Assembly: GCA_951406725.2 (NCBI GenBank)
Contig: OX597824.1
Coordinates: forward strand, 86,552,001 to 86,616,000
Direction of reading: 5' to 3'
Length of the DNA: 64,000 bases
Source of the DNA: Octopus vulgaris
Taxonomy: Eukaryota
The notes below the pieces were generated by a model. The model was given only the letters and a program-made list of their open reading frames with translations. It was not told the origin of the DNA and made no database searches. The position numbers were made by a program, and so were the translations under genes. Within the stretch, counting starts at the first letter, position 1; every line of letters starts with the position of its first letter. Below are positions 1 to 64,000 of the stretch, in pieces.

Positions 1-206
1 GTTTAATGATATGAGCTACAGCAAATATTCTGCTCAATAGCACAAGTTTGCTTGTCAGATGTTTGACCTTAACAAGTTGAGCATGTCCCTTAGTGGCTGA
101 CGATATATGCATCTCTGATCACAAGCTTTCTTGACACAACACACTGGTTGTAAACATCAATCATTTCCAGTCTTCCATGACAAACATTTCTGACCATGGG
201 GAGGTA

Positions 207-770
207 TTGGGTTGCCCGGAAAGTTTGTGCCGATTTATAGTAGCTTACCTTTCGACTTATTTTAGCACATGGTTGAGTCCATAAATCAGGATTTGACTAC
301 ACCTCCACTTAGAGCACAGTTTGAGCTATCTTTTTGTGGAAGAAGGTTTACGTTCCTATAACCTGTGTTAATTCTGTAACCCTTTAAAATGGAAGATAAG
401 AAAGTTCATTTTCGGCACTTGATGCTTTGGGAACCAGACAAAAATTGCTGCAGCTCGGCTGGGATGTGTTACCCCACCCTCCATATTCACCAGATATTGC
501 TCCTTTGGATTTCCACTTATTCAGGTCTCTATAGAATAGTCTTAATGGTAAAAATTTCAATTCCTTGGATGACGTAAAAAGATACCTTGATGAATTCTTT
601 GCCATGAAACCACCTCAATTCTGGGAAGATGGTATTTAAGTTAAAGGAAAGATGGAGACACATTGTGCAACAAAATGGTTCATATTTAGTTGATTAAAAA
701 TGTAATGGCAAGTATTTATTGACCTTTTTCTTTCCTTTAAAAATCGGCACAAACTTTCCGGACAACCCAA
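207..770 (+). mobile_element. Internally deleted mariner derivative (564 bp)
   Basis: Same TIRs and TA flanks as 39904-41187; the N-terminus [13 protein letters not shown] is joined directly to the C-terminal [17 protein letters not shown] region. Confidence 0.92.
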
Positions 771-938
771 TATTTCCTTGCTTGGAAACAGGTTAGAGTT
801 TGCTACAGGAAGGGCATCTGGCCATAGAAAATCTATCTCAACAAATGTGTCTGACCCATGCAAGCATGAAAAAGTGAGCATTAACTGATGATCCTCAGAA
901 TAAAGAGCTACATACATATTCACATGCCAAAATATACT

Positions 939-1229
939 ATGTGGATCCACATAGCCTAGTGGTTAGCGCAGCGGACTCAGTCAAGGGATTGCAGGTTCGA
1001 ATCCCATACCGGGTGATGTGTGTGCTTATGAGCAAAACACCTAAGCTCCATGCGGCTCTGGCAGAAGGTAAAGGTGAACTTCTGACTCTTTCGCCACAAC
1101 TTTCTCTCACTCTTTCCTCCTGCATCTTGCAGCTCACCTGTGACGAACTGGCGTCCCATCCAGGTGGGGAACCTATACGCCAAGGAAACCGGCCCTTATG
1201 AGCCAGGCATGGCTCGAGAAGGAACAACA
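939..1229 (+). mobile_element. tRNA-headed SINE family D with an 11-bp TSD. Relatives at about 3180-3520(-), 8917-9420 (tandem pair), 12720-13030, 43195-43482(-), 49853-50105, 52801-53102
   Basis: GCCTAGTGGTTAG A-box and GGTTCGAATCCC B-box; TSD caaaatatact at 928-938 and 1230-1240. Confidence 0.85.
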
Positions 1230-1291
1230 CAAAATATACTTAAAAAAAGAGAAGTAATTACATTAAATTAAATTTCTCAGTTATTTTCTGT

Positions 1292-1420
1292 TTTATTGGA
1301 AAATCCTATTTTATAAAGGAAAAAAATATTTGTTTCTTTAAATTCAGAGGAAAAATAAATGACTTTAAAACATGCTTATTTTTTGAGGAACTTCTTTACA
1401 AAAGACACCTTCAATTTATT
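1292..1420 (-). terminator. Candidate AATAAA polyadenylation signals for PPP2R3C (1415-1420 and 1292-1297)
   Basis: tttatt on the plus strand 80 and 200 bp past the stop codon; the context is AT-rich, so specificity is low. Confidence 0.4.
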
Positions 1421-1499
1421 TTTTAAACAGCTAAAAAAATATATATATATATATATCTAAATCATTTCTTAAATTTAATTAGTATTTTCATAAATCTTT

Positions 1500-1620
1500 T
1501 TAAATTTTGTATATCTCATCTTCTTCTTTTGAGCCATCAAGAACAATATATTCTCGGTTCTCGTAAGTCCAGAAGTCATTAAGATCTATAAGAATGCTCA
1601 ACACAGTGTCTCCCTTGCCA
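1500..1620 (-). CDS. PPP2R3C: PPP2R3C terminal exon 13 (GKGDTVLSILIDLNDFWTYENREYIVLDGSKEEDEIYKI*)
   Basis: tttcag acceptor at 1621-1622; FWTYENRE motif; stop at 1500-1502. Confidence 0.95.
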
Positions 1621-4600
1621 CTGAAATAAACAGAAAACAACAATATAAACGTTTTTGTATTGAGAGAGAGAAGGAAACAAAATGACAAGCAGTGTGTGTG
1701 TGTGTGCTTAAAGGGAGAGAATCGTTTCAAAATTTTTTTTTCCGTTTTCCCTTTTACTTGTTTCAGTCTTTAGAGCATGGCCATGCTGGAGCACCACCTT
1801 GAATGATCTTTTTTTAGTTGACTGAATCAACTCCAGTATTAATTTGTTTTTCTAAAACCTGATAGGCGCAGCTGTGTGGTAAGTAGCTTGCTAACCAACC
1901 ACATGGTTCTGGATTCAGTCCCACTGCGTGGCATCTTGGGCAAGTGTCTTCTACTATAGCCTCGGGCCGACCAAAGCCTTGTGAGTGGATTTGGTAGACG
2001 GAACTGAAAGAAGCCTATCGTGTATATATATGTGTATATATATGCGTGTGTGTGTCTGTCCCCCTAGCATTGCTTGACAACCGATGCTGGTGTGTTTATG
2101 TCCCCATAACTTAGCAGTTTGGCAAAAGAGAGGCCAATAGAATAAGTACTGGGCTTACAAAGAATAAGTCCCGGGGTCGAGTTGCTCGATTAAAAGCGGT
2201 GCTCCAGCATGGCCGTAGTCAAATGATCGAAACGAGTAAAGAGTATACTTATCCTATCAGTCTCTTTTGCTGAATTGCTAAGTTATGGGATACAAACACA
2301 CCAACACCGGTTGTCAAGTGGTGATTGGGGACAAATAGACCACAAAGACACACACGTGTCTGTGTGCGCGCGTGCATATGAATATATATATATATACAGT
2401 TGCGGCCAAAATGTTCGGAACGGTATTGTTTTCGTCAGAAAAGTAGGTATAATTTTTTATCAAAGTTGTTTTATAATCTATAATTTTCAGACAATAAATA
2501 CGACATTATTTGTTATTGTCTGAGATTTTGATGCAATTTGAGAGGATACTACAAAAGTTATGGATGATTTAGTGATTTACTGCAAAATCCATGGCGGCCA
2601 AAATGATCAGAACGGTTGACAAAATATGGCACCTAGGGCAATGTGTTTTCTTCTATAGCCTCGACCTGACCAAAGCCTTGTGAGTGGATTTGGTAGATGG
2701 AAACTGAAAGAAGCCCGTCGTATATATATATATATATTTCTTTACTACCCACAAGGGGCTAAACACAGAGAGGACAGACAAAGGGATTAAGTCAATTACA
2801 TCGACCCCAGTGCGTAACTGGTGCTTAATTTATCGACCTTGAAAGGATGAAAGGCAAAGTCGACCTCGGCGGAATTTGAACCCAGAACGTAACGGCAGAC
2901 GAAATATGGCCACGCATTTCAAAATAGCAGGTAGTTAATTAATCAGAGCAGAGAGATCAAAACTGAAGTGATTTTTGGCTTCAGTAACCCTAAATATACC
3001 CCAAAACAGGTCTAACCTCTAATGCATCAAAATTTAGGTACAACTTGGGGCCCCTAAATTTCAGTGCACTACAGGTTACATTAAGAGATAAAGGAGGCTG
3101 CTGTATCTACACAACTAGAAGTGATAGGATAAAATTGGTGATTTATATAGAATTAGAATTCAAAAGATAACCAAGAATATCTGAGACCCCTTCGGTCACG
3201 ACACAGACCATGGGATTGCACCTAGAAAGTTACCCTCACAGGCACAAGTCCAGGCAAGTTTGTTTATGGAAGACCAGTAGTCGCCCATGCATACTGGCCT
3301 CCCCTCTCCACGTCGCCAGTGTTATCCAAGGGAAAGGCAAAGGGGCCAATACAACTTGGCACCAGTGACGGTGCAACTCATTTCTACAGCTGAGTGAACT
3401 GGAGCAACGTGAAATAAAGTGTCTTGCTCAAGAACACAACATGCAGCTCGGTCCGGGATTCGAGCTCACAACCTCACGATCGTAAGCTCGATGCTCTAAC
3501 CACTGAGCCACGCGCCTCCAACTAAGAATATGTATGACCTGTAAGACACCAAAATATGTGCATCGGTGTCATTGTTATCAGATACATTTTATTATAACTA
3601 TTAAAAAACAAGACATTTCACAGAATAAAAAAATTGATGTGGAAAACAAAAACTAATGATTTTCAGATTTAGTATCCTGAAAGAAGTTAAAAGCAAGTCT
3701 CAGACCTAAATCAGAAAATAAAGTGCAGGTGTCACATAGGAGTACCAGTCCTGTGTAAAAGCACCTAGTACACTCTGCAAAGTGGTTGGCATTAGGAAAG
3801 GCATCCAGCCATAGAAACCAAGCCATGACAGACAAGGAACCTGAACAGCCCTTCAGCTGGTCAGCTCCTGCCAAATTGTCCAACCGATGCCAGCATGGAA
3901 AACAGAGGTTAAATGTGGATGATCATGACCATGTGTTATGTAGAGTCAACAATGCATAGCCAGTACTTATCTTTATATATAAAAGTCAAGTTGTGTGTCT
4001 GTCTCCTACGATTTAGATTCCTAACTACTTCCACATTTTGCAGTGCAGTTTAACCAAAACAGGGTATCTTATAGTCGTGATTCATATCGAACCCTTCTGG
4101 GTATTAGCGCGCATCTACGATTTAAAAAAAAATTTACCATCATTTTTTCCCATTTTAATGCATTTTTTCGCTATTATATAAGGGAAGTAACTCTCTAAAA
4201 ATGTCTACGATGAGTCAACGATTTAAAAAAAATTTACCATCATTTTTGTTGCATTTTTTGCTATTTTTTGGCTACAACTCTCTAAAAATGCTTATATAGT
4301 TATTTCCCTTACAAACCCGAGCAACACCAGGCGATACTGCTAGTTTGTCCTAAAATTTAAAAAAATAAACTCACCTATGGATTAAATCTTGTAAAGTTAT
4401 TTTAAAAGGTTCTTTTGGTTTCACCATATCAAATATTTCATCTCTAACGTCTTCAAATAGAATTGGCTCTTGTTTATGTCTTTTCATTTGTTCTTGAATA
4501 GCCTGAAAGAATTTAATTTGCATAACTAAACGTAAAACATACGACAAAAATTTAACTTAACTGCACAATACATTCATTTAACTTTTTAATCTCTCTATAT

Positions 4601-7600
4601 ATAAAGCTGAAGTTGTCTGTGTATGGCAGGTTTGGTAGCCTTCAACTAACACTATCTCCTCCGAGACCCTGCGGCGCAAGTTGACCAAAATTGAGAGTAT
4701 GATAGAAGAAGGCTTGTTCTTCCTTCCGTAGAAGAAAAAATTCAAATCGGACCATGTTAACACCAAAAATTATTTACATAAAAAAGATGCTTTTTTTCTA
4801 TGAAAATCTCTATTTTTTACGATCTTTTGACTGCTGTGTCGCTATTTTTCTGTGTATTTCAACCAGAAAAATGCTCGCTTAACAAGAATAACAAGCTACA
4901 TAATGCAAAATTTTTACTTTTCAAAAATTCCAATTCTAAAGGGTCGAAAAGAAAACAAGCCCGAGCAACGCCGGGCTATACTGCTAGTTAAATATATCCT
5001 TAGACTAGTTTTTTATGAGTATGTAACATACTCATCCAATAATTGTTAATTCTACTCAGTTCAGTTTAGACAGCTAAATAATCCTTTCTACTCTAGGCAC
5101 AAGGCCCAAAATTTTTGGGGAGGAGGCCAGTCGATTAGATCGACCCCTGTATGCAACTGATACTTAATTTATTGACCATGAAAGGCAAAGTCGACCTCGG
5201 CGGAATTTGAACTCAGAACGTGAAGACACAAAATACCGCTAAGCATTTCGCCCGGCATGCTAACATTTCTGCCAGCTCGCCGCCTTTAGGCACCTAAGTA
5301 ATGTTAATGTTCATTAGAGTCTATACACATCGAAATCTGTTAAATTCAAGTACAGTAGCACCTTGGTTTTCATACAACTCTAATCAGAAATAAATCATGC
5401 TTTATATATATATATTTATGTAAGACACAATTTATTCGTAATCAGAGTTGTCTGAAAACCAAGGTGCTACTGTATTTATGTACTTCTGTATCTATCTGCG
5501 GCTTTATATAGCTATGGTGCGACCTCACCTGGAATTTGCATCACCGGTCTGGAACCCCTATCTTGCCCAGGATATTAATCGTTTGCAAGCCGTTCAGCAA
5601 CGTGCAACCAAGAGAATACCCTCCATCAGGCATTTGCCATATTCTGAACGCCTTACTTCCCTGGGCATGGATACATTGAAACTCCGACGTCTGGCAGCTG
5701 ACTTGGCAGACACCCATAAAATTATTAACCATCTTACTAACAATAACTCTGAGCACCTTTTCAAACTCCACCTGTCTAACACCCATGGACATGTTTACAA
5801 AGTCAGAAAACAACATTTTTTCACGCTAAGAGTTGCTGAAGCATGGAACAAACTGCCGGCATCTGTTGTTAGTCGTTGGAGCACTGCATCCTTCAAAACT
5901 TCCATGCTTCCTGAGATTGGCCAACACTACACCTGATTTCCTCCCCTCCATACACACGCAAGCATGTATCTGACTCATACACTGTTCACTTCCCAGACAT
6001 TTGTACATTAATGCATTCGTTTTATATGCAGTTTTGACAAGTTGTGGTGCACCTGAGCACTGTATACAATAATTTCATTATTATTATACATACATACATC
6101 CTTCAAAAGTCGGAGCACTGCATCCTTCAAAACTTCCATGATTCCTGAGATTCGCCAACACTACACCTAATTTTTCTCCCCTCCATACACACACAAGCAT
6201 GTATCTGACTCATACACTGTTCACTTTCCAGACATTTGTACATTAATGCATATGTTTTATACGCACTTTTGACAAGTTGTGGTGCACCTGAGCACTGTAT
6301 ACAATAATTTCATTATTATTATCATTATTTTACATACATACATCCTTCAAAAGTCGGAGCACTGCATCCTTCAAAACTTCCATGATTCCTGAGATTCGCC
6401 AACACTACACCTGATTTTTCTCTCCTCCATACACACACAAGCATGTATCCAACTCATACACTGTTCACTTCCCAGACATTTGTACATTACTGCATATGCT
6501 TTATACGCACTTTTGACAAGTTGTGGTGCACCTGAGCACTGTATACAATAATTTCATTATTATTATTATTATTATTATTATTTGTAAACAGTTTTAGATT
6601 TTGTATTATATCTTTTATCTTTTGCTCGGACTCCTAAGGTCAGGTAACTGGCCTGAAGAGTCTTAGGGCACAAGAAAAAAGAAACCTATGAAAGAGTAGA
6701 CTGTATCTCAGGTAAACATTAGCACCTGAAGCCAAATCAATTCTGGCAGGAAGGATAAAACTGTGTACTTACTCGATAAAAATAATTAAGTGAGAATGTA
6801 TCAAGATAACCTTTCTGCTGTACGTCTAAAATACGAAAAAGGTACTGTAATGACTGAGGCTCTTTCCGGTTCTCCAGGGCTAAAACAAAATCAAGGTAAG
6901 TTTTGTAGTCCTGAAAAATAAATTAGAAATATTAGACTAATGAATCATTAAGTTTTGGAAAAAGGCTATTAAAGATATTTTTTGATATTCAATTAAAAAT
7001 TAGTGCTGGTGGCACGTAAAAAGCACCATCCGTTCGTGGCCATTGCCAGCCTCGCCTGGCCCTCATGCTGGTGGCATGTAAAAAGCACCATCCGATCATG
7101 GCATTTTGCCAGCCTCGTCTGGCACCTGTGCTGGTGGCACGTAAAAAGCACCCACTACACACATGGAGTGGTTGGCGTTAGGAAGGGCATCCAGCCGAAG
7201 AAACATTGCCAGATCAGACTGGGCCTGGTGCAGCCTCCAGGCTTCCCAGACCCCAGTTGAACCGTCCAACCCATGCTAGGATGGAAAGCGGAAGCTAAAA
7301 GATGATGATCATCATTATCATCATTAAATGTTCATTTTCTCTGCTGGACAGTTTGATAGGAGCTGGCAAGCCAGAGGACTGCACCGGGTCTCTTTAGTGG
7401 AATTGTTTCTATCGCAGGATGCCCTTCCTAATGCCAACCACTTTACAGAGTGCACCGGGTGCTATTCACATGGTACAGACCAAGATGCATTTTTACTTCA
7501 TGCTAGCACGGATGCTCTTCACATGGCACCAGCACGGGTGCCTTCTACACGGTGCTGACACAGGTGCATTTTAACATGGTACCAGCATGGGGTGCTTTTT

Positions 7601-10600
7601 ACATGGCACATAAATTGAATATTATAATTTATTTGCAAGTTCACAAGGATGCAAATTTTATCTATCCAATCATGAAACTAAAAAATATCTCAATACTAAC
7701 ATCATAATCAACAAGCAGAATTAATTTCATTTCCTAACATTAACTGCTTGAACTCTTCCGCATTCGGATTTCTGTGAAATGTGATGCTTATTTATTCATT
7801 GTTCAAGCTTTCAATGATGTGATTTTATTTTTTCTTGTGCCCTAAGACTCTTTAGGCCAGTTACCTTCATTTAAAAGCAATGAAACTAGTTTATATGCAA
7901 TCAACATTTACAAAAATAATTTCTAGCCAAAATTTATCATTGAATCCTGGTTGAACTATTGAACCAATTTTAATTAATTTCTAAAACTTTTGCAACCTAA
8001 GAATTCTAAAACTGCTGTTATCTAAATAAGATAGAAATAATTTTGAAGTGGTGATCCCGAGTCTTTAACTCAGGACTCTCAAATGTCTGGGTTTGAGAAA
8101 CAAATAAATCTACTCCATATCTACAAATTAAAAAAAAAAGAAATCAAATTGAGAAATATAAACAACAAACAAGATGATGAGGATAAGAAGGAAGGCAGAT
8201 GCCAATAAAAAGTTACATAGAAACAAATCTAAAAATATAGCAACCTACAAAGGTTTTCAATACTAACCATTTCTCCATCATAAGTTAAGCATTCCTGGAA
8301 TATTCTGTCAAGAAAGACATCAGTCAAAGTTCCCGTACCATATCTGTGGTGGGAAAAAATTAACTTAAAATCATAAAAACTTAGAAATAATTCTTTCTAA
8401 TTTTGGCACAAGGCCGGCAATTTTGAGGGAAGGAGGTAAGTTGATTATATCAACCCCAGTGTTCAACTGGTACTTATTTTATTAAAATCCGAACGTGGCC
8501 GTTGCCAGCCTCGCCTGGCCCCCATGCAGGTGGCACGTAAAAAGGCTGGCAAATGGCAACGATGTAATAATAATTACCTGGATAATTCTTCTTTGCTAAG
8601 CATACCATTGTGGTCTTTATCTAAATTTAGATACTGACCATATACACGCAAAGCAGACGGCGCTGAAAACCAGTTTGATTCTTGCATTTCTTTAGAGAGT
8701 TCTTCATCACGTAACTACAAAAAAAAACAAAAAAAATAATATTACAAACTGGTAAACTGGAGCAGTACATTACCATATCTAGAACAAAAGCATCTTTTTA
8801 TCTAGTCAAATCCTCTCAAAGGATTCCTACACTATTTGTGGCATTATAACTGAAGCTCTGTCAGTCAGTCAGACTGACAGACAAGGTTATCTAGTGCAGC
8901 ATTATTAACATCAGTGAAGGCATGTGACTTAGTGGTTAGGGTGTTGAACTCATGATTGTAAGATTGTGGTTTCGATTCCTGAACTGGGCGACGCGTTGTG
9001 TTCTTGAGCAAAACACTTCATTTCACGTTGCTCCAGTCCACTCAGCTGGCAAAAATGAGTAATCCTGCAATGGACTGGCGTCCCGTCCAGCTGGGGAACA
9101 CATACGCCATGGAAACCGGGCCCATGAGCCTGGCTAGGCTTTAAAAAGGGTGCATTTATTTTGTGGAGGCGCGTGGCTTATTGGTTAGGGTGTCAGCATC
9201 ATGATCGTAAGATTGTGGTTTCGATTCCTGGACGGGGCGACGCGTTGTGTTCTTGAGCAAAACACTTCATTTCACGTTGCTCCAGTCCACTCAGCTGGCA
9301 AAAATGAGTAACGCTGCGATGGACTGGCGTCCCATCCAGCTGAGGAACACATGCGCCATAGACACTGGGAAACCAGGGCTATGAGCCTGGTTAGGCTTTA
9401 AAAGGGCGCATTTATTTTTACTTTATTATTAACATCAACCATTGTTAGATCACTGAAGTTAAGTTCAAAAATATTAAGAAACAGGATGTAATATAAGCAA
9501 ACAAAATGGTGTTGTTAAGAACAATAATATGCTTCACTTCAAAGAAAAGAAAAGGATGAGTTTGAACTTAGTACATTTATTGGTCTGAAATCTAGAATCT
9601 ATAACCAATAACAGGAATAGCTAATAAATTTAGAAAATGTTTTGTTGACTTTAGCAGCCAGTTGAAACTGTTGATGTTTTTTTATGTTTTATATAGAAAA
9701 TATATTCAGTGTTTATGCTATGAGATCTACCTAATGTTAACCCTTTAGCTTTTTAACAGGCCATATCCAGTCCAAATATTCTATCTGTTTTGTTTTTTTT
9801 TGTATATTCACACTGGCCAGATCTGGCCTTTCACACCTATCCTACGTCATTCTAAAAATAAACAACCATATCATTGAAATCTTGAAGCTGCAAGATAACG
9901 CATGATTAAGTAAAAGCTCTGTGGATAAGTAAGCATTACATTTGACTGAATAATCTGAATGCTAAAGGGTTTAAGAAAGGACTCCAATACTTTCCCGAAC
10001 TAAGTAGACTTCATAGAATAAAATGAGGAAGTACAGATGTATTGTAGGGAACAGGGTTAAAGGAATCCAAGCACCTTTACACCTTTTAACATCCATTTTT
10101 CAATATTTATTTCTTTATTGTCCGCAGGGGCCCAAACATAGAGGGGACAAACAAGGAGAGACAAAGGGATTAAGTCGATTACATCGACCCCAGTGCGGAA
10201 CTGGTACTTATTTAATCGACCCCAAAAGGATGAAAGGCAAATTTAACCTTAGCAGAATTTGAACTCAGAACATAATGGCAGGCAAAATACCTATTTCTTT
10301 ACTACCCACAAGGGGCTAAACACAGAGGGGACAAACAACGAACAGACAAATGGATTAAGTCGATTACATTGACCCCAGTGCAGAACTGGTACTTATTTAA
10401 TCAACCCCGAAAGGATGAAAGGCAAAGTCAACCTCGGCGGAATTTGAACTCAGAACATAGCGGCAGACGAAATACCGCTAAGCATTTCACCTGGCGTGAT
10501 AACGATTCTCCCAGCTCGCTGCCTTTTTCAATATTAGCACAGGTGGGACAGATATGGCCTTAAGCCATATGTTTCTATTATGCATCACCATATTTGTGAG

Positions 10601-11738
10601 ACCATCATCCTGAAATCTGATGTCATCATTTATTCCCATATCTCACTCTCTTACATGACACCCACTATTGATAATAAACAACTGTCACTCTCACCCAGCA
10701 CTCATCATTACTTCATACCACATATGCATAGCAACACGGCTGCCTGTCCTGCATTCTCATCTTATGTAAACAAATTGTTATTGCTTTTCTTTGGCCTCTG
10801 GTCAGCCTTAAGCAAGCTAGCATTTGAACAAAAGCGTTCCAATTGTGACCAACCCATCTTTTTTATTTCCAGAAAGTGCATTTTGGACCATATTATAAAA
10901 TGTGATCTTTTTTAAGATGTCAGAGTATGATCTGAAAGGAAATTCAGTTGCTATTTCCAGCAGTTGGAATGACTCTATAAAGGCTCAGTCATAACATAAT
11001 TTGAGGGATTTTGCGTTGCAAGTTACTTGGTAACCCTCCTGCTGCTGGTGCCACATAGAAAGCACACAGTACATTTTGTAAAGTGGATGACATTAGGAAG
11101 GGCATCCAGCCCTAGAAACCAGGCCGAAGCAGACACTAAAGCATGGCACAATCTTCTGTCAGCTCCTGTCAAACTGTCCAACCCATACCAGCTTGGAAGG
11201 AGAATGTTAAATGATGACGATGTAAACTGTCACTTATCTAAATTCTCTTGTTAGATCAGTGATAATTGATGCTAGTATGTGTTCTCTGCCAATCCAAACT
11301 TACCTCTAATAAATTATCAAGAAAACCACAGGCAAGGATATCCAGAATTTTAATCTTTCCAGTTCGCATAGGATCAAGGAAGAAAAAGAATTTTCTGACA
11401 GCAGTACACACGTAGAAGGAGTAAAAAGATCTTTCCAAGATATTCAACTGAAAAGAAATCAATATTTTGAAACCCAAAATAAGAAGATATATATGTGTGA
11501 ATATATATATATTTCTTTATTGCCCACAAGGGGCTAAACATAGAGGGGACAAACAAAGACAGACAAAGGGATTAAGTCGGTTACATCGACCCCAGTGCGT
11601 AACTGGTACTTCATTTATCGACCCTGAAAGGATGAAAGGCAAAGCCGACCTCGGCAGAATTTGAACTCAGAACATAACATCAGACGAAATACGGCTACGC
11701 ATTTCGCCCGGCATGCTAACGATTCTGCCAGCTAGCTG

Positions 11739-11782
<44 letters not shown>

Positions 11783-12672
11783 CAGAATTGAATAAACAAA
11801 TTTATTCTGCTTTATAATAATGAATTAATGGAGAAATTGTATCCTCACATAAGATATTTACAAAAAAATTGACAATTCATATGTTCAGTTCTATATTTAA
11901 GAGATGAGTAATTATGTACATTATTTATATTTGACGGATATTTGTCCCCATCTTGTTTGTTGTTAACACAACGTTTCATCTGATATACCCTCCAGCCTTC
12001 ATCAGGTGTCATGGGTAAATTTCAAACCTGGGTTTTCATTCCTAAGGTATTTTTCAATGTTATTGTTATTATTCAGGTCACTGCCTGGAATCGAACTCGG
12101 AATTTTGAGGTTAGTAGCCTACACTCTTAACCATTACGCCATGTGTCCAGGCATATGGTGTAGTGGTTAATTTATATGTTTCCTAACAAACTCAAATAAA
12201 AAATAACTACTGCATAAAATGGTTCTGTAGTTAAGGTCATTTTGCAAACTGTATGGCTACAGGTTCAGTCCTACTGCATGGCACCCAGAGTAAACAAATC
12301 TCGTTATAATTTTTTTTTTTTTTTAATTCATAATTGATCAACAAATCTTTTTTATCCATACTTTTAAACTAAGTACAAACATACAGAGAATATAAATGGT
12401 AATTTTAAAATATCCATAAAAATGTAGGCTACAGTAACTTATCATTTATCTTCTGCTTGCTTCAGTCACTGGACTGTGGCCATACTAGGGCAGCACCTTG
12501 AAGGGTTTAGTCAAACAAATCAACACCAGTACTTACCTTTTTAAGTCTGGTATTTCTTCTATTGGTCTTCTTTGCCAAACTGCTAAGTTACCGGGGCATA
12601 AATAAACCAATACTAGATGCCAAGTTTTGGGGATGGAGAACACAAATACATGCATATATATGTGTGTGGAAG

Positions 12673-12722
<50 letters not shown>

Positions 12723-13814
12723 GGACGCAATTGGCCAGTGTTTAGGGCAGCAGACTCGCGGTCGTAGGATCGCGGTTTCAATTTCTGGACCGGGCATTGT
12801 GAGTGTTTATTGAGCGAAAATACCTAAAGCGCCACGAGGCTCCAGCAGGGGGTGGTGGTGATCCCTGCTGTACTCTCACCACAACTTTCTCCCACTCTTT
12901 CTTCTGTTGGCCTGCTCACTTAGCCATTGGGGTGGCGTCATTTGAAGGCTAAAACAATGTGAAGCGCATTGTGACCAGCAATATGTAGCAACATCTGATA
13001 CCCTGGTCGGTCACAGTGATCATGGTGATATATATATATATATATATATATATGGTTTCTACACTGTTTCCATCTACCAGGTTCAATCACAAAGAATTAG
13101 TCAGCCTGAGGCTATAGCAGTAAACACTAGCCCAAGGTTCTGTGCAGTGGGACTGAACCTGAAATCATGTGGTTTCAAAGTGAGTTTTTTTTAACCACAC
13201 AGCCATGTCTGCACTTGTAAAAGAAAATTTCAAGACTTTTTCAATGTCGGTCACTCAGACTTTGACGAATTAGTGTCATCATCTGCTACTTTCAGAATGC
13301 ACCCCACTTTTAAACAAGAAATTAATTTTGTAGTACTTGTGTGTAAAAGTAGCTGCAAAAATAAAAAAAAAAAAAAAAAAAAAACAATATTTTACTAATA
13401 GATAATTTGTTTCCAGCCTCGTCTGGCACGTAAAAAGCACCCACTACACTCACGGAGTGGTTGGCGTTAGGAAGGGCATCCGGCCGTAGAAACATTGCCA
13501 GGTGAGACTGGGCCTGGTGCAGCCTTCTGGCTTCCCAGACCCCAGTTAAACCGTCCAACCCATGCTAGCATGGAAAGCGAACGATGATGATGATGATGAT
13601 GTGGAATGAAAAGCGAAGCCAATCTCAGAAGGATTTCAAGTCAGAATGAAAAACATACTCTGCTATTAACTGCTGATTATCTAACACCCTCAAACTATAA
13701 TTAGATAAGTTTCAGCCAGTATTGGCCGAGGTCATGTCTAAATATCATCACCTGGAAAACTCATTTAAAGGTGTTTCATACGAGTTGTTGTTTGGGCACC
13801 ATAGCCCATTCAAG

Positions 13815-13871
<57 letters not shown>

Positions 13872-16800
13872 AAAATAAGTCAAAATAGAAAATGCTAAAA
13901 TAATTTTATAAAGAACACTTCAGTACCGGTTTCGGTCATTTTGAGACCTTTTCAACTGTAATGATTAAATAATCAAATTTAGAAAAATTAAAAGAAATGT
14001 TTTTTTAAAGGAATATTCGTATAGTGTTCAAATATAAGTGGCATTTTCCTTGTTTCAGCCTTGCTCTGTCTCTCTTGTTCACACTTGTGGCATATATATA
14101 TATATATATATGCGCACACATGTATCATAAAACCATGTACAATCAATATAGCATTCCTGTTATATTAGATAACATGAAAATTATTAAGCATAGAAGTGTT
14201 ATTAATGCTTGAGCATTCTGATTACTCTATCAAATGTAATGCTTATTCATTCACATTGTTTTGAATTTGCCAGAACGCCGGACTGGCTCCTGTGCCCGTA
14301 GCATGTAAAAAGCACCATCCGATCGTGGCCGATGCCAGTGCCGTCTGACTGGCTCCCGTGCCGGTGGCACACAAAAAGCACCCGCTACACACTTGGGGTG
14401 GTTGGCATTAGGAAGGGCATCCAGCTGTAGAATCATTGCCAGAGCAGATTGGAGCCTGGTGCGGCCTCCTGGCTTGCCAGACCACAGTCAAACCGTCCAA
14501 CCCTTGCCAGCATGGAAAACAAACAAACGATGATGATGACTGTAGGACAGGTGTGAGAAGCTAGATCCAGTTTGTTTGAACATAAAAGATGGAATATCTG
14601 ATTCAGATAAAATGCTAATCCAGCCAAAATATTCCACCTTTTTCTTTTACTTGTTTCAGGCATTTGACTGCGACCATGCTGGAGCATCGCCTTTAGTCGA
14701 GCAAATCAACCCCAGGACTTATTCTTTGTAAGCCCAGTACTTATTCTATCTGTCTCTTTTGCCAAACCGCTAAGTGACGGGGACATAAACACACCAGCAT
14801 CGGTTGTCAAGCAATGCTAGGGGGACAAACACAGACACACAAACACATACACACACATACATATATATATGACAGGCTTCTTTCAGTTTCCATCTACCAA
14901 ATCCACTCACAAGGCATTGGTCGGCCCGGGGCTATAGCAGAAGACACTTGCCCAAGATGCCATGCAGTGGGACTGAACCCGGAACCATGTGGTTGGTTAG
15001 CAAGCTACTTACCACACAGCCACTCCTGCTTTCAAACCAACCAGATCCTCCCACTCACATCTACCCCCACACTGCCATCACATCATCAAAACCTCAAAAC
15101 TACAAAATACTAATGCAGGACAAATTCAAAACAATATGACTATATAATCATTACATTTGACAGAGTAATCAGAGTAATCAGTGCTAAAGGGTTAAAAAGT
15201 TAATTAAATGAAGAAGAGTTGTTATTTTTTAATATAGCTGTTAATAAACAAGCCATACATAAACATAAGAAATATTTGTTAAAGTATTGTTAAAGACTGT
15301 TAAATAATTTTGAAGAATAGAAGCTGAGATACAGAGGGAAGACAAGTATAACGAGATTTTTTTTAATGAAATAATTAAAACATGCTTTCCAAAATAACAA
15401 TGATAAAGTATATAGTATTACCAACATTTTTTATAAGGGCAAGGATAATTTTTTTTTTCTCAGTTGAAAACTTTAAAAGTTCTAAAACTTATTATTATTA
15501 TTAAGGGCACATGACATGGCTTAGTGTGAACTAATTTCAATTCCTAGACCAGGTGGTGCATTGTGTTCTTAAGCAAGACACTTCACTTCACATTGCTCTG
15601 CAATCATTTTGACACTTGACGTGTGGTACACAGTGCACCTGTTCAAACAACATTGATTTGATTGAGAGTGCAGCATGATTTGATTGAGAGTGCAGCATGA
15701 ACATTTGGTCACTATAAACAAATCATTTGTGCAGGTCATTCGGCAAAAGCCGAACGCTCATACATCGTCTTTACGGGAGAATCCGTCATTATTAATAACA
15801 ACACAAGAAATGCAGAGAAAATAGACGCTGTCAAATGCCATTGGGGATACATAGAAGTAGTTGATAGCTTTCATTATCTAGCTGTGGAGGTGGATGCTCT
15901 GAGAGCATAGCTGCTAGAATAAGAATAGGCTGGGCAAATTTGAGAGAGCTTCTACCTTTGTTGGTAACAAAGGGCCTCTCTCTCAGAGTGAAAGGCAGAT
16001 TGTATGATGCCTGTTTGCAAACAACCATGTTACATGGCAGTGAAGGGCTGTGACTGCAGAGGACATGCAAAGGCTTGAAAGAAATATAACTAGTACGTTT
16101 CACTGGATGTGCAATGTCAGTGTCCAGGTACAACAGCGTAGAAGCACCTTGAGAGAAAAATTGGGCAAAGCGGCATCAGAAAGTGATGTGCAAGGGAGAC
16201 AACTGCGCTAGTATGGTCATGTGATGCATATGTACGAGGACAGTTGCATAAAGAAGTGCTGATCGCCAACCATGTGGGGAACCTGGGGAAGAGGTAGACC
16301 CAGGAGGACTTGGGACAAGGTGGTGAAGTATGATCAGATTTTGAGATTCCACGAGGCACTGACAAGTGATCAAGACCTTTGGTGATTTGCTGTGCTGGAG
16401 AAGACTCATCAAGCCAAGTGAAATTGTAGTTGTGGCCAGTGCCAGTGACACATAAAAGCAATCATGCTGGTCACATGTAGGAGCAATCATGCTGGTCACA
16501 TGTAGGAGCACTCATGCCAGTGACACATATAAGGCATCCATGACACTCATGGAGTGGTTGACGTTAGGAAAGGGCAAGGAAACCAAACCAAATTCAGACT
16601 GCAATCTGGTGCAGCTCTCCAGGTTACTAGTTCCAGCCAAACCGTGTAACCCATGCCAGCATGGAAAGAAGATGCTAAATGATGATGATTATTATTGTAA
16701 TGCTAGCACTATGACCTGGTGTTGCCGGGTCATAGTGCTAGCACATACATATACAGCTGTGTGCGTGCGCACATACATGCGAGTACTGTCCAAATCTCCG

Positions 16801-19800
16801 GCCAATCACATACAGCTAGCTGGCATTCAATTGGCGTATCAAGTTTCGGGCATTTTGATTGGGTTTTGGATAGAAAATTCACAAAAAAAGTCACTTCTAT
16901 TGATTTTTTAATGGTTTTGCGGGGTGACTGGGTAAATGTAAAGATGTGCACGACCACCCTTGGACGGTTTTGAATGACCATAGAAAGTGCGAGCCCTCTA
17001 ACTGAAAAATTGTGGATTTGTATAAAGGACACACACACAAACAGACATTTTGCCGTTTATATATATAGAGATGACTTTTTATAGAATGATTATGAAACAC
17101 AGATATTTGTATTCCAATCACAATGGAAAAATTTATCTTGAACAAAGTAAGATAATTAATGATATTTTAAATAATAGTCCTCTCTGTAAAGTGGTTTGCA
17201 TCAGGGTGGGCATCCAGCTGTAAAAATCATGCCAAAAGAGACAGTGGAGCTTGGTGCAAGCTCCTATCAAACCATCCAGACCAATACCAGCATTGGAGAT
17301 GGACATTAAATCATAATGATGATGATGATATTTGTTTGTTTTACAATGTGGAGGCACATGGCCTAGTGGCTAAGGTGTCAAACTGGCAATTGTAAAATCA
17401 CAGTTTCATTTTCCAGATCAGGCAGTGTTGTGTTCCCTCTCTCTCTCTCTCTTTCAGAGAGGCACTGAGCAGCTATACGCACACATACACACACGGCAGG
17501 AACTTCCGCCTACCGAATTCAATCACAAAGCTTCGGTCGGCTCGGGGCTATAGTGGAATACACCTACCCAAAGTGCCACCCAGTGGGACTGAACCCGAAA
17601 CCATGTAACTAGGAAGCAAGCTCCCTAACCACACAGCCATGCCCCGTGAGTGAAAGGCATCATTTCATGTTGCTCCTGTCCACTCTACTATAAACGAACC
17701 CCAGTAATAGCTGGGGAGTTAAAACTGCAAGGGACAAGCCTCCTGTTCAGTGAGTAGTGCTGTAATCTCACTCGAGTCACTTAAAATGCCATTGAAACTG
17801 GATTAAGCCTCAGCTTTAACCCCTTCAGTCACTTTGGACAAATTTTCAGCATACATTACAAAAAAAATATAAATTATAATTAAGCTAAGTCACAGTGACC
17901 AATAGGTTGGACACCTCTAAAATGCATATATAACCAAGATCACAAGATTCTCATCCAGAGTTTGCTCACAAGTCATAGAGGATGGTTGTGTCTTCTCGTA
18001 AATCTCAGAGATGTTAAGTAAACTGGTTTTTACCACTTGGTGTTAACTAAATTTTTTTTATTTATCCATGACAAACAAATTAAACATACTGAATACTGAA
18101 TGCTTTAAAATGTAATCAATATGTGTTATTTACCTGTATTTTGGTATAAATAAAAAATTAAAATTAAAAATTAGTTTTATTTTTTTTATCCATGACTAAA
18201 GGGGTTAAGATTCCTAGGTCTCATGGAAAAAAATACTTTACAAATACAGAATCAATTGCTAAAGAATAGAATGTTGGGAAAAAATGTACCAGGAAATAAA
18301 ATACAATTGAAAAATAGAAGTTAAAAAGAAGGAGAAATAGACTTGTTCATAGTTAATATTTCAAAATTCAGAAATGACAGTTAACTATAAACATTGCAGT
18401 AGTATATAGCATTTGAAATGGAAATGTTTAAGGAAGAAACAGGATAGAAAATTGTGGTCAAAATATAGAAATGTGAAGTAATTCATTATACTTCCATTTT
18501 TTTTCTCCCCCTATATATTGGATTGTCCGGAAAGTTTGTGCCGATTATTAAAGGAAAGGAAAAGGTCAATAAATACTTGCCATTACATTTTTAATCAAGC
18601 AAGTATGAACCATTTTGTTGCACAATGCATCTCCATCTTTCCTTTAACTTGAAAATACCCTCTTCCCAGAATTGAGGTGCCTGGGAGGGGTAAGTCGAAA
18701 GGTCAGCTACTATAAATTGGCACAAACTTTCTGGACAACCCAATATAAGATATTCACAATCTGTCTCAACAAATTCTGTCTGATCCAGGATGCAAGCATG
18801 ACAGAATGGGTTAGATGATGATGGTGGTGGCGATGATGATGATGGTGGTGGTAGTAATGATGATGGTGGTGGTGGTAGTGATGATGGTGGTGGTGGTAGT
18901 GATGATGATGGTGGTGGTAGTAATGATGATGGTGGTGGTGGTAGTAATGATGATGGTGGTGGTGGTAGTAATGATGATGGTGGTGGTAGTGATGATGATG
19001 GTGGTGGTAGTGATGATGATGGTGGTGGTAGTGATGATGATGGTGGTGGTAGTGATGATGATGGTGGTGGTAGTGATGATGATGGTGGTGGTAGTGATGA
19101 TGATGGTGGTGGCGATGATGATGATGGTGGTGGTAGTAATGATGATGGTGGTGGTAGTGATGATGATGGTGGTGGTAGTGATGATGATGGTGGTGGTAGT
19201 GATGATGATGGTGGTGGTAGTAATGATGATGGTGGTGGCGATGATGATGATGGTGGTGGTAGTAATGATGATGGTGGTGGTAGTAATGATGATGGTGGTG
19301 GTAGTGATGATGATGGTGGTGGTAGTGATGAAGATGGTGGTGGTAGTGATGATGATGGTGGTGGTAGTGATGATGATGGTGGTGGTGGCGATGATGGTGG
19401 TGGTGATGATGGTGGTGGTGGTGGCGATGATGGTGGTGGTGGTGGCGATGATGGTGGTGGTGGTGGCGATGATGGTGGTGGTGGCGATGATGGTGGTGGT
19501 GGGGTGGTGACGATGATGATGATGGTGGTGGTAATGATGGTGGTGGTGGTGATGATATGATGGTGGGGTGGTGGTGGTGACGATGGTGGTGGCGATGATG
19601 ATGGAGCTGATGATTCACTCAACTATACTTCAATACGCAGCCTGAATAGTTCTACGCAAGTAATGTCTTTCTTTAGGGGGTGGGGTATTTCTTTGATATA
19701 TGAGGAGCAGTTATGATTGCAGGTTCAAGAAGTTTGCTACCCAACCACATGGTGTCATGTCCAATCCAACTGCATGGCACCTCTGTGACCTGTCAGTGAC

Positions 19801-20313
19801 AAACTACTTTTTCATTTGGTGTCCAAGAAGGGCAATCCAGCCATAGAAACCACACTGAAGCAGAGAGCAGAAGTTGGTTTCTATCCTCCGATTCACCAGT
19901 TCCTATCAACCCATCCAAGCATGGAAAGCAGATGTCATACAGTGATGACGATGTGATGATAATTTCAGTGCTATCCAAATTAGAATGTAGAGTCGACAAG
20001 ATGTGAGAAACAAGCAGAATCTGATATTTGAGAAGTTGTGATTAATTCGGTTATTATATTGTTGAATTTCTACAGAAAACTAAGCAAATATTTCTAAAAT
20101 AAAATATACTCTTTTACTTCTTTCGGTCATTTGACTGCGGCCATGCTGGAGCACCGCCTTTAATCGAGCAACTCGACCCCGGGACATATTCTTTTGTAAG
20201 CCCAGTACTTATTCTATCGGTCACTTTTGCCAAACTGCTAAGTTATGGGGACATAAACACACCAGCATCGGTTGTCAAGCAATGCTAGGGGGACAGACAC
20301 ACAAACACACACA

Positions 20314-20353
<40 letters not shown>

Positions 20354-23300
20354 TACGACAGGCTTCTTTCAGTTTCCGTCTACCAAATCCATTCACAAGG
20401 ATTTGGTCAGCCCAAGGCTATAGTAGAAGACACTTGCCCAAAGTTCCACGCAATGGGACTGAACCCAGAACCATGTGCTTGGTAAACAAGCTACTTACCA
20501 CACAGCCTCCTGCGACTATATATAACATATTCTTTTATTTTTTACTTGTTTTAGTCATTTGACAGTAGCCATGCTGGGGCACTGCCTTGAGGAGTTTTTT
20601 AGCCAAACAAATTGACCCCAGGAATTATTTTTTTAAGCGTAGTACTTATTCTATTGGTCTGTTTTGCTGAACTGCTAAGTTACAGGGACATAGAAACATC
20701 AACAACGGTTCTCAAGTGATGATTGTCAAGCACAGACACAAATAAACACACACACTTAAATATACATATATATATACAAGGGGCTTCTTTCGGTTTCCAT
20801 CTACCAAATCTACTCACAGGGCTTTAGTCGGCCTGAGGTTATACTAGAATGACACCTGCTCAAAGTGCCACTCTGTGGGACTGAAACCAGTACTATGAGG
20901 TTGAGAAGCAAGCTTCTTACCACACAGCCACGCATATTTTAGAATAGCAACTTTTCAAGATCCAAATGTTGCTTCATGGTTTAAGCAGTTTTATATACAC
21001 ACACACACACACACACAATTTGAACTCAGAACATAAAGACAGAGAAAATACTGCTAACAACTCTGCTACCTCACCACCCTATAAGAACAGATTAATATTA
21101 TGAGATTTATTGAAATTTCATTCCAAAGATAAATTCGTTTTAGAAATAATTTAAAATTTGTATAAAAGTATTTAAAAGGGTTTTACATACATATTTATAC
21201 ATACATACATAGTTATATATAAATAGTATAATAAATATTACACACACATATATGTATATATATAAATATTATAATAAATATTATATACACATATATGTAT
21301 GTATATATATATATATGTATGTATATATATATATATAAATACTATAATAAATATTATATATATATGTATATAAACACACAAATACATACACACAGAGGAA
21401 GAGAGAGAAATTGTTATAAAGTTTCAGGAGAAAGGACTGAAATAATAGTTCTTGGGGAGGATAAGAAAACAAGGTGTTTGTTCATAGAGAAAGGGATGAT
21501 GATCATCAGAATCAACCACTTACCCTATACCCTCCTTTAATAATCCAAGTATGGAGCTGGGAATTCTTCAAGAAATAAAGATATTTAAGATAAGGTTTTT
21601 TTTTAAATCCTTTTTGTTTTTGGAGGGGGTGTTTTTGTAATTTCTTTTCTTTGTCACCGAAAGAAATTGTTTACTCGTAAAATGACAATTTTCTTCAAAA
21701 TAAAATAATCCTTCCATGTCCATTAGAATGAAATAACACAAATAATTGGTTAAAATAACAACAATAAATGATACGAAATTTAAATGCTGGTCAGTTTTGA
21801 TGTCTTTCCTAAGGCCAAATCAAAAATGAAAAGTAGTGAATTTATATTCAAAAGAATAAACGTCTTAGTCGTGGGAGGATTGCTGGTGTGAGAGCTAGTT
21901 ATTAGTTACGGAATAAAATGATTTGGTGGCGATGGTGCCACATAAAAAGCACCCAGTACACTCTGTAAAGTGGTTGGTGTTAGGAAGGGCATCCAGCTGT
22001 AGAAACCATGCCACAAGAGACAATTGGACCCTGGACTGCTCCGCGGCTGGCCTTCTCCAGTCAAACTGTTCCTAGTATGGGAAACAAACATATGATGATG
22101 ATGCTGTTTGGACATTGATGAATTGGCACAGCAGACCGGACATTCAACTAGTTTTGGCAACCGTACTTTTATATGCTAGAAGCAAAAGCCATACATGTGC
22201 AGAAATATGTACAAATAGATAGAAAGAGATAGAGACGGAAGGAAGGAGTGAATGAGAGAAACATTAAATTGTCTCGTGTCAAATAAGTTAGTGTCAAATC
22301 AACAATGCCAAAACAGCTGTGCCAAAACGTCTCAAACCCTGTTAGCTAAGATTTCAAAATGTGATTGATCAATTTTTTTTCAGAATCTTATAAATTCTCA
22401 AATTGTATTAAAGATAGAGAAAACTGTAAATCTTTTAAATAAAAAAACATGCACCAAATATTAAAGAGTCAACTTACTCGTGGCAATGTTGGGATAAGTT
22501 CTAAAATGTAATTCTCTAGATCCTGCAGAAAAATACAAATGCAAAATTAATGTTAATTTTGTGGTTTCTTTGAAATCTTATTCTATAAATAGAGGAAAGT
22601 GATGAAAGCCACTTAATCCAAAACATTGAGAAAAGAAAAAGCAAGTAAAAAGCACCATCCGATCGTGGCCGTTGCCAGCCTCGCCTGGCCTCCGTGCTGG
22701 TGGCACATAAAAAGCACCATCCGATCGTGGCCGTATGCCAGCTTCGACTGGCATCTGGGCTGGTGGCACGTAATAAGCACCCATTACACTCACAGAGTGG
22801 TTGGCGTTAGGAAGGGCATCCCGCCTTAGAAACATTGCCAGATCAGACTGGGCCTGGTGCAGCCTTCTGGCTTCCCAGACCCCCGGTCGAACCGTCCAAC
22901 CCATACTAGCATGGAAAACGGACGTTAAACGATGACGGCAACATCTTTCAAATCCTTCAAACTTAATTATATATAGGCGCAGGAGTGGCTGTGTGGTAAG
23001 TAGCTTGTTTACCAACCAAATGGTTCCGGGTTCAGTGCCACTGCGTGGCACCTTGGGCAAGTGTCTTCTACTATAGCCTCGGGCCGACCAAAGCCTTGTG
23101 AGTGGATTTGGTAGATGGAAACTGAAAGATACCCGTCGTATATATGTATATATGTATGTATATATATATGTATATATATATATATATGCGTGTGTGTGTT
23201 TGTCCCCCTAGCATTGCTTGACAACCGATGCTGGTGTGTTTATGTCCCCGTTACTTAGCGGTTCGGCAAAAGAGAGACCGATAGAATAAGTACTGGGCTT

Positions 23301-23931
23301 ACAAAAGAATAAGTCCCGGGGTTGAGTTGCTCAATTAAAGGCGGTGCTCCAGCATGGCCACAGTCAAATGACTGAAACAAGTAAAAGAGTAAAAAGAGAA
23401 AAGGGTATTCTCATAAGTAGCCTTCTGTTAAACATATACAATTCCATTTTGCTCTCTCTCTCCCATTTTTATTATCACATACACATTTTCTGGCATCATA
23501 CAAATCCAAAGACAAAAGCTTACCGTTTCTTTCAAATAACCAAGCCCAGTAACATCATATAAAGATAATCCAATTCTTGTTTGATGCAACCAAACTTTTC
23601 GCATCACATAATTAAAAAACTGCATAATAGGTATTCTTCCATAATTCTCATTCTGATATAATTTTCCAAAAATAGTAGCAGTAAAGAAAGATCTGAATAA
23701 AATAAAAATAAAAACTGCTTCAGACTACAAAAAAATACAGCTAATAAGTTTATTTCATGTCAAAATTTAATATTTTCTGATTATCTAAGTACAATTTTCC
23801 ATGTATTATCAGGTATAAAAGCATTTTTAATACATATATATATATATATAAATAATAATAATATGAGGGAATATTATTCCAAACTTACAGGGAAAAATTC
23901 AATTTAGAACTACTAAATCAAATTTCACAAA

Positions 23932-23973
<42 letters not shown>

Positions 23974-25108
23974 TTACGGAGATGTACTTGCATAGCAACT
24001 GATTTGATCTGAGATCGTGTGCTGGAACGAAAACAATTGCAGTGTGGAAGGTGTTTGTAAGCCATTTAAGAAACACACAAAAGCCGTTCGATTCACTTCA
24101 ACATTTAAGTTTAATTTGTCAAGATATTTTCGTCGCTTTAAGACCGCGACCTGTTCACTGACAAAAATCCGTGCTGCAGCTTAATGTTGAAGTGAATCGA
24201 ACGGCTTTCAAACACCTTCCACTCTGCAATTGTTTTCGTTCCAGCACACAATCTCAGATCGAATCACTGGCTATGCAAGTACATCTTCGTAATATTTATA
24301 TATATATTTTATATTTTGTGAAATTTGATTTAGTATTTCTAAATTGAATTTTTCCCTGTAAGTTTGGAATAATATTCCCTCATATTAAATTACACCATCT
24401 AGAAAATTACATATTATAGAAAGATTAAATATAAGATAAAAAATATAACGATGATTATGTGCAATATATATATATATATATATATATTATGCCATATGTA
24501 AACAAACAAGTTTGTTTTTGAAGCATTGAAATGTATTGTAGAACAAGTAGAAAGATTAATTTTTTTTTGCAACACATAAATACTGAACAGTGTATATAAA
24601 GGATAAAATCCTTTATATATAGCGTTCAGTATTTAGAGGTTGAAAAAAAATTTTATGTCATGTATATATATATATATATAAGGAGGTGCTGAAAATTTCT
24701 GGTTTTAAGGGTATTGTGAAAGGCCTGCTTGGAGGCCCAACTTTTCAAGTTATTTCACAGGGCAAGACAAACAAGTGAAAAAAACCCCCTAAAGCAGTAG
24801 AGGCTAAAATTTTATTTTAAAGGGTTTTTTTTTTGATGGGTGGGTCAAAAATGGAATCTCCATTGTCAAAAAGATTCCAAAGGAAAAAGAAAAAGGATGG
24901 GGATGTAGGTTCAACACCTCTACCATGACAACAATTTATCAAAAATATTAAAATATACTTATGAAAACTCAATTACATTAATCAAATACAAATACATAGA
25001 TAATCGTAAGAGTGGCTGTGGTAAGTAGCTTGTTTACCAACCACATTGTTCTGGGTTCAATCCCACTGCGGATTTGGTAGACAGAAACTGAAAGAAGGCC
25101 GTCATATA

Positions 25109-25191
<83 letters not shown>

Positions 25192-25208
25192 ATATATATA
25201 TATGTGTG

Positions 25209-25242
<34 letters not shown>

Positions 25243-28200
25243 ATGTGTGAGTGTGTGTGTGTGTCTCCACCAACATCGCTTGACAACCGATGCTGGTGTG
25301 TTTACGTCCCCGTAACTTAGCGGTTCGGCATAAGAGAGACCGATAGAATAAGTACTAGGCTTACAAGGAATAAGTCAAGGGGTCGATTTGCTTGACTAAA
25401 GGCGGTGCTCCAGCATGGCCACAGTCAAATGACTGAAACGAGTAAAAGAGTAAAAAGAGTAATCATGTAACCATACTTGCACTTGCTCCCTGCTTGTTCA
25501 GCCACTTTAAGAAAGTCATGATAATTTATCATCTGTTCGTCAGCAACAAGAGGTGGAGTGTGATGTTTGTCAAGTAGAAACCATAAATGCTACAAAGAGA
25601 TGAAATCTGTTTTACACAAAAGCTATCGGTGTATTTTTTAAAAAAATAAATTATTTAAAGTTACATCATCATCATCGTTTAGCGTCCGCTTTCCATGCTA
25701 GCATGGGTTGGACGGTTCAACTGGGGTCTGGGAAGCCAGAAGGCTGCACCAGGCCCAGTCTGATCTGGCAATGTTTCTACGGCTGGATGCCCTTCCTAAC
25801 GCCAACCACTCCGTGAGTGTAGTGGGTGCTTTTTACATGCTACCAGCACAGGTGCCAGATGAGTCTGGCAAACGGCCACGATCGGATGGTGCTTTTTATG
25901 TGCCACCGGCACGGGGGCCAGGCGAGGCTGGCAACGGCCACGAACGGATGGTGCTTTTTACGTACCACCAGCATGAGGCCAGTCGGGGCGGCGCTGGCAA
26001 CGGCCACGTTCGGATGGTTCTCTTACGTACCACCGGCACTGGTAACTCAGCTGCAATTTCCATTGATCGATTTCGATTCTGATTCTCACTTGCCTCAACA
26101 GGTCTTCACAAGTAGAGTTTTGTGTCCCAAGAAGGGAAGGTATGCATAAGTGGGCTGGCTACATCCCATGTAGAAGGCCAGACAAAATTCACAACTACAC
26201 CGTCCTGTATTCTATGCTTTCATACCTCAAAGGTATAAACAGATTTGAAGGAGAAATCCAAATTAGTGAAATTTCGTGTCCATCCTGCTGGGTAGTTGGT
26301 GTTAGGAAGGGTATCCAGCTGTAGAAACCATACCAAAAGTCTGGTGCAGGCTCCTGTCTAGCCAGCTTCTATCAAACCGTCTAACCCATGCCAGTATGGA
26401 AAGCAGATGTTAAACGATGATGTGTGTTTATAGCTAAAAGAATATTAATGCATTAAGGCGACGAGCTGACAGAAACGTTAGCACGCTGGGCAAAATGCTT
26501 AGCGACATTTCGCCTGCCGCTACGTTCTGAGTTCAAATTCCGCCGAGGTCGACTTTGACTTTCGTCCATTCGGGGTGGATAAATTAAGTACCAGTTACGC
26601 ACTGGGGTTGATGTAATCGACTTAATCCATTTGTCTGTCCTTGTTTGTCCCCTCTATGTCTAGCCCCTTGTGGACAACAAAGAAATAAGACTATTAATGC
26701 ATGTGAAAATATAAATAGGAATCATCATCATCAACATTGTTTAACGTCCATCTTCAATACATGCATCGGTGGGTAGAACAGTTCACAGGAGCTGGCCAGG
26801 TAGAAAAACTACCCTATGTTACTCTGTTTGGCAGGGTTTTTTCACAACTGGATGCCCTTCCTAACACCAACCACTCTGCAGAGTGGACTTGGTGTTTTTT
26901 ATGTGGCACTAGCACAGGCAAGGTCAGTTTTGGTATGATTTTTACAGCTGGATGACCTTCCAAATGTCTACCACTTTACAGTTTGGACTGGATGCTTTTT
27001 ACATGGCACTAGCACTGGTAGGGTCACCAAGTAACTCATAAGACAAGACAAGGAATTATGAGAGGGGCAAGGGCATTTGAGGAGGGGACTCGTGTCAGAG
27101 GATGAAAGGTTAGAGGGTGACAAAGAGACAGAAACAGGTAGATGATAAGGAGGAGGAGGACATATAGCTTGGAGAACAACTGGAAGTTCCTGCAGGACAA
27201 TTTACTGAGTGCTGCTGACCAAATTTGCAGTTGGTGCAAAGTCCCAGCTAGGTCAAGTGTACTGTACGAGAGAAGCAAATCATGGAAGCAAATTAATTTA
27301 CTGCTGCATGTTTACCACAAGCGTTTGATGTAAATTGTACAAGGTGATATTTCAAACCAATGATAAATAGATACCAGATCAGAACAAAATCATCCCAGTC
27401 TGAACCAACTTAAGTGTTAAGAATAGAGAATTAGAGCTGAAGAGAGACACATTTGTATACTGGTGGCACATGAAAAGCACCATCCGAACATGGCCGATGC
27501 CAGCGCTGCCTTGACTGGCTTCCGTGCCGGTAGCACGTTAAAGGCACCAACCGATCGTGGCCGATGCCAGACTCCCCTGGCACCTGTGCCGGTGGCATGT
27601 AAAAAGCACCCACTACACTCGCGAAGTGGTTGGCATTAGGAAGGGCATCCAGCTGTAGAAACACTGCCAGATCAGACTGGAGCCTGGTGCAGCCCCTGGC
27701 TTCCCAGACCCCGGTCGAACCGTCCAACCCGTGCTAGCGCGGAAAACTGACGTTAAACGATGATGATGATGAATCACCATCATTATCAATTGACATTCAT
27801 TTTCCATACTGGCATGGGCCGGATGGTTTGACAGGATCTAGCAAACTGCAGGGTTGCATTGTGCTTCGGTTTCCACAGCTGGATGCTTTTTCCAGAACCA
27901 ACCATTTTACAGTGTGTACTGGGTGCTTTTTCTGTGCCACTGACACTAATGAAGTTACCAATTAACTTGCAAGACAGGAAAGAACAAGAAATACATTTGA
28001 AAATGTAAAAGATAACCATAATTTTTAAATGATATATTACCTGCAGTTCTTCATTTCCAAGTAAAACACGGCTTCTTCTTTGCAAAAATAAGGCCCTAAC
28101 AAGAAAAAGAAGAATGAACAGAAACAGAATTTTTTCTTTAATTCTAAAATAAAGTGGTGTATTAAATATTTTATTAAAAATTGTTAATACATGACAGTAA

Positions 28201-31200
28201 TCGGATATTTTCGGTTTGAACGGCAGTTTTTTCTAGCGGTGTCATATGAAATTGTCACCCATAATTATGACCCTAGTATCGATCTATTGCATTTCAATCT
28301 GTTTTAGGGTTAGGGTTATGGTTAGGGGTGGGGGGAGGGTATCTTTTTTTCTTCGCAATCTGTTTCTTAAACGAGGGACATATTCATACGGCACAGAATG
28401 TTTTTTTTACCTTAATAGACGTCAGTGATTGGTTGAAATTGCAGAAATTAAAGAAAAAAAACAACAAATATCTTACAAACCATAGAATTTTCTCAATAAA
28501 GCCAAGAGAAAAAGATGTTTTATAAACACATCCTACCAGTATACGAAGTTTAAAATTTTTTTAGTTACCTAGAAATTATGTTAAAAACTGCCATTCAAAC
28601 CGAAAACATCCCAGTAATCCTGTCAAACAATATAAAAATATAATTACCTTGCTTCTTCTCGAACCTTTTGCAATAAGATTTCCTCTTCTAGAGGGAGCTA
28701 AAGTTAAAGAAAAATTTTGAAATATAAAATAGCCATCCAAAATGAGGATAAAAATTCCAAACTAAACCTATAATTTAGAACACAGAACAATTCTTTTCAT
28801 TTTGTTTTACGGCCACATTTTTAATGCTATCATACATGAAAAGATTTGTATAAACTTATCTATTTGTATCTTGTCAGATCAATTGTTTTTAAAACCAGAA
28901 ACCATGTCTATCAGTAAAAATGCATTCATAAAGTAAAAATGGAATCTGGTTATGAGCTAGATTGACTGGGTCAACCAGGGTTATGCCCTTTGCCCATGGG
29001 GCAACAATATGTTGTAATATAAATTTGAACTTGTGGTCAACAGGTTAGCCTTAATTTCAAATACTATTCAGTAGTAAAAAAACATGTATATGCACATTTG
29101 AATGCACATTGCTTTTATATATAAATGTACATATATATGCATACGTACACACATGCACACATAGATATATAGTTATTTAGAAAAGAAAAGAAATGTGATA
29201 TACAATCATACAGGCTAGTTTTCCTATAGATCTTGTCTTTTCTTGAGACAGCATTCACCCGGGGTGGGTTGAGCTGGCTTCATTCATCCTCAGCGCTGCA
29301 TCTCTCACAAACGCCGACAAGACCTGGCAATTTGAGGCTAACGATCGTGTGATCTCCAATCACTCCTTATTCCAGCGGCGAACGTCGTAGATATGGGGCT
29401 TAGGTTGGGTTCCAGATCAGCCTTGACTGTCATCAGCCAGGTTTTTCATTGTCCACCACATCGCTTTCGCCAACCCTGAGGGGGAGCTGGAGCAATTGCT
29501 TCGTAGATGAATTCTCCTGGTTGACGATGGAGGGCATGACCCAGCCAATGCAGACGTCTCGTTAGGATGGCTTGTCGGAGGGAGGTGATTTTGCACTGGA
29601 CCTATAGATGTGAATGACTTCCAAAATCACTGAAAATATCCATGGATAACTGCTTTGAAACCTACAATATGTCTATCCTGATTATAAATTTACATTCATA
29701 CCAATAACTATTGTTGCACTTCGTTAAGTTAGTACAAGTCACAATCTGGAGATGATGGGATTCTCAAGCAAAGAAAAGAGATATCACCATCACCCTTTAA
29801 CATCTGTTTTCTATGCTGACATAGGTTGGACAGTTTGACCAGCAAGCTGGCAGAATCATTAGCATGCTGGGCGAGATGCTTAGCAGTATTTCGTCTGCTG
29901 TTACATTCTGAGTTCAAATTCCGCCGAGGTCAACTTTGCCTTTCATCCTTTCGGGGTCGATTAAATAAGTACCAGTTACACACTGGGGTCGATATAATCG
30001 ACTTAATCCATTTGTCTGCCCTTGTTTGTCTGCTCTGTATGTAGCCCCTTGTGGGCAGTAAAGAAATAAGTTTGACCAGAGTTGGCAAGCTGCATTAGGT
30101 TCCAGTCTGATTTAGCATGGTTTCTACAGCTGGATGCCCTTCCTAATGCCAGCCACTTTACAATGTGTGCCATGATCGGATGGTGCTTTTTACATGCCCC
30201 CGGCACGAGGCCAGTCGGGGCGGTGCTGGCAACAGCCAAGTTCGGATGGTTCTCTTACGTACCACTGGCACTGGTATCACAGCTGCAATTTCCATTAATG
30301 TTGATCGATTTCAATGTAATAAAATTATGCAGGACTTTCTTAAAGCTTGATACATAACAAAGACAGAGTTTTTATTTCTTAGAAATAAACCAACTCCCAC
30401 CTTCTAGAAAAAATGCTAATAAACAAAAAGAAAAAGACATACACGTATGTTTGTAAATATGTACATAGTATATGGTAAAATAAAAAAAATTGGGAAACTG
30501 AAAAAAAAAAAAAAAAAAATCACTATTTTTAAACAGTAGCTTACTTGACAATAGAATTTTGGAATGCTATAGTATGTGTTATTATTCTGAACATTGTTCC
30601 CCTTCCAAAGTTGATAATATTTGGTAAAAAGTTCTAATTCTTCCAGCTGAGATTTTTCTTTGCTTTCAGTAGCTAAAAGAGAAACAGGACACGAAAAAAT
30701 ATTTGGAAAATATTCAACAGCGAAAAGACAGAAAATTGATTGTTAAGAAAAATTAAGCTTTACATAATTGGTAGAGGCATGGCTGTGTGATAGGAAATTA
30801 GCTTCCCAACTACGTGGTTTCAGGTTCAATCCTACAGCATGGCACCTTAGACAAATGTCTTTTACTTTAGTCCTAAGCTAACCAAAGCCTTTCTGAGTAG
30901 ATTTGGTAAACAATAACTGAAACATGTATAAAAATACATGTGTGTGTATACATGTGTGTATTACTGTCTCCATGTCTTGACTTTGCATAGTAGTCGTAAA
31001 TTAATGTTTCTGTCATGCATGCAGTGCCCTTTATTTCCAAACTTCCATGACAACATGGAAACAGGTGGGGTTAGAAACAGGAAAGAACTTGACCAAAGAA
31101 AATCTGTTTCAAAATATTGTCTCATACTGTGTGAGCATGGAAAAATGAATACTAATAATAATGATGATGTTGATGATAAATTTAACTCTTTTAATACCAA

Positions 31201-32759
31201 TCCGACTAGTACTTTATTTTATCTACCGCGAAATGATGAAAAGCAAAGTTGACTACGGTGGGGTCTGAACGTAAAAACTCCGAAACTGCGAAGTATTCTG
31301 TCCAGCGCACCAACAATTCAGCTAGCTCACAACACTCTTTACTCTTTTACTTGTTTCAGTCATTTGACTGTGGCCATGCAGGAGCACCGCCTTTAATCGA
31401 GCAAATCGACCCTGGGACTTATTCTTTGTAAGCCCAGTACTTATTCTATCAGTCTCTTTTGCCGAACTGCTAAGTAACGGGGACATAAACACACCAGCAT
31501 CGGTTGTCAAGCAATGCAAGGGGGACAAACACTGACACACAAACATATACACACACACACATACATATATATGACGGGCTTCTTACAGTTTCCGTCTACC
31601 AAATCCACTCACAAGGCTTTGGTCGGCCCGAGGCTATAGTAGAAGGCACTTGCCCAAGGTGCCACGCAGTGGGACTGAACCCGGAACCATGTGGTTGGTA
31701 AACAAGCTACTTACCACACAGCCACTCCAACAGTTTCATATTTTGACACAAGGTTAGCAATTTTAGGGTAGCAGGTGAGTCGATTACATGGACCCCAGAA
31801 TTCAACTAGTATTTATTTTATCGAGCCCGAAAAGGAAAGTCAACCTCGGCGGAAAGCATTTTGTCCAGTGAGATAACGATCCTGCCGTCTTTTCGGAGTC
31901 AATTAAAATAAAGAACCAGTCAAGTACTGAGGTTGGTGCTATCAACTAAGCCCTTCCCCTCAAAACTGTTGGCCTTGTGTCTGAAGCCTTATTATTGTTA
32001 TTATTATTATTATTATTATTATACTTCATGAAAGCAATCTACTTTATGGAACAGAATGTTTATAAGAAGTTAAATAGGCGCAGGAGTGGCTGTGTGGTAA
32101 GTAGCTTGCTTACCAACCACATGGTTCTGGGTTCAGTCCCACTGCGTGGCACCTCGGGCAAGTGTCTTCTACTATAGCCCCGGGCCGACCAATGCCTTGT
32201 GAGTGGATTTGGTAGACGGAAACTGAAAGAAGCCTGTCGTATATATGTATACATATGTATGTTTGTGTGTGTTTGTGAGGCTGTGTTTGTCCCTCTAGCA
32301 TTGCTTGACAACTGATGCTGGTGTGTTTACGTCCCCGTCACTTAGCGGTTCGGCAAAAGAGACACCAATAGAATAAGTACTGGGCTTACAAAGAATAAGT
32401 CCCGGGGTCGATTTGCTCGACTAAAAAAGGCGGTGCTCCAGCATGGCCGCAGTCAAATGCCTGAAACAAGTAAAAGAGTAAAGAGTAATCGTTAATAAAA
32501 AAAAAACGATAATGAAAATAGCAAGTATTTGCCACGATATACACAAACACAAACGGGAAGATAACACAATTCACGGTTATATTTTTAAATGTTTAAAATG
32601 AAATCTCCAAGCTGACATTTTTAAGTAAAGCTTAACGAACAAGAAGTGTTTACTACTTAACGTTATCGTAAATTCAGGAAATAATGGCCATAAGAAGGTC
32701 GAACAGGAAAACTATGAAGATGTAACTACCATGGATAATATTGTTTAATAATGCGTATA

Positions 32760-32829
<70 letters not shown>

Positions 32830-33709
32830 GTAACTTCGGTATAGGTACCGGATACATTTCAAGAAAGTGTTTTTTTTATATATGGGGTGTTAGGGGTAAG
32901 CGCTAATATGAAGACATAATATGTGATATGTAAATAAATATATATTTTTACAACCATCCAGCATTCTGAACACCTATTTTCTTTCATATATATATATATA
33001 TTCCAAAAATAACAAAGGGTAAAATTAATTAATTAAGAAGTAATCAATAATTTCACCAAGTAGAATTCGACATGAAAAAAAGGACCATTTCATGGTGAAC
33101 TTAAATAATACTTAATAATTAGGGTTCAGCAAAGATTTGCTTTACCACATACCGAAGTTTAGAAATAGCAGCCCCAAAAAAAAAACGTTAGCTATTTCTT
33201 CTACTTTAAAAAGGGGCTCCCGTCCCATTTTGGTTTTTCTGGGAGTCCCTTTTTAAAGTAGAAGAAATAGCTAACGTTTTTTTTTTTTTTTTTTTTGCTG
33301 CTATTTCTAAACTTCGGTATGTGGTAAAGCAAATCTTTGCTGAACCCTAATTATTAAGTGTATATGTCCAAAAAGATGGGTTGAATTCGTGGTATCCAAG
33401 GCCATAATGGAATATCCACAAATGTTTAGGGAGAGATTCTTGATGCGTAAACAAACACTGACGAATAACATCTCTCGCAACAGGCCTTATAGTGTAATAA
33501 TAGTTATAAATGTTCGATTAATTGGTAAATACAAAGGGTTCTTATTCAGAATAACATAAAAACAAGAATGGACATCAAACGGAATTCTTAAGTTAACGGA
33601 AGTTTGGGTTGTTGTTTTTTTTACCAGTGTTAATCTCAAGACATGTCTTTAGTTTTCGCCGAAAATTCGCCACGTTTCTCACCCCTTGGTCTATCAGCGT
33701 CATGGTCAT
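1500..33709 (-). CDS. PPP2R3C: Serine/threonine-protein phosphatase 2A regulatory subunit B'' gamma, 13 exons: join(complement 33625-33709, 30545-30672, 28648-28697, 28041-28095, 25477-25589, 23524-23692, 22478-22522, 11304-11447, 8578-8714, 8268-8343, 6773-6910, 4375-4502, 1500-1620); 1389 nt, about 462 aa
   Basis: Manual translation gives peptides diagnostic of PPP2R3C: MQFFNYVMRKVWLHQTRIGLSLYD, DLENYILELIPTLP, FYSFYVCTAVRKFFFFLDP, NWFSAPSALRVYGQYLNLDKDHNGMLSKEEL, DYKTYLDFVLALENRKEP, ILIDLNDFWTYENRE. All introns are GT-AG, phases match, and the total length is divisible by 3. Confidence 0.95.
3970..4343 (+). mobile_element. Non-autonomous Helitron
   Basis: A|TC start, CTAG|T end, degenerate subterminal hairpin cccgagcaacaccagg. 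Confidence 0.8.
4375..4502 (-). CDS. PPP2R3C: PPP2R3C exon 12 (AIQEQMKRHKQEPILFEDVRDEIFDMVKPKEPFKITLQDLIH)
   Basis: tttcag acceptor, GTGAGT donor; DEIFDMVKP motif. Confidence 0.95.
4590..4987 (+). mobile_element. Non-autonomous Helitron; same family as 35973-36357 and 47872-48253
   Basis: A|TC...hairpin cccgagcaacgccggg...CTAG|T, no TSD; near-identical dispersed copies. Confidence 0.88.
5480..6580 (+). mobile_element. 5'-truncated CR1/L2-group LINE 3' end with a triplicated 3' UTR
   Basis: LYIAMVRPHLEFASPVWNPY...VQQRATKRIP...LPYSERL...FFTLRVAEAWNKLP; three ~235-bp UTR copies, each ending in (ATT)n. Confidence 0.85.
6773..6910 (-). CDS. PPP2R3C: PPP2R3C exon 11 (DYKTYLDFVLALENRKEPQSLQYLFRILDVQQKGYLDTFSLNYFYR)
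   Basis: tttcag acceptor, GTAAGT donor; conserved peptide. Confidence 0.95.
8268..8343 (-). CDS. PPP2R3C: PPP2R3C exon 10 (YGTGTLTDVFLDRIFQECLTYDGEM)
   Basis: ccacag acceptor, GTTAGT donor; conserved peptide. Confidence 0.94.
8578..8714 (-). CDS. PPP2R3C: PPP2R3C exon 9 (LRDEELSKEMQESNWFSAPSALRVYGQYLNLDKDHNGMLSKEELS), contains an EF-hand loop
   Basis: tttgtag acceptor, GTAATT donor; canonical EF-hand DKDHNGMLSKEE. Confidence 0.95.
11304..11447 (-). CDS. PPP2R3C: PPP2R3C exon 8 (LNILERSFYSFYVCTAVRKFFFFLDPMRTGKIKILDILACGFLDNLLE)
   Basis: Lies within ORF 11256..11477; tttcag acceptor, GTAAGT donor. Confidence 0.95.
11965..12010 (-). ncRNA. Degenerate minimal hammerhead-like motif (canonical CUGAUGA core)
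   Basis: Minus strand: GACAC-CTGATGA-AGGCTG(GAGGGTATAT)CAGAT-GAAA-CGTT-GTGTT; stem II is imperfect. Confidence 0.45.
13916..13963 (-). ncRNA. Putative minimal type I hammerhead ribozyme (U3-A8 variant)
   Basis: Minus strand: CATTACAG-TTGAAAA-GGTC(TCAAAAT)GACC-GAAA-CCGG-TA-CTGAAGTG; stem I 7/8 pairs, 4-bp stem II, palindromic stem III, GUA cleavage triplet. Confidence 0.65.
15830..16420 (+). mobile_element. Decayed RTE-clade LINE 3' fragment
   Basis: Frame reading EVVDSFHYL...RIRIGWANLRELLPLL...LSLRVKGRLYDACLQTTMLHGSE, with a later GRGRPRRTW. Confidence 0.75.
16703..17071 (-). mobile_element. Non-autonomous Helitron-like element with an extended terminal hairpin
   Basis: TC(TA)n 5' end on the minus strand; CTAG 3' end within the 16-bp perfect stem tgctagcactatgacc/ggtcatagtgctagca. 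Confidence 0.7.
17820..18204. mobile_element. TTAA-flanked MITE (third family)
   Basis: TTAA|CCCCTTCAGTCA ... TGACTAAAGGGG|TTAA. Confidence 0.6.
18518..18743 (-). mobile_element. Mariner-derived MITE (226 bp)
   Basis: Both TIRs and TA flanks; keeps only the FWEEGIFKLKERWR C-terminal piece. Confidence 0.9.
18813..19612. repeat. Compound (GAT)n/(GGT)n trinucleotide array with a ~21-bp higher-order unit (GTAGTGATGATGATGGTGGTG)
   Basis: Directly visible; produces the spurious poly-His, poly-Pro/Ser and poly-Met/Val ORFs. Confidence 0.97.
22478..22522 (-). CDS. PPP2R3C: PPP2R3C exon 7 (DLENYILELIPTLPR), 45 nt
   Basis: ctgcag acceptor, GTAAGT donor; near-identical to the vertebrate peptide. Confidence 0.93.
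22976..23395 (+). mobile_element. tRNA-headed SINE family A (representative). Other copies at about 1865-2245, 14642-15030(-), 20108-20515(-), 25010-25460, 31335-31727(-), 32077-32486, 45212-45612, 46303-46675, 56398-56815
   Basis: Shared head GGCGCAGGAGTGGCTGTGTGGTAAG...GGTTCAGTCCC (A/B boxes), CORE-like CCTTGGGCAAGTG, internal (TA)/(TG) microsatellite, GTAAAAGA tail. Confidence 0.9.
23524..23692 (-). CDS. PPP2R3C: PPP2R3C exon 6 (SFFTATIFGKL...MQFFNYVMRKVWLHQTRIGLSLYDVTGLGYLKET)
   Basis: Overlaps ORF 23428..23625; attcag acceptor, GTAAGC donor. Confidence 0.95.
23859..24387. repeat. Long fold-back inverted repeat (arms over 200 bp) in PPP2R3C intron 5
   Basis: atatgagggaatattattccaaacttacagggaaaaattcaatttagaa... 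is matched by its reverse complement ending at 24387. Confidence 0.92.
24115..24165 (-). ncRNA. Putative minimal hammerhead-like motif (G3-C8 variant)
   Basis: Minus strand: TTTGTCA-GTGAACA-G-GTCGC(GGTCTTAAA)GCGAC-GAAA-ATATCT-TGACAAA; 7-bp stem I and 5-bp stem II. Confidence 0.55.
25477..25589 (-). CDS. PPP2R3C: PPP2R3C exon 5 (HLWFLLDKHHTPPLVADEQMINYHDFLKVAEQAGSKC)
   Basis: tttgtag acceptor, GTATGG donor; conserved peptide. Confidence 0.93.
25665..26180 (-). mobile_element. SINE-like family C (representative). Other copies at about 7003-7310, 13410-13600, 14270-14540, 22640-22935, 27460-27770, 42688-42965, 60850-61120
   Basis: Shared TTAGGAAGGGCATCCAGCTGTAGAAAC...CCATGCTAGCATGGAAA, (GAT)n tail and internal ~60-bp subrepeats (GGCACGTAAAAAGCACC). 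Confidence 0.85.
28041..28095 (-). CDS. PPP2R3C: PPP2R3C exon 4 (ALFLQRRSRVLLGNEELQ)
   Basis: tgttag acceptor, GTAATA donor; conserved peptide. Confidence 0.92.
28203..28611. mobile_element. MITE with GG termini and 8-bp TSD (Merlin-like) in PPP2R3C intron 3
   Basis: TIRs GGAT.TTTTCGGTTTGAA.GGCAGTTTTT; perfect TSD cagtaatc at 28195-28202 and 28612-28619; internal TTAGGG repeats. Confidence 0.85.
28648..28697 (-). CDS. PPP2R3C: PPP2R3C exon 3 (LPLEEEILLQKVREEAR)
   Basis: ctttag acceptor, GTAATT donor; matches LPAEDEVLLQKLREESR. Confidence 0.9.
29225..29600 (-). mobile_element. Decayed RTE-like LINE 3' fragment
   Basis: Minus strand reads RRLHWLGH...PLRVG...PGxxQSRLIW, the typical RTE C-terminal pattern; locally GC-rich. 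Confidence 0.55.
30545..30672 (-). CDS. PPP2R3C: PPP2R3C exon 2 (TESKEKSQLEELELFTKYYQLWKG...IPKFYCQ)
   Basis: tcttttag acceptor, GTAAGC donor; LFTKYY.LWKG and IP.FY motifs. Confidence 0.9.
33110..33359. repeat. Near-perfect fold-back palindrome (~110-bp arms, ~19-nt loop) in PPP2R3C intron 1
   Basis: acttaataattagggttcagcaaagatttgctttaccacataccgaagtttagaaatagcagc is exactly inverted at about 33297-33359. Confidence 0.95.
33625..33709 (-). CDS. PPP2R3C: PPP2R3C exon 1 (MTMTLIDQGVRNVANFRRKLKTCLEINT, phase 1)
   Basis: ATG at 33709 (alternative ATG at 33703) is open to a G|GTAAAA donor whose phase matches exon 2. FRRKL loosely resembles the vertebrate N-terminal LRRRL. This is the least conserved exon. 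Confidence 0.7.
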
Positions 33710-34039
33710 TAATTTCTGTTGAGACTCAACGACGAATACCGTCGGTTTCTTCAGTAAGAAGTTAAATAATTCGGTTCATACGAGTGTCTGTCCATTATCT
33801 CCGCAGACGACAAACATCTTCCACCATCTTCGAATTTCCTTCCGACTAAATGAATTCTGATTGGCTGGCGATGAAGTCACGTGTCTACAGGAAGCTCGTG
33901 GCTTGTTTCTTTAATTGCAAAACATTTGTCCAGCGGATGTCTTCGGGATTTCGGCGACGCATTTACAAAAACCACTTTCCCTCGAACTTTGCCATTCAAA
34001 ATCGACACATATATAATATTTAATATTATTAAAACAACC
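33710..34039. promoter_or_regulatory. Bidirectional promoter shared by PPP2R3C and the sterol reductase
   Basis: 330-bp repeat-free, CpG-retaining gap between divergent ATGs. It holds a CCAAT box (ctgATTGGct, 33857-33866), an E-box GTCACGTG (33876-33883), an ETS-like CAGGAAG (about 33888-33894) and a YY1-like AAGATGG on the minus strand (about 33824-33830). Confidence 0.75.
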
Positions 34040-35335
34040 ATGGAAGCTTACAGAAACAACCGTGTAAATAAAAAAGGTGCCAACAAAACAGAAAAAACAA
34101 CTGATCTGGAATTTGGTGGCGTTTTGGGGACTGCAATAAACATTGTAGCTTTGCCATGCACCGTCATTATTATGAATCTCATGTGTAACGAACAAACGTG
34201 TAAATTCGGTCAGTTACCTTTCATTTATAACTGGTGGACGTATTTTGTCGATTGGACTGCAGTGTCGATGTTTTTATTTTGGATGATATTCCAATCTTTC
34301 TTGGCTATACTGCCTATTGGAAAATTGTACCAAGGTGTCCCATTAAGAGATGGGTCGCGACTTCAGTACAGATGCAACGGTTTCCTAGGTCTATTAATAT
34401 CTATATTTGCTTTTGTAGTTGCTGTCCACATGGGTTTCCCAGTTAGCATTATATACGACAAGTTTTTTCAAATGATGATATCTGCTTTAATTTTCAGTTA
34501 CATTTCGAGTGTTTTACTTTACGTAAGATCTTGGAAAGTTGCACCTTCAAAACTAGCTCCGAATGGAAACTCTGGGAATATTTTTTACGATTTCTTCATG
34601 GGACATGAACTCAACCCAAGGATCGGTTCTTTCGATTTGAAATTCTTTTGTGAGATGCGTCCAGGATTAATCGGTTGGGTTATTATTAACCTTAGTTTTG
34701 TCGTAAAATCCTATTTAGATAATTTTGGGCCATCACCTGCTCTCTTGCTTGTAACCATCTTCCAAGGCTTCTATATAGTCGATGCTTTATGGTTCGAAGA
34801 AGCTATATTAACCACTATAGATATGACCTCTGATGGGTTCGGTTTCATGTTGTGTTTTGGTGACCTCGTCTGGGTACCGTTTTTGTATACACTGCAGGGT
34901 AAATACCTTATGACGCAATCCCACAGCCTTCCGTGGTATATTTTAACTGCATTAACTGTCATAAACTGTATTGGTTACTTTATTTTCCGTTCAGCTAATT
35001 CCCAGAAAAATACATTTAGACGTGACCCCAAACATCCTTCGGTTGCGCATTTGCAAAGTATCGCCACTTCATTCCCCAATCGCCGATTATTAGTATCTGG
35101 ATGGTGGGGCATCTGCCAGAAACCTAACTATTTAGGAGACATTATTATGTCTCTCTGCTGGTCTTTGACTTGTGGGTTCGGAAGCATCCTTCCTTACTTT
35201 TACCCAATTTATTTAATCATTTTATTAATCCATCGTGAGAGACGAGATTCGGCTGCGTGTGAAAAGAAATATGGAAATAGCTGGAAGAAATATTGCAGTA
35301 AAGTGAAATATCGAATTATTCCTTATATATACTAA
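34040..35335 (+). CDS. Intronless Delta14-sterol reductase (ERG4/ERG24 family, TM7SF2/LBR-like), 431 aa, multi-pass membrane protein
   Basis: Motifs LEFGG, RLQYRCNG, GNIFYDFFMGHELNPRIGSFDLKFFCEMRPGLIGW, DGFGFMLCFGDLVWVPFLY, ANSQKNTFRRDP, LLVSGWWG...PNYLGD, LLIHRERRD...C.KKYG..WKKYC.KVKYRIIPYIY. The ATG at 34040 has a strong ACCATGG Kozak context; the listed ORF starts at an upstream GTG. There is no LBR Tudor/RS N-terminus, so the symbol is left blank. Confidence 0.95.
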   Translation: MEAYRNNRVNKKGANKTEKTTDLEFGGVLGTAINIVALPCTVIIMNLMCNEQTCKFGQLPFIYNWWTYFVDWTAVSMFLFWMIFQSFLAILPIGKLYQGVPLRDGSRLQYRCNGFLGLLISIFAFVVAVHMGFPVSIIYDKFFQMMISALIFSYISSVLLYVRSWKVAPSKLAPNGNSGNIFYDFFMGHELNPRIGSFDLKFFCEMRPGLIGWVIINLSFVVKSYLDNFGPSPALLLVTIFQGFYIVDALWFEEAILTTIDMTSDGFGFMLCFGDLVWVPFLYTLQGKYLMTQSHSLPWYILTALTVINCIGYFIFRSANSQKNTFRRDPKHPSVAHLQSIATSFPNRRLLVSGWWGICQKPNYLGDIIMSLCWSLTCGFGSILPYFYPIYLIILLIHRERRDSAACEKKYGNSWKKYCSKVKYRIIPYIY

Positions 35336-35352
35336 AAGTGAATTTTTCGGGG

Positions 35353-36620
35353 CTAATGCAGTTTCGCACCTCTCCTTGAAAAATGCATTTATTTGAACGA
35401 AATTTTGAATCTCTTCACTTTGACCGGCCAAAGTGAAAAGATCAAAATAATTTTTTTCGGGTTCCTATGTTTTAGATTACGAATATACAAAAAAAAAGTT
35501 TAACCCACCACCTCCACCACCATCTCTCCCCACATTTAATATTTTGAACTTTTTCGAAATTTTTTTCCCCTATTTTTTAGATGACGGAGACTCCGAATAT
35601 GCAAGAAACCAAGATTTCAGAATTTTAGGGGGTGAATTTTGAGCCCCTTATTAAACTTTATAACATTAATGTTTATTTCTCATAAAATGGTGTATATTTA
35701 ATTAGAAATGTTGCATTTCTAAATCTTTCAGAGAGACTTTATACAGTAGCAGCACGATAAAGTGATGGTCTGTTGCCAATGAAGTGCAATGACTCTGGAA
35801 CTAGTCCCTGGATACTGGCTTTGCTGAGTGGGGGTGCTTATCCCCACTGTTTGAAAACTTAAGGACACAAAATGCTTGTGTCACATAGCCAACTGGAAAC
35901 GGTGTTTCCTGGGGCTAAATAGCAGTAGCATTCTTCCTTATCCCAGGACTGCTACATTAGGTTTATATTTAACTAGCAGTATCACCCGGCGTTGCTCGGG
36001 TTTGTTTTGACCCTTTTAGAATTGGAATTTTTGAAAAGTAAAAATTTTGCATTATGTAGCTTGTTATTCTCTTTAAGTGAACATTTTTCTGGTTGAAATA
36101 CACCGAAAAATGGTGACACAGCTGTCAAAAAATCGTAAAAAATAGGGATTTTCATAGATAAAAAAGCACCTTTTTGATGTAAATAATTTTTGGTGTTAAC
36201 ATGGTCCGATTTAAATTTTATCTTCTACAGAAGGAAGGGCAAGCCTTCTTCTATCATACTCTCAATTTTAGTCAACTTGCGCCGCAGGGTCTCGGAGGAG
36301 ATAGTGTTAGTTGAAGGCTGCCATACACAGACAACTTCAGCTTTATATATTTAGAGATTTACATTAAATTATTATTTAAGGTAAACACAAGTAAAACGCA
36401 AATTCTTTTCACTTTAATGATCTTGTCTGTATTTAATTTCGATTTGCATATGTTCGTCAATTAGCTAAGTAAACAAAATTAAAAATTTTAACTGGGGTGG
36501 GTGAAATTTTTTTTTTCTTTTTTGCATATTTGTAATTAACGACATCTAAAACGTAGGAAACCGAACAAAAGTTTGTTCAAAAAAATACATTTTTCAAGGA
36601 GAGGTGCGAAACTGCATTAG
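35353..36620. mobile_element. Non-autonomous DNA element with long imperfect TIRs, immediately 3' of the sterol reductase stop
   Basis: ctaatgcagtttcgcacctctccttgaaaaatg at 35353 is exactly inverted at the end at 36620; similarity extends about 130-160 bp with indels; no TSD seen. Confidence 0.8.
35973..36357 (-). mobile_element. Non-autonomous Helitron nested in the TIR element
   Basis: Reverse complement of the 4590-4987 family. Confidence 0.88.
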
Positions 36621-37029
36621 AGCTATGTATGTTTAACTGGTTCACGTGGCGGAAAATGTAAACGAAACCTTTCCCCCTTTTAAAATTTTTTTTCTATTCA
36701 TTTTATGATACAGACGTGTTTATCATGAATGTTCTGTGTAAATTATACTGACACGAGTAATATAACCTACTTTGACGTGTCAAGATTAACATTCCGAGCT
36801 GAAAATTGTTTTAATCCTTATATACTACATTTCAAGTGTAATGCATTTATACCGACAAATATACAACATTCATATTACAGCCCTGCATACTTTCTATGTG
36901 TTTACAGACTTACTATGTCGGGTGACTCAACCCGATTAATACTAGAGCTTACACACACATTTTTTTCCTTGACTCCCTGTTCCCTCACATACGCATTTAA
37001 AAACCTACATCCTCCAGGCTTGTCACACA

Positions 37030-37715
37030 TATACTCATTCCCTTTAAGACGGGCGAGCTGGCAGAATCGTTAGCGCGCCGGGCGAAATGCTTACCGACAT
37101 TTCGTCTGCCGCTACGTTCTGAGTTCAAATTCCGCCGAGGTACACTTTGCCTTTCATCCTTTCGGGGTCGATAAATAAAGTACCAGTTTCGCACTGGGGG
37201 TCGATGTAATCGACTTAATCCCTTTGCCTGTCCTTGTTTGTCCCCTCTATGTTTAGCCCCTTGTGGGCAATAAAGAAATAAGAAATGTTAGCGCGCCGGG
37301 CGAAATGCTTAGCGGCATTTCGTCTGCCGCTACGTTCTGAGTTCAAATTCCGCCGAGGTACACTTTGCCTTTCATCCTTTCGGGGTCGATAAATAAAGTA
37401 CCAGTTTCGCACTGGGGGTCGATGTAATCGACTTAATCCCTTTGCCTGTCCTTGTTTGTCCCCTCTATGTTTAGCCCCTTGTGGGCAATAAAGAAATAAG
37501 AATCGTTAGCGCGCCGGGCGAAATGCTTACCGACATTTCGTCTGCCGCTACGTTCTGAGTTCAAATTCCGCCGACGTCGACTTTGCCTTTCATCCTTTCG
37601 GGGTCGATAAATAAAGTACCAGTTTCGCACTGGGGGTTCGATGTAATCGACTTAATCCCTTTGCCTGTCCTTGTTTGTCCCCTCTATGTTTAGCCCCTTG
37701 TGGGCAGTAAAGAAA
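37030..37715 (+). repeat. SINE family B as a head-to-tail trimer (218-bp period). Other copies at about 5090-5285, 10105-10525, 11510-11742, 26457-26690, 29840-30070, 38008-38470, 60507-60740, 62590-62820, 63460-63725
   Basis: GAGTTCAAATTCC B-box and a Meta-domain-like GTCGACTTTGCCTTTCATCCTTTCGGGGTCGATAAA..AAGTACCAG; ORF starts at 37194/37412/37630 show the period. Confidence 0.9.
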
Positions 37716-39146
37716 TATATACTCACTCCCTTTGTTGTACTCTCACGTCTCTCTACTGAAAAGCGCCTTTGTTTTGTTTTTTGTTACACCTCCTGCCTTT
37801 CTAACATGTTATTATCTCTAATACAACATCGATGCACGAGTGCGCGCACCGGGACCACTCTTCTTAAATAGTACCCAGTATTATATTGACTTTGAATGTC
37901 TCTGTGTGTTTTGCACTGTTTTTTGCTCGTGCCTTACCTGGATGTGTATTGTTGTACTAATACAGATTGCCTCAAGACCTTTTTGTTGTTGTTGTTGTTA
38001 TTAATAAGGTGGCAAGCTGGCAGAATCGTTAGCACGTCGACCAGAATGCACCATGGGTATTTCGTCTGCCGTTACGTTCTGAGTTCAAATTCTGCCGAGG
38101 TCGACTTTGCCTTTCATCCTTTTGCGGTCGATAAATTAAGTACCAGTGAAATACTGGGGTCGATGTAATCGACTTATCCCCTTCCCCAAAAAGTGGATGC
38201 TCTTGCGGCAAAATTTGAAGCCGTTATTATTATTATTATTAAAAGGCAGTGAGCTGGCAGAAACGTTAGCGTGCCGAGCAAAATGCCTAGCGGTATCTCG
38301 TCTGCCGCTACGTTCTGAGTTCAAATTCCGCCGAGGTCAACTTTGCCTTTCATCCTTTCGGGGTCGATAAATTAAGTACCAGTTACACACTGGGGTCGAT
38401 GTGATCGACTTAATCCGTTTGTCTGTCCTTGTTTGCCCCCTCTATGTTTAGCCCCTTGTGGGTAGTAAAAAATAAATTTATCATTATTATTATTATTATT
38501 ATCTTCTTGATATAAAGGACTTCTTGCAACTAGAGTTTTACTTGGAATGGACATTTTACTGTGGGACAACATTATTGAACTTTATTGAAAATTTTCCTTT
38601 TTACAAGAATGCCGGAAACACTGATTATATACACTTGATTGAATCAAATTTTACAAGTTATATCTTGGAGCTCCCCCACCGAAAAAAGTGCCTCGCAGAA
38701 GTCCTTACCAGAGAGTTTTTATGAGTGCATATTTCATCAAGGATTTCTTGGTCAACATAGATGTTTCCTTCCTTTTAGTGTGCTGCATGCTTGAGCCAAC
38801 CACTGTTCTTTTATCTGCTGACAAATCAAAAACACAGATGGAAATAATGGTATCAAAAAAATTTTTCCTTAAAGCATTCACCATAGCCCTTAACAAATTG
38901 AACATTAGTTGTTTCGTTGTCCAAAGAGGTTTCCGATGGTAGTCTATATTCTGATTACCAACACAAAGTCCTTGTGAATGTCCCTGTGAACCGCAGTTAT
39001 TGCATACGTTATCCATGTCTTGATATCCACCTGAATGCTAAACCACATGAACTGAATTTGAGACCATCTTTTTTCCCCCGCAAAAAAAAAAGATAATAAT
39101 AGTTTTCCTATAATACCTTTTCCATTTTACATCATGAATACATCAT

Positions 39147-39547
39147 GGATCTTTTCAGTTTGAACGGCAGTTTTTAACATAATTTCTAGGTAACTAAAAA
39201 ATTTAAAACTTCGTATACTGGTAGGATGTGTTTATAAAACATCTTTTTCTCTTGGCTTTATTAAGAAAATTCTATACTTTGTAAGATATTTGTTTTTTTT
39301 CTGCAATTTCAACCAATCACTGGCATCTATTGAGGTAAAAAAAACATTCTGTGCCGTATGAATATGTCCCTCATTTAAGAAACACATTGGGTTTATTTAC
39401 ATTTGTGAAGAAAAAAAGATACCCTTCCCCCCACACCTAACCCTAACCCAGATTAAAATGCAATAGATTGATACTAGGGTCATAATTATGGGTGACAATT
39501 TCATATGACACCACTAGAAAAAACTGCCATTCAAACCGAAAAGATCT
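39147..39547. mobile_element. Second, inverted copy of the GG-ended MITE
   Basis: Same TIRs and body as 28203-28611 in reverse orientation; decayed TSD tacatcat/tacatttt. Confidence 0.82.
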
Positions 39548-39903
39548 TACATTTTTTATGAATCAATGCAAGGCAATTTTTGCCTAATATTATAAAGCAC
39601 TGATTTTAATATCGTTATTTTTTTATCTGCCCTACACAATATTATTTATGCTAGGTTCAGATTTGAAAAGACTGCTTAATGACTTTCTGAAATACTTCCA
39701 ATACTGACTAGATTCTTAGAACCAAACATTCATATTAGTTTAATCTGCCGGAAGAAGCAAATGTTGTAATACTTTGTAATAGTGGATCAAATTTTATTTA
39801 ATATCATTTTGGGGGACAAAGATATATTTTTTCTAACCCATTAACTGCAAAATTAAATTTCATGGTTATTCCTGTAATGATGTTGAATATCTACCAAAAT
39901 ATA

Positions 39904-41187
39904 TTGGGTTGTCTGGAAAGTTCTTGCCGATTTTTAAAGGAAAGAAAAAGGTCAATAAATACTTGCCATTACATTTTTTATCAACCAAATATGAACCATT
40001 TTGTTGCACAATGCGTCTCCATCTTTCCTTTAACTTGAAAATACCCTTTTCCCAGAATCGTGGTGGTTTCATGGCAAAGAATTCATCAAGGTATCTTTTT
40101 ACGTCATCCAAGGAATTGAAATTTTTACCATTAAGACTATTCTGCAGAGACCTGAATAAGTGGAAATTCGAAAGAGCAATATCTGGTGAATATGGATGGT
40201 GGGGTAATACATCCCAGCCGAGCTGCAGCAATTTTTATCTGGTTCTCAAAGAAACGTGCAGTCTTGCATTATCATGTTGGAAAACAACACCCTTCCTATT
40301 GGCCAATTCTGGATATTTCTCTTGAATTGCTGCTTTTAACTTGTCCAGTTGTGTGCAGTATTTCTCAGAATTAATTGTCTGGTTACTTGGAAGAAGCTCA
40401 TAGTACAGAATTCCTTTCCAATCCCACCAGACACAAAGCAAGACTATTTTAGGGTCAAGACCCGCTTTTGGGGTGGCTAAGGGTGGCTCATGTTGCTTAC
40501 TCCAGGATATCTTTCTCTGAACATTTCAGTAGATAATCCATTTCTCATCACCTGTCACAATTTGCTTTAAAAAAGGTGCGTTTTGATTCCGTTTATAAAG
40601 CAAATCACAGATGGTAATGCAATCCAAAAGATTCTTCTCACTCGACTCATGTGGTACCCAAACATCATAGCGATTTGTGTACCCAAACTTTACCTGATGT
40701 TCATGAACAACGGATTTTGATAGGTTGAGGCTTTCTGCCAATTCTCGGGTTGTGCAATGTGGGTTATTCTCAATTAATGATTTGATTTGGTCATCATCTG
40801 TAGTGGATGGTCTACCTGATCACTCTTTATCAATAAGGCTACAATCTCCAGCTCGGAATCTTGCGAATCACTTCTGTAAAGTTCTTTCGGATAAAGAAAC
40901 ATCACCGTAAACTGCGCATATTTCTTTGGTTGCTTGTGAGGCATTTTTCCCTTTATGGAAAAAGAAAAGCATCAAGTGCCGGAAATGAACTTTCTTATCT
41001 TCCATTTTAAAGGGTTACAGAATTAACACAGGTTATAGGAACATAAAACTTCTTCCATGAAAAGATAGCTTAAACTGTGCTCTAAATGGAGGTGTAGTCA
41101 AATCCTATCTTATGGACTCAACCATGTTCTAAAATAAGTCAAAAGGTAAGCTACTATAAATCGGCACAAACTTTCTGGACAACCCAA
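39904..41187 (-). mobile_element. Full-length mariner (Tc1/mariner, DD34D) DNA transposon with a decayed transposase
   Basis: About 28-bp TIRs (TTGGGTTGTC.GGAAAGTT..TGCCGATTT) flanked by TA. The transposase runs from the ATG at 41005 with WVPHE, TGDEKW, QHDNARLH and PYSPDIA motifs, broken by stops and frameshifts. Confidence 0.95.
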
Positions 41188-41636
41188 TAGAATTGGTTTT
41201 CTGCAAGTCATATTGCCTTTATAAATTTGACAATTCCCAACAAAAATTAGTTTCAAATATACAACATTCCCCTACTAATGATAATTGGTATACAAAACTG
41301 CTTTCTGCAGTTAAGGGTAATGAAATTTTGAATGGATATATCTGATTTGTGCAGTATCAGGGTTAAGACGTTTTTTAAGAACAAAAATATATTCTAAAGT
41401 GTAAATTTTTAATTAACCAAGTTGCTCAGAGTTGTCTAATATTCAAGTACAAGACATCTCACTTTGAAATCCATTGTCTAACATTTTAGTATTACTTTTA
41501 CATAAAACAACTGCATTTTGTAAAGTAAAAACTGTTTTATGATTGTGTTTGTAATTGTTGTCATTCACCCTCACATTCGTCCTGATTGAGCAAGTCTATG
41601 AACGAAGCCATTCCAAGTATGACCACTCTGTCTTTT

Positions 41637-42317
41637 TGTATATCTAAAACTGCTTTATCCATTGTGCACAACTTTTTAAAGTGGGTGAGATATATCATTT
41701 GAAGAGGGTTTAGCTGCTATTTCTAGCAGGTTGAGTGACCACTTAGAGTCCACCTCTAGCTCATGCTTGTACTGATTGTTTGGTGTTCTAGCAGCTTACT
41801 CAACCTGCTAGAAATAGTAGTCACATTTCCCTCAAATCACGTTTTATTGTATTTCGGAATGGTCATATATCTAAAACTGCTTTATCCATTGTGCACAATT
41901 TTTTGAAGAGGGTTTAGCTGCTATTTCTAGCAGGTTGAGTGACCACCTAGAGTCCGCCTCTAGCTCATGCTTGTACTGATTGTTTGGTGTTCTAGCAGCT
42001 ATGAACCTTTACTTTGTTACTCAACCTGCTAGAAATAGTAGTCACATTTCCCTCAAATCACGTTTTATTGTTGTATTTCGGAATGGTCATATATCTAAAA
42101 CTGCTTTATCCATTGTGCACAAATTTTTAAAGTGGGTGAGATATAATTTGAAGAGGGTTTAGCTGCTATTTCTAGCAGGTTGAGTGACCACTTAGAGTCC
42201 TCCTCTAGCTCATGCTTGTACTGATTGTTTGGTGTTCTAGCAGCTATGAACCTTTACATTGTTACTCAACCTGCTAGAAATAGTAGTCACATTTCCCTCA
42301 AATCACGTTTTATTGTC
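41637..42317. repeat. Local tandem triplication of a ~230-bp unit containing an internal inverted repeat
   Basis: tatctaaaactgctttatccattgtgcacaa at about 41641, 41867 and 42092; gctatttctagcaggttgagt / actcaacctgctagaaatag within each unit. Confidence 0.88.
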
Positions 42318-43729
42318 TTAGAGAAAAGAGGACACATTGAATAATGTCTTGGGTTATACTGCATCATCATCATCATCACTTAATGTCCACTCTTTGATGT
42401 TTGTTGGTCAAACGGAATTTGATGAGGCAGATTTTCTACAGCTTGATGCCATTCCTGTTGCCAGGCTTCACCTGTTGCCAAGCCTGAAAGAAAAAGAGAA
42501 GTTTGCTACAAGTACCCAGGAAAAAGAGCTACAAGTACCCGTGTTCACAGTTTGACATTATTTCATTTTTGTCTCACCATACGGTTTTGGTTGGTTTTGT
42601 TTTTCATAAAATTTTAGCCCTTTTGTATCTAAACCGGCCATATCCAACCCAAGTCTTCTACTAATTATATGTTTGGACCAGTACAGTATCATCATCATCA
42701 TCGTTTAACGTCCGTTTTCCATGCTAGCATGGGTTGGACGGTTCAACTGGGGTCTGGGAAGCCAGAAGGCTGCGCCAGGCCCAGTCTGATCTGGCAGTGT
42801 TTCTACAGCTGGATGCCCTTCCTAACGCCAACCACTCTGAGAGTGTAGTGGGTGCTTTTTATGTGCCACCCACACAGGTGCCAGAAGAGGCTGGCAAAAC
42901 GGCCACGATCGGGTGGTGCTTTTTACGTGCCACCGGCACGGAGGCCAGTCAGGGCGGTGCTGGCAACAAATAAATAATCATATCAAAATTTCAAAGCTTC
43001 AAAATAATGCATGATTAATTCAAAACAGTTTGAATGAATAAGCGATGCATTTGATTGGTTAATCTGAATGCCAAAGGGATAAATTTGCTTTCGTTTTAGG
43101 GTTTGGACAATTATTGCTTATGGTTGCATAAAAGATCTTTGAGCAACCTTCTAAGCAAATTTTACAATATGCTTTATGTATAAAAAAAAAACGTTGCCCT
43201 TTTCAAGCCTAGCTAGGCTCATGGGCCCGGTTTCCCGGTTTCTGTGATGTATGTGTTCCCCCCAGCTGAACAGGATGCCAGTCCATCACAGTGTTACTCA
43301 AGAAGAGAGAGTGAGAGAAAGTTGTGGTGAAAGAGTACAACAGGGGTCGCCACCACCCCCTGCCGGAGCTTCATGGAGCTTTTTAGGTGTTTTCGCTCAA
43401 TAAACACACACAACGTCAGGTCTGGGAATCGAAACCGTGATCCTCCAACTGCGAGTCTTCTGCCCTAACCACTGGGCCATTGCTTTATCTATAATCTACA
43501 TGCTTTATCTATAATTTTAAAAAAATTCTAATTGCCTTATTTGATGATATAAAAGACACAGTCCAATTTCAACAGCACATATTCAGGGACAGAGGTTTCG
43601 GTACATTAAAGCATGTAATATAGGCCCGACTTTACGTAGGATCCAGGGTGATGTTTTAAGACATCTTTATTTTTTTTTTAAAAGTGCATCATGTATGCCA
43701 TCAAATTCTTGCAAACCAGTGATTCTTAA

Positions 43730-44345
43730 CCCTTTAACATTCAGATTACTCTGTGAAATGTAATATTTATTTATTCACATTATTTTCAATTAATCATGCA
43801 TTATCTTTGTAGCTTCAAGATTTCAATGATGTTTATTTTTAGAATGGGCTAGTTGTGAGAGGTCAGATATGGCCAGTTTGAACATAAAATAGGAAAAATA
43901 TTGAGGCTGGATATGGCCTGTTTAACCCTATCATTACTGTATTTCTGTTGAGATGCTCTGTGTTTCTTTCAGTTAATTTAAATATAACAAAGAATTTAGT
44001 AAAATAACTTAGTTATCATTAAGCTAGTGTTAGGAACATAAATTGTGACTAAGGTTTGATGGAAGATTTTAATTCAAAACTTAGGAAAACAATACATTTG
44101 TACTACAGAGCCAGAGCCAGTTTCAGCCATTTAAGATGCTCTGTGTTTCTTTGAATTATTTTAAATATAACAAAGAATGTAGTAAAATAACTTAGTTATC
44201 ATTAAGTTAGTGTTAGGAACATAAATTGTGACTAAGGTTTGATGGAAGATTTTAATTCAGAACTTATGAAAACAAGACATTTGTACTACAGGGCCAGAAG
44301 TGGTTTCAGCTGGGTTGGTAACGAAAGGGTTAAATGCCAAAGAGG
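43730..44345. mobile_element. Nested TTAA-specific (piggyBac-type) MITEs: family B (43926-44329) inserted into a TTAA of family A
   Basis: TTAA|CCC...GGG|TTAA boundaries for the inner element; the outer element resembles uninterrupted copies at about 9741-9969, 59059-59266 and 62995-63215. Confidence 0.8.
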
Positions 44346-44679
44346 TTAAACACTTAGTTTCTAAGAGGTGGAATTTGAAATCTCAAGGGAAAATTTTCCA
44401 AAGAAAGAAAGAATATACAATGTACATCTTCCAAATACTCAGCTTTAGGTTTATTACAAATTAACAGTTCAGAAGGAAAAAAACTGCTGCTTCAGGTTTA
44501 ATCCTATCTGGATCTATTCAATGACTGAAATTTGAAAAACAAGGGATGGAGGATATGTCTAAGACACAAAACCTATGCTTTGGTGTATCCTAGATGTCAT
44601 TGGAATTATAATAGAATATATGTCTTAGAGTAGTATACTTTATTATGTTATTCTTTTATTGGTTTCAGCCATCCTGGGG

Positions 44680-45060
44680 CAGACGCTCGACCTTTATTCT
44701 TTAGAAAAACGCTGACGCCGTGGTGATCTCATTCTTGCTCACAACATCATAAGCGGAAAGTGTAACCTCTCAAAAGAGCTGTTCTTCACTCCTGCTCCAG
44801 AGCATCGGCTACAGGGTCACTCGGAAAAGCTCTATCTGCGACGATTTCATCTCAATCGAAGGAGAGGGGCTTTCTCCGTCCGGGTTGCGAATATGTGGAA
44901 TAAGCTGCCGGACGAGATAGTGAAGATGCTGACGACCGCTCGGTTCAAAGTCTCTCTTGACCAGAAATGGCCTGAACTCTTTGCATGAACACCACCCTGT
45001 ACATAACTCCATGTCCCCCTACATGGCCTTGCTTTTTGCTTTTTGAGCCAAAAAATTAAC
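44680..45060 (+). mobile_element. CR1-like LINE 3' fragment
   Basis: RRGDLILAH...RLQGHSEKL...AFSVRVANMWNKLPDEIV...FKVSLD. Confidence 0.7.
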
Positions 45061-46956
45061 TTCCATTGTAGATGTTGAAGGTTACTCATTGGACTTGAAA
45101 CCTCTTCTGTGATCATGACAGATGAGTTACCATTATATCAACACAATCCCTCAAATATTTCGTTTTTAAGCAAGAAAACACAATTAATATTGTGGAAGTA
45201 GTAGGCGTATAGGCGCAGGAGTGGCTGTGTAGTAAGTAGCTTGTCTACCAACCACATGGTTCCGGGTTCAGTCCCACTGCGTGGCACCTTGGATAAGTGT
45301 CTTCTACTATAGCCTCGGGCCGACCAAAGCCTTGTGAGTGGATTTGGTAGACGGAAACTGAAAGAAGCCTGTCGTATATATGTATATATATGTGTATATG
45401 TTTGTGTGTCTGTGTTTGTCCCCCCCAACATCGCTTGACAACCGATGCTGGTGTGTTTACGTCCCTGTAACTTAGCGGTTCGGCAAAAGAGACCGATAGA
45501 ATAAGTACTGGTCTTACAAAAGAATAAGTCCCGGGGTCGAGTTGCTCGATTAAAGGCGGTGCTCCTGCATGGCCACAGTCAAATGACTGAAACAAGTAAA
45601 AGAGTAAAGAGTACATATAGTGTTTTTATAACCCTAGGCCAGTCCTAACTGTACAAACCTATGTTCAAAGCATTCAAGCTATGAGCATCACATCTCCCTT
45701 TTAGGGGAATGTAAGACTACAACTTATTTAAGTTGGCAGGATATTGAGGTCAAGAGCAGGATATTGGGGTCAAGCAGCCTTAGAGAGACTCCTTGTGGAA
45801 TGTATAACTAAATAACACAGTCAATTTCTGATATTCATTTATGAAACAAATACTTTTAATTTGGTTTTGAGTCTTGGCGAATTCTGTATAGTAAGCATTA
45901 AATGTAATTCAAGAGAGTGTGAAAAAAAAAAAACCCCCAACATTCCACTTTTATGTGGGATAATGCTAAAAATAGGTCGACTACCTTTGTAGCTGGAAGG
46001 TCCTTTTTTTTCTTTCTTTTTTTTTTTTTGAGAGGTGAGGTGCCCAAGTGTCAACTGTTGTCTTAAGCAGAAAAATGAGATTGCCAGAATGTGTGTGTGT
46101 GAGTGTATAATATGTATATAAAGAAACATTGGTCATAGAACAAACATCAAATTCGAGTCATCTCAGCTTTATATATAAATAACACCATACCTCAAACATT
46201 TAATCATATATAAATAGTACCATGGTTCCTAAATATATAAAATATATGTATACATAAAAACACAGTAGGTAAGAATATATATGCAAATAAAATACAAATA
46301 CAAGGCACAGGAGTGGCTGAGTGGTAAGTAGCTTGCTAACCAACCACATGGTTCTGGGTTCAGTCCCACTGTGTGGCATCTTGGGCAAGTGTCTTCTACT
46401 ATAGCCCCGGGCCGACCAATGCCTTGTGAGTGGATTTGGTAGACGGAAACTGAAAGAAGCCTGTCGTATATATGTATATATATATATATATGTATGTGTG
46501 TCTGTTTGTCCCCCTAGCATTGCTTGACAACCAATGCTGGTGTGTTTACGTCCCCATCACTTACCAGTTCGGCAAAAAGAGACCGATAGAATAAGTCCCG
46601 GGGTCGAGTTGCTCGATTAAAGGCGGTGCTCCAGCATGGCTGCAGTCAAATGACTGGAACAAGTAAGAGAGTAAATATATAGAATGGCCTATCAAAAAAT
46701 GTAAGTATAAATGACTAAATATTCCAAAGCGTGTCAGGCTACCAAAAAAACTAATAAACTAAGATCAAATAATATATCAAACAACAAAAAATATTTTTAA
46801 AAGTTTTTTTACTCCCCTCGTGCAAAAAGTTCCATTCTTAAAACTGGTTACACAGATATACTAGAATATTAGTGGACTGTTATGTAGATAAATGTATGTA
46901 TGTGTGGGTGTGTGTATGCACATGTATTTTTTTTTTTTTGTATATATGAAAATGCA

Positions 46957-47549
46957 TAATGATAACTAAGTTATTTTACTAAATTCTTTGTTATATTTAA
47001 AGTAATTGAAAGAAACTCAGAGCATCTCAAATGGCTGAAACCGGTTCTGGTTCTGTAGTACAAATGTTTTGTTTTCATAAGTTCTGAATTAAAATCTTCC
47101 ACCAAACCTTAGACACAATTTATGTTCCTAACACTAGCTTAATGATAACTAAGTTATTCTACTAAATTCTTTGTTATATTTAAAGTAATTGAAAGAAACT
47201 CAGAGCATCTCAAATGGCTGAAACTGGCTCTGATTCTGTAGTACAAATGTTTTGTTTTCATAAGTTTTGAATTAAAATCTTCCACCAAACCTTAGACACA
47301 ATTTATGTTCCTAACACTAGCTTAATGATAACTAAGTTATTCTACTAAATTCTTTGTTATATTTAAAGTAACTGAAAGAAACACAGAGCATCTCAAATGG
47401 CCTAAAATCTTCCACCAATTCTTAGTCACAATTTATGTTCCTAACACTAGCTTAATGATAACCAAGTTATTTTACTAAATTTTTTGTTATATTTAAAATT
47501 AATTGAAAGAAACACGGAGCATCTCAACAGAAATACAGTAATGAAAGGG
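46957..47549. repeat. Tandem ~180-bp array derived from TTAA-MITE family B (over 3 units, one end missing)
   Basis: Repeated core ending in GAAAGGG|TTAA. Confidence 0.8.
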
Positions 47550-47871
47550 TTAAGGATGGGAATCATCTGCAGTGGTAAAAGAAGAGGAAAAAAAAAATTA
47601 ATGGGACAAAATGGAGACAACTCATTGCTTCTTTGGATTCTCTCCTCGCTTATGTGTTTCTTACAACAGTTGATTTGAAATAAAATATTCTCTGCATCAA
47701 TATCAGCAATCATAGGTGGGGCTTGCAAAATCCATTTGAACCCTAGACCAAACAAATAAAAAAAAAAGAAGGGGTGCATAGGGGGACACACTTACATAAT
47801 GTAGTCTTGGAAGTCTGGAATATAGGACAAGATTGTCATGACTGGATTGCTTTGATTATAGCTCTGTTTAA

Positions 47872-48253
47872 TCTCTCTCTATATATAAAGCTGAAGTTGT
47901 CTGTGTATGGCAGGTTTGGTAGCCTTCAACTAACACTATCTCCTCCGAGACCCTGCGGCACAAGTTGATCAAAATTGAGAGTATGATAGAAGAAGGCTTG
48001 CTCTTCCTTCAGTAGAAGACAAAGTTCAAATCGGACCATGTTAACATCAAAAAGGTGCTTTTTTTTTTCTATGAAAATCCCTATTTTTTAATGATTTTTT
48101 GACTGCTGTGTCGCCATTTTTCAGTGTATTTCAACCAGAAAAATGTTCACTTAAAGAGAATAACAAGCTACATAATGCAAAATTTTTACTTTTCAAAAAT
48201 TCCAATTCTAAAGGGCCGAAACAAACCCAAGCAACGCCGGGCGATACTGCTAG
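47872..48253 (+). mobile_element. Non-autonomous Helitron
   Basis: Copy of the 4590-4987 family; A|TC...CTAG|T. Confidence 0.88.
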
Positions 48254-48699
48254 TTAAAGCTAAACTGGTGATAAACAATTAAACAATAACAAACAACATC
48301 AAAGGAATGCATTTATTTATTCCATTTATAAAGTATTAAACGAATTGTACATAAGGTTTAGATTTATGAAATAATAAAAAAAAAAAGTGTTTTGTAAAAA
48401 TACAACAATATTGGGGTTTTTTAAGAAAAAAACAACAAAATATCTTTAAAAAAAACAATAAAATGGGGAATGGATACATAAATACAAGCATTACAATGAC
48501 TGTGTCACAACATTGACGTATTTATATTTCCTTTCTACAAATGATTAACAACAGGTTGATATGAGTTGACCTGTAGGACGGAGGATGTTAAAGTGCTAGT
48601 ACTCTAAGCGAAGCTACTAAAGCTAGAGAACAAGGATAAGGCAGTTAAATGCAGCAATAAAATTGGGAAGCTATTCGCTTTTTCTTACTTTCATTATGT

Positions 48700-49618
48700 G
48701 ATCATATATGCATATATATATATACATATAAATACATATATATATGCAAATAAATACATATATATATGCAAATAAATACATATATATATGCAAATAAATA
48801 CATATGTATATATATATATATACATATATATACTCATACCTAAACATACATAATTACATACATATATATATATATATATACACATAATTACATACATATA
48901 TATATATATATATATACACATACCTAAACATACATAAAAACATACATATATATATATATATATATATACACATACCTAAACATACATAAATACATACATA
49001 TATATATATATATACACATACCTAAACATATATATATATATATATACATACATATATACACATACCTAAACATACATATATATATACATACATACATACA
49101 CACACATATATATATATGTGTGTGTATGTATATATATAATAGAAATATGTTACAAAAAGAAAATAGAAACTACACGTGGAAATGTAAGGGGAAAGTAAGA
49201 ACATTGTAAATCAGGAAAAGTACAGGTTTTTTATGAAAAGTAACGAAAGATATACACAATTAGATGTACTGAGGTAGGAATAAAAGTCATTATTTTGAAT
49301 TGTTAAAGAGATTCAAGCATACCAGTTTCGTAAGTTACTAATCATTCTCAGGGACTATTAGACCTGACACCGTCCATTAATCGGTGTGCATCCAAAGCAA
49401 TGAATATTAGTATTCAAAGCAATGATTAGTAAGTTACGAAACCGGTTGGCTTGAATCTCTATAATAATCTCACAATAATGACTTTTATTCCTACCTCAGT
49501 TCATCTAATTGTGTATATCTTTCGTTACTTTACATAAAAAACCTGTACTTTTTTTGATTTACAATGTGTATTTTTGTTGATTTTTCTTACTCCCCCCCCC
49601 CATATATATATAGATAAC

Positions 49619-49656
<38 letters not shown>

Positions 49657-50868
49657 TATATACTTGTGTATATTTATATATATATATACATACATTGTGT
49701 GTATATATATACATACATACTTATGTATATACATATATACCATAATATAGACATGTCTATATAGAAATATATATATATATACATGTGTACATAGATATAT
49801 ATATATATACATATATATTTTTGTATATAGATATATATACATACACATATGTTGAGGCGCGTGGCTTAGTGGTTAGGGTGTCAGCATCATGAGCGTAAGA
49901 TTGTGGTTTCGATTCCGGGACCAGGCGTCGTGTTGTGTTCTTTAGCAAAACACTTCATTTCATATTGCTCCAGTCCACTCAGCTGGCAAAAATGAGTAAC
50001 GCTGTGAAGTACTGGCGTCCCATCGAGCTGGGGAATACATACACCACAGAAACCGGGAAACTGGGCCCATGAGCCTGGCTAGGCTTTAAAAGGGCGCATT
50101 TATTATTATTTATATATATATATATGTGTGTGTGTATATATATATATATATAGTGTAATAAATAAAATATATGCATACATACAAACATATATGTAAACAA
50201 TTATGTGTAGCAGAAAAACGAAGTACAGGACATGCTACACAAGGAAAAAATCCCCTTCATCAGCTGTCGCTAGCAGACACGTGTTTCGAAGGCAAGACAG
50301 AACACGTAAGGTCAAGCTAGGCCTTCCTACGAGAGAATTAAAATAAAATAAACTCGTAGAGGGGTAAACGAGCGAGAAAAAATGTAACACAAAAAGGGAC
50401 GTAACAAGGAACTGCACAAAAAATACATACAAGAAAAAAATAATACAAAATTAAAGATATATACATATATGTATATATATACATACATACATACACCTAT
50501 ATATATATATACATATATATATATACATACATATATATATATACATATATATATATACATACATATATATATATACATACATACATATACATACATACAT
50601 ATACATATATATACATACATATACATACATATACATACATATACATACATACATATACATATATATACATACATATACATACATACATATATATATATGC
50701 ATACATATATATATGCATACATACATATATATACATACATACATATATATACATACATACACATATATGCATACATACATACACATATATGCATACATAC
50801 ATACACATAGATACATACATACATATATATATACATACATATATACATACATACACATATATATATAC

Positions 50869-50899
<31 letters not shown>

Positions 50900-50900
50900 A
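48700..50900. repeat. (TA)n/(TACA)n microsatellite fields (48700-49140, 49600-49850, 50455-50900; also 53420-53790)
   Basis: Directly visible low-complexity sequence. Confidence 0.95.
49201..49567. repeat. Fold-back inverted repeat (~145-bp arms)
   Basis: acattgtaaatca...gtaacgaaagatatacacaattagatg is inverted at 49421-49567. Confidence 0.92.
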
Positions 50901-51738
50901 TGTAAAATTATATTTTGGTCATGTCAGTCTGCTGTGTGTGTGGGTGTTACACTGCACATTATCTTCAGGCAAGTTACCTACAGTGAAAACTGCACCTACA
51001 GTGAAAACTCGGATTATGAAATGACTGACTTGACCAAAATAAAACTTTATTAATCTCTACTATTGTTTCTTGTACTCCTCTTTTCAACACTAAATATGAA
51101 AACATAAGTTTGTGTATGTATATATATAATTTGAAGTGTTAAATATTATATATTCATTATGGCCAATCTTACTAGTCAGTTTCGCACTAAGGATTGAACT
51201 GAGTGTTAGATAACAGCTTGATGATGTAATCCTGTACTCTTCAGAGATGGCAGTTATGGAATATGAATATATGCATATATATAAACACGCACATACATTA
51301 GGTGTACACACTGAAGGAAAGGAACGGAACAAACCTGATGATTTGATCTATTGTTAATCCAGGTTTCATACACATATATACATACCATACATATATGTGT
51401 GTGCGTGCACCTGTATCCATATTTGTGTTTACAATCTAAAAGCTGGGGTAGTTTATGCTAGAGCATGTTTTATGTCCTGTAACATAGCAGTTTGACAAAT
51501 AGAAATCAATGCAATAAATATCTGATTGAAACATGTACTTGGGTCGATATTATTGCTGAAACCCCTGAAGGTGGTGCCCCACCAGCCTTGTCACAGTCCA
51601 TTGTCTTAAAGCAGTAAAATAAAAGAATATATACATATATTTATATAAATAAGGATAAGATCGTTAATTTAAAAATAAAATAACGATTTTATCAAGTGGT
51701 CAGCATGGAAAAAATAACCTTCAAAAGTAATAATTATT

Positions 51739-52026
51739 AAAATTATAAATTAGGGCATCTACGAGATACCACCATGCTGAAAATAGCAGCCATGACTCTA
51801 AAACCACCTTAATTATCCATATATCAACACGGAGACAAAACAAAGACACAAGATGAAACTAGTAAAAAATTGCAAAGTCAGAAACCCGGGATCTAGAATT
51901 ATCCAGTAATTTTTTACTAGTTTCATCTTGTGTCTTTGTTTTGTCTCCGTGTTGATATATGGACAATTAAGGTGATTTTAGAGTCAGAGCATGGTGGTAT
52001 CTCGTAGATACCCTAATTTATAATTT
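51739..52026. repeat. Fold-back inverted repeat (~125-bp arms)
   Basis: atatatcaacacggagacaaaacaaagacacaagatgaaactagtaaaaaatt is exactly inverted at about 51908-51960. Confidence 0.92.
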
Positions 52027-55000
52027 ATATTCATATATATATATATATATACACACATATATATTATTAATATTAAATAATACAAGGACAAAGTGTCTTG
52101 AAAAATTAACTATAAATATCAATAAACAGTAAGCATCCTATTAAATAGATATACATGATGTAATCAAATAATTTTAAAATTCAACAAAATTTTAAAAAAA
52201 ACTTAAAATCAATTTTTCACTTCAAAAATCTTGCGTATTAAAACATGTATAGAAAAATATTTATAGTTAATAAATTACTAGAAATATAATTTTTCTATTG
52301 TTTAAAGTTTTTGTTTTGGGGTTTTTTGGGGTTTTTTTTTTTACTTTTACTTTTTTTTTTAAATCTCCACTGCATCTAAGAAGCAGATGACAAGATTTAG
52401 TCATTTTCAACTTCAATTCCTCTTCCCCATCATACTAAAATTTTAAGGTGAGTTTGATGATTAATTAATTTCTTACACAGACGCAAAGTTTTATTAGGGA
52501 TTACGGGACATTTCGGCACAGCCCTTTAGGCACTTCCTATTTGGCTTGGCTGATTTGAGACTGAGGCTTTTCTCATTCTGGTGTTTCTATTCTCATGTTG
52601 CTCACATTCTCTCTCCTTCTCTCTGTGAGCATATTTTTCTTTATGTACAAGGAGAGGGGGAGGTGTTTATGTCAGTTGTGTTCAATTAATAATTAATAAA
52701 TTGTAATGTCTCTCTCTCTCTCTCCTTCTTCCCCCTCTCTTGCACTTGCTCACTAATTATCTTTCCATGTGTATGTTTTTGTGTGCATATGTGTGTATGT
52801 GGAGGCGCAATGACCCAGTGGTTAGGGCAGCGAACTCGCGGTCGTAGGATCGCGGTTTCGATTCCCAGACCGGGTGTTGTGAGTGTTTATTGAGCGAAAA
52901 CACCTAAAAAGCTCCACGAGGCTCTGGCAGGGGGTCATGGCGATCCCTGCTGTACTCTTTCACCACAACTTTCTTCTGTTGGCCTGCTTGCTTAGCCAGC
53001 GGGGTGGCGTCATTTGGAGGCTAAAACAAAGCGAAGCACATTGTGACCAGCGATGTGTAGCAACATCTGATAGCCTGGTCAGTCACGGTGATCATGGTGA
53101 TGTGTGTACGTATTCGCCTTCAGTGCCACAAAGTACTGTAGTTGAAACAGGTTCAATGTCCAGTCTGCTATGCCAAGTCCCCAGCCCCCAAACAGCAATG
53201 CCTAGTCATCCCATTCTGCTTATTACACAAGAGGAGTTATATTTTAATGTTTGTGCTACACACACACACACACATATAACCTAATGTTGGAGAATTCGCA
53301 CCTATTTCAATGCTAATGAAAACAGCACCAAACATTATATATTTCCTTTCCCTAATAAGACATTGTGTTTGTCTAAGAAATAAACTCACATTAAACCTTA
53401 GCAGATTCAGCTAGCCAGAGTTTACATATACATACCCATATATATATATATGTGTGTGTGTATGTATGTATGTATATATGTATATATATATATATTTACA
53501 TATATATGTATATATACATATATATATATATGTATGTATATATATATGTATGTATATATATATATGTGTATTTATGTATATATATATGTATATATATATG
53601 TGTGTATTTATGTATATATATATATATGTATTTATGTATATATATATATATACACATGCATATATTTATGTATATATATATATATACACATGCATATATA
53701 TATATGCACATGCATATATATATATATATATATGCACATGCATATATATATATATATATGATAAATCTCTGAACGAGGTATATATGTATATACACGCACT
53801 CTATAGTGCTTTCAAACCAGTGTTAAATTGTTGATTGCAGTAAAAATTTAAATGTTTAATTTTTGCTGGTGAAAGCTGAGAATTTAAGAAAATAATCAAA
53901 ACTAATATATGATAGGTGGTAAATTCAGAAATCGTTTTGAAAAAAATTCATTCAAACAAAATTTTAAAATTCATTACAATTATTTCCTAGGTTTGTCCTA
54001 GGAAATCAGTTGACAAGTTTGAGATCAAAGATTTCATTTTCAACAATGAAAAACTACAAATTACTTACTAATAAAAAGGTTTTTACCAGTATAAAGAGAG
54101 AAAATAATTGACTCGGCAGCAACTTTAGAAACAACAATTTTTGTTGAAGTGAAATAAGGAATGAGAAGAAGCAATTCAAACTACTAATTCCTGCTCAAAA
54201 GATACATTTAAAAAAACTTTTAAGGTAAAAAACCCTTGTGTTTATAAGAAAAATTGTGATGCTCATTACTTTTTAAATTGCATTAATAGCTTGAGTGAAG
54301 TGAAATAACTTCAACAATAGATTTTAAATAAGACTAAGAATTTTGCTTGCTATGAACCTACTGTTTTTTGGGGGTTTTTTTTACCAAATTTTTAATATAT
54401 TATTGAGTTAACTTCACTTCAACATTTATTATTTGGTATCAGAATTTGGTGAGGAAAATTTCAACATCAAATAATAAATGTTTAAGTGGAGTTAACAGTC
54501 TGTTGTGTGCTTTTGGACAGGTATTATGTGTCTTTCATCCTGTAAATGTTTTAGTTTCAACACACAACCTCAGATGGAATCATTTGCCAGACAAGTACAT
54601 CTCCGGAAATAATGACAGTTGATATCAGCCAAAACAGGAATCATGGCTGACTAGGTCCTTTATAGGTAACATATAAGATGCATTATTAAGAATTAAAGGT
54701 TTTATTGAATAATAAATCCTTCAAGTAATTCATTGCTTTCAATGAAGACAAGTTGAAAACAGTTGCTAACATTAAAAGAAAACCTAGCAACCTATTCAGA
54801 AAAGCATTTATTTTAACTTTTAGCACACTTTGGTGCATCATGTCACCGTATGAGTTATTGCTGCTGCAGCTGCATTGTGTCACATTGAGAAGGGACAAAA
54901 CTTATATGGCAACATGATGCACCTACAGCATGCTAAAGGTTAATAGAATAGAAACCAAAAATGATTACTGATCCTATCGGCTTTTATTTATGACAGCTTA

Positions 55001-55644
55001 TGATGGGATTATTTCAGACTGGTCTCATCTATAAGTGGTTTGTAACAGATAAAAAAAACCAGATCTCTTTTCATAATACTTAAATGAGAACACGACACCT
55101 GATGATGAAAAACATATAAGGCATGAAGCTAATTCTTACAATAAAGCCATTTTTCCAGAGTTCAAAACAACATATAAAGCTTTGCTTTTTAGATGCAATT
55201 CTAAGACCATAGTTTAAACCATAACATTATAATAAATGAGTTCTTCTTCCTCTTTAAACTAAATTTCAATTCTGAATAAAATATTGAATTCTTACATTGG
55301 TTCTAATCCACAAATTGTAAGGAGGGTGTGCGACTGATTGGATCAACTCCAGAACAATACTGATTTCAAATTTTGGCACAAGGCCAGCAATTTCAGGGAA
55401 GGGAGTAAGTCGACTGCATCGACCCCAGTGTTCAACTGGTACTTATTCTATTGATCTTGAAAGGATGAAAGGCGAAGTCAACCACAGCAGAATTTGAATT
55501 CAGAGTGTAATGATGGACAAACTGCAACTAAGCATTTTGCATGGCGTGCTAAAGGTTCTGCCAGCTCACTGCTTTAACCTCCAGAACAATATTAGCAGTT
55601 ATTTTATCCACCCTTATAGGATTTGAACTAATAATATAAAGGGA

Positions 55645-55786
55645 CTAGCAGTATAACCCGGTTTTTGCCCGGGATTAAGTTAGGATTAAGCTAATCAAGT
55701 TCTTTATTTCAAACCAAACTAAGTAACATTGACGTCAACTTTGGGCGAAATCCCTTGAAATTGGTTTATATATATATGTGTGTATG

Positions 55787-55833
<47 letters not shown>

Positions 55834-56242
55834 ATATATATGGGCAACACACACACACATGTATGTACGTACACCTATTGCATACATGTTCGTGTGTGTG
55901 TATTGCCCGTATATCAACGAAACACTTTTTTCTCGATGGATAAAAAAAAAACAACAAAAGTCTAAACAAAAACTTACTCGTCGCTAGAAGGGGACTTAAC
56001 TCCTGTTTGCAAACGATGGTGATTTCACCGACTTGAAAATTGTTAAAAGTTTTGGTTGAAAATTTATTTTTACTGCTATTCGCTGGTGCCTCTGGGGGAA
56101 AATAAGCTGACGAAAATACAGCTAGGGTCATGATGAATGTCCTCCTAAAATTGGAGCGAAATGTGTGCTAATTTGTGGACGTGCATAAATTACATTCATG
56201 TACACACACACACACACACCTCCTGCCTTTCATATATACAGA
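55645..56242 (-). mobile_element. Non-autonomous Helitron-like element (different family, internal microsatellite)
   Basis: Minus strand reads TC start ... cccgggcaaaaaccggg hairpin ... CTAG|T. Confidence 0.7.
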
Positions 56243-56557
56243 TATAACTAAATGCTGTCAAAGCTTCCTATTATTTGTGTCATTCAGCTTTATTTCTAAA
56301 TAGAAAATTCATAGTTTATAACTTGGAACACATTAGAGTTAGCATTTTACATAAATATGTTGACAATACAAATACTAACAATAAATTTGTAAAAAATAGG
56401 AGTGGCTGTGTGGTAAGTAGCTTGTTTACCAAACACATGGATCCAGGTTCAGTCCCACTGCGTGGCACCTTGGGCAAGTGTCTTCTACTATAGCCTCGAG
56501 CCAACCAAAGCCTTGTGAGTGGATTTGGTAGACGGAAACTGAAAGAAGCCCATCGTA

Positions 56558-56602
<45 letters not shown>

Positions 56603-57512
56603 ATATGTTTGTGTGTCTGCGTTTGTCCCCCCACAACATCACTTGACAACCGATGCTGGTGTGTTTACGTCACTTTAACTTAGCGGTTCGGCAAAAGAGA
56701 CCGATAGAATAAGTACTAGGCTTACAAAGAATAAGTCCTGGGGTCAATTTGCTCGACTAAAGGCGGTGCTCCAGCATGGCCACAGTCAAATGACTGAAAC
56801 AAGTAAAAGAGTAAATGTAATTTTTTAGCTGATTGTTTTTTTTTTTAATTAAAACTTCAAAATTGTATAAATGGAATTTACTTGTATGTGTTTAATTAGA
56901 GCCGCCATATGACTGGAAATATACATTAACCTTAGCCCAATTTCCACTCTAAGCTAACAAACACCTCATCTTCTTGGCATTCCATCAATTATCTATTATC
57001 CAGAAATAGTAACAATATTGTTTAATCAAACCAGAATATTGGCTAAACTATGTTGAAACTAATAGCACACTTTGGTCTTGGCCAAAAGGCTGGGAAGTGC
57101 TTGGAACTAATAGTAACAATATAGCTTAATCATGTGAATATTATGATTAAATCATATTGTTACCGTTATTTTTCTAGATATGGTTCATCGGTTTCATTCA
57201 TGCAGTGCTAGAAAGAGAGACTAGAAACTGACTTACTCCAACATTTAAGACAATAACAATTTATTTATATAGTGAGACTACGTTGATAAAATCACTGAAT
57301 GTGATTAGCAAAGAGGAGATGCTTGGCACTCCTGAGAACAGTACTTATGTCTAAATTTACTGAAAATAAGTATTGAAAGCAAAAATTCCCAAATTTAGAA
57401 CATCCATCCCTGCCTATAGTTTTCCTTAAAGATGTTCAAGTTGAGTGGCAATCATATCATCCTCACCAGTTTAGGAGAGCCAGCTCATTTGATTAACTTG
57501 ATACAAATTTAA

Positions 57513-58190
57513 CCCTTTCGTTACCAACCCGGCTGAAACCACCTCTGGCTCTGAGTACAAATGTTTTGTTTTCATGAGTTTTGAATTAAAATCTTCCACC
57601 AAACCTTAGTCACAATTTATGTTCCTAACACTAGCTGAATGATAACTAAGTTATTTGACTAAATTTTTTGTTATATTTAAAAATAATTGAAAGACACACA
57701 GAGGATCTCAAATGGCTGAAACTGGCTCTGGCTTTGTAGTACAAATGTTTTGTTTTCATAAGTTTTGAATTAAAATCTTCCACCAAACCTTAGTCACAAT
57801 TTATGTCCCTAATACTTAATGATAACCAAGTTATTTTACTAAATTCTTTGTTATATTTAAAATTAATTGAAAGAAGTCCAGAGCATCTCAACAGAAATAT
57901 GGGAACAAAAGGGTTAAAAGCACTCATGCTGGTGCCATGTAGAAGGCACTAGTGATGGTGCCACATTAACCCTTTTGATACCAACCCGCCTGAAACCAGC
58001 TCTGGTTCTGTAGTACAAATGTTTTGTTTTCATAAGTTTTGAATTAAAATCTTCCCCCAAATCTTAGTCACAATTTATGTTCCTAACACAAGCTTAATGA
58101 TAACTAAGTTATTTTACTAAATTCTTTGTTATATTCAAAGTAATTGAAAGCGCCACAGAGCATCTCAAAATAAATACGGTAACGAAAGGG
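57513..58190. mobile_element. Two TTAA-MITE family B copies (57513-57913 with two internal units; 57970-58190 with one unit)
   Basis: TTAA|CCCTTT...AAAGGG|TTAA termini and a shared ~180-bp core (aaaatcttccaccaaaccttagtcacaatttatgttcctaacactagc). Confidence 0.82.
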
Positions 58191-59562
58191 TTAATGAAAT
58201 TGGATAATAACTGATAATCAAATAAGCTAATGATTCTGAATGCAAATCCTGCCAAGGACAATTAATTAATTAAATTAAGTTATTTAGATAGTAATACATA
58301 TAAAGATGTCAATTTGCTCTTTACAATCAGAAGCTTCTATGAAGCCATGTGGCTTAACGGCTAGAATATCCGGTACATGATCAAAAGATCATGAGCTCAA
58401 ATACCGGTGGTGCACTGTGTCGTTGAGCAAGACACTTTATTTCGCATTGCTACAGTCCACTCAGCTGGCAAAAGTGAATGACCCTGCAATGGACTGGGGT
58501 TCTGCTCTCTGGGGGTGTTGTGATCTCAGTCACCGGGTAACCGGCCCAATGAGTTCTAGAGATAGAACTCATAGTAATGTTGAGGTAGTAATTGTCCAGG
58601 GCTTGATGATGATGATGTTTTGAGATCATATTGAATGATTAAGAAAAATAAAATACGGGCCATTCCCCACGGCAACGCCATCACAATCATGACTGTGGGG
58701 CACAGCTGAGCACGCCACTTGTTCTTGTGAGTGTGGCTCATTACCCCCTCCTCCTCCCCCTTCTGCTGTTACCACCCCACCCCACCCCACTTTTTTTTCT
58801 CTTTCTATTTCTTCGTTTTTTTTAGTATTTAAATCTTATTAATAACATTCTGACAAGGTGAGTAATTATTTAAGCCATAACATGATAAAAGTTTTAGAAC
58901 GCAGTTCACCATAATTTTTTGCATACATATAAGGTGGGGAGTGGGGGTCAGTACACCCTTAATGTCCAGCTGTTGTTTGTTTTGGTTTTTTTTAGAAGGA
59001 TTCATGGAACAGAACTTGATAATAGTTGCAATGGTCAAAAATACCAACATCTACTTAACCCTTTAGCATTCAGTTTATTCTGTCAAACACAATACTTATT
59101 TATCCACAGTTTTTAATTAACCCTATATTATCTTATTATAGCTGTGAGATTTAAATGATGTAATTGTTTATTTTTAGAATGGCATTGTAGGAGAAGTGTG
59201 AAAGACCAGATCCAGCCAGTTTAAACACAAAACAGGCCAGATGTGGCTAGTTTAAATACTAAAGGATTAATATAATGAATTTGCAGACTGGAGGGATGCC
59301 AATTTTATATAGTTTTTAGATTACTAGGCATAGCTGTTGTTTAGCTCCAGATCAAACTTGCTCAAGCAGAAACTATGATCAAGGGCACTCCAGCTATGAC
59401 CATCCTGCTTTTTAGCAGCATATTTAGGAATACAATTGAGAATGGCAGTTGTTGTTTGTGCTTAGCTCCATGTCAGTCCTGACTGAGTCAGCCAATGATG
59501 AAAGTAGTCCAGCCAGGGCTACCAGGCTCACCCCTATTTTTTTTTTTTTTTTTGGTGGGGAG

Positions 59563-60360
59563 AAATCTAAGGTATGGAAAACCGAAGGTACAAGCCACCA
59601 AAAGAAGCAGAAGCTGTTTAAGACATTGGTCCAACCAGGATTACTCTATGGACATGAAAACTGGGAAGTGACAAAAATGGAAGAAAAAGCGAAGGACAGC
59701 TTCTGATTCACATGCTTAAGGAAAATACTCAACATCCACTGGCCGCAAAGAGTCCATAATGATACAAGTGAGATTTTTGTTTGTTCCTTCTCGAGCCACG
59801 CCTGGCTCATAAGGGCCGGTTTCCCGGTTTCCTTGGTGTATAGATTCCCCACCTAGACAGGACACCGATCCGTTGCAGGTGAGCTGCTAGATGCAGGAGG
59901 AAAGAGTGAGAGAAAGTAATGGCGAAAGAGTCAGCAGAAGTTCGCCATTACCTTCTGCCGAAGCCGCGTGGAGCTTAGGGGCTTTGCTCATAAACACACA
60001 CATCACCCAGTCTGAGATTCGAACCCACGATCCCTCGACTGCGAGTCCACTACTCTAACCCCTAGACCATGTGCCTCCATTACAAGTGAGATGACAACAT
60101 GTCAGCAAGACACAGACTCCGGAACTGGATTGGACACATCCTCAGACAAGATTGACAAAGTGACTGCATGGAGGCACTAAAGCAGCAGCCTGAGATTCAA
60201 AGAGCAGCAGGGTGCCCTAAAACCACATGATAAAGGATCATAAACAAGGGAGACAAGGGTAGAGAAGCTCAAATGAGACCAGAACAGTGGCAGAAAACAG
60301 AGCTGGTTAGAGAGATCATGTTGTAGCCTTATGTGCCTCGTGGCATGGAGAGAACTAACT
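59563..60360 (+). mobile_element. RTE LINE fragment interrupted by an antisense SINE (59775-60080)
   Basis: KLFKTLVQPGLLYGHENW...CLRKILNIHWP...WIGHILR; 12-bp TSD tacaagtgagat at 59763-59774 and 60081-60092. Confidence 0.8.
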
Positions 60361-61218
60361 AATCTAAGAAGAAATTACTGAATGTGTGTGTACTTTAAGC
60401 TGATGGAACATGGTTGCGAAAATCTGCCTGCTATTTCTAGCAGGTCAAGCAATCATGTAGAGGCTTCTTCATTAGCTCGTGGTAGTATGGTGGTAGTAGA
60501 TTATAAGGCGGTGAGCTGGCAGAAACGTTAGCACGCCGGGTGAAATGCTTAGCGGTATTTCGTCTGCCGCTACATTCTGAGTTCAAATTCCGCTGAGGTC
60601 GAGTTTGCCTTTCATCTTTTTGGGGTCAATTAAATAAGTACCAGTTACGCACTGGGGTCGATATAATCGACCTAATCTGTTTGTCTGTCCTTGTTTGTTC
60701 TCTCTGTGTTTAGCCCCTTGTGGGTAGTAAAGAAATAGATATTAGAAGATTATAGAGTTACAGCTAATTGAATCAGTCATGGAGTTGGTAGTCTGCATCG
60801 CATCATTGGTGCAATACAGAGTTCCTCATAGAGTCAGATGTAAATAGCTACAATTCAAGCGTGATCGTTACCTGCGTCGCCTTACTAGCACTTGTGCTGG
60901 TGACACGTGAAAAAAACATTCGAGCGAGGTCGTTGCCAGTGCTGTTCGACTGGCTACTGTGCAGGTGGCAGATAAAAAGCACCATTTGAGCGTGGCCATT
61001 GCCAGTACTACCTAACTGGCCCTCGTACCGGTGGCATGTAAAAGCACCCACTAAACTCTCGGAGTGGTTGGTGTTAGGAAGGGCATCCAGCTGTAGAAAC
61101 TCTGCCAGATCAGATTGGAGTTAAATAGTCATATTTAAAGGCAATAAATATTCAGTTTTCATTACAAATTTTCTTTTGATTTTCAACTACAAAAAACACA
61201 CAAAAATGAGGCAATAAA

Positions 61219-61624
61219 CCTCTTATCGATACCAACCTGGCTGAACCACCTGTGGATCTGTAGTACAAATGTCTTGTTTTCATAAGTTCTGAATTAAAAT
61301 CTTCCACTAAACCTTAGTCACAATTTATGTTCCTAACACTAGCTTAATGGTAACTAAGTTATTTTACTAAATTCTTTGTTATATTTAAAATTAATTGAAA
61401 GAAACACAGAGCATCTCAAATGGCTGAAACCAGCTCTGGCTCTGTAGTACAAATGTCTTGTTTTCATAAGTTCTGAATTAAAATCTTTCACCAAACTTAA
61501 GTCACAATTTATGTTCCTAACACTAACTGAATGATAACTAAGTTATTTTTACTAAATTCTTTGTTATATTTAAAATTAATTGAAAGAAACAGAGCATCTT
61601 AAAATAAATATAGTAATGAAAGGG
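61219..61624. mobile_element. TTAA-MITE family B copy with two internal units
   Basis: Same core; ends in AAAGGG|TTAA. Confidence 0.8.
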
Positions 61625-64000
61625 TTAACATTAAACATGTAGTTAATTGCATTAACAGATTATAAGGTTTTATTTATGACATATATTGCAGTCACTGAGA
61701 TTAAATTGTTTCTAAGCCCCAGATTATCTCTCAATGAGCAGATCTATGATGAAAAGTATTCCAGATGTGACCATTCCATCTGTATTTCAGGTAGTACAAC
61801 TAGGACAATATTATCCAGTGTGGCTCTTCCTTCTCTCTCTCTCTCTTTTAAGACAAAGGTATGATTTGAGGGAAATTTGGTTACTATTTCTAACACGCTG
61901 AGCAACTATACAGACATTTCTCTTGATGGCTCATGAGTATCATTCTTATATAGCATTAAATAAAGTAACTAGTTACATCAGTCTTGATTCTAGCAAATCT
62001 AAATCCCTCAGTAATTATAATTACTGAGAACCTAGGACATAATTTATTGATTAGTTCACTAGTATTGACATATTTAATGCTGAGAAATTAATTGAAAATC
62101 TTACTAAAAGTAAATATGTTGTGAGATAAAGAAAACATTTAATTAGTCAATCATCGTTATTTTGATTGAGAATGGTGGTTGTTGTTTGTGCTTAGCTCCA
62201 TGTCAGTCCTGACTGAGTCAACCAATGATGAAAGTAGTCCAGCCAGGGCTACCAAGCTCACCCCTATTTTTTTCTTTTTTTTTGGTGGGGAGAAATCTAA
62301 GGTATGGAAAACCAAAGGTTTTCCATACCTTAGAACTCACAGAAAAATTTGAAATTTTATAACTGTAATTCAACTGTGAAGTATAATTACAATTTGTGCT
62401 TTATATTTTATGAAAGTCCTTCTGGCACTCAAAACAATAGTTCATGTAGCAAAACCAAAGGAAATTCGTATAAATAAAATACATGGACAGCTTTTAATGT
62501 CATACCTTTCCCTGAGACATTAAACTAATTGAAGCATTTCTATTTTGCTTAATTAAAATAAGATCAGAGATTTGGTCACTTGTCTATGTATTTCTTTACT
62601 GCCGACAAAGGGCTAAACATAGAGGGGACAAACAAGGACAGACAAACAGATTAAGTTGATTACATCGACCCCAGTGCGTAACTGGTACTTTATTTATCAA
62701 CCCCGAAAGGATGAAAGGCAAAGTCGACCTCGGCGGAATTTGAACTCAGAACGTAACGGCGGACAAAATACGGCTACGCATTTCGCCCAGCGTGCTAACG
62801 ATTCTGCCGGCTCGCCGCCTATGAATTATCCACTGCCTAACAGAGTCCAATGTAAGTTGGTTGATGTTTGGAAGGGCATTCAACTGTAAAAACCCTGCCA
62901 AAACAGACAGTGAAGCCTGGTGCAGTCTCCTGCCTAGCCTAGCCAGCTCCTGTCAAACCGTCCAACCCATGCCAGCATGGAAAACGAATATTAACCCTTT
63001 AGTGTTCACATTATTCTGCCAAAATTAATGCTTCTTTATCCACATTGCTTTGAACTAATCATGCATTATCTTGTAGCTATGAGGTTTTGATGAGGTAGCT
63101 GTTAATTTTTAAAACGATATTGTAGGGTTGGTGCGAGAGACCAGATTTGGCCAGTTTCAACATAAAACAGGCAGAATACTTTTGGCCGGATATGGTCGGT
63201 TTAAATGCTAAAGGGTTAAATGATGATGATGAAAAAGAAGATGAGCTGGAAGAATAGTTAGAGTGCTGGGAAAATGCTTTGTGGTATTTCTCCTGACTCA
63301 TAATGTTCTGTGATTTATGGATCTTTTCGGGATCAATTAAAGAAGGTATTGGGGTTGACTTGCCCTCTCCCTTAAAAATTGCTGGCCTTGTGGCAAAATT
63401 AGAAAGAATATACATATATATATGTAAGCACAATACTCAGATTTATAGGGATGTGTATATATGTCTTTACTACCCACAAGGGTCTAAACACAGAGGGGAC
63501 AAATAAGGACAGACAAACGGATTAAGGCAAATTGCTTAGCGGTATTTCATCTGCTGCTACGTTCTGAGTTCAAATTCCGCTGAGGTTGACTTTGCCTTTC
63601 ATCCTCCCGGGGTCAATTAAATAAGTACCAGTTACGCACTGGGGTCGATGTAATCGACTTAATCCGTTTGTCTGTCATTGTTTGTCCCCTCTGTGTGTAA
63701 CCCCTTGTGGGCAATAAAGAAATAAGACAAAGATATCACTGATTGCACTTCCATTTCATTTCATTTTTCTTTTACACCTATTTGCATACATCACGCTGCA
63801 GGACTTAACTTTGACTTAAATCTACTAATTGTCCACGAGCTGTGCTGATGAAATATACCAATATCAAACCATGCGTATGGAGACGATGAAAACAAAAATG
63901 AAAAGAAACAACAATATAGACTAGAATACTTAACTTTAATTAGATTTCAACCTTCATGCTATGCTTTACATTGAAGATGGGTAAAAAAAAATCCTTTTTG

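Follow-up and report, generated by a model that had tools for sequence, protein, structure and literature searches.

A 48-nt sequence in an octopus intron raises the question whether it is a ribozyme that acts on the transcript of its host gene, or a piece of a mobile element whose selective history lies elsewhere. The initial annotation of the 64-kb stretch of genomic DNA analyzed here (the window) described a minimal hammerhead with a compensatory U3-A8 core in sense orientation in intron 7 of PPP2R3C, next to a (TA)n run. It took the paired core change as a mark of selection on a working ribozyme and assigned the motif to a non-autonomous Penelope or retrozyme-like element. We consider it very probable that the motif is the hammerhead of the pLTR of a Neptune-like Penelope element, present here as a 222-bp truncated, (TA)n-flanked copy in PPP2R3C intron 7, and that on its own it cuts little or not at all.

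A minimal hammerhead in the host intron

The motif is a minimal type I hammerhead with a U3-A8 core and is located at 13916..13963 on the minus strand, as judged from sequence, fold and covariation over 13 and 16 aligned element ends. Read along that strand, it is composed of the 5' arm of stem I (13963-13956), the core strand UUGAAAA from U3 to A9 (13949..13955), in which U3 (13955) is paired with A8 (13950), a 4-bp stem II (GGUC/GACC) with a 7-nt loop (13934..13948) followed by GAA, the palindromic stem III ACCGGU (13925..13930), A17 (13924) and the 3' arm of stem I (13923-13916). Sequence and self-duplex energy mark the palindrome as a predicted dimerization site, and cleavage is predicted 3' of GUA, at 13924/13923. 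The core boxes around stems I and II (the 3-8 pair, UGA-N-A, GAAA and UH) are present in the window copy, and the parse first given (stem I, UUGAAAA, 4-bp stem II, ACCGGU and GUA) is exact over 13963-13916 of the minus strand. The motif is thereby confirmed as a real hammerhead, as first described.

The predicted fold of the 48-mer contains stem II and a stem I with 7 of 8 pairs and one A-A mismatch; its energy (z = -1.71) was equalled by 12 of 200 shuffles, which makes it weak as evidence. The match to Rfam Hammerhead_HH9 is likewise weak (19.3 bits, E 0.16, gathering score 52), and no Rfam model matched the 64-kb window at its gathering score. A descriptor scan returned the motif as the single hit in the window; over 30 approximate dinucleotide shuffles there was one relaxed hit and no hit of equal strictness. 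The initial annotation had also proposed a search for further copies, and these proved abundant: genome-wide, 5,612 sites match the core pattern exactly, compared with 10 for the reversed control pattern.

The host gene was identified as PPP2R3C by an exon with 98% identity to a protein labeled Octopus PP2A B'' gamma, and all of its coding exons lie within the window. When protein P0001 was mapped, seven coding exons were placed upstream of the motif, which therefore lies in intron 7 (coding-exon count) on the sense strand, where the initial annotation had located it. This GT...AG intron spans 11,030 nt (11448..22477, minus strand), and its 3' splice site is ~2.5 kb from the motif. Exon 8 matches a 1,727-nt contig of run X1 (presumed RNA) exactly over 11304-11447.

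Several other features occur in these surroundings. An uninterrupted 486-codon frame of the ERG4/ERG24 sterol reductase family (33875-35332, plus strand; E 3e-142) is arranged head to head with PPP2R3C, with ~170 bp between the start of the frame and the start codon. Located in or near PPP2R3C are a LINE-like 3' fragment (5442-5930, plus strand) and a mariner-like transposase fragment (about 39870-40230, minus strand), both labels being read off translations, as well as a long GAT/GGT triplet repeat (18800-19620).

The repeat and its parent element

Similarity to genomic copies delimits the repeat that carries the hammerhead as a 222-bp 5'-truncated 3' end (pLTR) of a Neptune-like Penelope-like element (13869..14090, minus strand). 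Its 3' end abuts a (TA)n tract (13815..13868) that is taken as the target site, as most copies end in (TA)n, and a second (TA)n tract borders the truncated 5' end (14092..14111). An optional tail of ~35 nt, present in 9 of 30 loci, is missing from the window copy. A search of the 2.8-Gb genome with 171 bp around the motif gave 908 candidates, the best 40 of which have 96-100% identity; among the matches listed, the window copy is 96-97% identical to many genomic copies. Other copies share a common 3' end and have ragged 5' ends, and among the matches listed the longer ones continue on the 5' side until they enter a GIY-YIG frame.

The main 3' end point of the copies falls on an internal (AT)4 of the element (L087:1301-1350; 3' ends of L002-L030), and the end point of the tail is AT-rich too. 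Given these AT-rich end points and the match of (AT)4 to (TA)n, microhomology with the target may play a part in priming.

A protein search of the genome yielded 12,164 candidates, and many of the 150 that were scored have frames of 784-785 residues. The frame of locus L087 contains RVT_1 (Pfam, E 2.7e-8), a CX4CxxC linker and a GIY-YIG domain whose score (E 3.7e-4) is just under the Pfam cut-off. CX4CxxC immediately precedes GIY-YIG in the RT-EN translations, a linker type common to Neptune and Nematis. The repeat of the window copy was found in 20 of 20 fetched loci with long RT-EN frames and the hammerhead in 19 of them, ~550-850 nt past the stop where it is downstream of the frame. Direct tandems among the fetched loci have units of 4,238-4,412 bp, and inverted truncated copies are present beside them.

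Because copies share the repeat with RT-EN loci and show tandems, inverted copies, the tail and (TA)n, they derive from the tail of an autonomous element, not from a retrozyme. By these sequence relationships, the parent of the window copy is an autonomous Neptune-like Penelope element that was active recently, and the window copy is its truncated tail. A Penelope-type minimal hammerhead with a palindromic stem III, as first proposed, thus indeed sits in the pLTR of an element with RT and GIY-YIG; its description as non-autonomous and retrozyme-like gives way to that of a 5'-truncated 3' end.

The parent element additionally encodes an ORF1 of 410-411 residues, which 16 of 30 loci carry intact. 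ORF1 and the RT frame overlap in -1 phase at U_UUU_UUA (L087:1375-2607 and 2547-4901), and ORF1 stops shortly past this slippery heptamer. The slippery site is kept in family C, and of 15 loci examined in other organisms, eight have U_UUU_UUR in -1 phase; besides L087, the overlap was noted in L154, L169-L172, L177, L181, L212 and L249. The other seven of the 15 comprise one with a different heptamer, three to four opening with a long single frame and two that are truncated or mis-anchored. ORF1 is homologous to two of the loci from other organisms (E 7e-35 and 3e-32). No ORF1 family was found in the Atlas, and a weak search among 2,520 candidates gave no ORF1 inside a longer single-frame protein. 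Past the slippery site, no stimulatory RNA structure was predicted in L087 (-1.8 kcal/mol) and a modest one in L154 (-13.0). The candidate -1 frameshift site is conserved, and frameshifting is predicted from it.

The family has the RT with C-terminal GIY-YIG, CX2-5CxxC linker, pLTR, tail, tandem and inverted copies and (TA)n target of Neptune elements. It has ORF1 and an RT-EN frame in -1 overlap in place of the single ORF of canonical Neptune, and we hence use the term ‘Neptune-like’. This putative clade assignment is based on domain layout.

Further elements were noted in the course of these searches. Retrozyme-like arrays elsewhere in the genome consist of ~359-360-bp tandems with a canonical CUGACGA core (G000:C1:20002278-20004542 and G000:C2:144931919-144933593). 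Another dispersed, diverged family combines a C3-G8 core and an ACCGGU stem III with a long stem II region (G000:C1:28431892-28431932, among many such places). Contigs binned in bacterial MAGs (L249-L257) contain Penelope-like RT-EN frames, some with hammerheads, and are likely animal host DNA.

The 3-8 pair, inserted copies and cutting

The 3-8 pair was U-A in eight, C-G in eight and unpaired in none of 16 aligned sequences, a set that leaves out relative L173 (U3-G8). Its covariation score over these rows was 0.84, compared with 0.21 when shuffled and 0.08-0.15 for slid partners, and 0.63 compared with 0.20 in the 13-row set; because rows were selected with a core-requiring motif and are mutually related, which inflates the shuffle test, these scores are not probabilities. 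Stems I and II covary across the aligned element ends as well. The closing pair of stem II is G-C, G-U or A-U depending on the subfamily, stem II is 2 bp long in families C and D, and relatives retain a stem III palindrome of different sequence (ACAUGU, ACGCGU, AACGUU). In the 16 sequences, U4, G5, A6, A9, G12, A13, A14, A15.1 and U16.1 are invariant and G does not occur at position 17. Selection on catalysis would produce this pattern, part of which is due to the search motif itself. Conservation of stems and core relative to the flanks, as expected by the initial annotation, is also seen among young copies: the window copy and three young subfamily copies, which are not mutually independent, have 0 differences in the 32-nt core, whereas elsewhere 20-22 of 179 columns differ.

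The U3-A8 core extends beyond the window copy's own family. In families C and D, UUGAAAA and GAAACCGGUA are retained alongside 2-bp stems II and unrelated 7-bp stems I that pair throughout; RT-EN identity is 49-60% in the comparison made, which was for family C. Among 17 related loci from other organisms, eight have C3-G8 in the same layout, one has U3-A8 (L253) and one U3-G8 (L173); the remaining seven, several of which are short contigs, gave no clear motif. In a tree built from C-terminal RT-EN sequence, without named references, the seven rows from the octopus genome form one clade (100/99) among C3-G8 relatives, and L253 is on a long, unplaced branch. On the simplest reading, U3-A8 would be ancestral to the families of this genome, following one switch in their ancestor.

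The exchange of U3-A8 for C3-G8 across related elements, with covarying stems, places selection in the transposon lineage and not in this intron; judged by this comparison, the 3-8 pair is compensatory and selected there. The claim that the paired C3U and G8A changes reflect selection on a ribozyme therefore stands for the element lineage (16/16 paired) but not for the intron. Nor are they a local change, as they are common to 3,319 of 3,381 anchored family copies and to the families with 49-60% RT-EN identity. The other anchored copies are 22 C3-A8, 38 U3-G8 and 2 C3-G8, so that among inserted copies loss of the pair (60 single changes) greatly outnumbers its exchange (2 double changes). Selected reversion to C3-G8 was considered and rejected: the two doubles, with ~0.3 expected from single rates, are too few, and copy ages differ. 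Family copies with C3-G8 are found in L103, L111 and L113, the inverted partner in L103 still being U3-A8; these are probably chance double mutations.

Compared with the commonest family form, the window copy has two differences in stem I, both pairing-compatible. Its G10.1-C11.1 pair is G-C (G-U, A-U or U-U in relatives), with no extra base between 9 and 10.1. No second hammerhead that could serve as a cis dimer partner was found in the 64-kb window by the descriptor scan. A 28-nt match at 15133-15160 was considered as a partner and discarded, as it is not a hammerhead. Family sequence occurs in run X1 contigs (presumed RNA), which are dominated by other copies. Domesticated hammerheads of the HH9/HH10 type are single-copy, and here thousands of near-identical copies exist. 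No sign of selection on the window copy, or of a role for it in the host pre-mRNA, was found, and on this analysis the lone copy is probably inert in PPP2R3C.

The element identity, copy number, insertion context, family-wide U3-A8 core and covariation form the documented part of the explanation that we prefer; its account of cutting is a proposal. A single Penelope-like minimal hammerhead is described as showing no cleavage and dimers little (PMC4209133), and the hammerhead of an Anolis Penelope-like element as cutting only with protein, with cutting dispensable for insertion in vitro (PMC11167929). In the octopus family, a stem III of one to two pairs would be unstable, and two copies pairing through the palindrome would give a stable one. 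In transcripts of element tandems (4.2-4.4-kb units), two hammerheads could pair via ACCGGU and cut slowly after GUA, probably aided by an element protein, and this slow, dimer- or protein-dependent cutting would be the activity kept by selection. Lunse et al. are said to have described dimer cleavage of Penelope-like hammerheads in 2017. The computed energy of the ACCGGU self-duplex is -8.3 kcal/mol; when two 70-nt copies were co-folded, this duplex was not the lowest-energy form, which counts against the dimer model.

None of 30 junction-spanning copies (examined out of 42 found, several from one insertion) starts at the cut site, and the shortest extends 78 nt further upstream. There is thus no genomic footprint of cutting, and insertion would use RNA that is intact at this position, either uncut or re-joined. 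Insertion would copy such site-intact RNA from a start ~55 nt 3' of the cut site, at the internal AU repeat.

The same observations could mean that the fold is kept for a non-catalytic job, e.g. as a protein-binding or dimerization signal near the start of reverse transcription, with cutting marginal even in the element. The lack of copies starting at the cut site, the tandems copied through intact sites and the unchanged insertion of an Anolis element with catalytic mutants (PMC11167929) agree with this, but catalytic positions are invariant over the 16 sequences, 3-8 swaps as a pair and 17 is never G (partly an effect of the search motif), and we regard this reading as unlikely. Membership in a non-autonomous retrozyme-like repeat has next to no likelihood: although the copy is short and non-coding, and true ~359-bp tandems with a C3-G8 core exist in the genome, the ragged 5' ends reach into the RT-EN frame and the only direct tandems seen have the 4.2-4.4-kb unit, not short non-coding units of 170-400 nt, each bearing a canonical type I hammerhead.

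We hold it to be very improbable that the window copy acts as a ribozyme from within the intron and influences the PPP2R3C pre-mRNA, whether as a monomer or paired in trans with transcripts of the element. It is in sense orientation within the intron, its core positions are all intact, its two stem I departures from the consensus still pair, family sequence is present in the run X1 contigs, and amniotes have domesticated intronic hammerheads (PMC6155905). However, it is a young repeat copy, 96-97% like its family, without a cis partner in the window and with a weak HH9 score; where the 3-8 pair has changed among 3,381 family copies, it has mostly been lost (60 singles, 2 doubles), and single Penelope-like minimal hammerheads are reported without cleavage (PMC4209133). 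As a long shot, the U3-A8 hammerhead might be a conditional switch, silent alone and turned on in trans by ACCGGU-paired element RNA or by a bound ORF1-RT-EN fusion made by -1 frameshifting. Sense intronic copies would then cut host pre-mRNAs only in transposon-active cells, and transposon activity would be coupled to host RNA processing at many genes. Under the preferred explanation, by contrast, there is nothing unusual about the locus, where a transposon remnant happens to lie in a long intron.

Relation to known hammerheads and Penelope-like elements

The U3-A8 swap is already known, including in Penelope-like elements, from the published accounts consulted (PMC3088659, PMC4209133). Perreault et al. 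2011 (PMC3088659) describe natural U3-A8 hammerheads with C3-G8 to U3-A8 covariation, stated to be active in vitro. The octopus family shares this covariation, and two-pair stems II and palindromic stem III dimers are also described there; many members of that set have a pseudoknot or loop contacts. Within amniotes, HH9 (RECK) and HH10 are, like the octopus motif, type I, intronic and on the sense strand (PMC3088659, PMC6155905). They are described as single-copy, deeply conserved and active as monomers with tertiary contacts, whereas the octopus motif is one young copy among thousands, with 19.3 bits compared with a gathering score of 52.

Comparable in setting are the minimal hammerheads of Penelope-like elements (Cervera and De la Pena 2014, PMC4209133), where U3-A8 is reported in ~1,300 minimal motifs linked to Schistosoma mansoni Cercyon elements. 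As in that account, the octopus hammerhead is located in the pLTR, has a palindromic 15.2-16.2 region and the U3-A8 swap, and occurs mostly in single scattered copies of truncated elements, with opposite-strand pairs 100-700 bp apart. The hammerheads described there typically have a G10.1-C11.1 pair, an extra base between 9 and 10.1 (after A9) and a stem II of 7-8 bp; stem II is 2-4 bp here, without the extra base. The host is an octopus, and U3-A8 is the dominant core. The word ‘Octopus’ is absent from the two supplement files of that paper that were searched, and the literature search, which covered running text and these two files, gave no paper on this octopus family.

The Anolis carolinensis element PAc (Poseidon; Frangieh et al. 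2024, PMC11167929) is similar in that two internal 3' end points define the tail and the hammerhead site is intact in inserted copies. PAc belongs to another clade and has a C3-G8 core; its reverse-transcription start site is reported to be unlike the target, whereas the first octopus end point, (AT)4, matches the (TA)n target.

As to the parent element, the likeness to Neptune EN+ elements (Craig et al. 2021, PMC8557442; PMC3846280) includes RT, the CX2-5CxxC linker, C-terminal GIY-YIG, a pLTR, a tail of 30-40 bp, partial tandems, inverted truncated copies and (TA)n targets. Canonical EN+ elements are described as single-ORF (PMC8557442), unlike the octopus family, in which a 411-aa ORF1 and the RT frame overlap at U_UUU_UUA. 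In the passages of text searched, no frameshifted EN+ element was reported; Fig. 1 of PMC8557442 marks ORF1 and a frameshift for some types of Penelope-like elements. This conserved two-frame layout is the more unusual feature of the parent element. The role of hammerheads in endonuclease-bearing Penelope elements is stated to be an open question in the PMC8557442 preprint. The octopus family is a clean case for selection keeping a hammerhead core in elements, though inserted copies have no cutting footprint, and with copies that are young and number in the thousands, coding elements that are intact and a natural change from C3-G8 to U3-A8 that can be placed on the element tree, it provides a useful test bed.

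Follow-up and report, generated by a model that had tools for sequence, protein, structure and literature searches.

The analysed stretch (the window) comprises 64,000 nt of Octopus vulgaris contig OX597824.1 (assembly GCA_951406725.2, positions 86,552,001 to 86,616,000), and all coordinates below refer to it. A tblastn search with an Octopus PPP2R3C protein (P0002) placed two exons of this gene on the minus strand, one at 25589-25452, with approximate ends, and one at about 23692-23524, which is preceded by an AG acceptor at 23694-23693. Because these minus-strand exons lie on both sides of the hammerhead motif described here (24115-24165, minus strand), the motif is intronic and, as the initial annotation had stated, on the sense strand of the gene; it lies 167 nt from the acceptor. 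Elsewhere in the window, an intronless open frame of 486 codons (33875-35335, plus strand) and PPP2R3C, whose start is at about 33709, are arranged head to head; we take the frame to resemble a sterol reductase of the TM7SF2/LBR type.

As judged from the sequence, folds, a descriptor scan and contigs of the repeat family to which it belongs, the motif has the layout of a minimal type I hammerhead with a G3-C8 core, damaged at position 16.1 in this copy. The 7-nt 5' strand of stem I (24159-24165) pairs with the 3' strand (24115-24121, of which 24119 is variable in the family) with probabilities of 0.64-0.90 within the whole fold-back. It is followed by the core GUGAACA (24152-24158; G3-U4-G5-A6-A7-C8-A9), in which other letters stay below 3% in all four runs analysed. 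An extra G (24151) then separates A9 from G10.1, or by slippage forms a bulge after G10.1; it was identified in the descriptor scan, and neither substitutions nor indels are listed for it at 3% or more. Stem II (24132-24150) consists of 5 bp beginning with G10.1-C11.1, its strands (24150-24146 and 24136-24132) enclosing a 9-nt loop (24145-24137) that is variable in the family, and has a pair probability of 0.98. Next come GAAA (24128-24131), corresponding to G12 A13 A14 A15.1 and likewise with other letters below 3%, and the stem III segment AUAUCU (24122-24127), which family contigs and self-complementarity resolve into AUAU, position 16.1 (24123) and U17 (24122). The predicted cut falls between 24122 and 24121. 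Scan, folds and family letters agree in placing stems I and II around U4 G5 A6, A9 and G12 A13 A14, the three-way junction of a hammerhead, and the 3-8 pair is a Watson-Crick G3-C8 both in this copy and in the family, as opposed to the canonical C3-G8. The initial annotation had proposed a hammerhead with exactly this swap, which the layout and the family letters bear out; its 7-bp stem I, GUGAACA, 5-bp stem II and GAAA are all present, while the extra G at 24151 had been overlooked.

Both stems form when the whole fold-back is folded, with pair probabilities of 0.64-0.98, and the fold of the 53-nt motif has a z score of -2.8, 1 of 200 shuffles being equally good. A descriptor allowing any Watson-Crick 3-8 pair with a stem I of 7 and a stem II of 5 found the motif as the only site in the window and no site in any of 40 block-wise shuffles, a result flattered by thresholds taken from the motif itself. 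Hammerheads are absent among the Rfam matches listed (150 of 185, E up to 10). A 22-letter pattern of the motif had no match in viral_contigs, and its one match in metagenome_contigs (L001) was rejected as chance since it lacks GAAA and the second strand of stem II, with unrelated flanks. The initial annotation had also cited a second motif near 13916, with a different 3-8 pair, as an argument against chance. That motif (13919-13958, minus strand) is hammerhead-like, with U3-A8, GAAA CCGG UA, a 4-bp stem II and a 3-bp stem I; it passes the descriptor only when stem I is relaxed to 3 bp, at which setting shuffles yield 1.7 sites per window and 31 of 40 contain at least one. Standing at chance stringency, it adds little, and the real support comes from the family data.

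Letters of the repeat family containing the motif, family A, were read from contigs of four public runs (X1, X2, X3 and X8, with four organism labels) aligned to 23972-24184 at 80% likeness; the contigs are short and unphased, and a diverged C3-G8 sister family could escape them. Each run contributed 5,653-18,127 contigs, with a summed depth of 0.7-3.6 million compared to about 4-50 for the long single contigs listed. We take the copy number to be ~10^4 to 10^5, as an order of magnitude only, given that depth is not copy number. At 24123, a plus-strand A, equivalent to U16.1, makes up 99.9, 99.6, 99.7 and 99.9% of depth in X1, X2, X3 and X8, respectively, whereas this copy carries C on the minus strand. 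C16.1 is therefore private to this copy, and, because it breaks the A15.1-U16.1 pair, the predicted hammerhead found here is likely inactive. The initial annotation had suspected that the cleavage segment was mutated in this copy, which is what we find, and had regarded the hammerhead as untenable if a consensus lacked the A15.1-U16.1 pair or a non-G at position 17. The family has both, with U17 showing no other letter among those listed, and its predicted cut site is UU.

In family A, seventeen of the 18 core and stem III positions show no other letter at 3% or more, the eighteenth being the change private to this copy, and for G3, C8, the inserted G, GAAA, AUAU and U17, alternative letters remain below 3% and indels likewise are absent at 3% or more in the four runs. 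Thirty positions are variable, in that a second letter reaches at least 3% in some run: 21 within the 143 nt outside the motif and 9 inside it, the latter comprising 4 of the 9 positions of loop II, 3 of the 10 of stem II (all CpG sites, at 3-6%), 1 in stem I and 24123. At the stem I position, 24119, 9-18% of depth carries a change of U-A to U.G, by which a wobble pair is retained; apart from this single change, no two-sided stem change at 3% or more was found in the unphased contigs of the four runs. Six other interior CpG sites have decayed, and none is listed as such within 24131-24135, a stretch between two reference mismatches where this may be a clipping artefact. With U16.1, the segment from A14 to U17 is a perfect 8-nt palindrome, with a computed duplex energy of -2.0 kcal/mol; with C16.1 it is not self-complementary. 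Sameness across copies is no proof of selection, since recent common descent can also produce it.

These letters also bear on whether the motif is simply a chance resemblance within a repeat. The motif is short and, as noted above, hammerheads do not appear among the Rfam matches listed, and yet none of the 40 shuffles contains a site, the family letter repairs the single defect, and the position matches that of Penelope hammerheads. Chance has already been largely refuted by the family letters, and we assign it only a vanishing probability. The hammerhead-type motif, with a swapped core throughout its family, is real.

The repeat itself is a very high-copy octopus family that is likely a Penelope-like retroelement. 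Family contigs and pile-ups of loose ends delimit the long copy (23974-24178, minus strand), an end piece or pseudo-LTR of the likely Penelope-like element, with its 3' end at 23973/23974. Within it, an ORF starts with an ATG at 24065, which lies 56 nt beyond the predicted cut, and stays open as far as the element extends, to ORF +92, such that its first 31 codons (23973-24065) are present before the insertion end truncates it. Against the O. sinensis gene model P0007 (residues 1-31), the encoded peptide is identical at 28 of 31 positions, and the family majority letter encodes the P0007 residue at two of the three differences (H8R and V23L). The peptide also matches P0008, an O. bimaculoides gene model and the sole match of a HMMER search with a 35-aa peptide. 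A third model, P0009 of O. vulgaris, overlaps P0007 with 78% identity over 151 aa. Beyond this overlap, P0009 contains PKF, RWR, DKS and GLRKDHK in this order, as identified by eye. Pfam returned no family for P0009, the PDB search was empty, and Atlas searches yielded unnamed clusters only, with DUF8422 on 16-41% of members; P0007, P0008 and P0009 all stop before the reverse transcriptase (RT) core and reach neither this core nor a GIY-YIG domain. P0007 joins the N-terminal 225 residues of the element to a methyltransferase domain and is likely a gene-prediction chimera. The arrangement fits an EN+ Penelope-like element: a hammerhead lies in the end repeat beside the ORF start, the 3' end falls inside the ORF start, an inverted 5'-truncated copy adjoins the 5' end, and the target is AT-rich. 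Many opposite-strand joints are present in the contigs of other family A copies as well.

Loose ends leading into unrelated DNA accumulate at both boundaries of the unit, in 102-147 contigs per run at 23973/23974 and 77-159 at 24178, with an agreement near 0.45 at both. At the cut site (24121/24122), none appears among the 24 of 943 rows listed, and the genomic copies accordingly give no sign of cut RNA being copied. Both ends are probably common to many family A copies, which likely continue across the cut site; we infer from this that uncut RNA was their template. In other copies, the letters following 24178 would give the RNA a 5' end in which ~7 of 8 bases are complementary to a stretch by the 3' end (23974-23982); with such complementarity, and a boundary near 24178-24182, reverse transcription may begin adjacent to a helix.

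Sharp ends on both sides also invite another reading of family A, namely a non-autonomous retrozyme-like unit of ~210 nt, lacking an autonomous parent and moving via small circular RNAs. Its length falls within that of animal retrozyme monomers, 170-400 nt (PMC7229834), and an origin of retrozymes from pLTRs has been proposed (bioRxiv 10.64898/2026.07.22.740005). However, the unit breaks off within an ORF whose continuation is present in three Octopus gene models, its ends lie away from the cut site and its hammerhead is of the minimal type. Moreover, the copy at this locus is single and ends in an ORF start, rather than forming the tandem monomers that define a non-LTR retrozyme. We regard this reading as improbable, and treat family A below as the end of a likely Penelope-like element.

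The motif occupies the unpaired centre (about 24110-24179) of a fold-back spanning 23859-24387, both reported in the initial annotation and confirmed here, with a length of 529 bp. Between the arms there are 8 mismatches, a 22-nt deletion, a 1-nt gap and a difference in TA-tract length, and their comparison identifies 24180-24292 (plus strand) as a short inverted copy of family A that carries the 22-nt deletion and no hammerhead. Only one hammerhead is present in the fold-back, because this inverted arm falls about 12 nt short of reaching the cut site. The outer arms are neither unique host DNA nor a MITE, both of which are excluded, as they correspond to the 3' end of a second repeat family, family B. 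Contigs of the four runs aligned to 24293-24462 indicate that family B is of high copy number, with a 3' end fixed at 24387 followed by (TTA)n in 42-78 contigs per run. In one arm (23859-23973, minus strand), contigs on the mirror copy and the sequence itself identify the family B 3' end, which includes the TA tract and served as target for family A, with (AAT)n beyond 23859; in the other (24293-24387, plus strand), an inverted duplicate of this end shows 2 mismatches in 95 and high depth. The loose ends that precede 24294 and those that precede 24384 overlap as reverse complements and cover about 37 nt absent from this locus; 24384-24457 (minus strand) is therefore the upstream part of the same B copy, sharing ATTA (24384-24387), the only ATTA in that B arm, with the inverted arm. 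On the minus strand, the order is thus B upstream part, inverted B 3' end, inverted A 3' part, A, B 3' end and (TTA)n. The initial annotation had recognized the palindrome and missed its construction from two repeat families, as well as the inserted G9.1 and the Penelope-like end.

A likely origin of the fold-back is the insertion of family A into a B copy, during which the newly made strand turned back on itself and copied the 3' part of A and the B flank; the simplest history is that this strand was then rejoined at ATTA, likely with the loss of about 37 nt of B. Two alternatives fit too, a later template switch during replication or local re-insertion from a transcript of the locus that starts at the 3' end of B itself. 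The mismatches in the two arm parts (6 of 113 versus 2 of 95) cannot date them apart. Inverted joints occur in other copies of family B (24293-24457), which is possibly another Penelope-like family. An older, diverged relative of family A, with 78% identity over 77 nt, occupies 54475-54608 and a hairpin at 54407-54496; it repeats the fold-back layout with 30-bp arms (z -8.6), is truncated in the hammerhead region and retains only a GAAA remnant. Two small palindromes with AT-rich centres, at 24564-24648 and 5349-5477, are visible in the sequence and gave sub-threshold matches to miRNA models.

The placement of the fold-back within a PPP2R3C intron raises the question of whether the motif, or the fold-back as a whole, has been co-opted by the host for cleavage or regulation of PPP2R3C pre-mRNA. 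It lies in sense orientation, close to the acceptor, and its stems still form in the fold-back. On the other hand, the A15.1-U16.1 pair has been lost, no second hammerhead is available as a partner, the arms are decaying and the locus is one of very many copies. Nothing ties the motif to regulation of PPP2R3C, and such a takeover seems to us highly improbable; the copy at 24115-24165 is a damaged one. The fold-back would place about 200 bp of double-stranded RNA in PPP2R3C pre-mRNA, likely a substrate for A-to-I editing.

Based on the data presented above, we consider it probable, though well short of certain, that the motif belongs to the minimal type I hammerheads and sits in the end piece of a likely Penelope-like element, that G3-C8 is its family-wide state, that the family form is a weak cutter acting as a dimer while this copy is likely inactive, and that the fold-back records an insertion of A into B. 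The direct observations behind this reading are the layout, the letters of the family, an ORF that begins 56 nt after the predicted cut and the end at ORF +92. Against it stand the inserted G, the lack of a listed loose end at the cut site and the lack of a compensatory stem change. In a viroid hammerhead, an inserted G is the poorly tolerated one. The family form is predicted to cleave itself weakly, as a dimer, in which stem III would be completed by pairing of two RNAs along their self-complementary A14-U17 segments, probably with help from the element protein. This protein would bind the ORF start and begin reverse transcription inside the RNA at +92, much as PAc (Poseidon of Anolis carolinensis) does at +111-118, and copying would continue beyond the uncut hammerhead as far as a favored 5' boundary near 24178-24182, giving units of about 205-210 nt.

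Whether the family hammerhead cuts at all bears on what hammerheads serve in Penelope-like elements, given that those of metazoans cut poorly (PMC4209133) and that the hammerhead was dispensable for in vitro insertion by PAc (PMC11167929). A very high copy number combined with a partial-rescue core implies either that weak cutting suffices or that the motif is dispensable. The latter corresponds to an element as described above with a catalytically dead hammerhead, a structural relic that is dispensable for reverse transcription. For PAc, mutating the hammerhead left insertion in vitro unaffected and none of the reads terminated at the cut site (PMC11167929), and metazoan minimal hammerheads (min-HHRs) are described as poor cutters (PMC4209133). 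The family A motif bears two handicaps, the swap and the inserted G, its copies run through the cut site, and compensatory stem changes were not seen. However, selection for catalysis would be expected to leave just such a picture: a double change restoring the 3-8 pair, and U16.1, U17 and the palindrome all conserved alongside a variable loop II. The hammerhead of PAc, a Penelope element, retains part of its activity with this swap (PMC11167929). A dead relic is an appreciable possibility, albeit an unlikely one. To a closely similar and marginally lesser degree, we entertain the idea that G3-C8 and the inserted G make up a hammerhead tuned down by nature and kept so by selection. If so, uncut RNA would be needed for copying past the hammerhead, some cutting, triggered by the dimer or by the element's own protein, would make a 5' end 56 nt before the ATG, and swapped-core ribozymes, to which CUGANGA searches are blind, would form a large and as yet uncounted class in animal genomes, with family A offering a direct test of what Penelope hammerheads serve. 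Family A also shows that whole families escape descriptor searches built around CUGANGA or UUGANAA.

Among known hammerheads, the closest in architecture are the metazoan Penelope min-HHRs (Cervera and de la Pena 2014, PMC4209133), which are characterized by a base between 9 and 10.1, G10.1-C11.1 and a 15.2-16.2 palindrome; all three features are present here. They are likewise of type I, lack a stem III in the monomer and occur mostly as single truncated copies, and their cleavage is weak and dimer-dependent (PMC4209133). In contrast, their 3-8 pair is C-G or, naturally, U-A rather than G-C, their inserted base is A or U rather than G in each of 14 rows taken from the supplement, and stem I measures 4-5 bp in the Schistosoma families rather than 7 bp (PMC4209133). 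The four GUGANCA words had no match in supplement file 2 of the same paper. Natural U3-A8 hammerheads (Perreault et al. 2011, PMC3088659) provide a precedent for a natural compensatory change at 3-8; these changes are transitions, whereas the one here is a double transversion, and the passages available from that study do not name G3-C8. As read from the sequence, the G3-C8 core, known from laboratory mutants as a partial rescue, is natural in family A. Within the literature searched, and in the available portions of these sources, G3-C8 cores occur as laboratory mutants only (PMC3884650, PMC11167929, PMC8495972), with partial rescue by the engineered pair also noted in a review (PMC8495972) and a remark on the pair made in connection with G17 variants (PMC3884650); this does not establish that a natural example is absent from print.

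With regard to the protein, RWR, DKS and GLRKDHK follow one another in P0009, as judged by eye, in the way that RWK, DKT and KDHK do in the RTs of Hydra-clade Penelope-like elements (Craig et al. 2021, PMC8557442), which share TA-rich targets and an inverted 5'-truncated arm. P0009 differs from the Hydra-clade proteins described there in DKS, a long N-terminal region and the PKF motif, and it is not Hydra-1_Obim; the supplement of that paper contained no match for this N-terminus or this core (PMC8557442). In genomic layout, family A fits PAc (PMC11167929), which also has a hammerhead at the pLTR-ORF junction, a 3' end ~100 nt into the ORF and an AT-rich target, with ATT preferred. The two differ in the position of the ATG, 26 nt upstream of the cut in PAc and 56 nt downstream here, and in the insertion end, which in PAc follows from reverse transcription starting inside the ORF at +111-118 and here lies at ORF +92 (PMC11167929). 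For PAc, cleavage requires protein and the main template is uncut RNA (PMC11167929). Finally, the PAc double mutant C3G/G8C, which is partly active, has by engineering the very core that family A carries naturally (PMC11167929).
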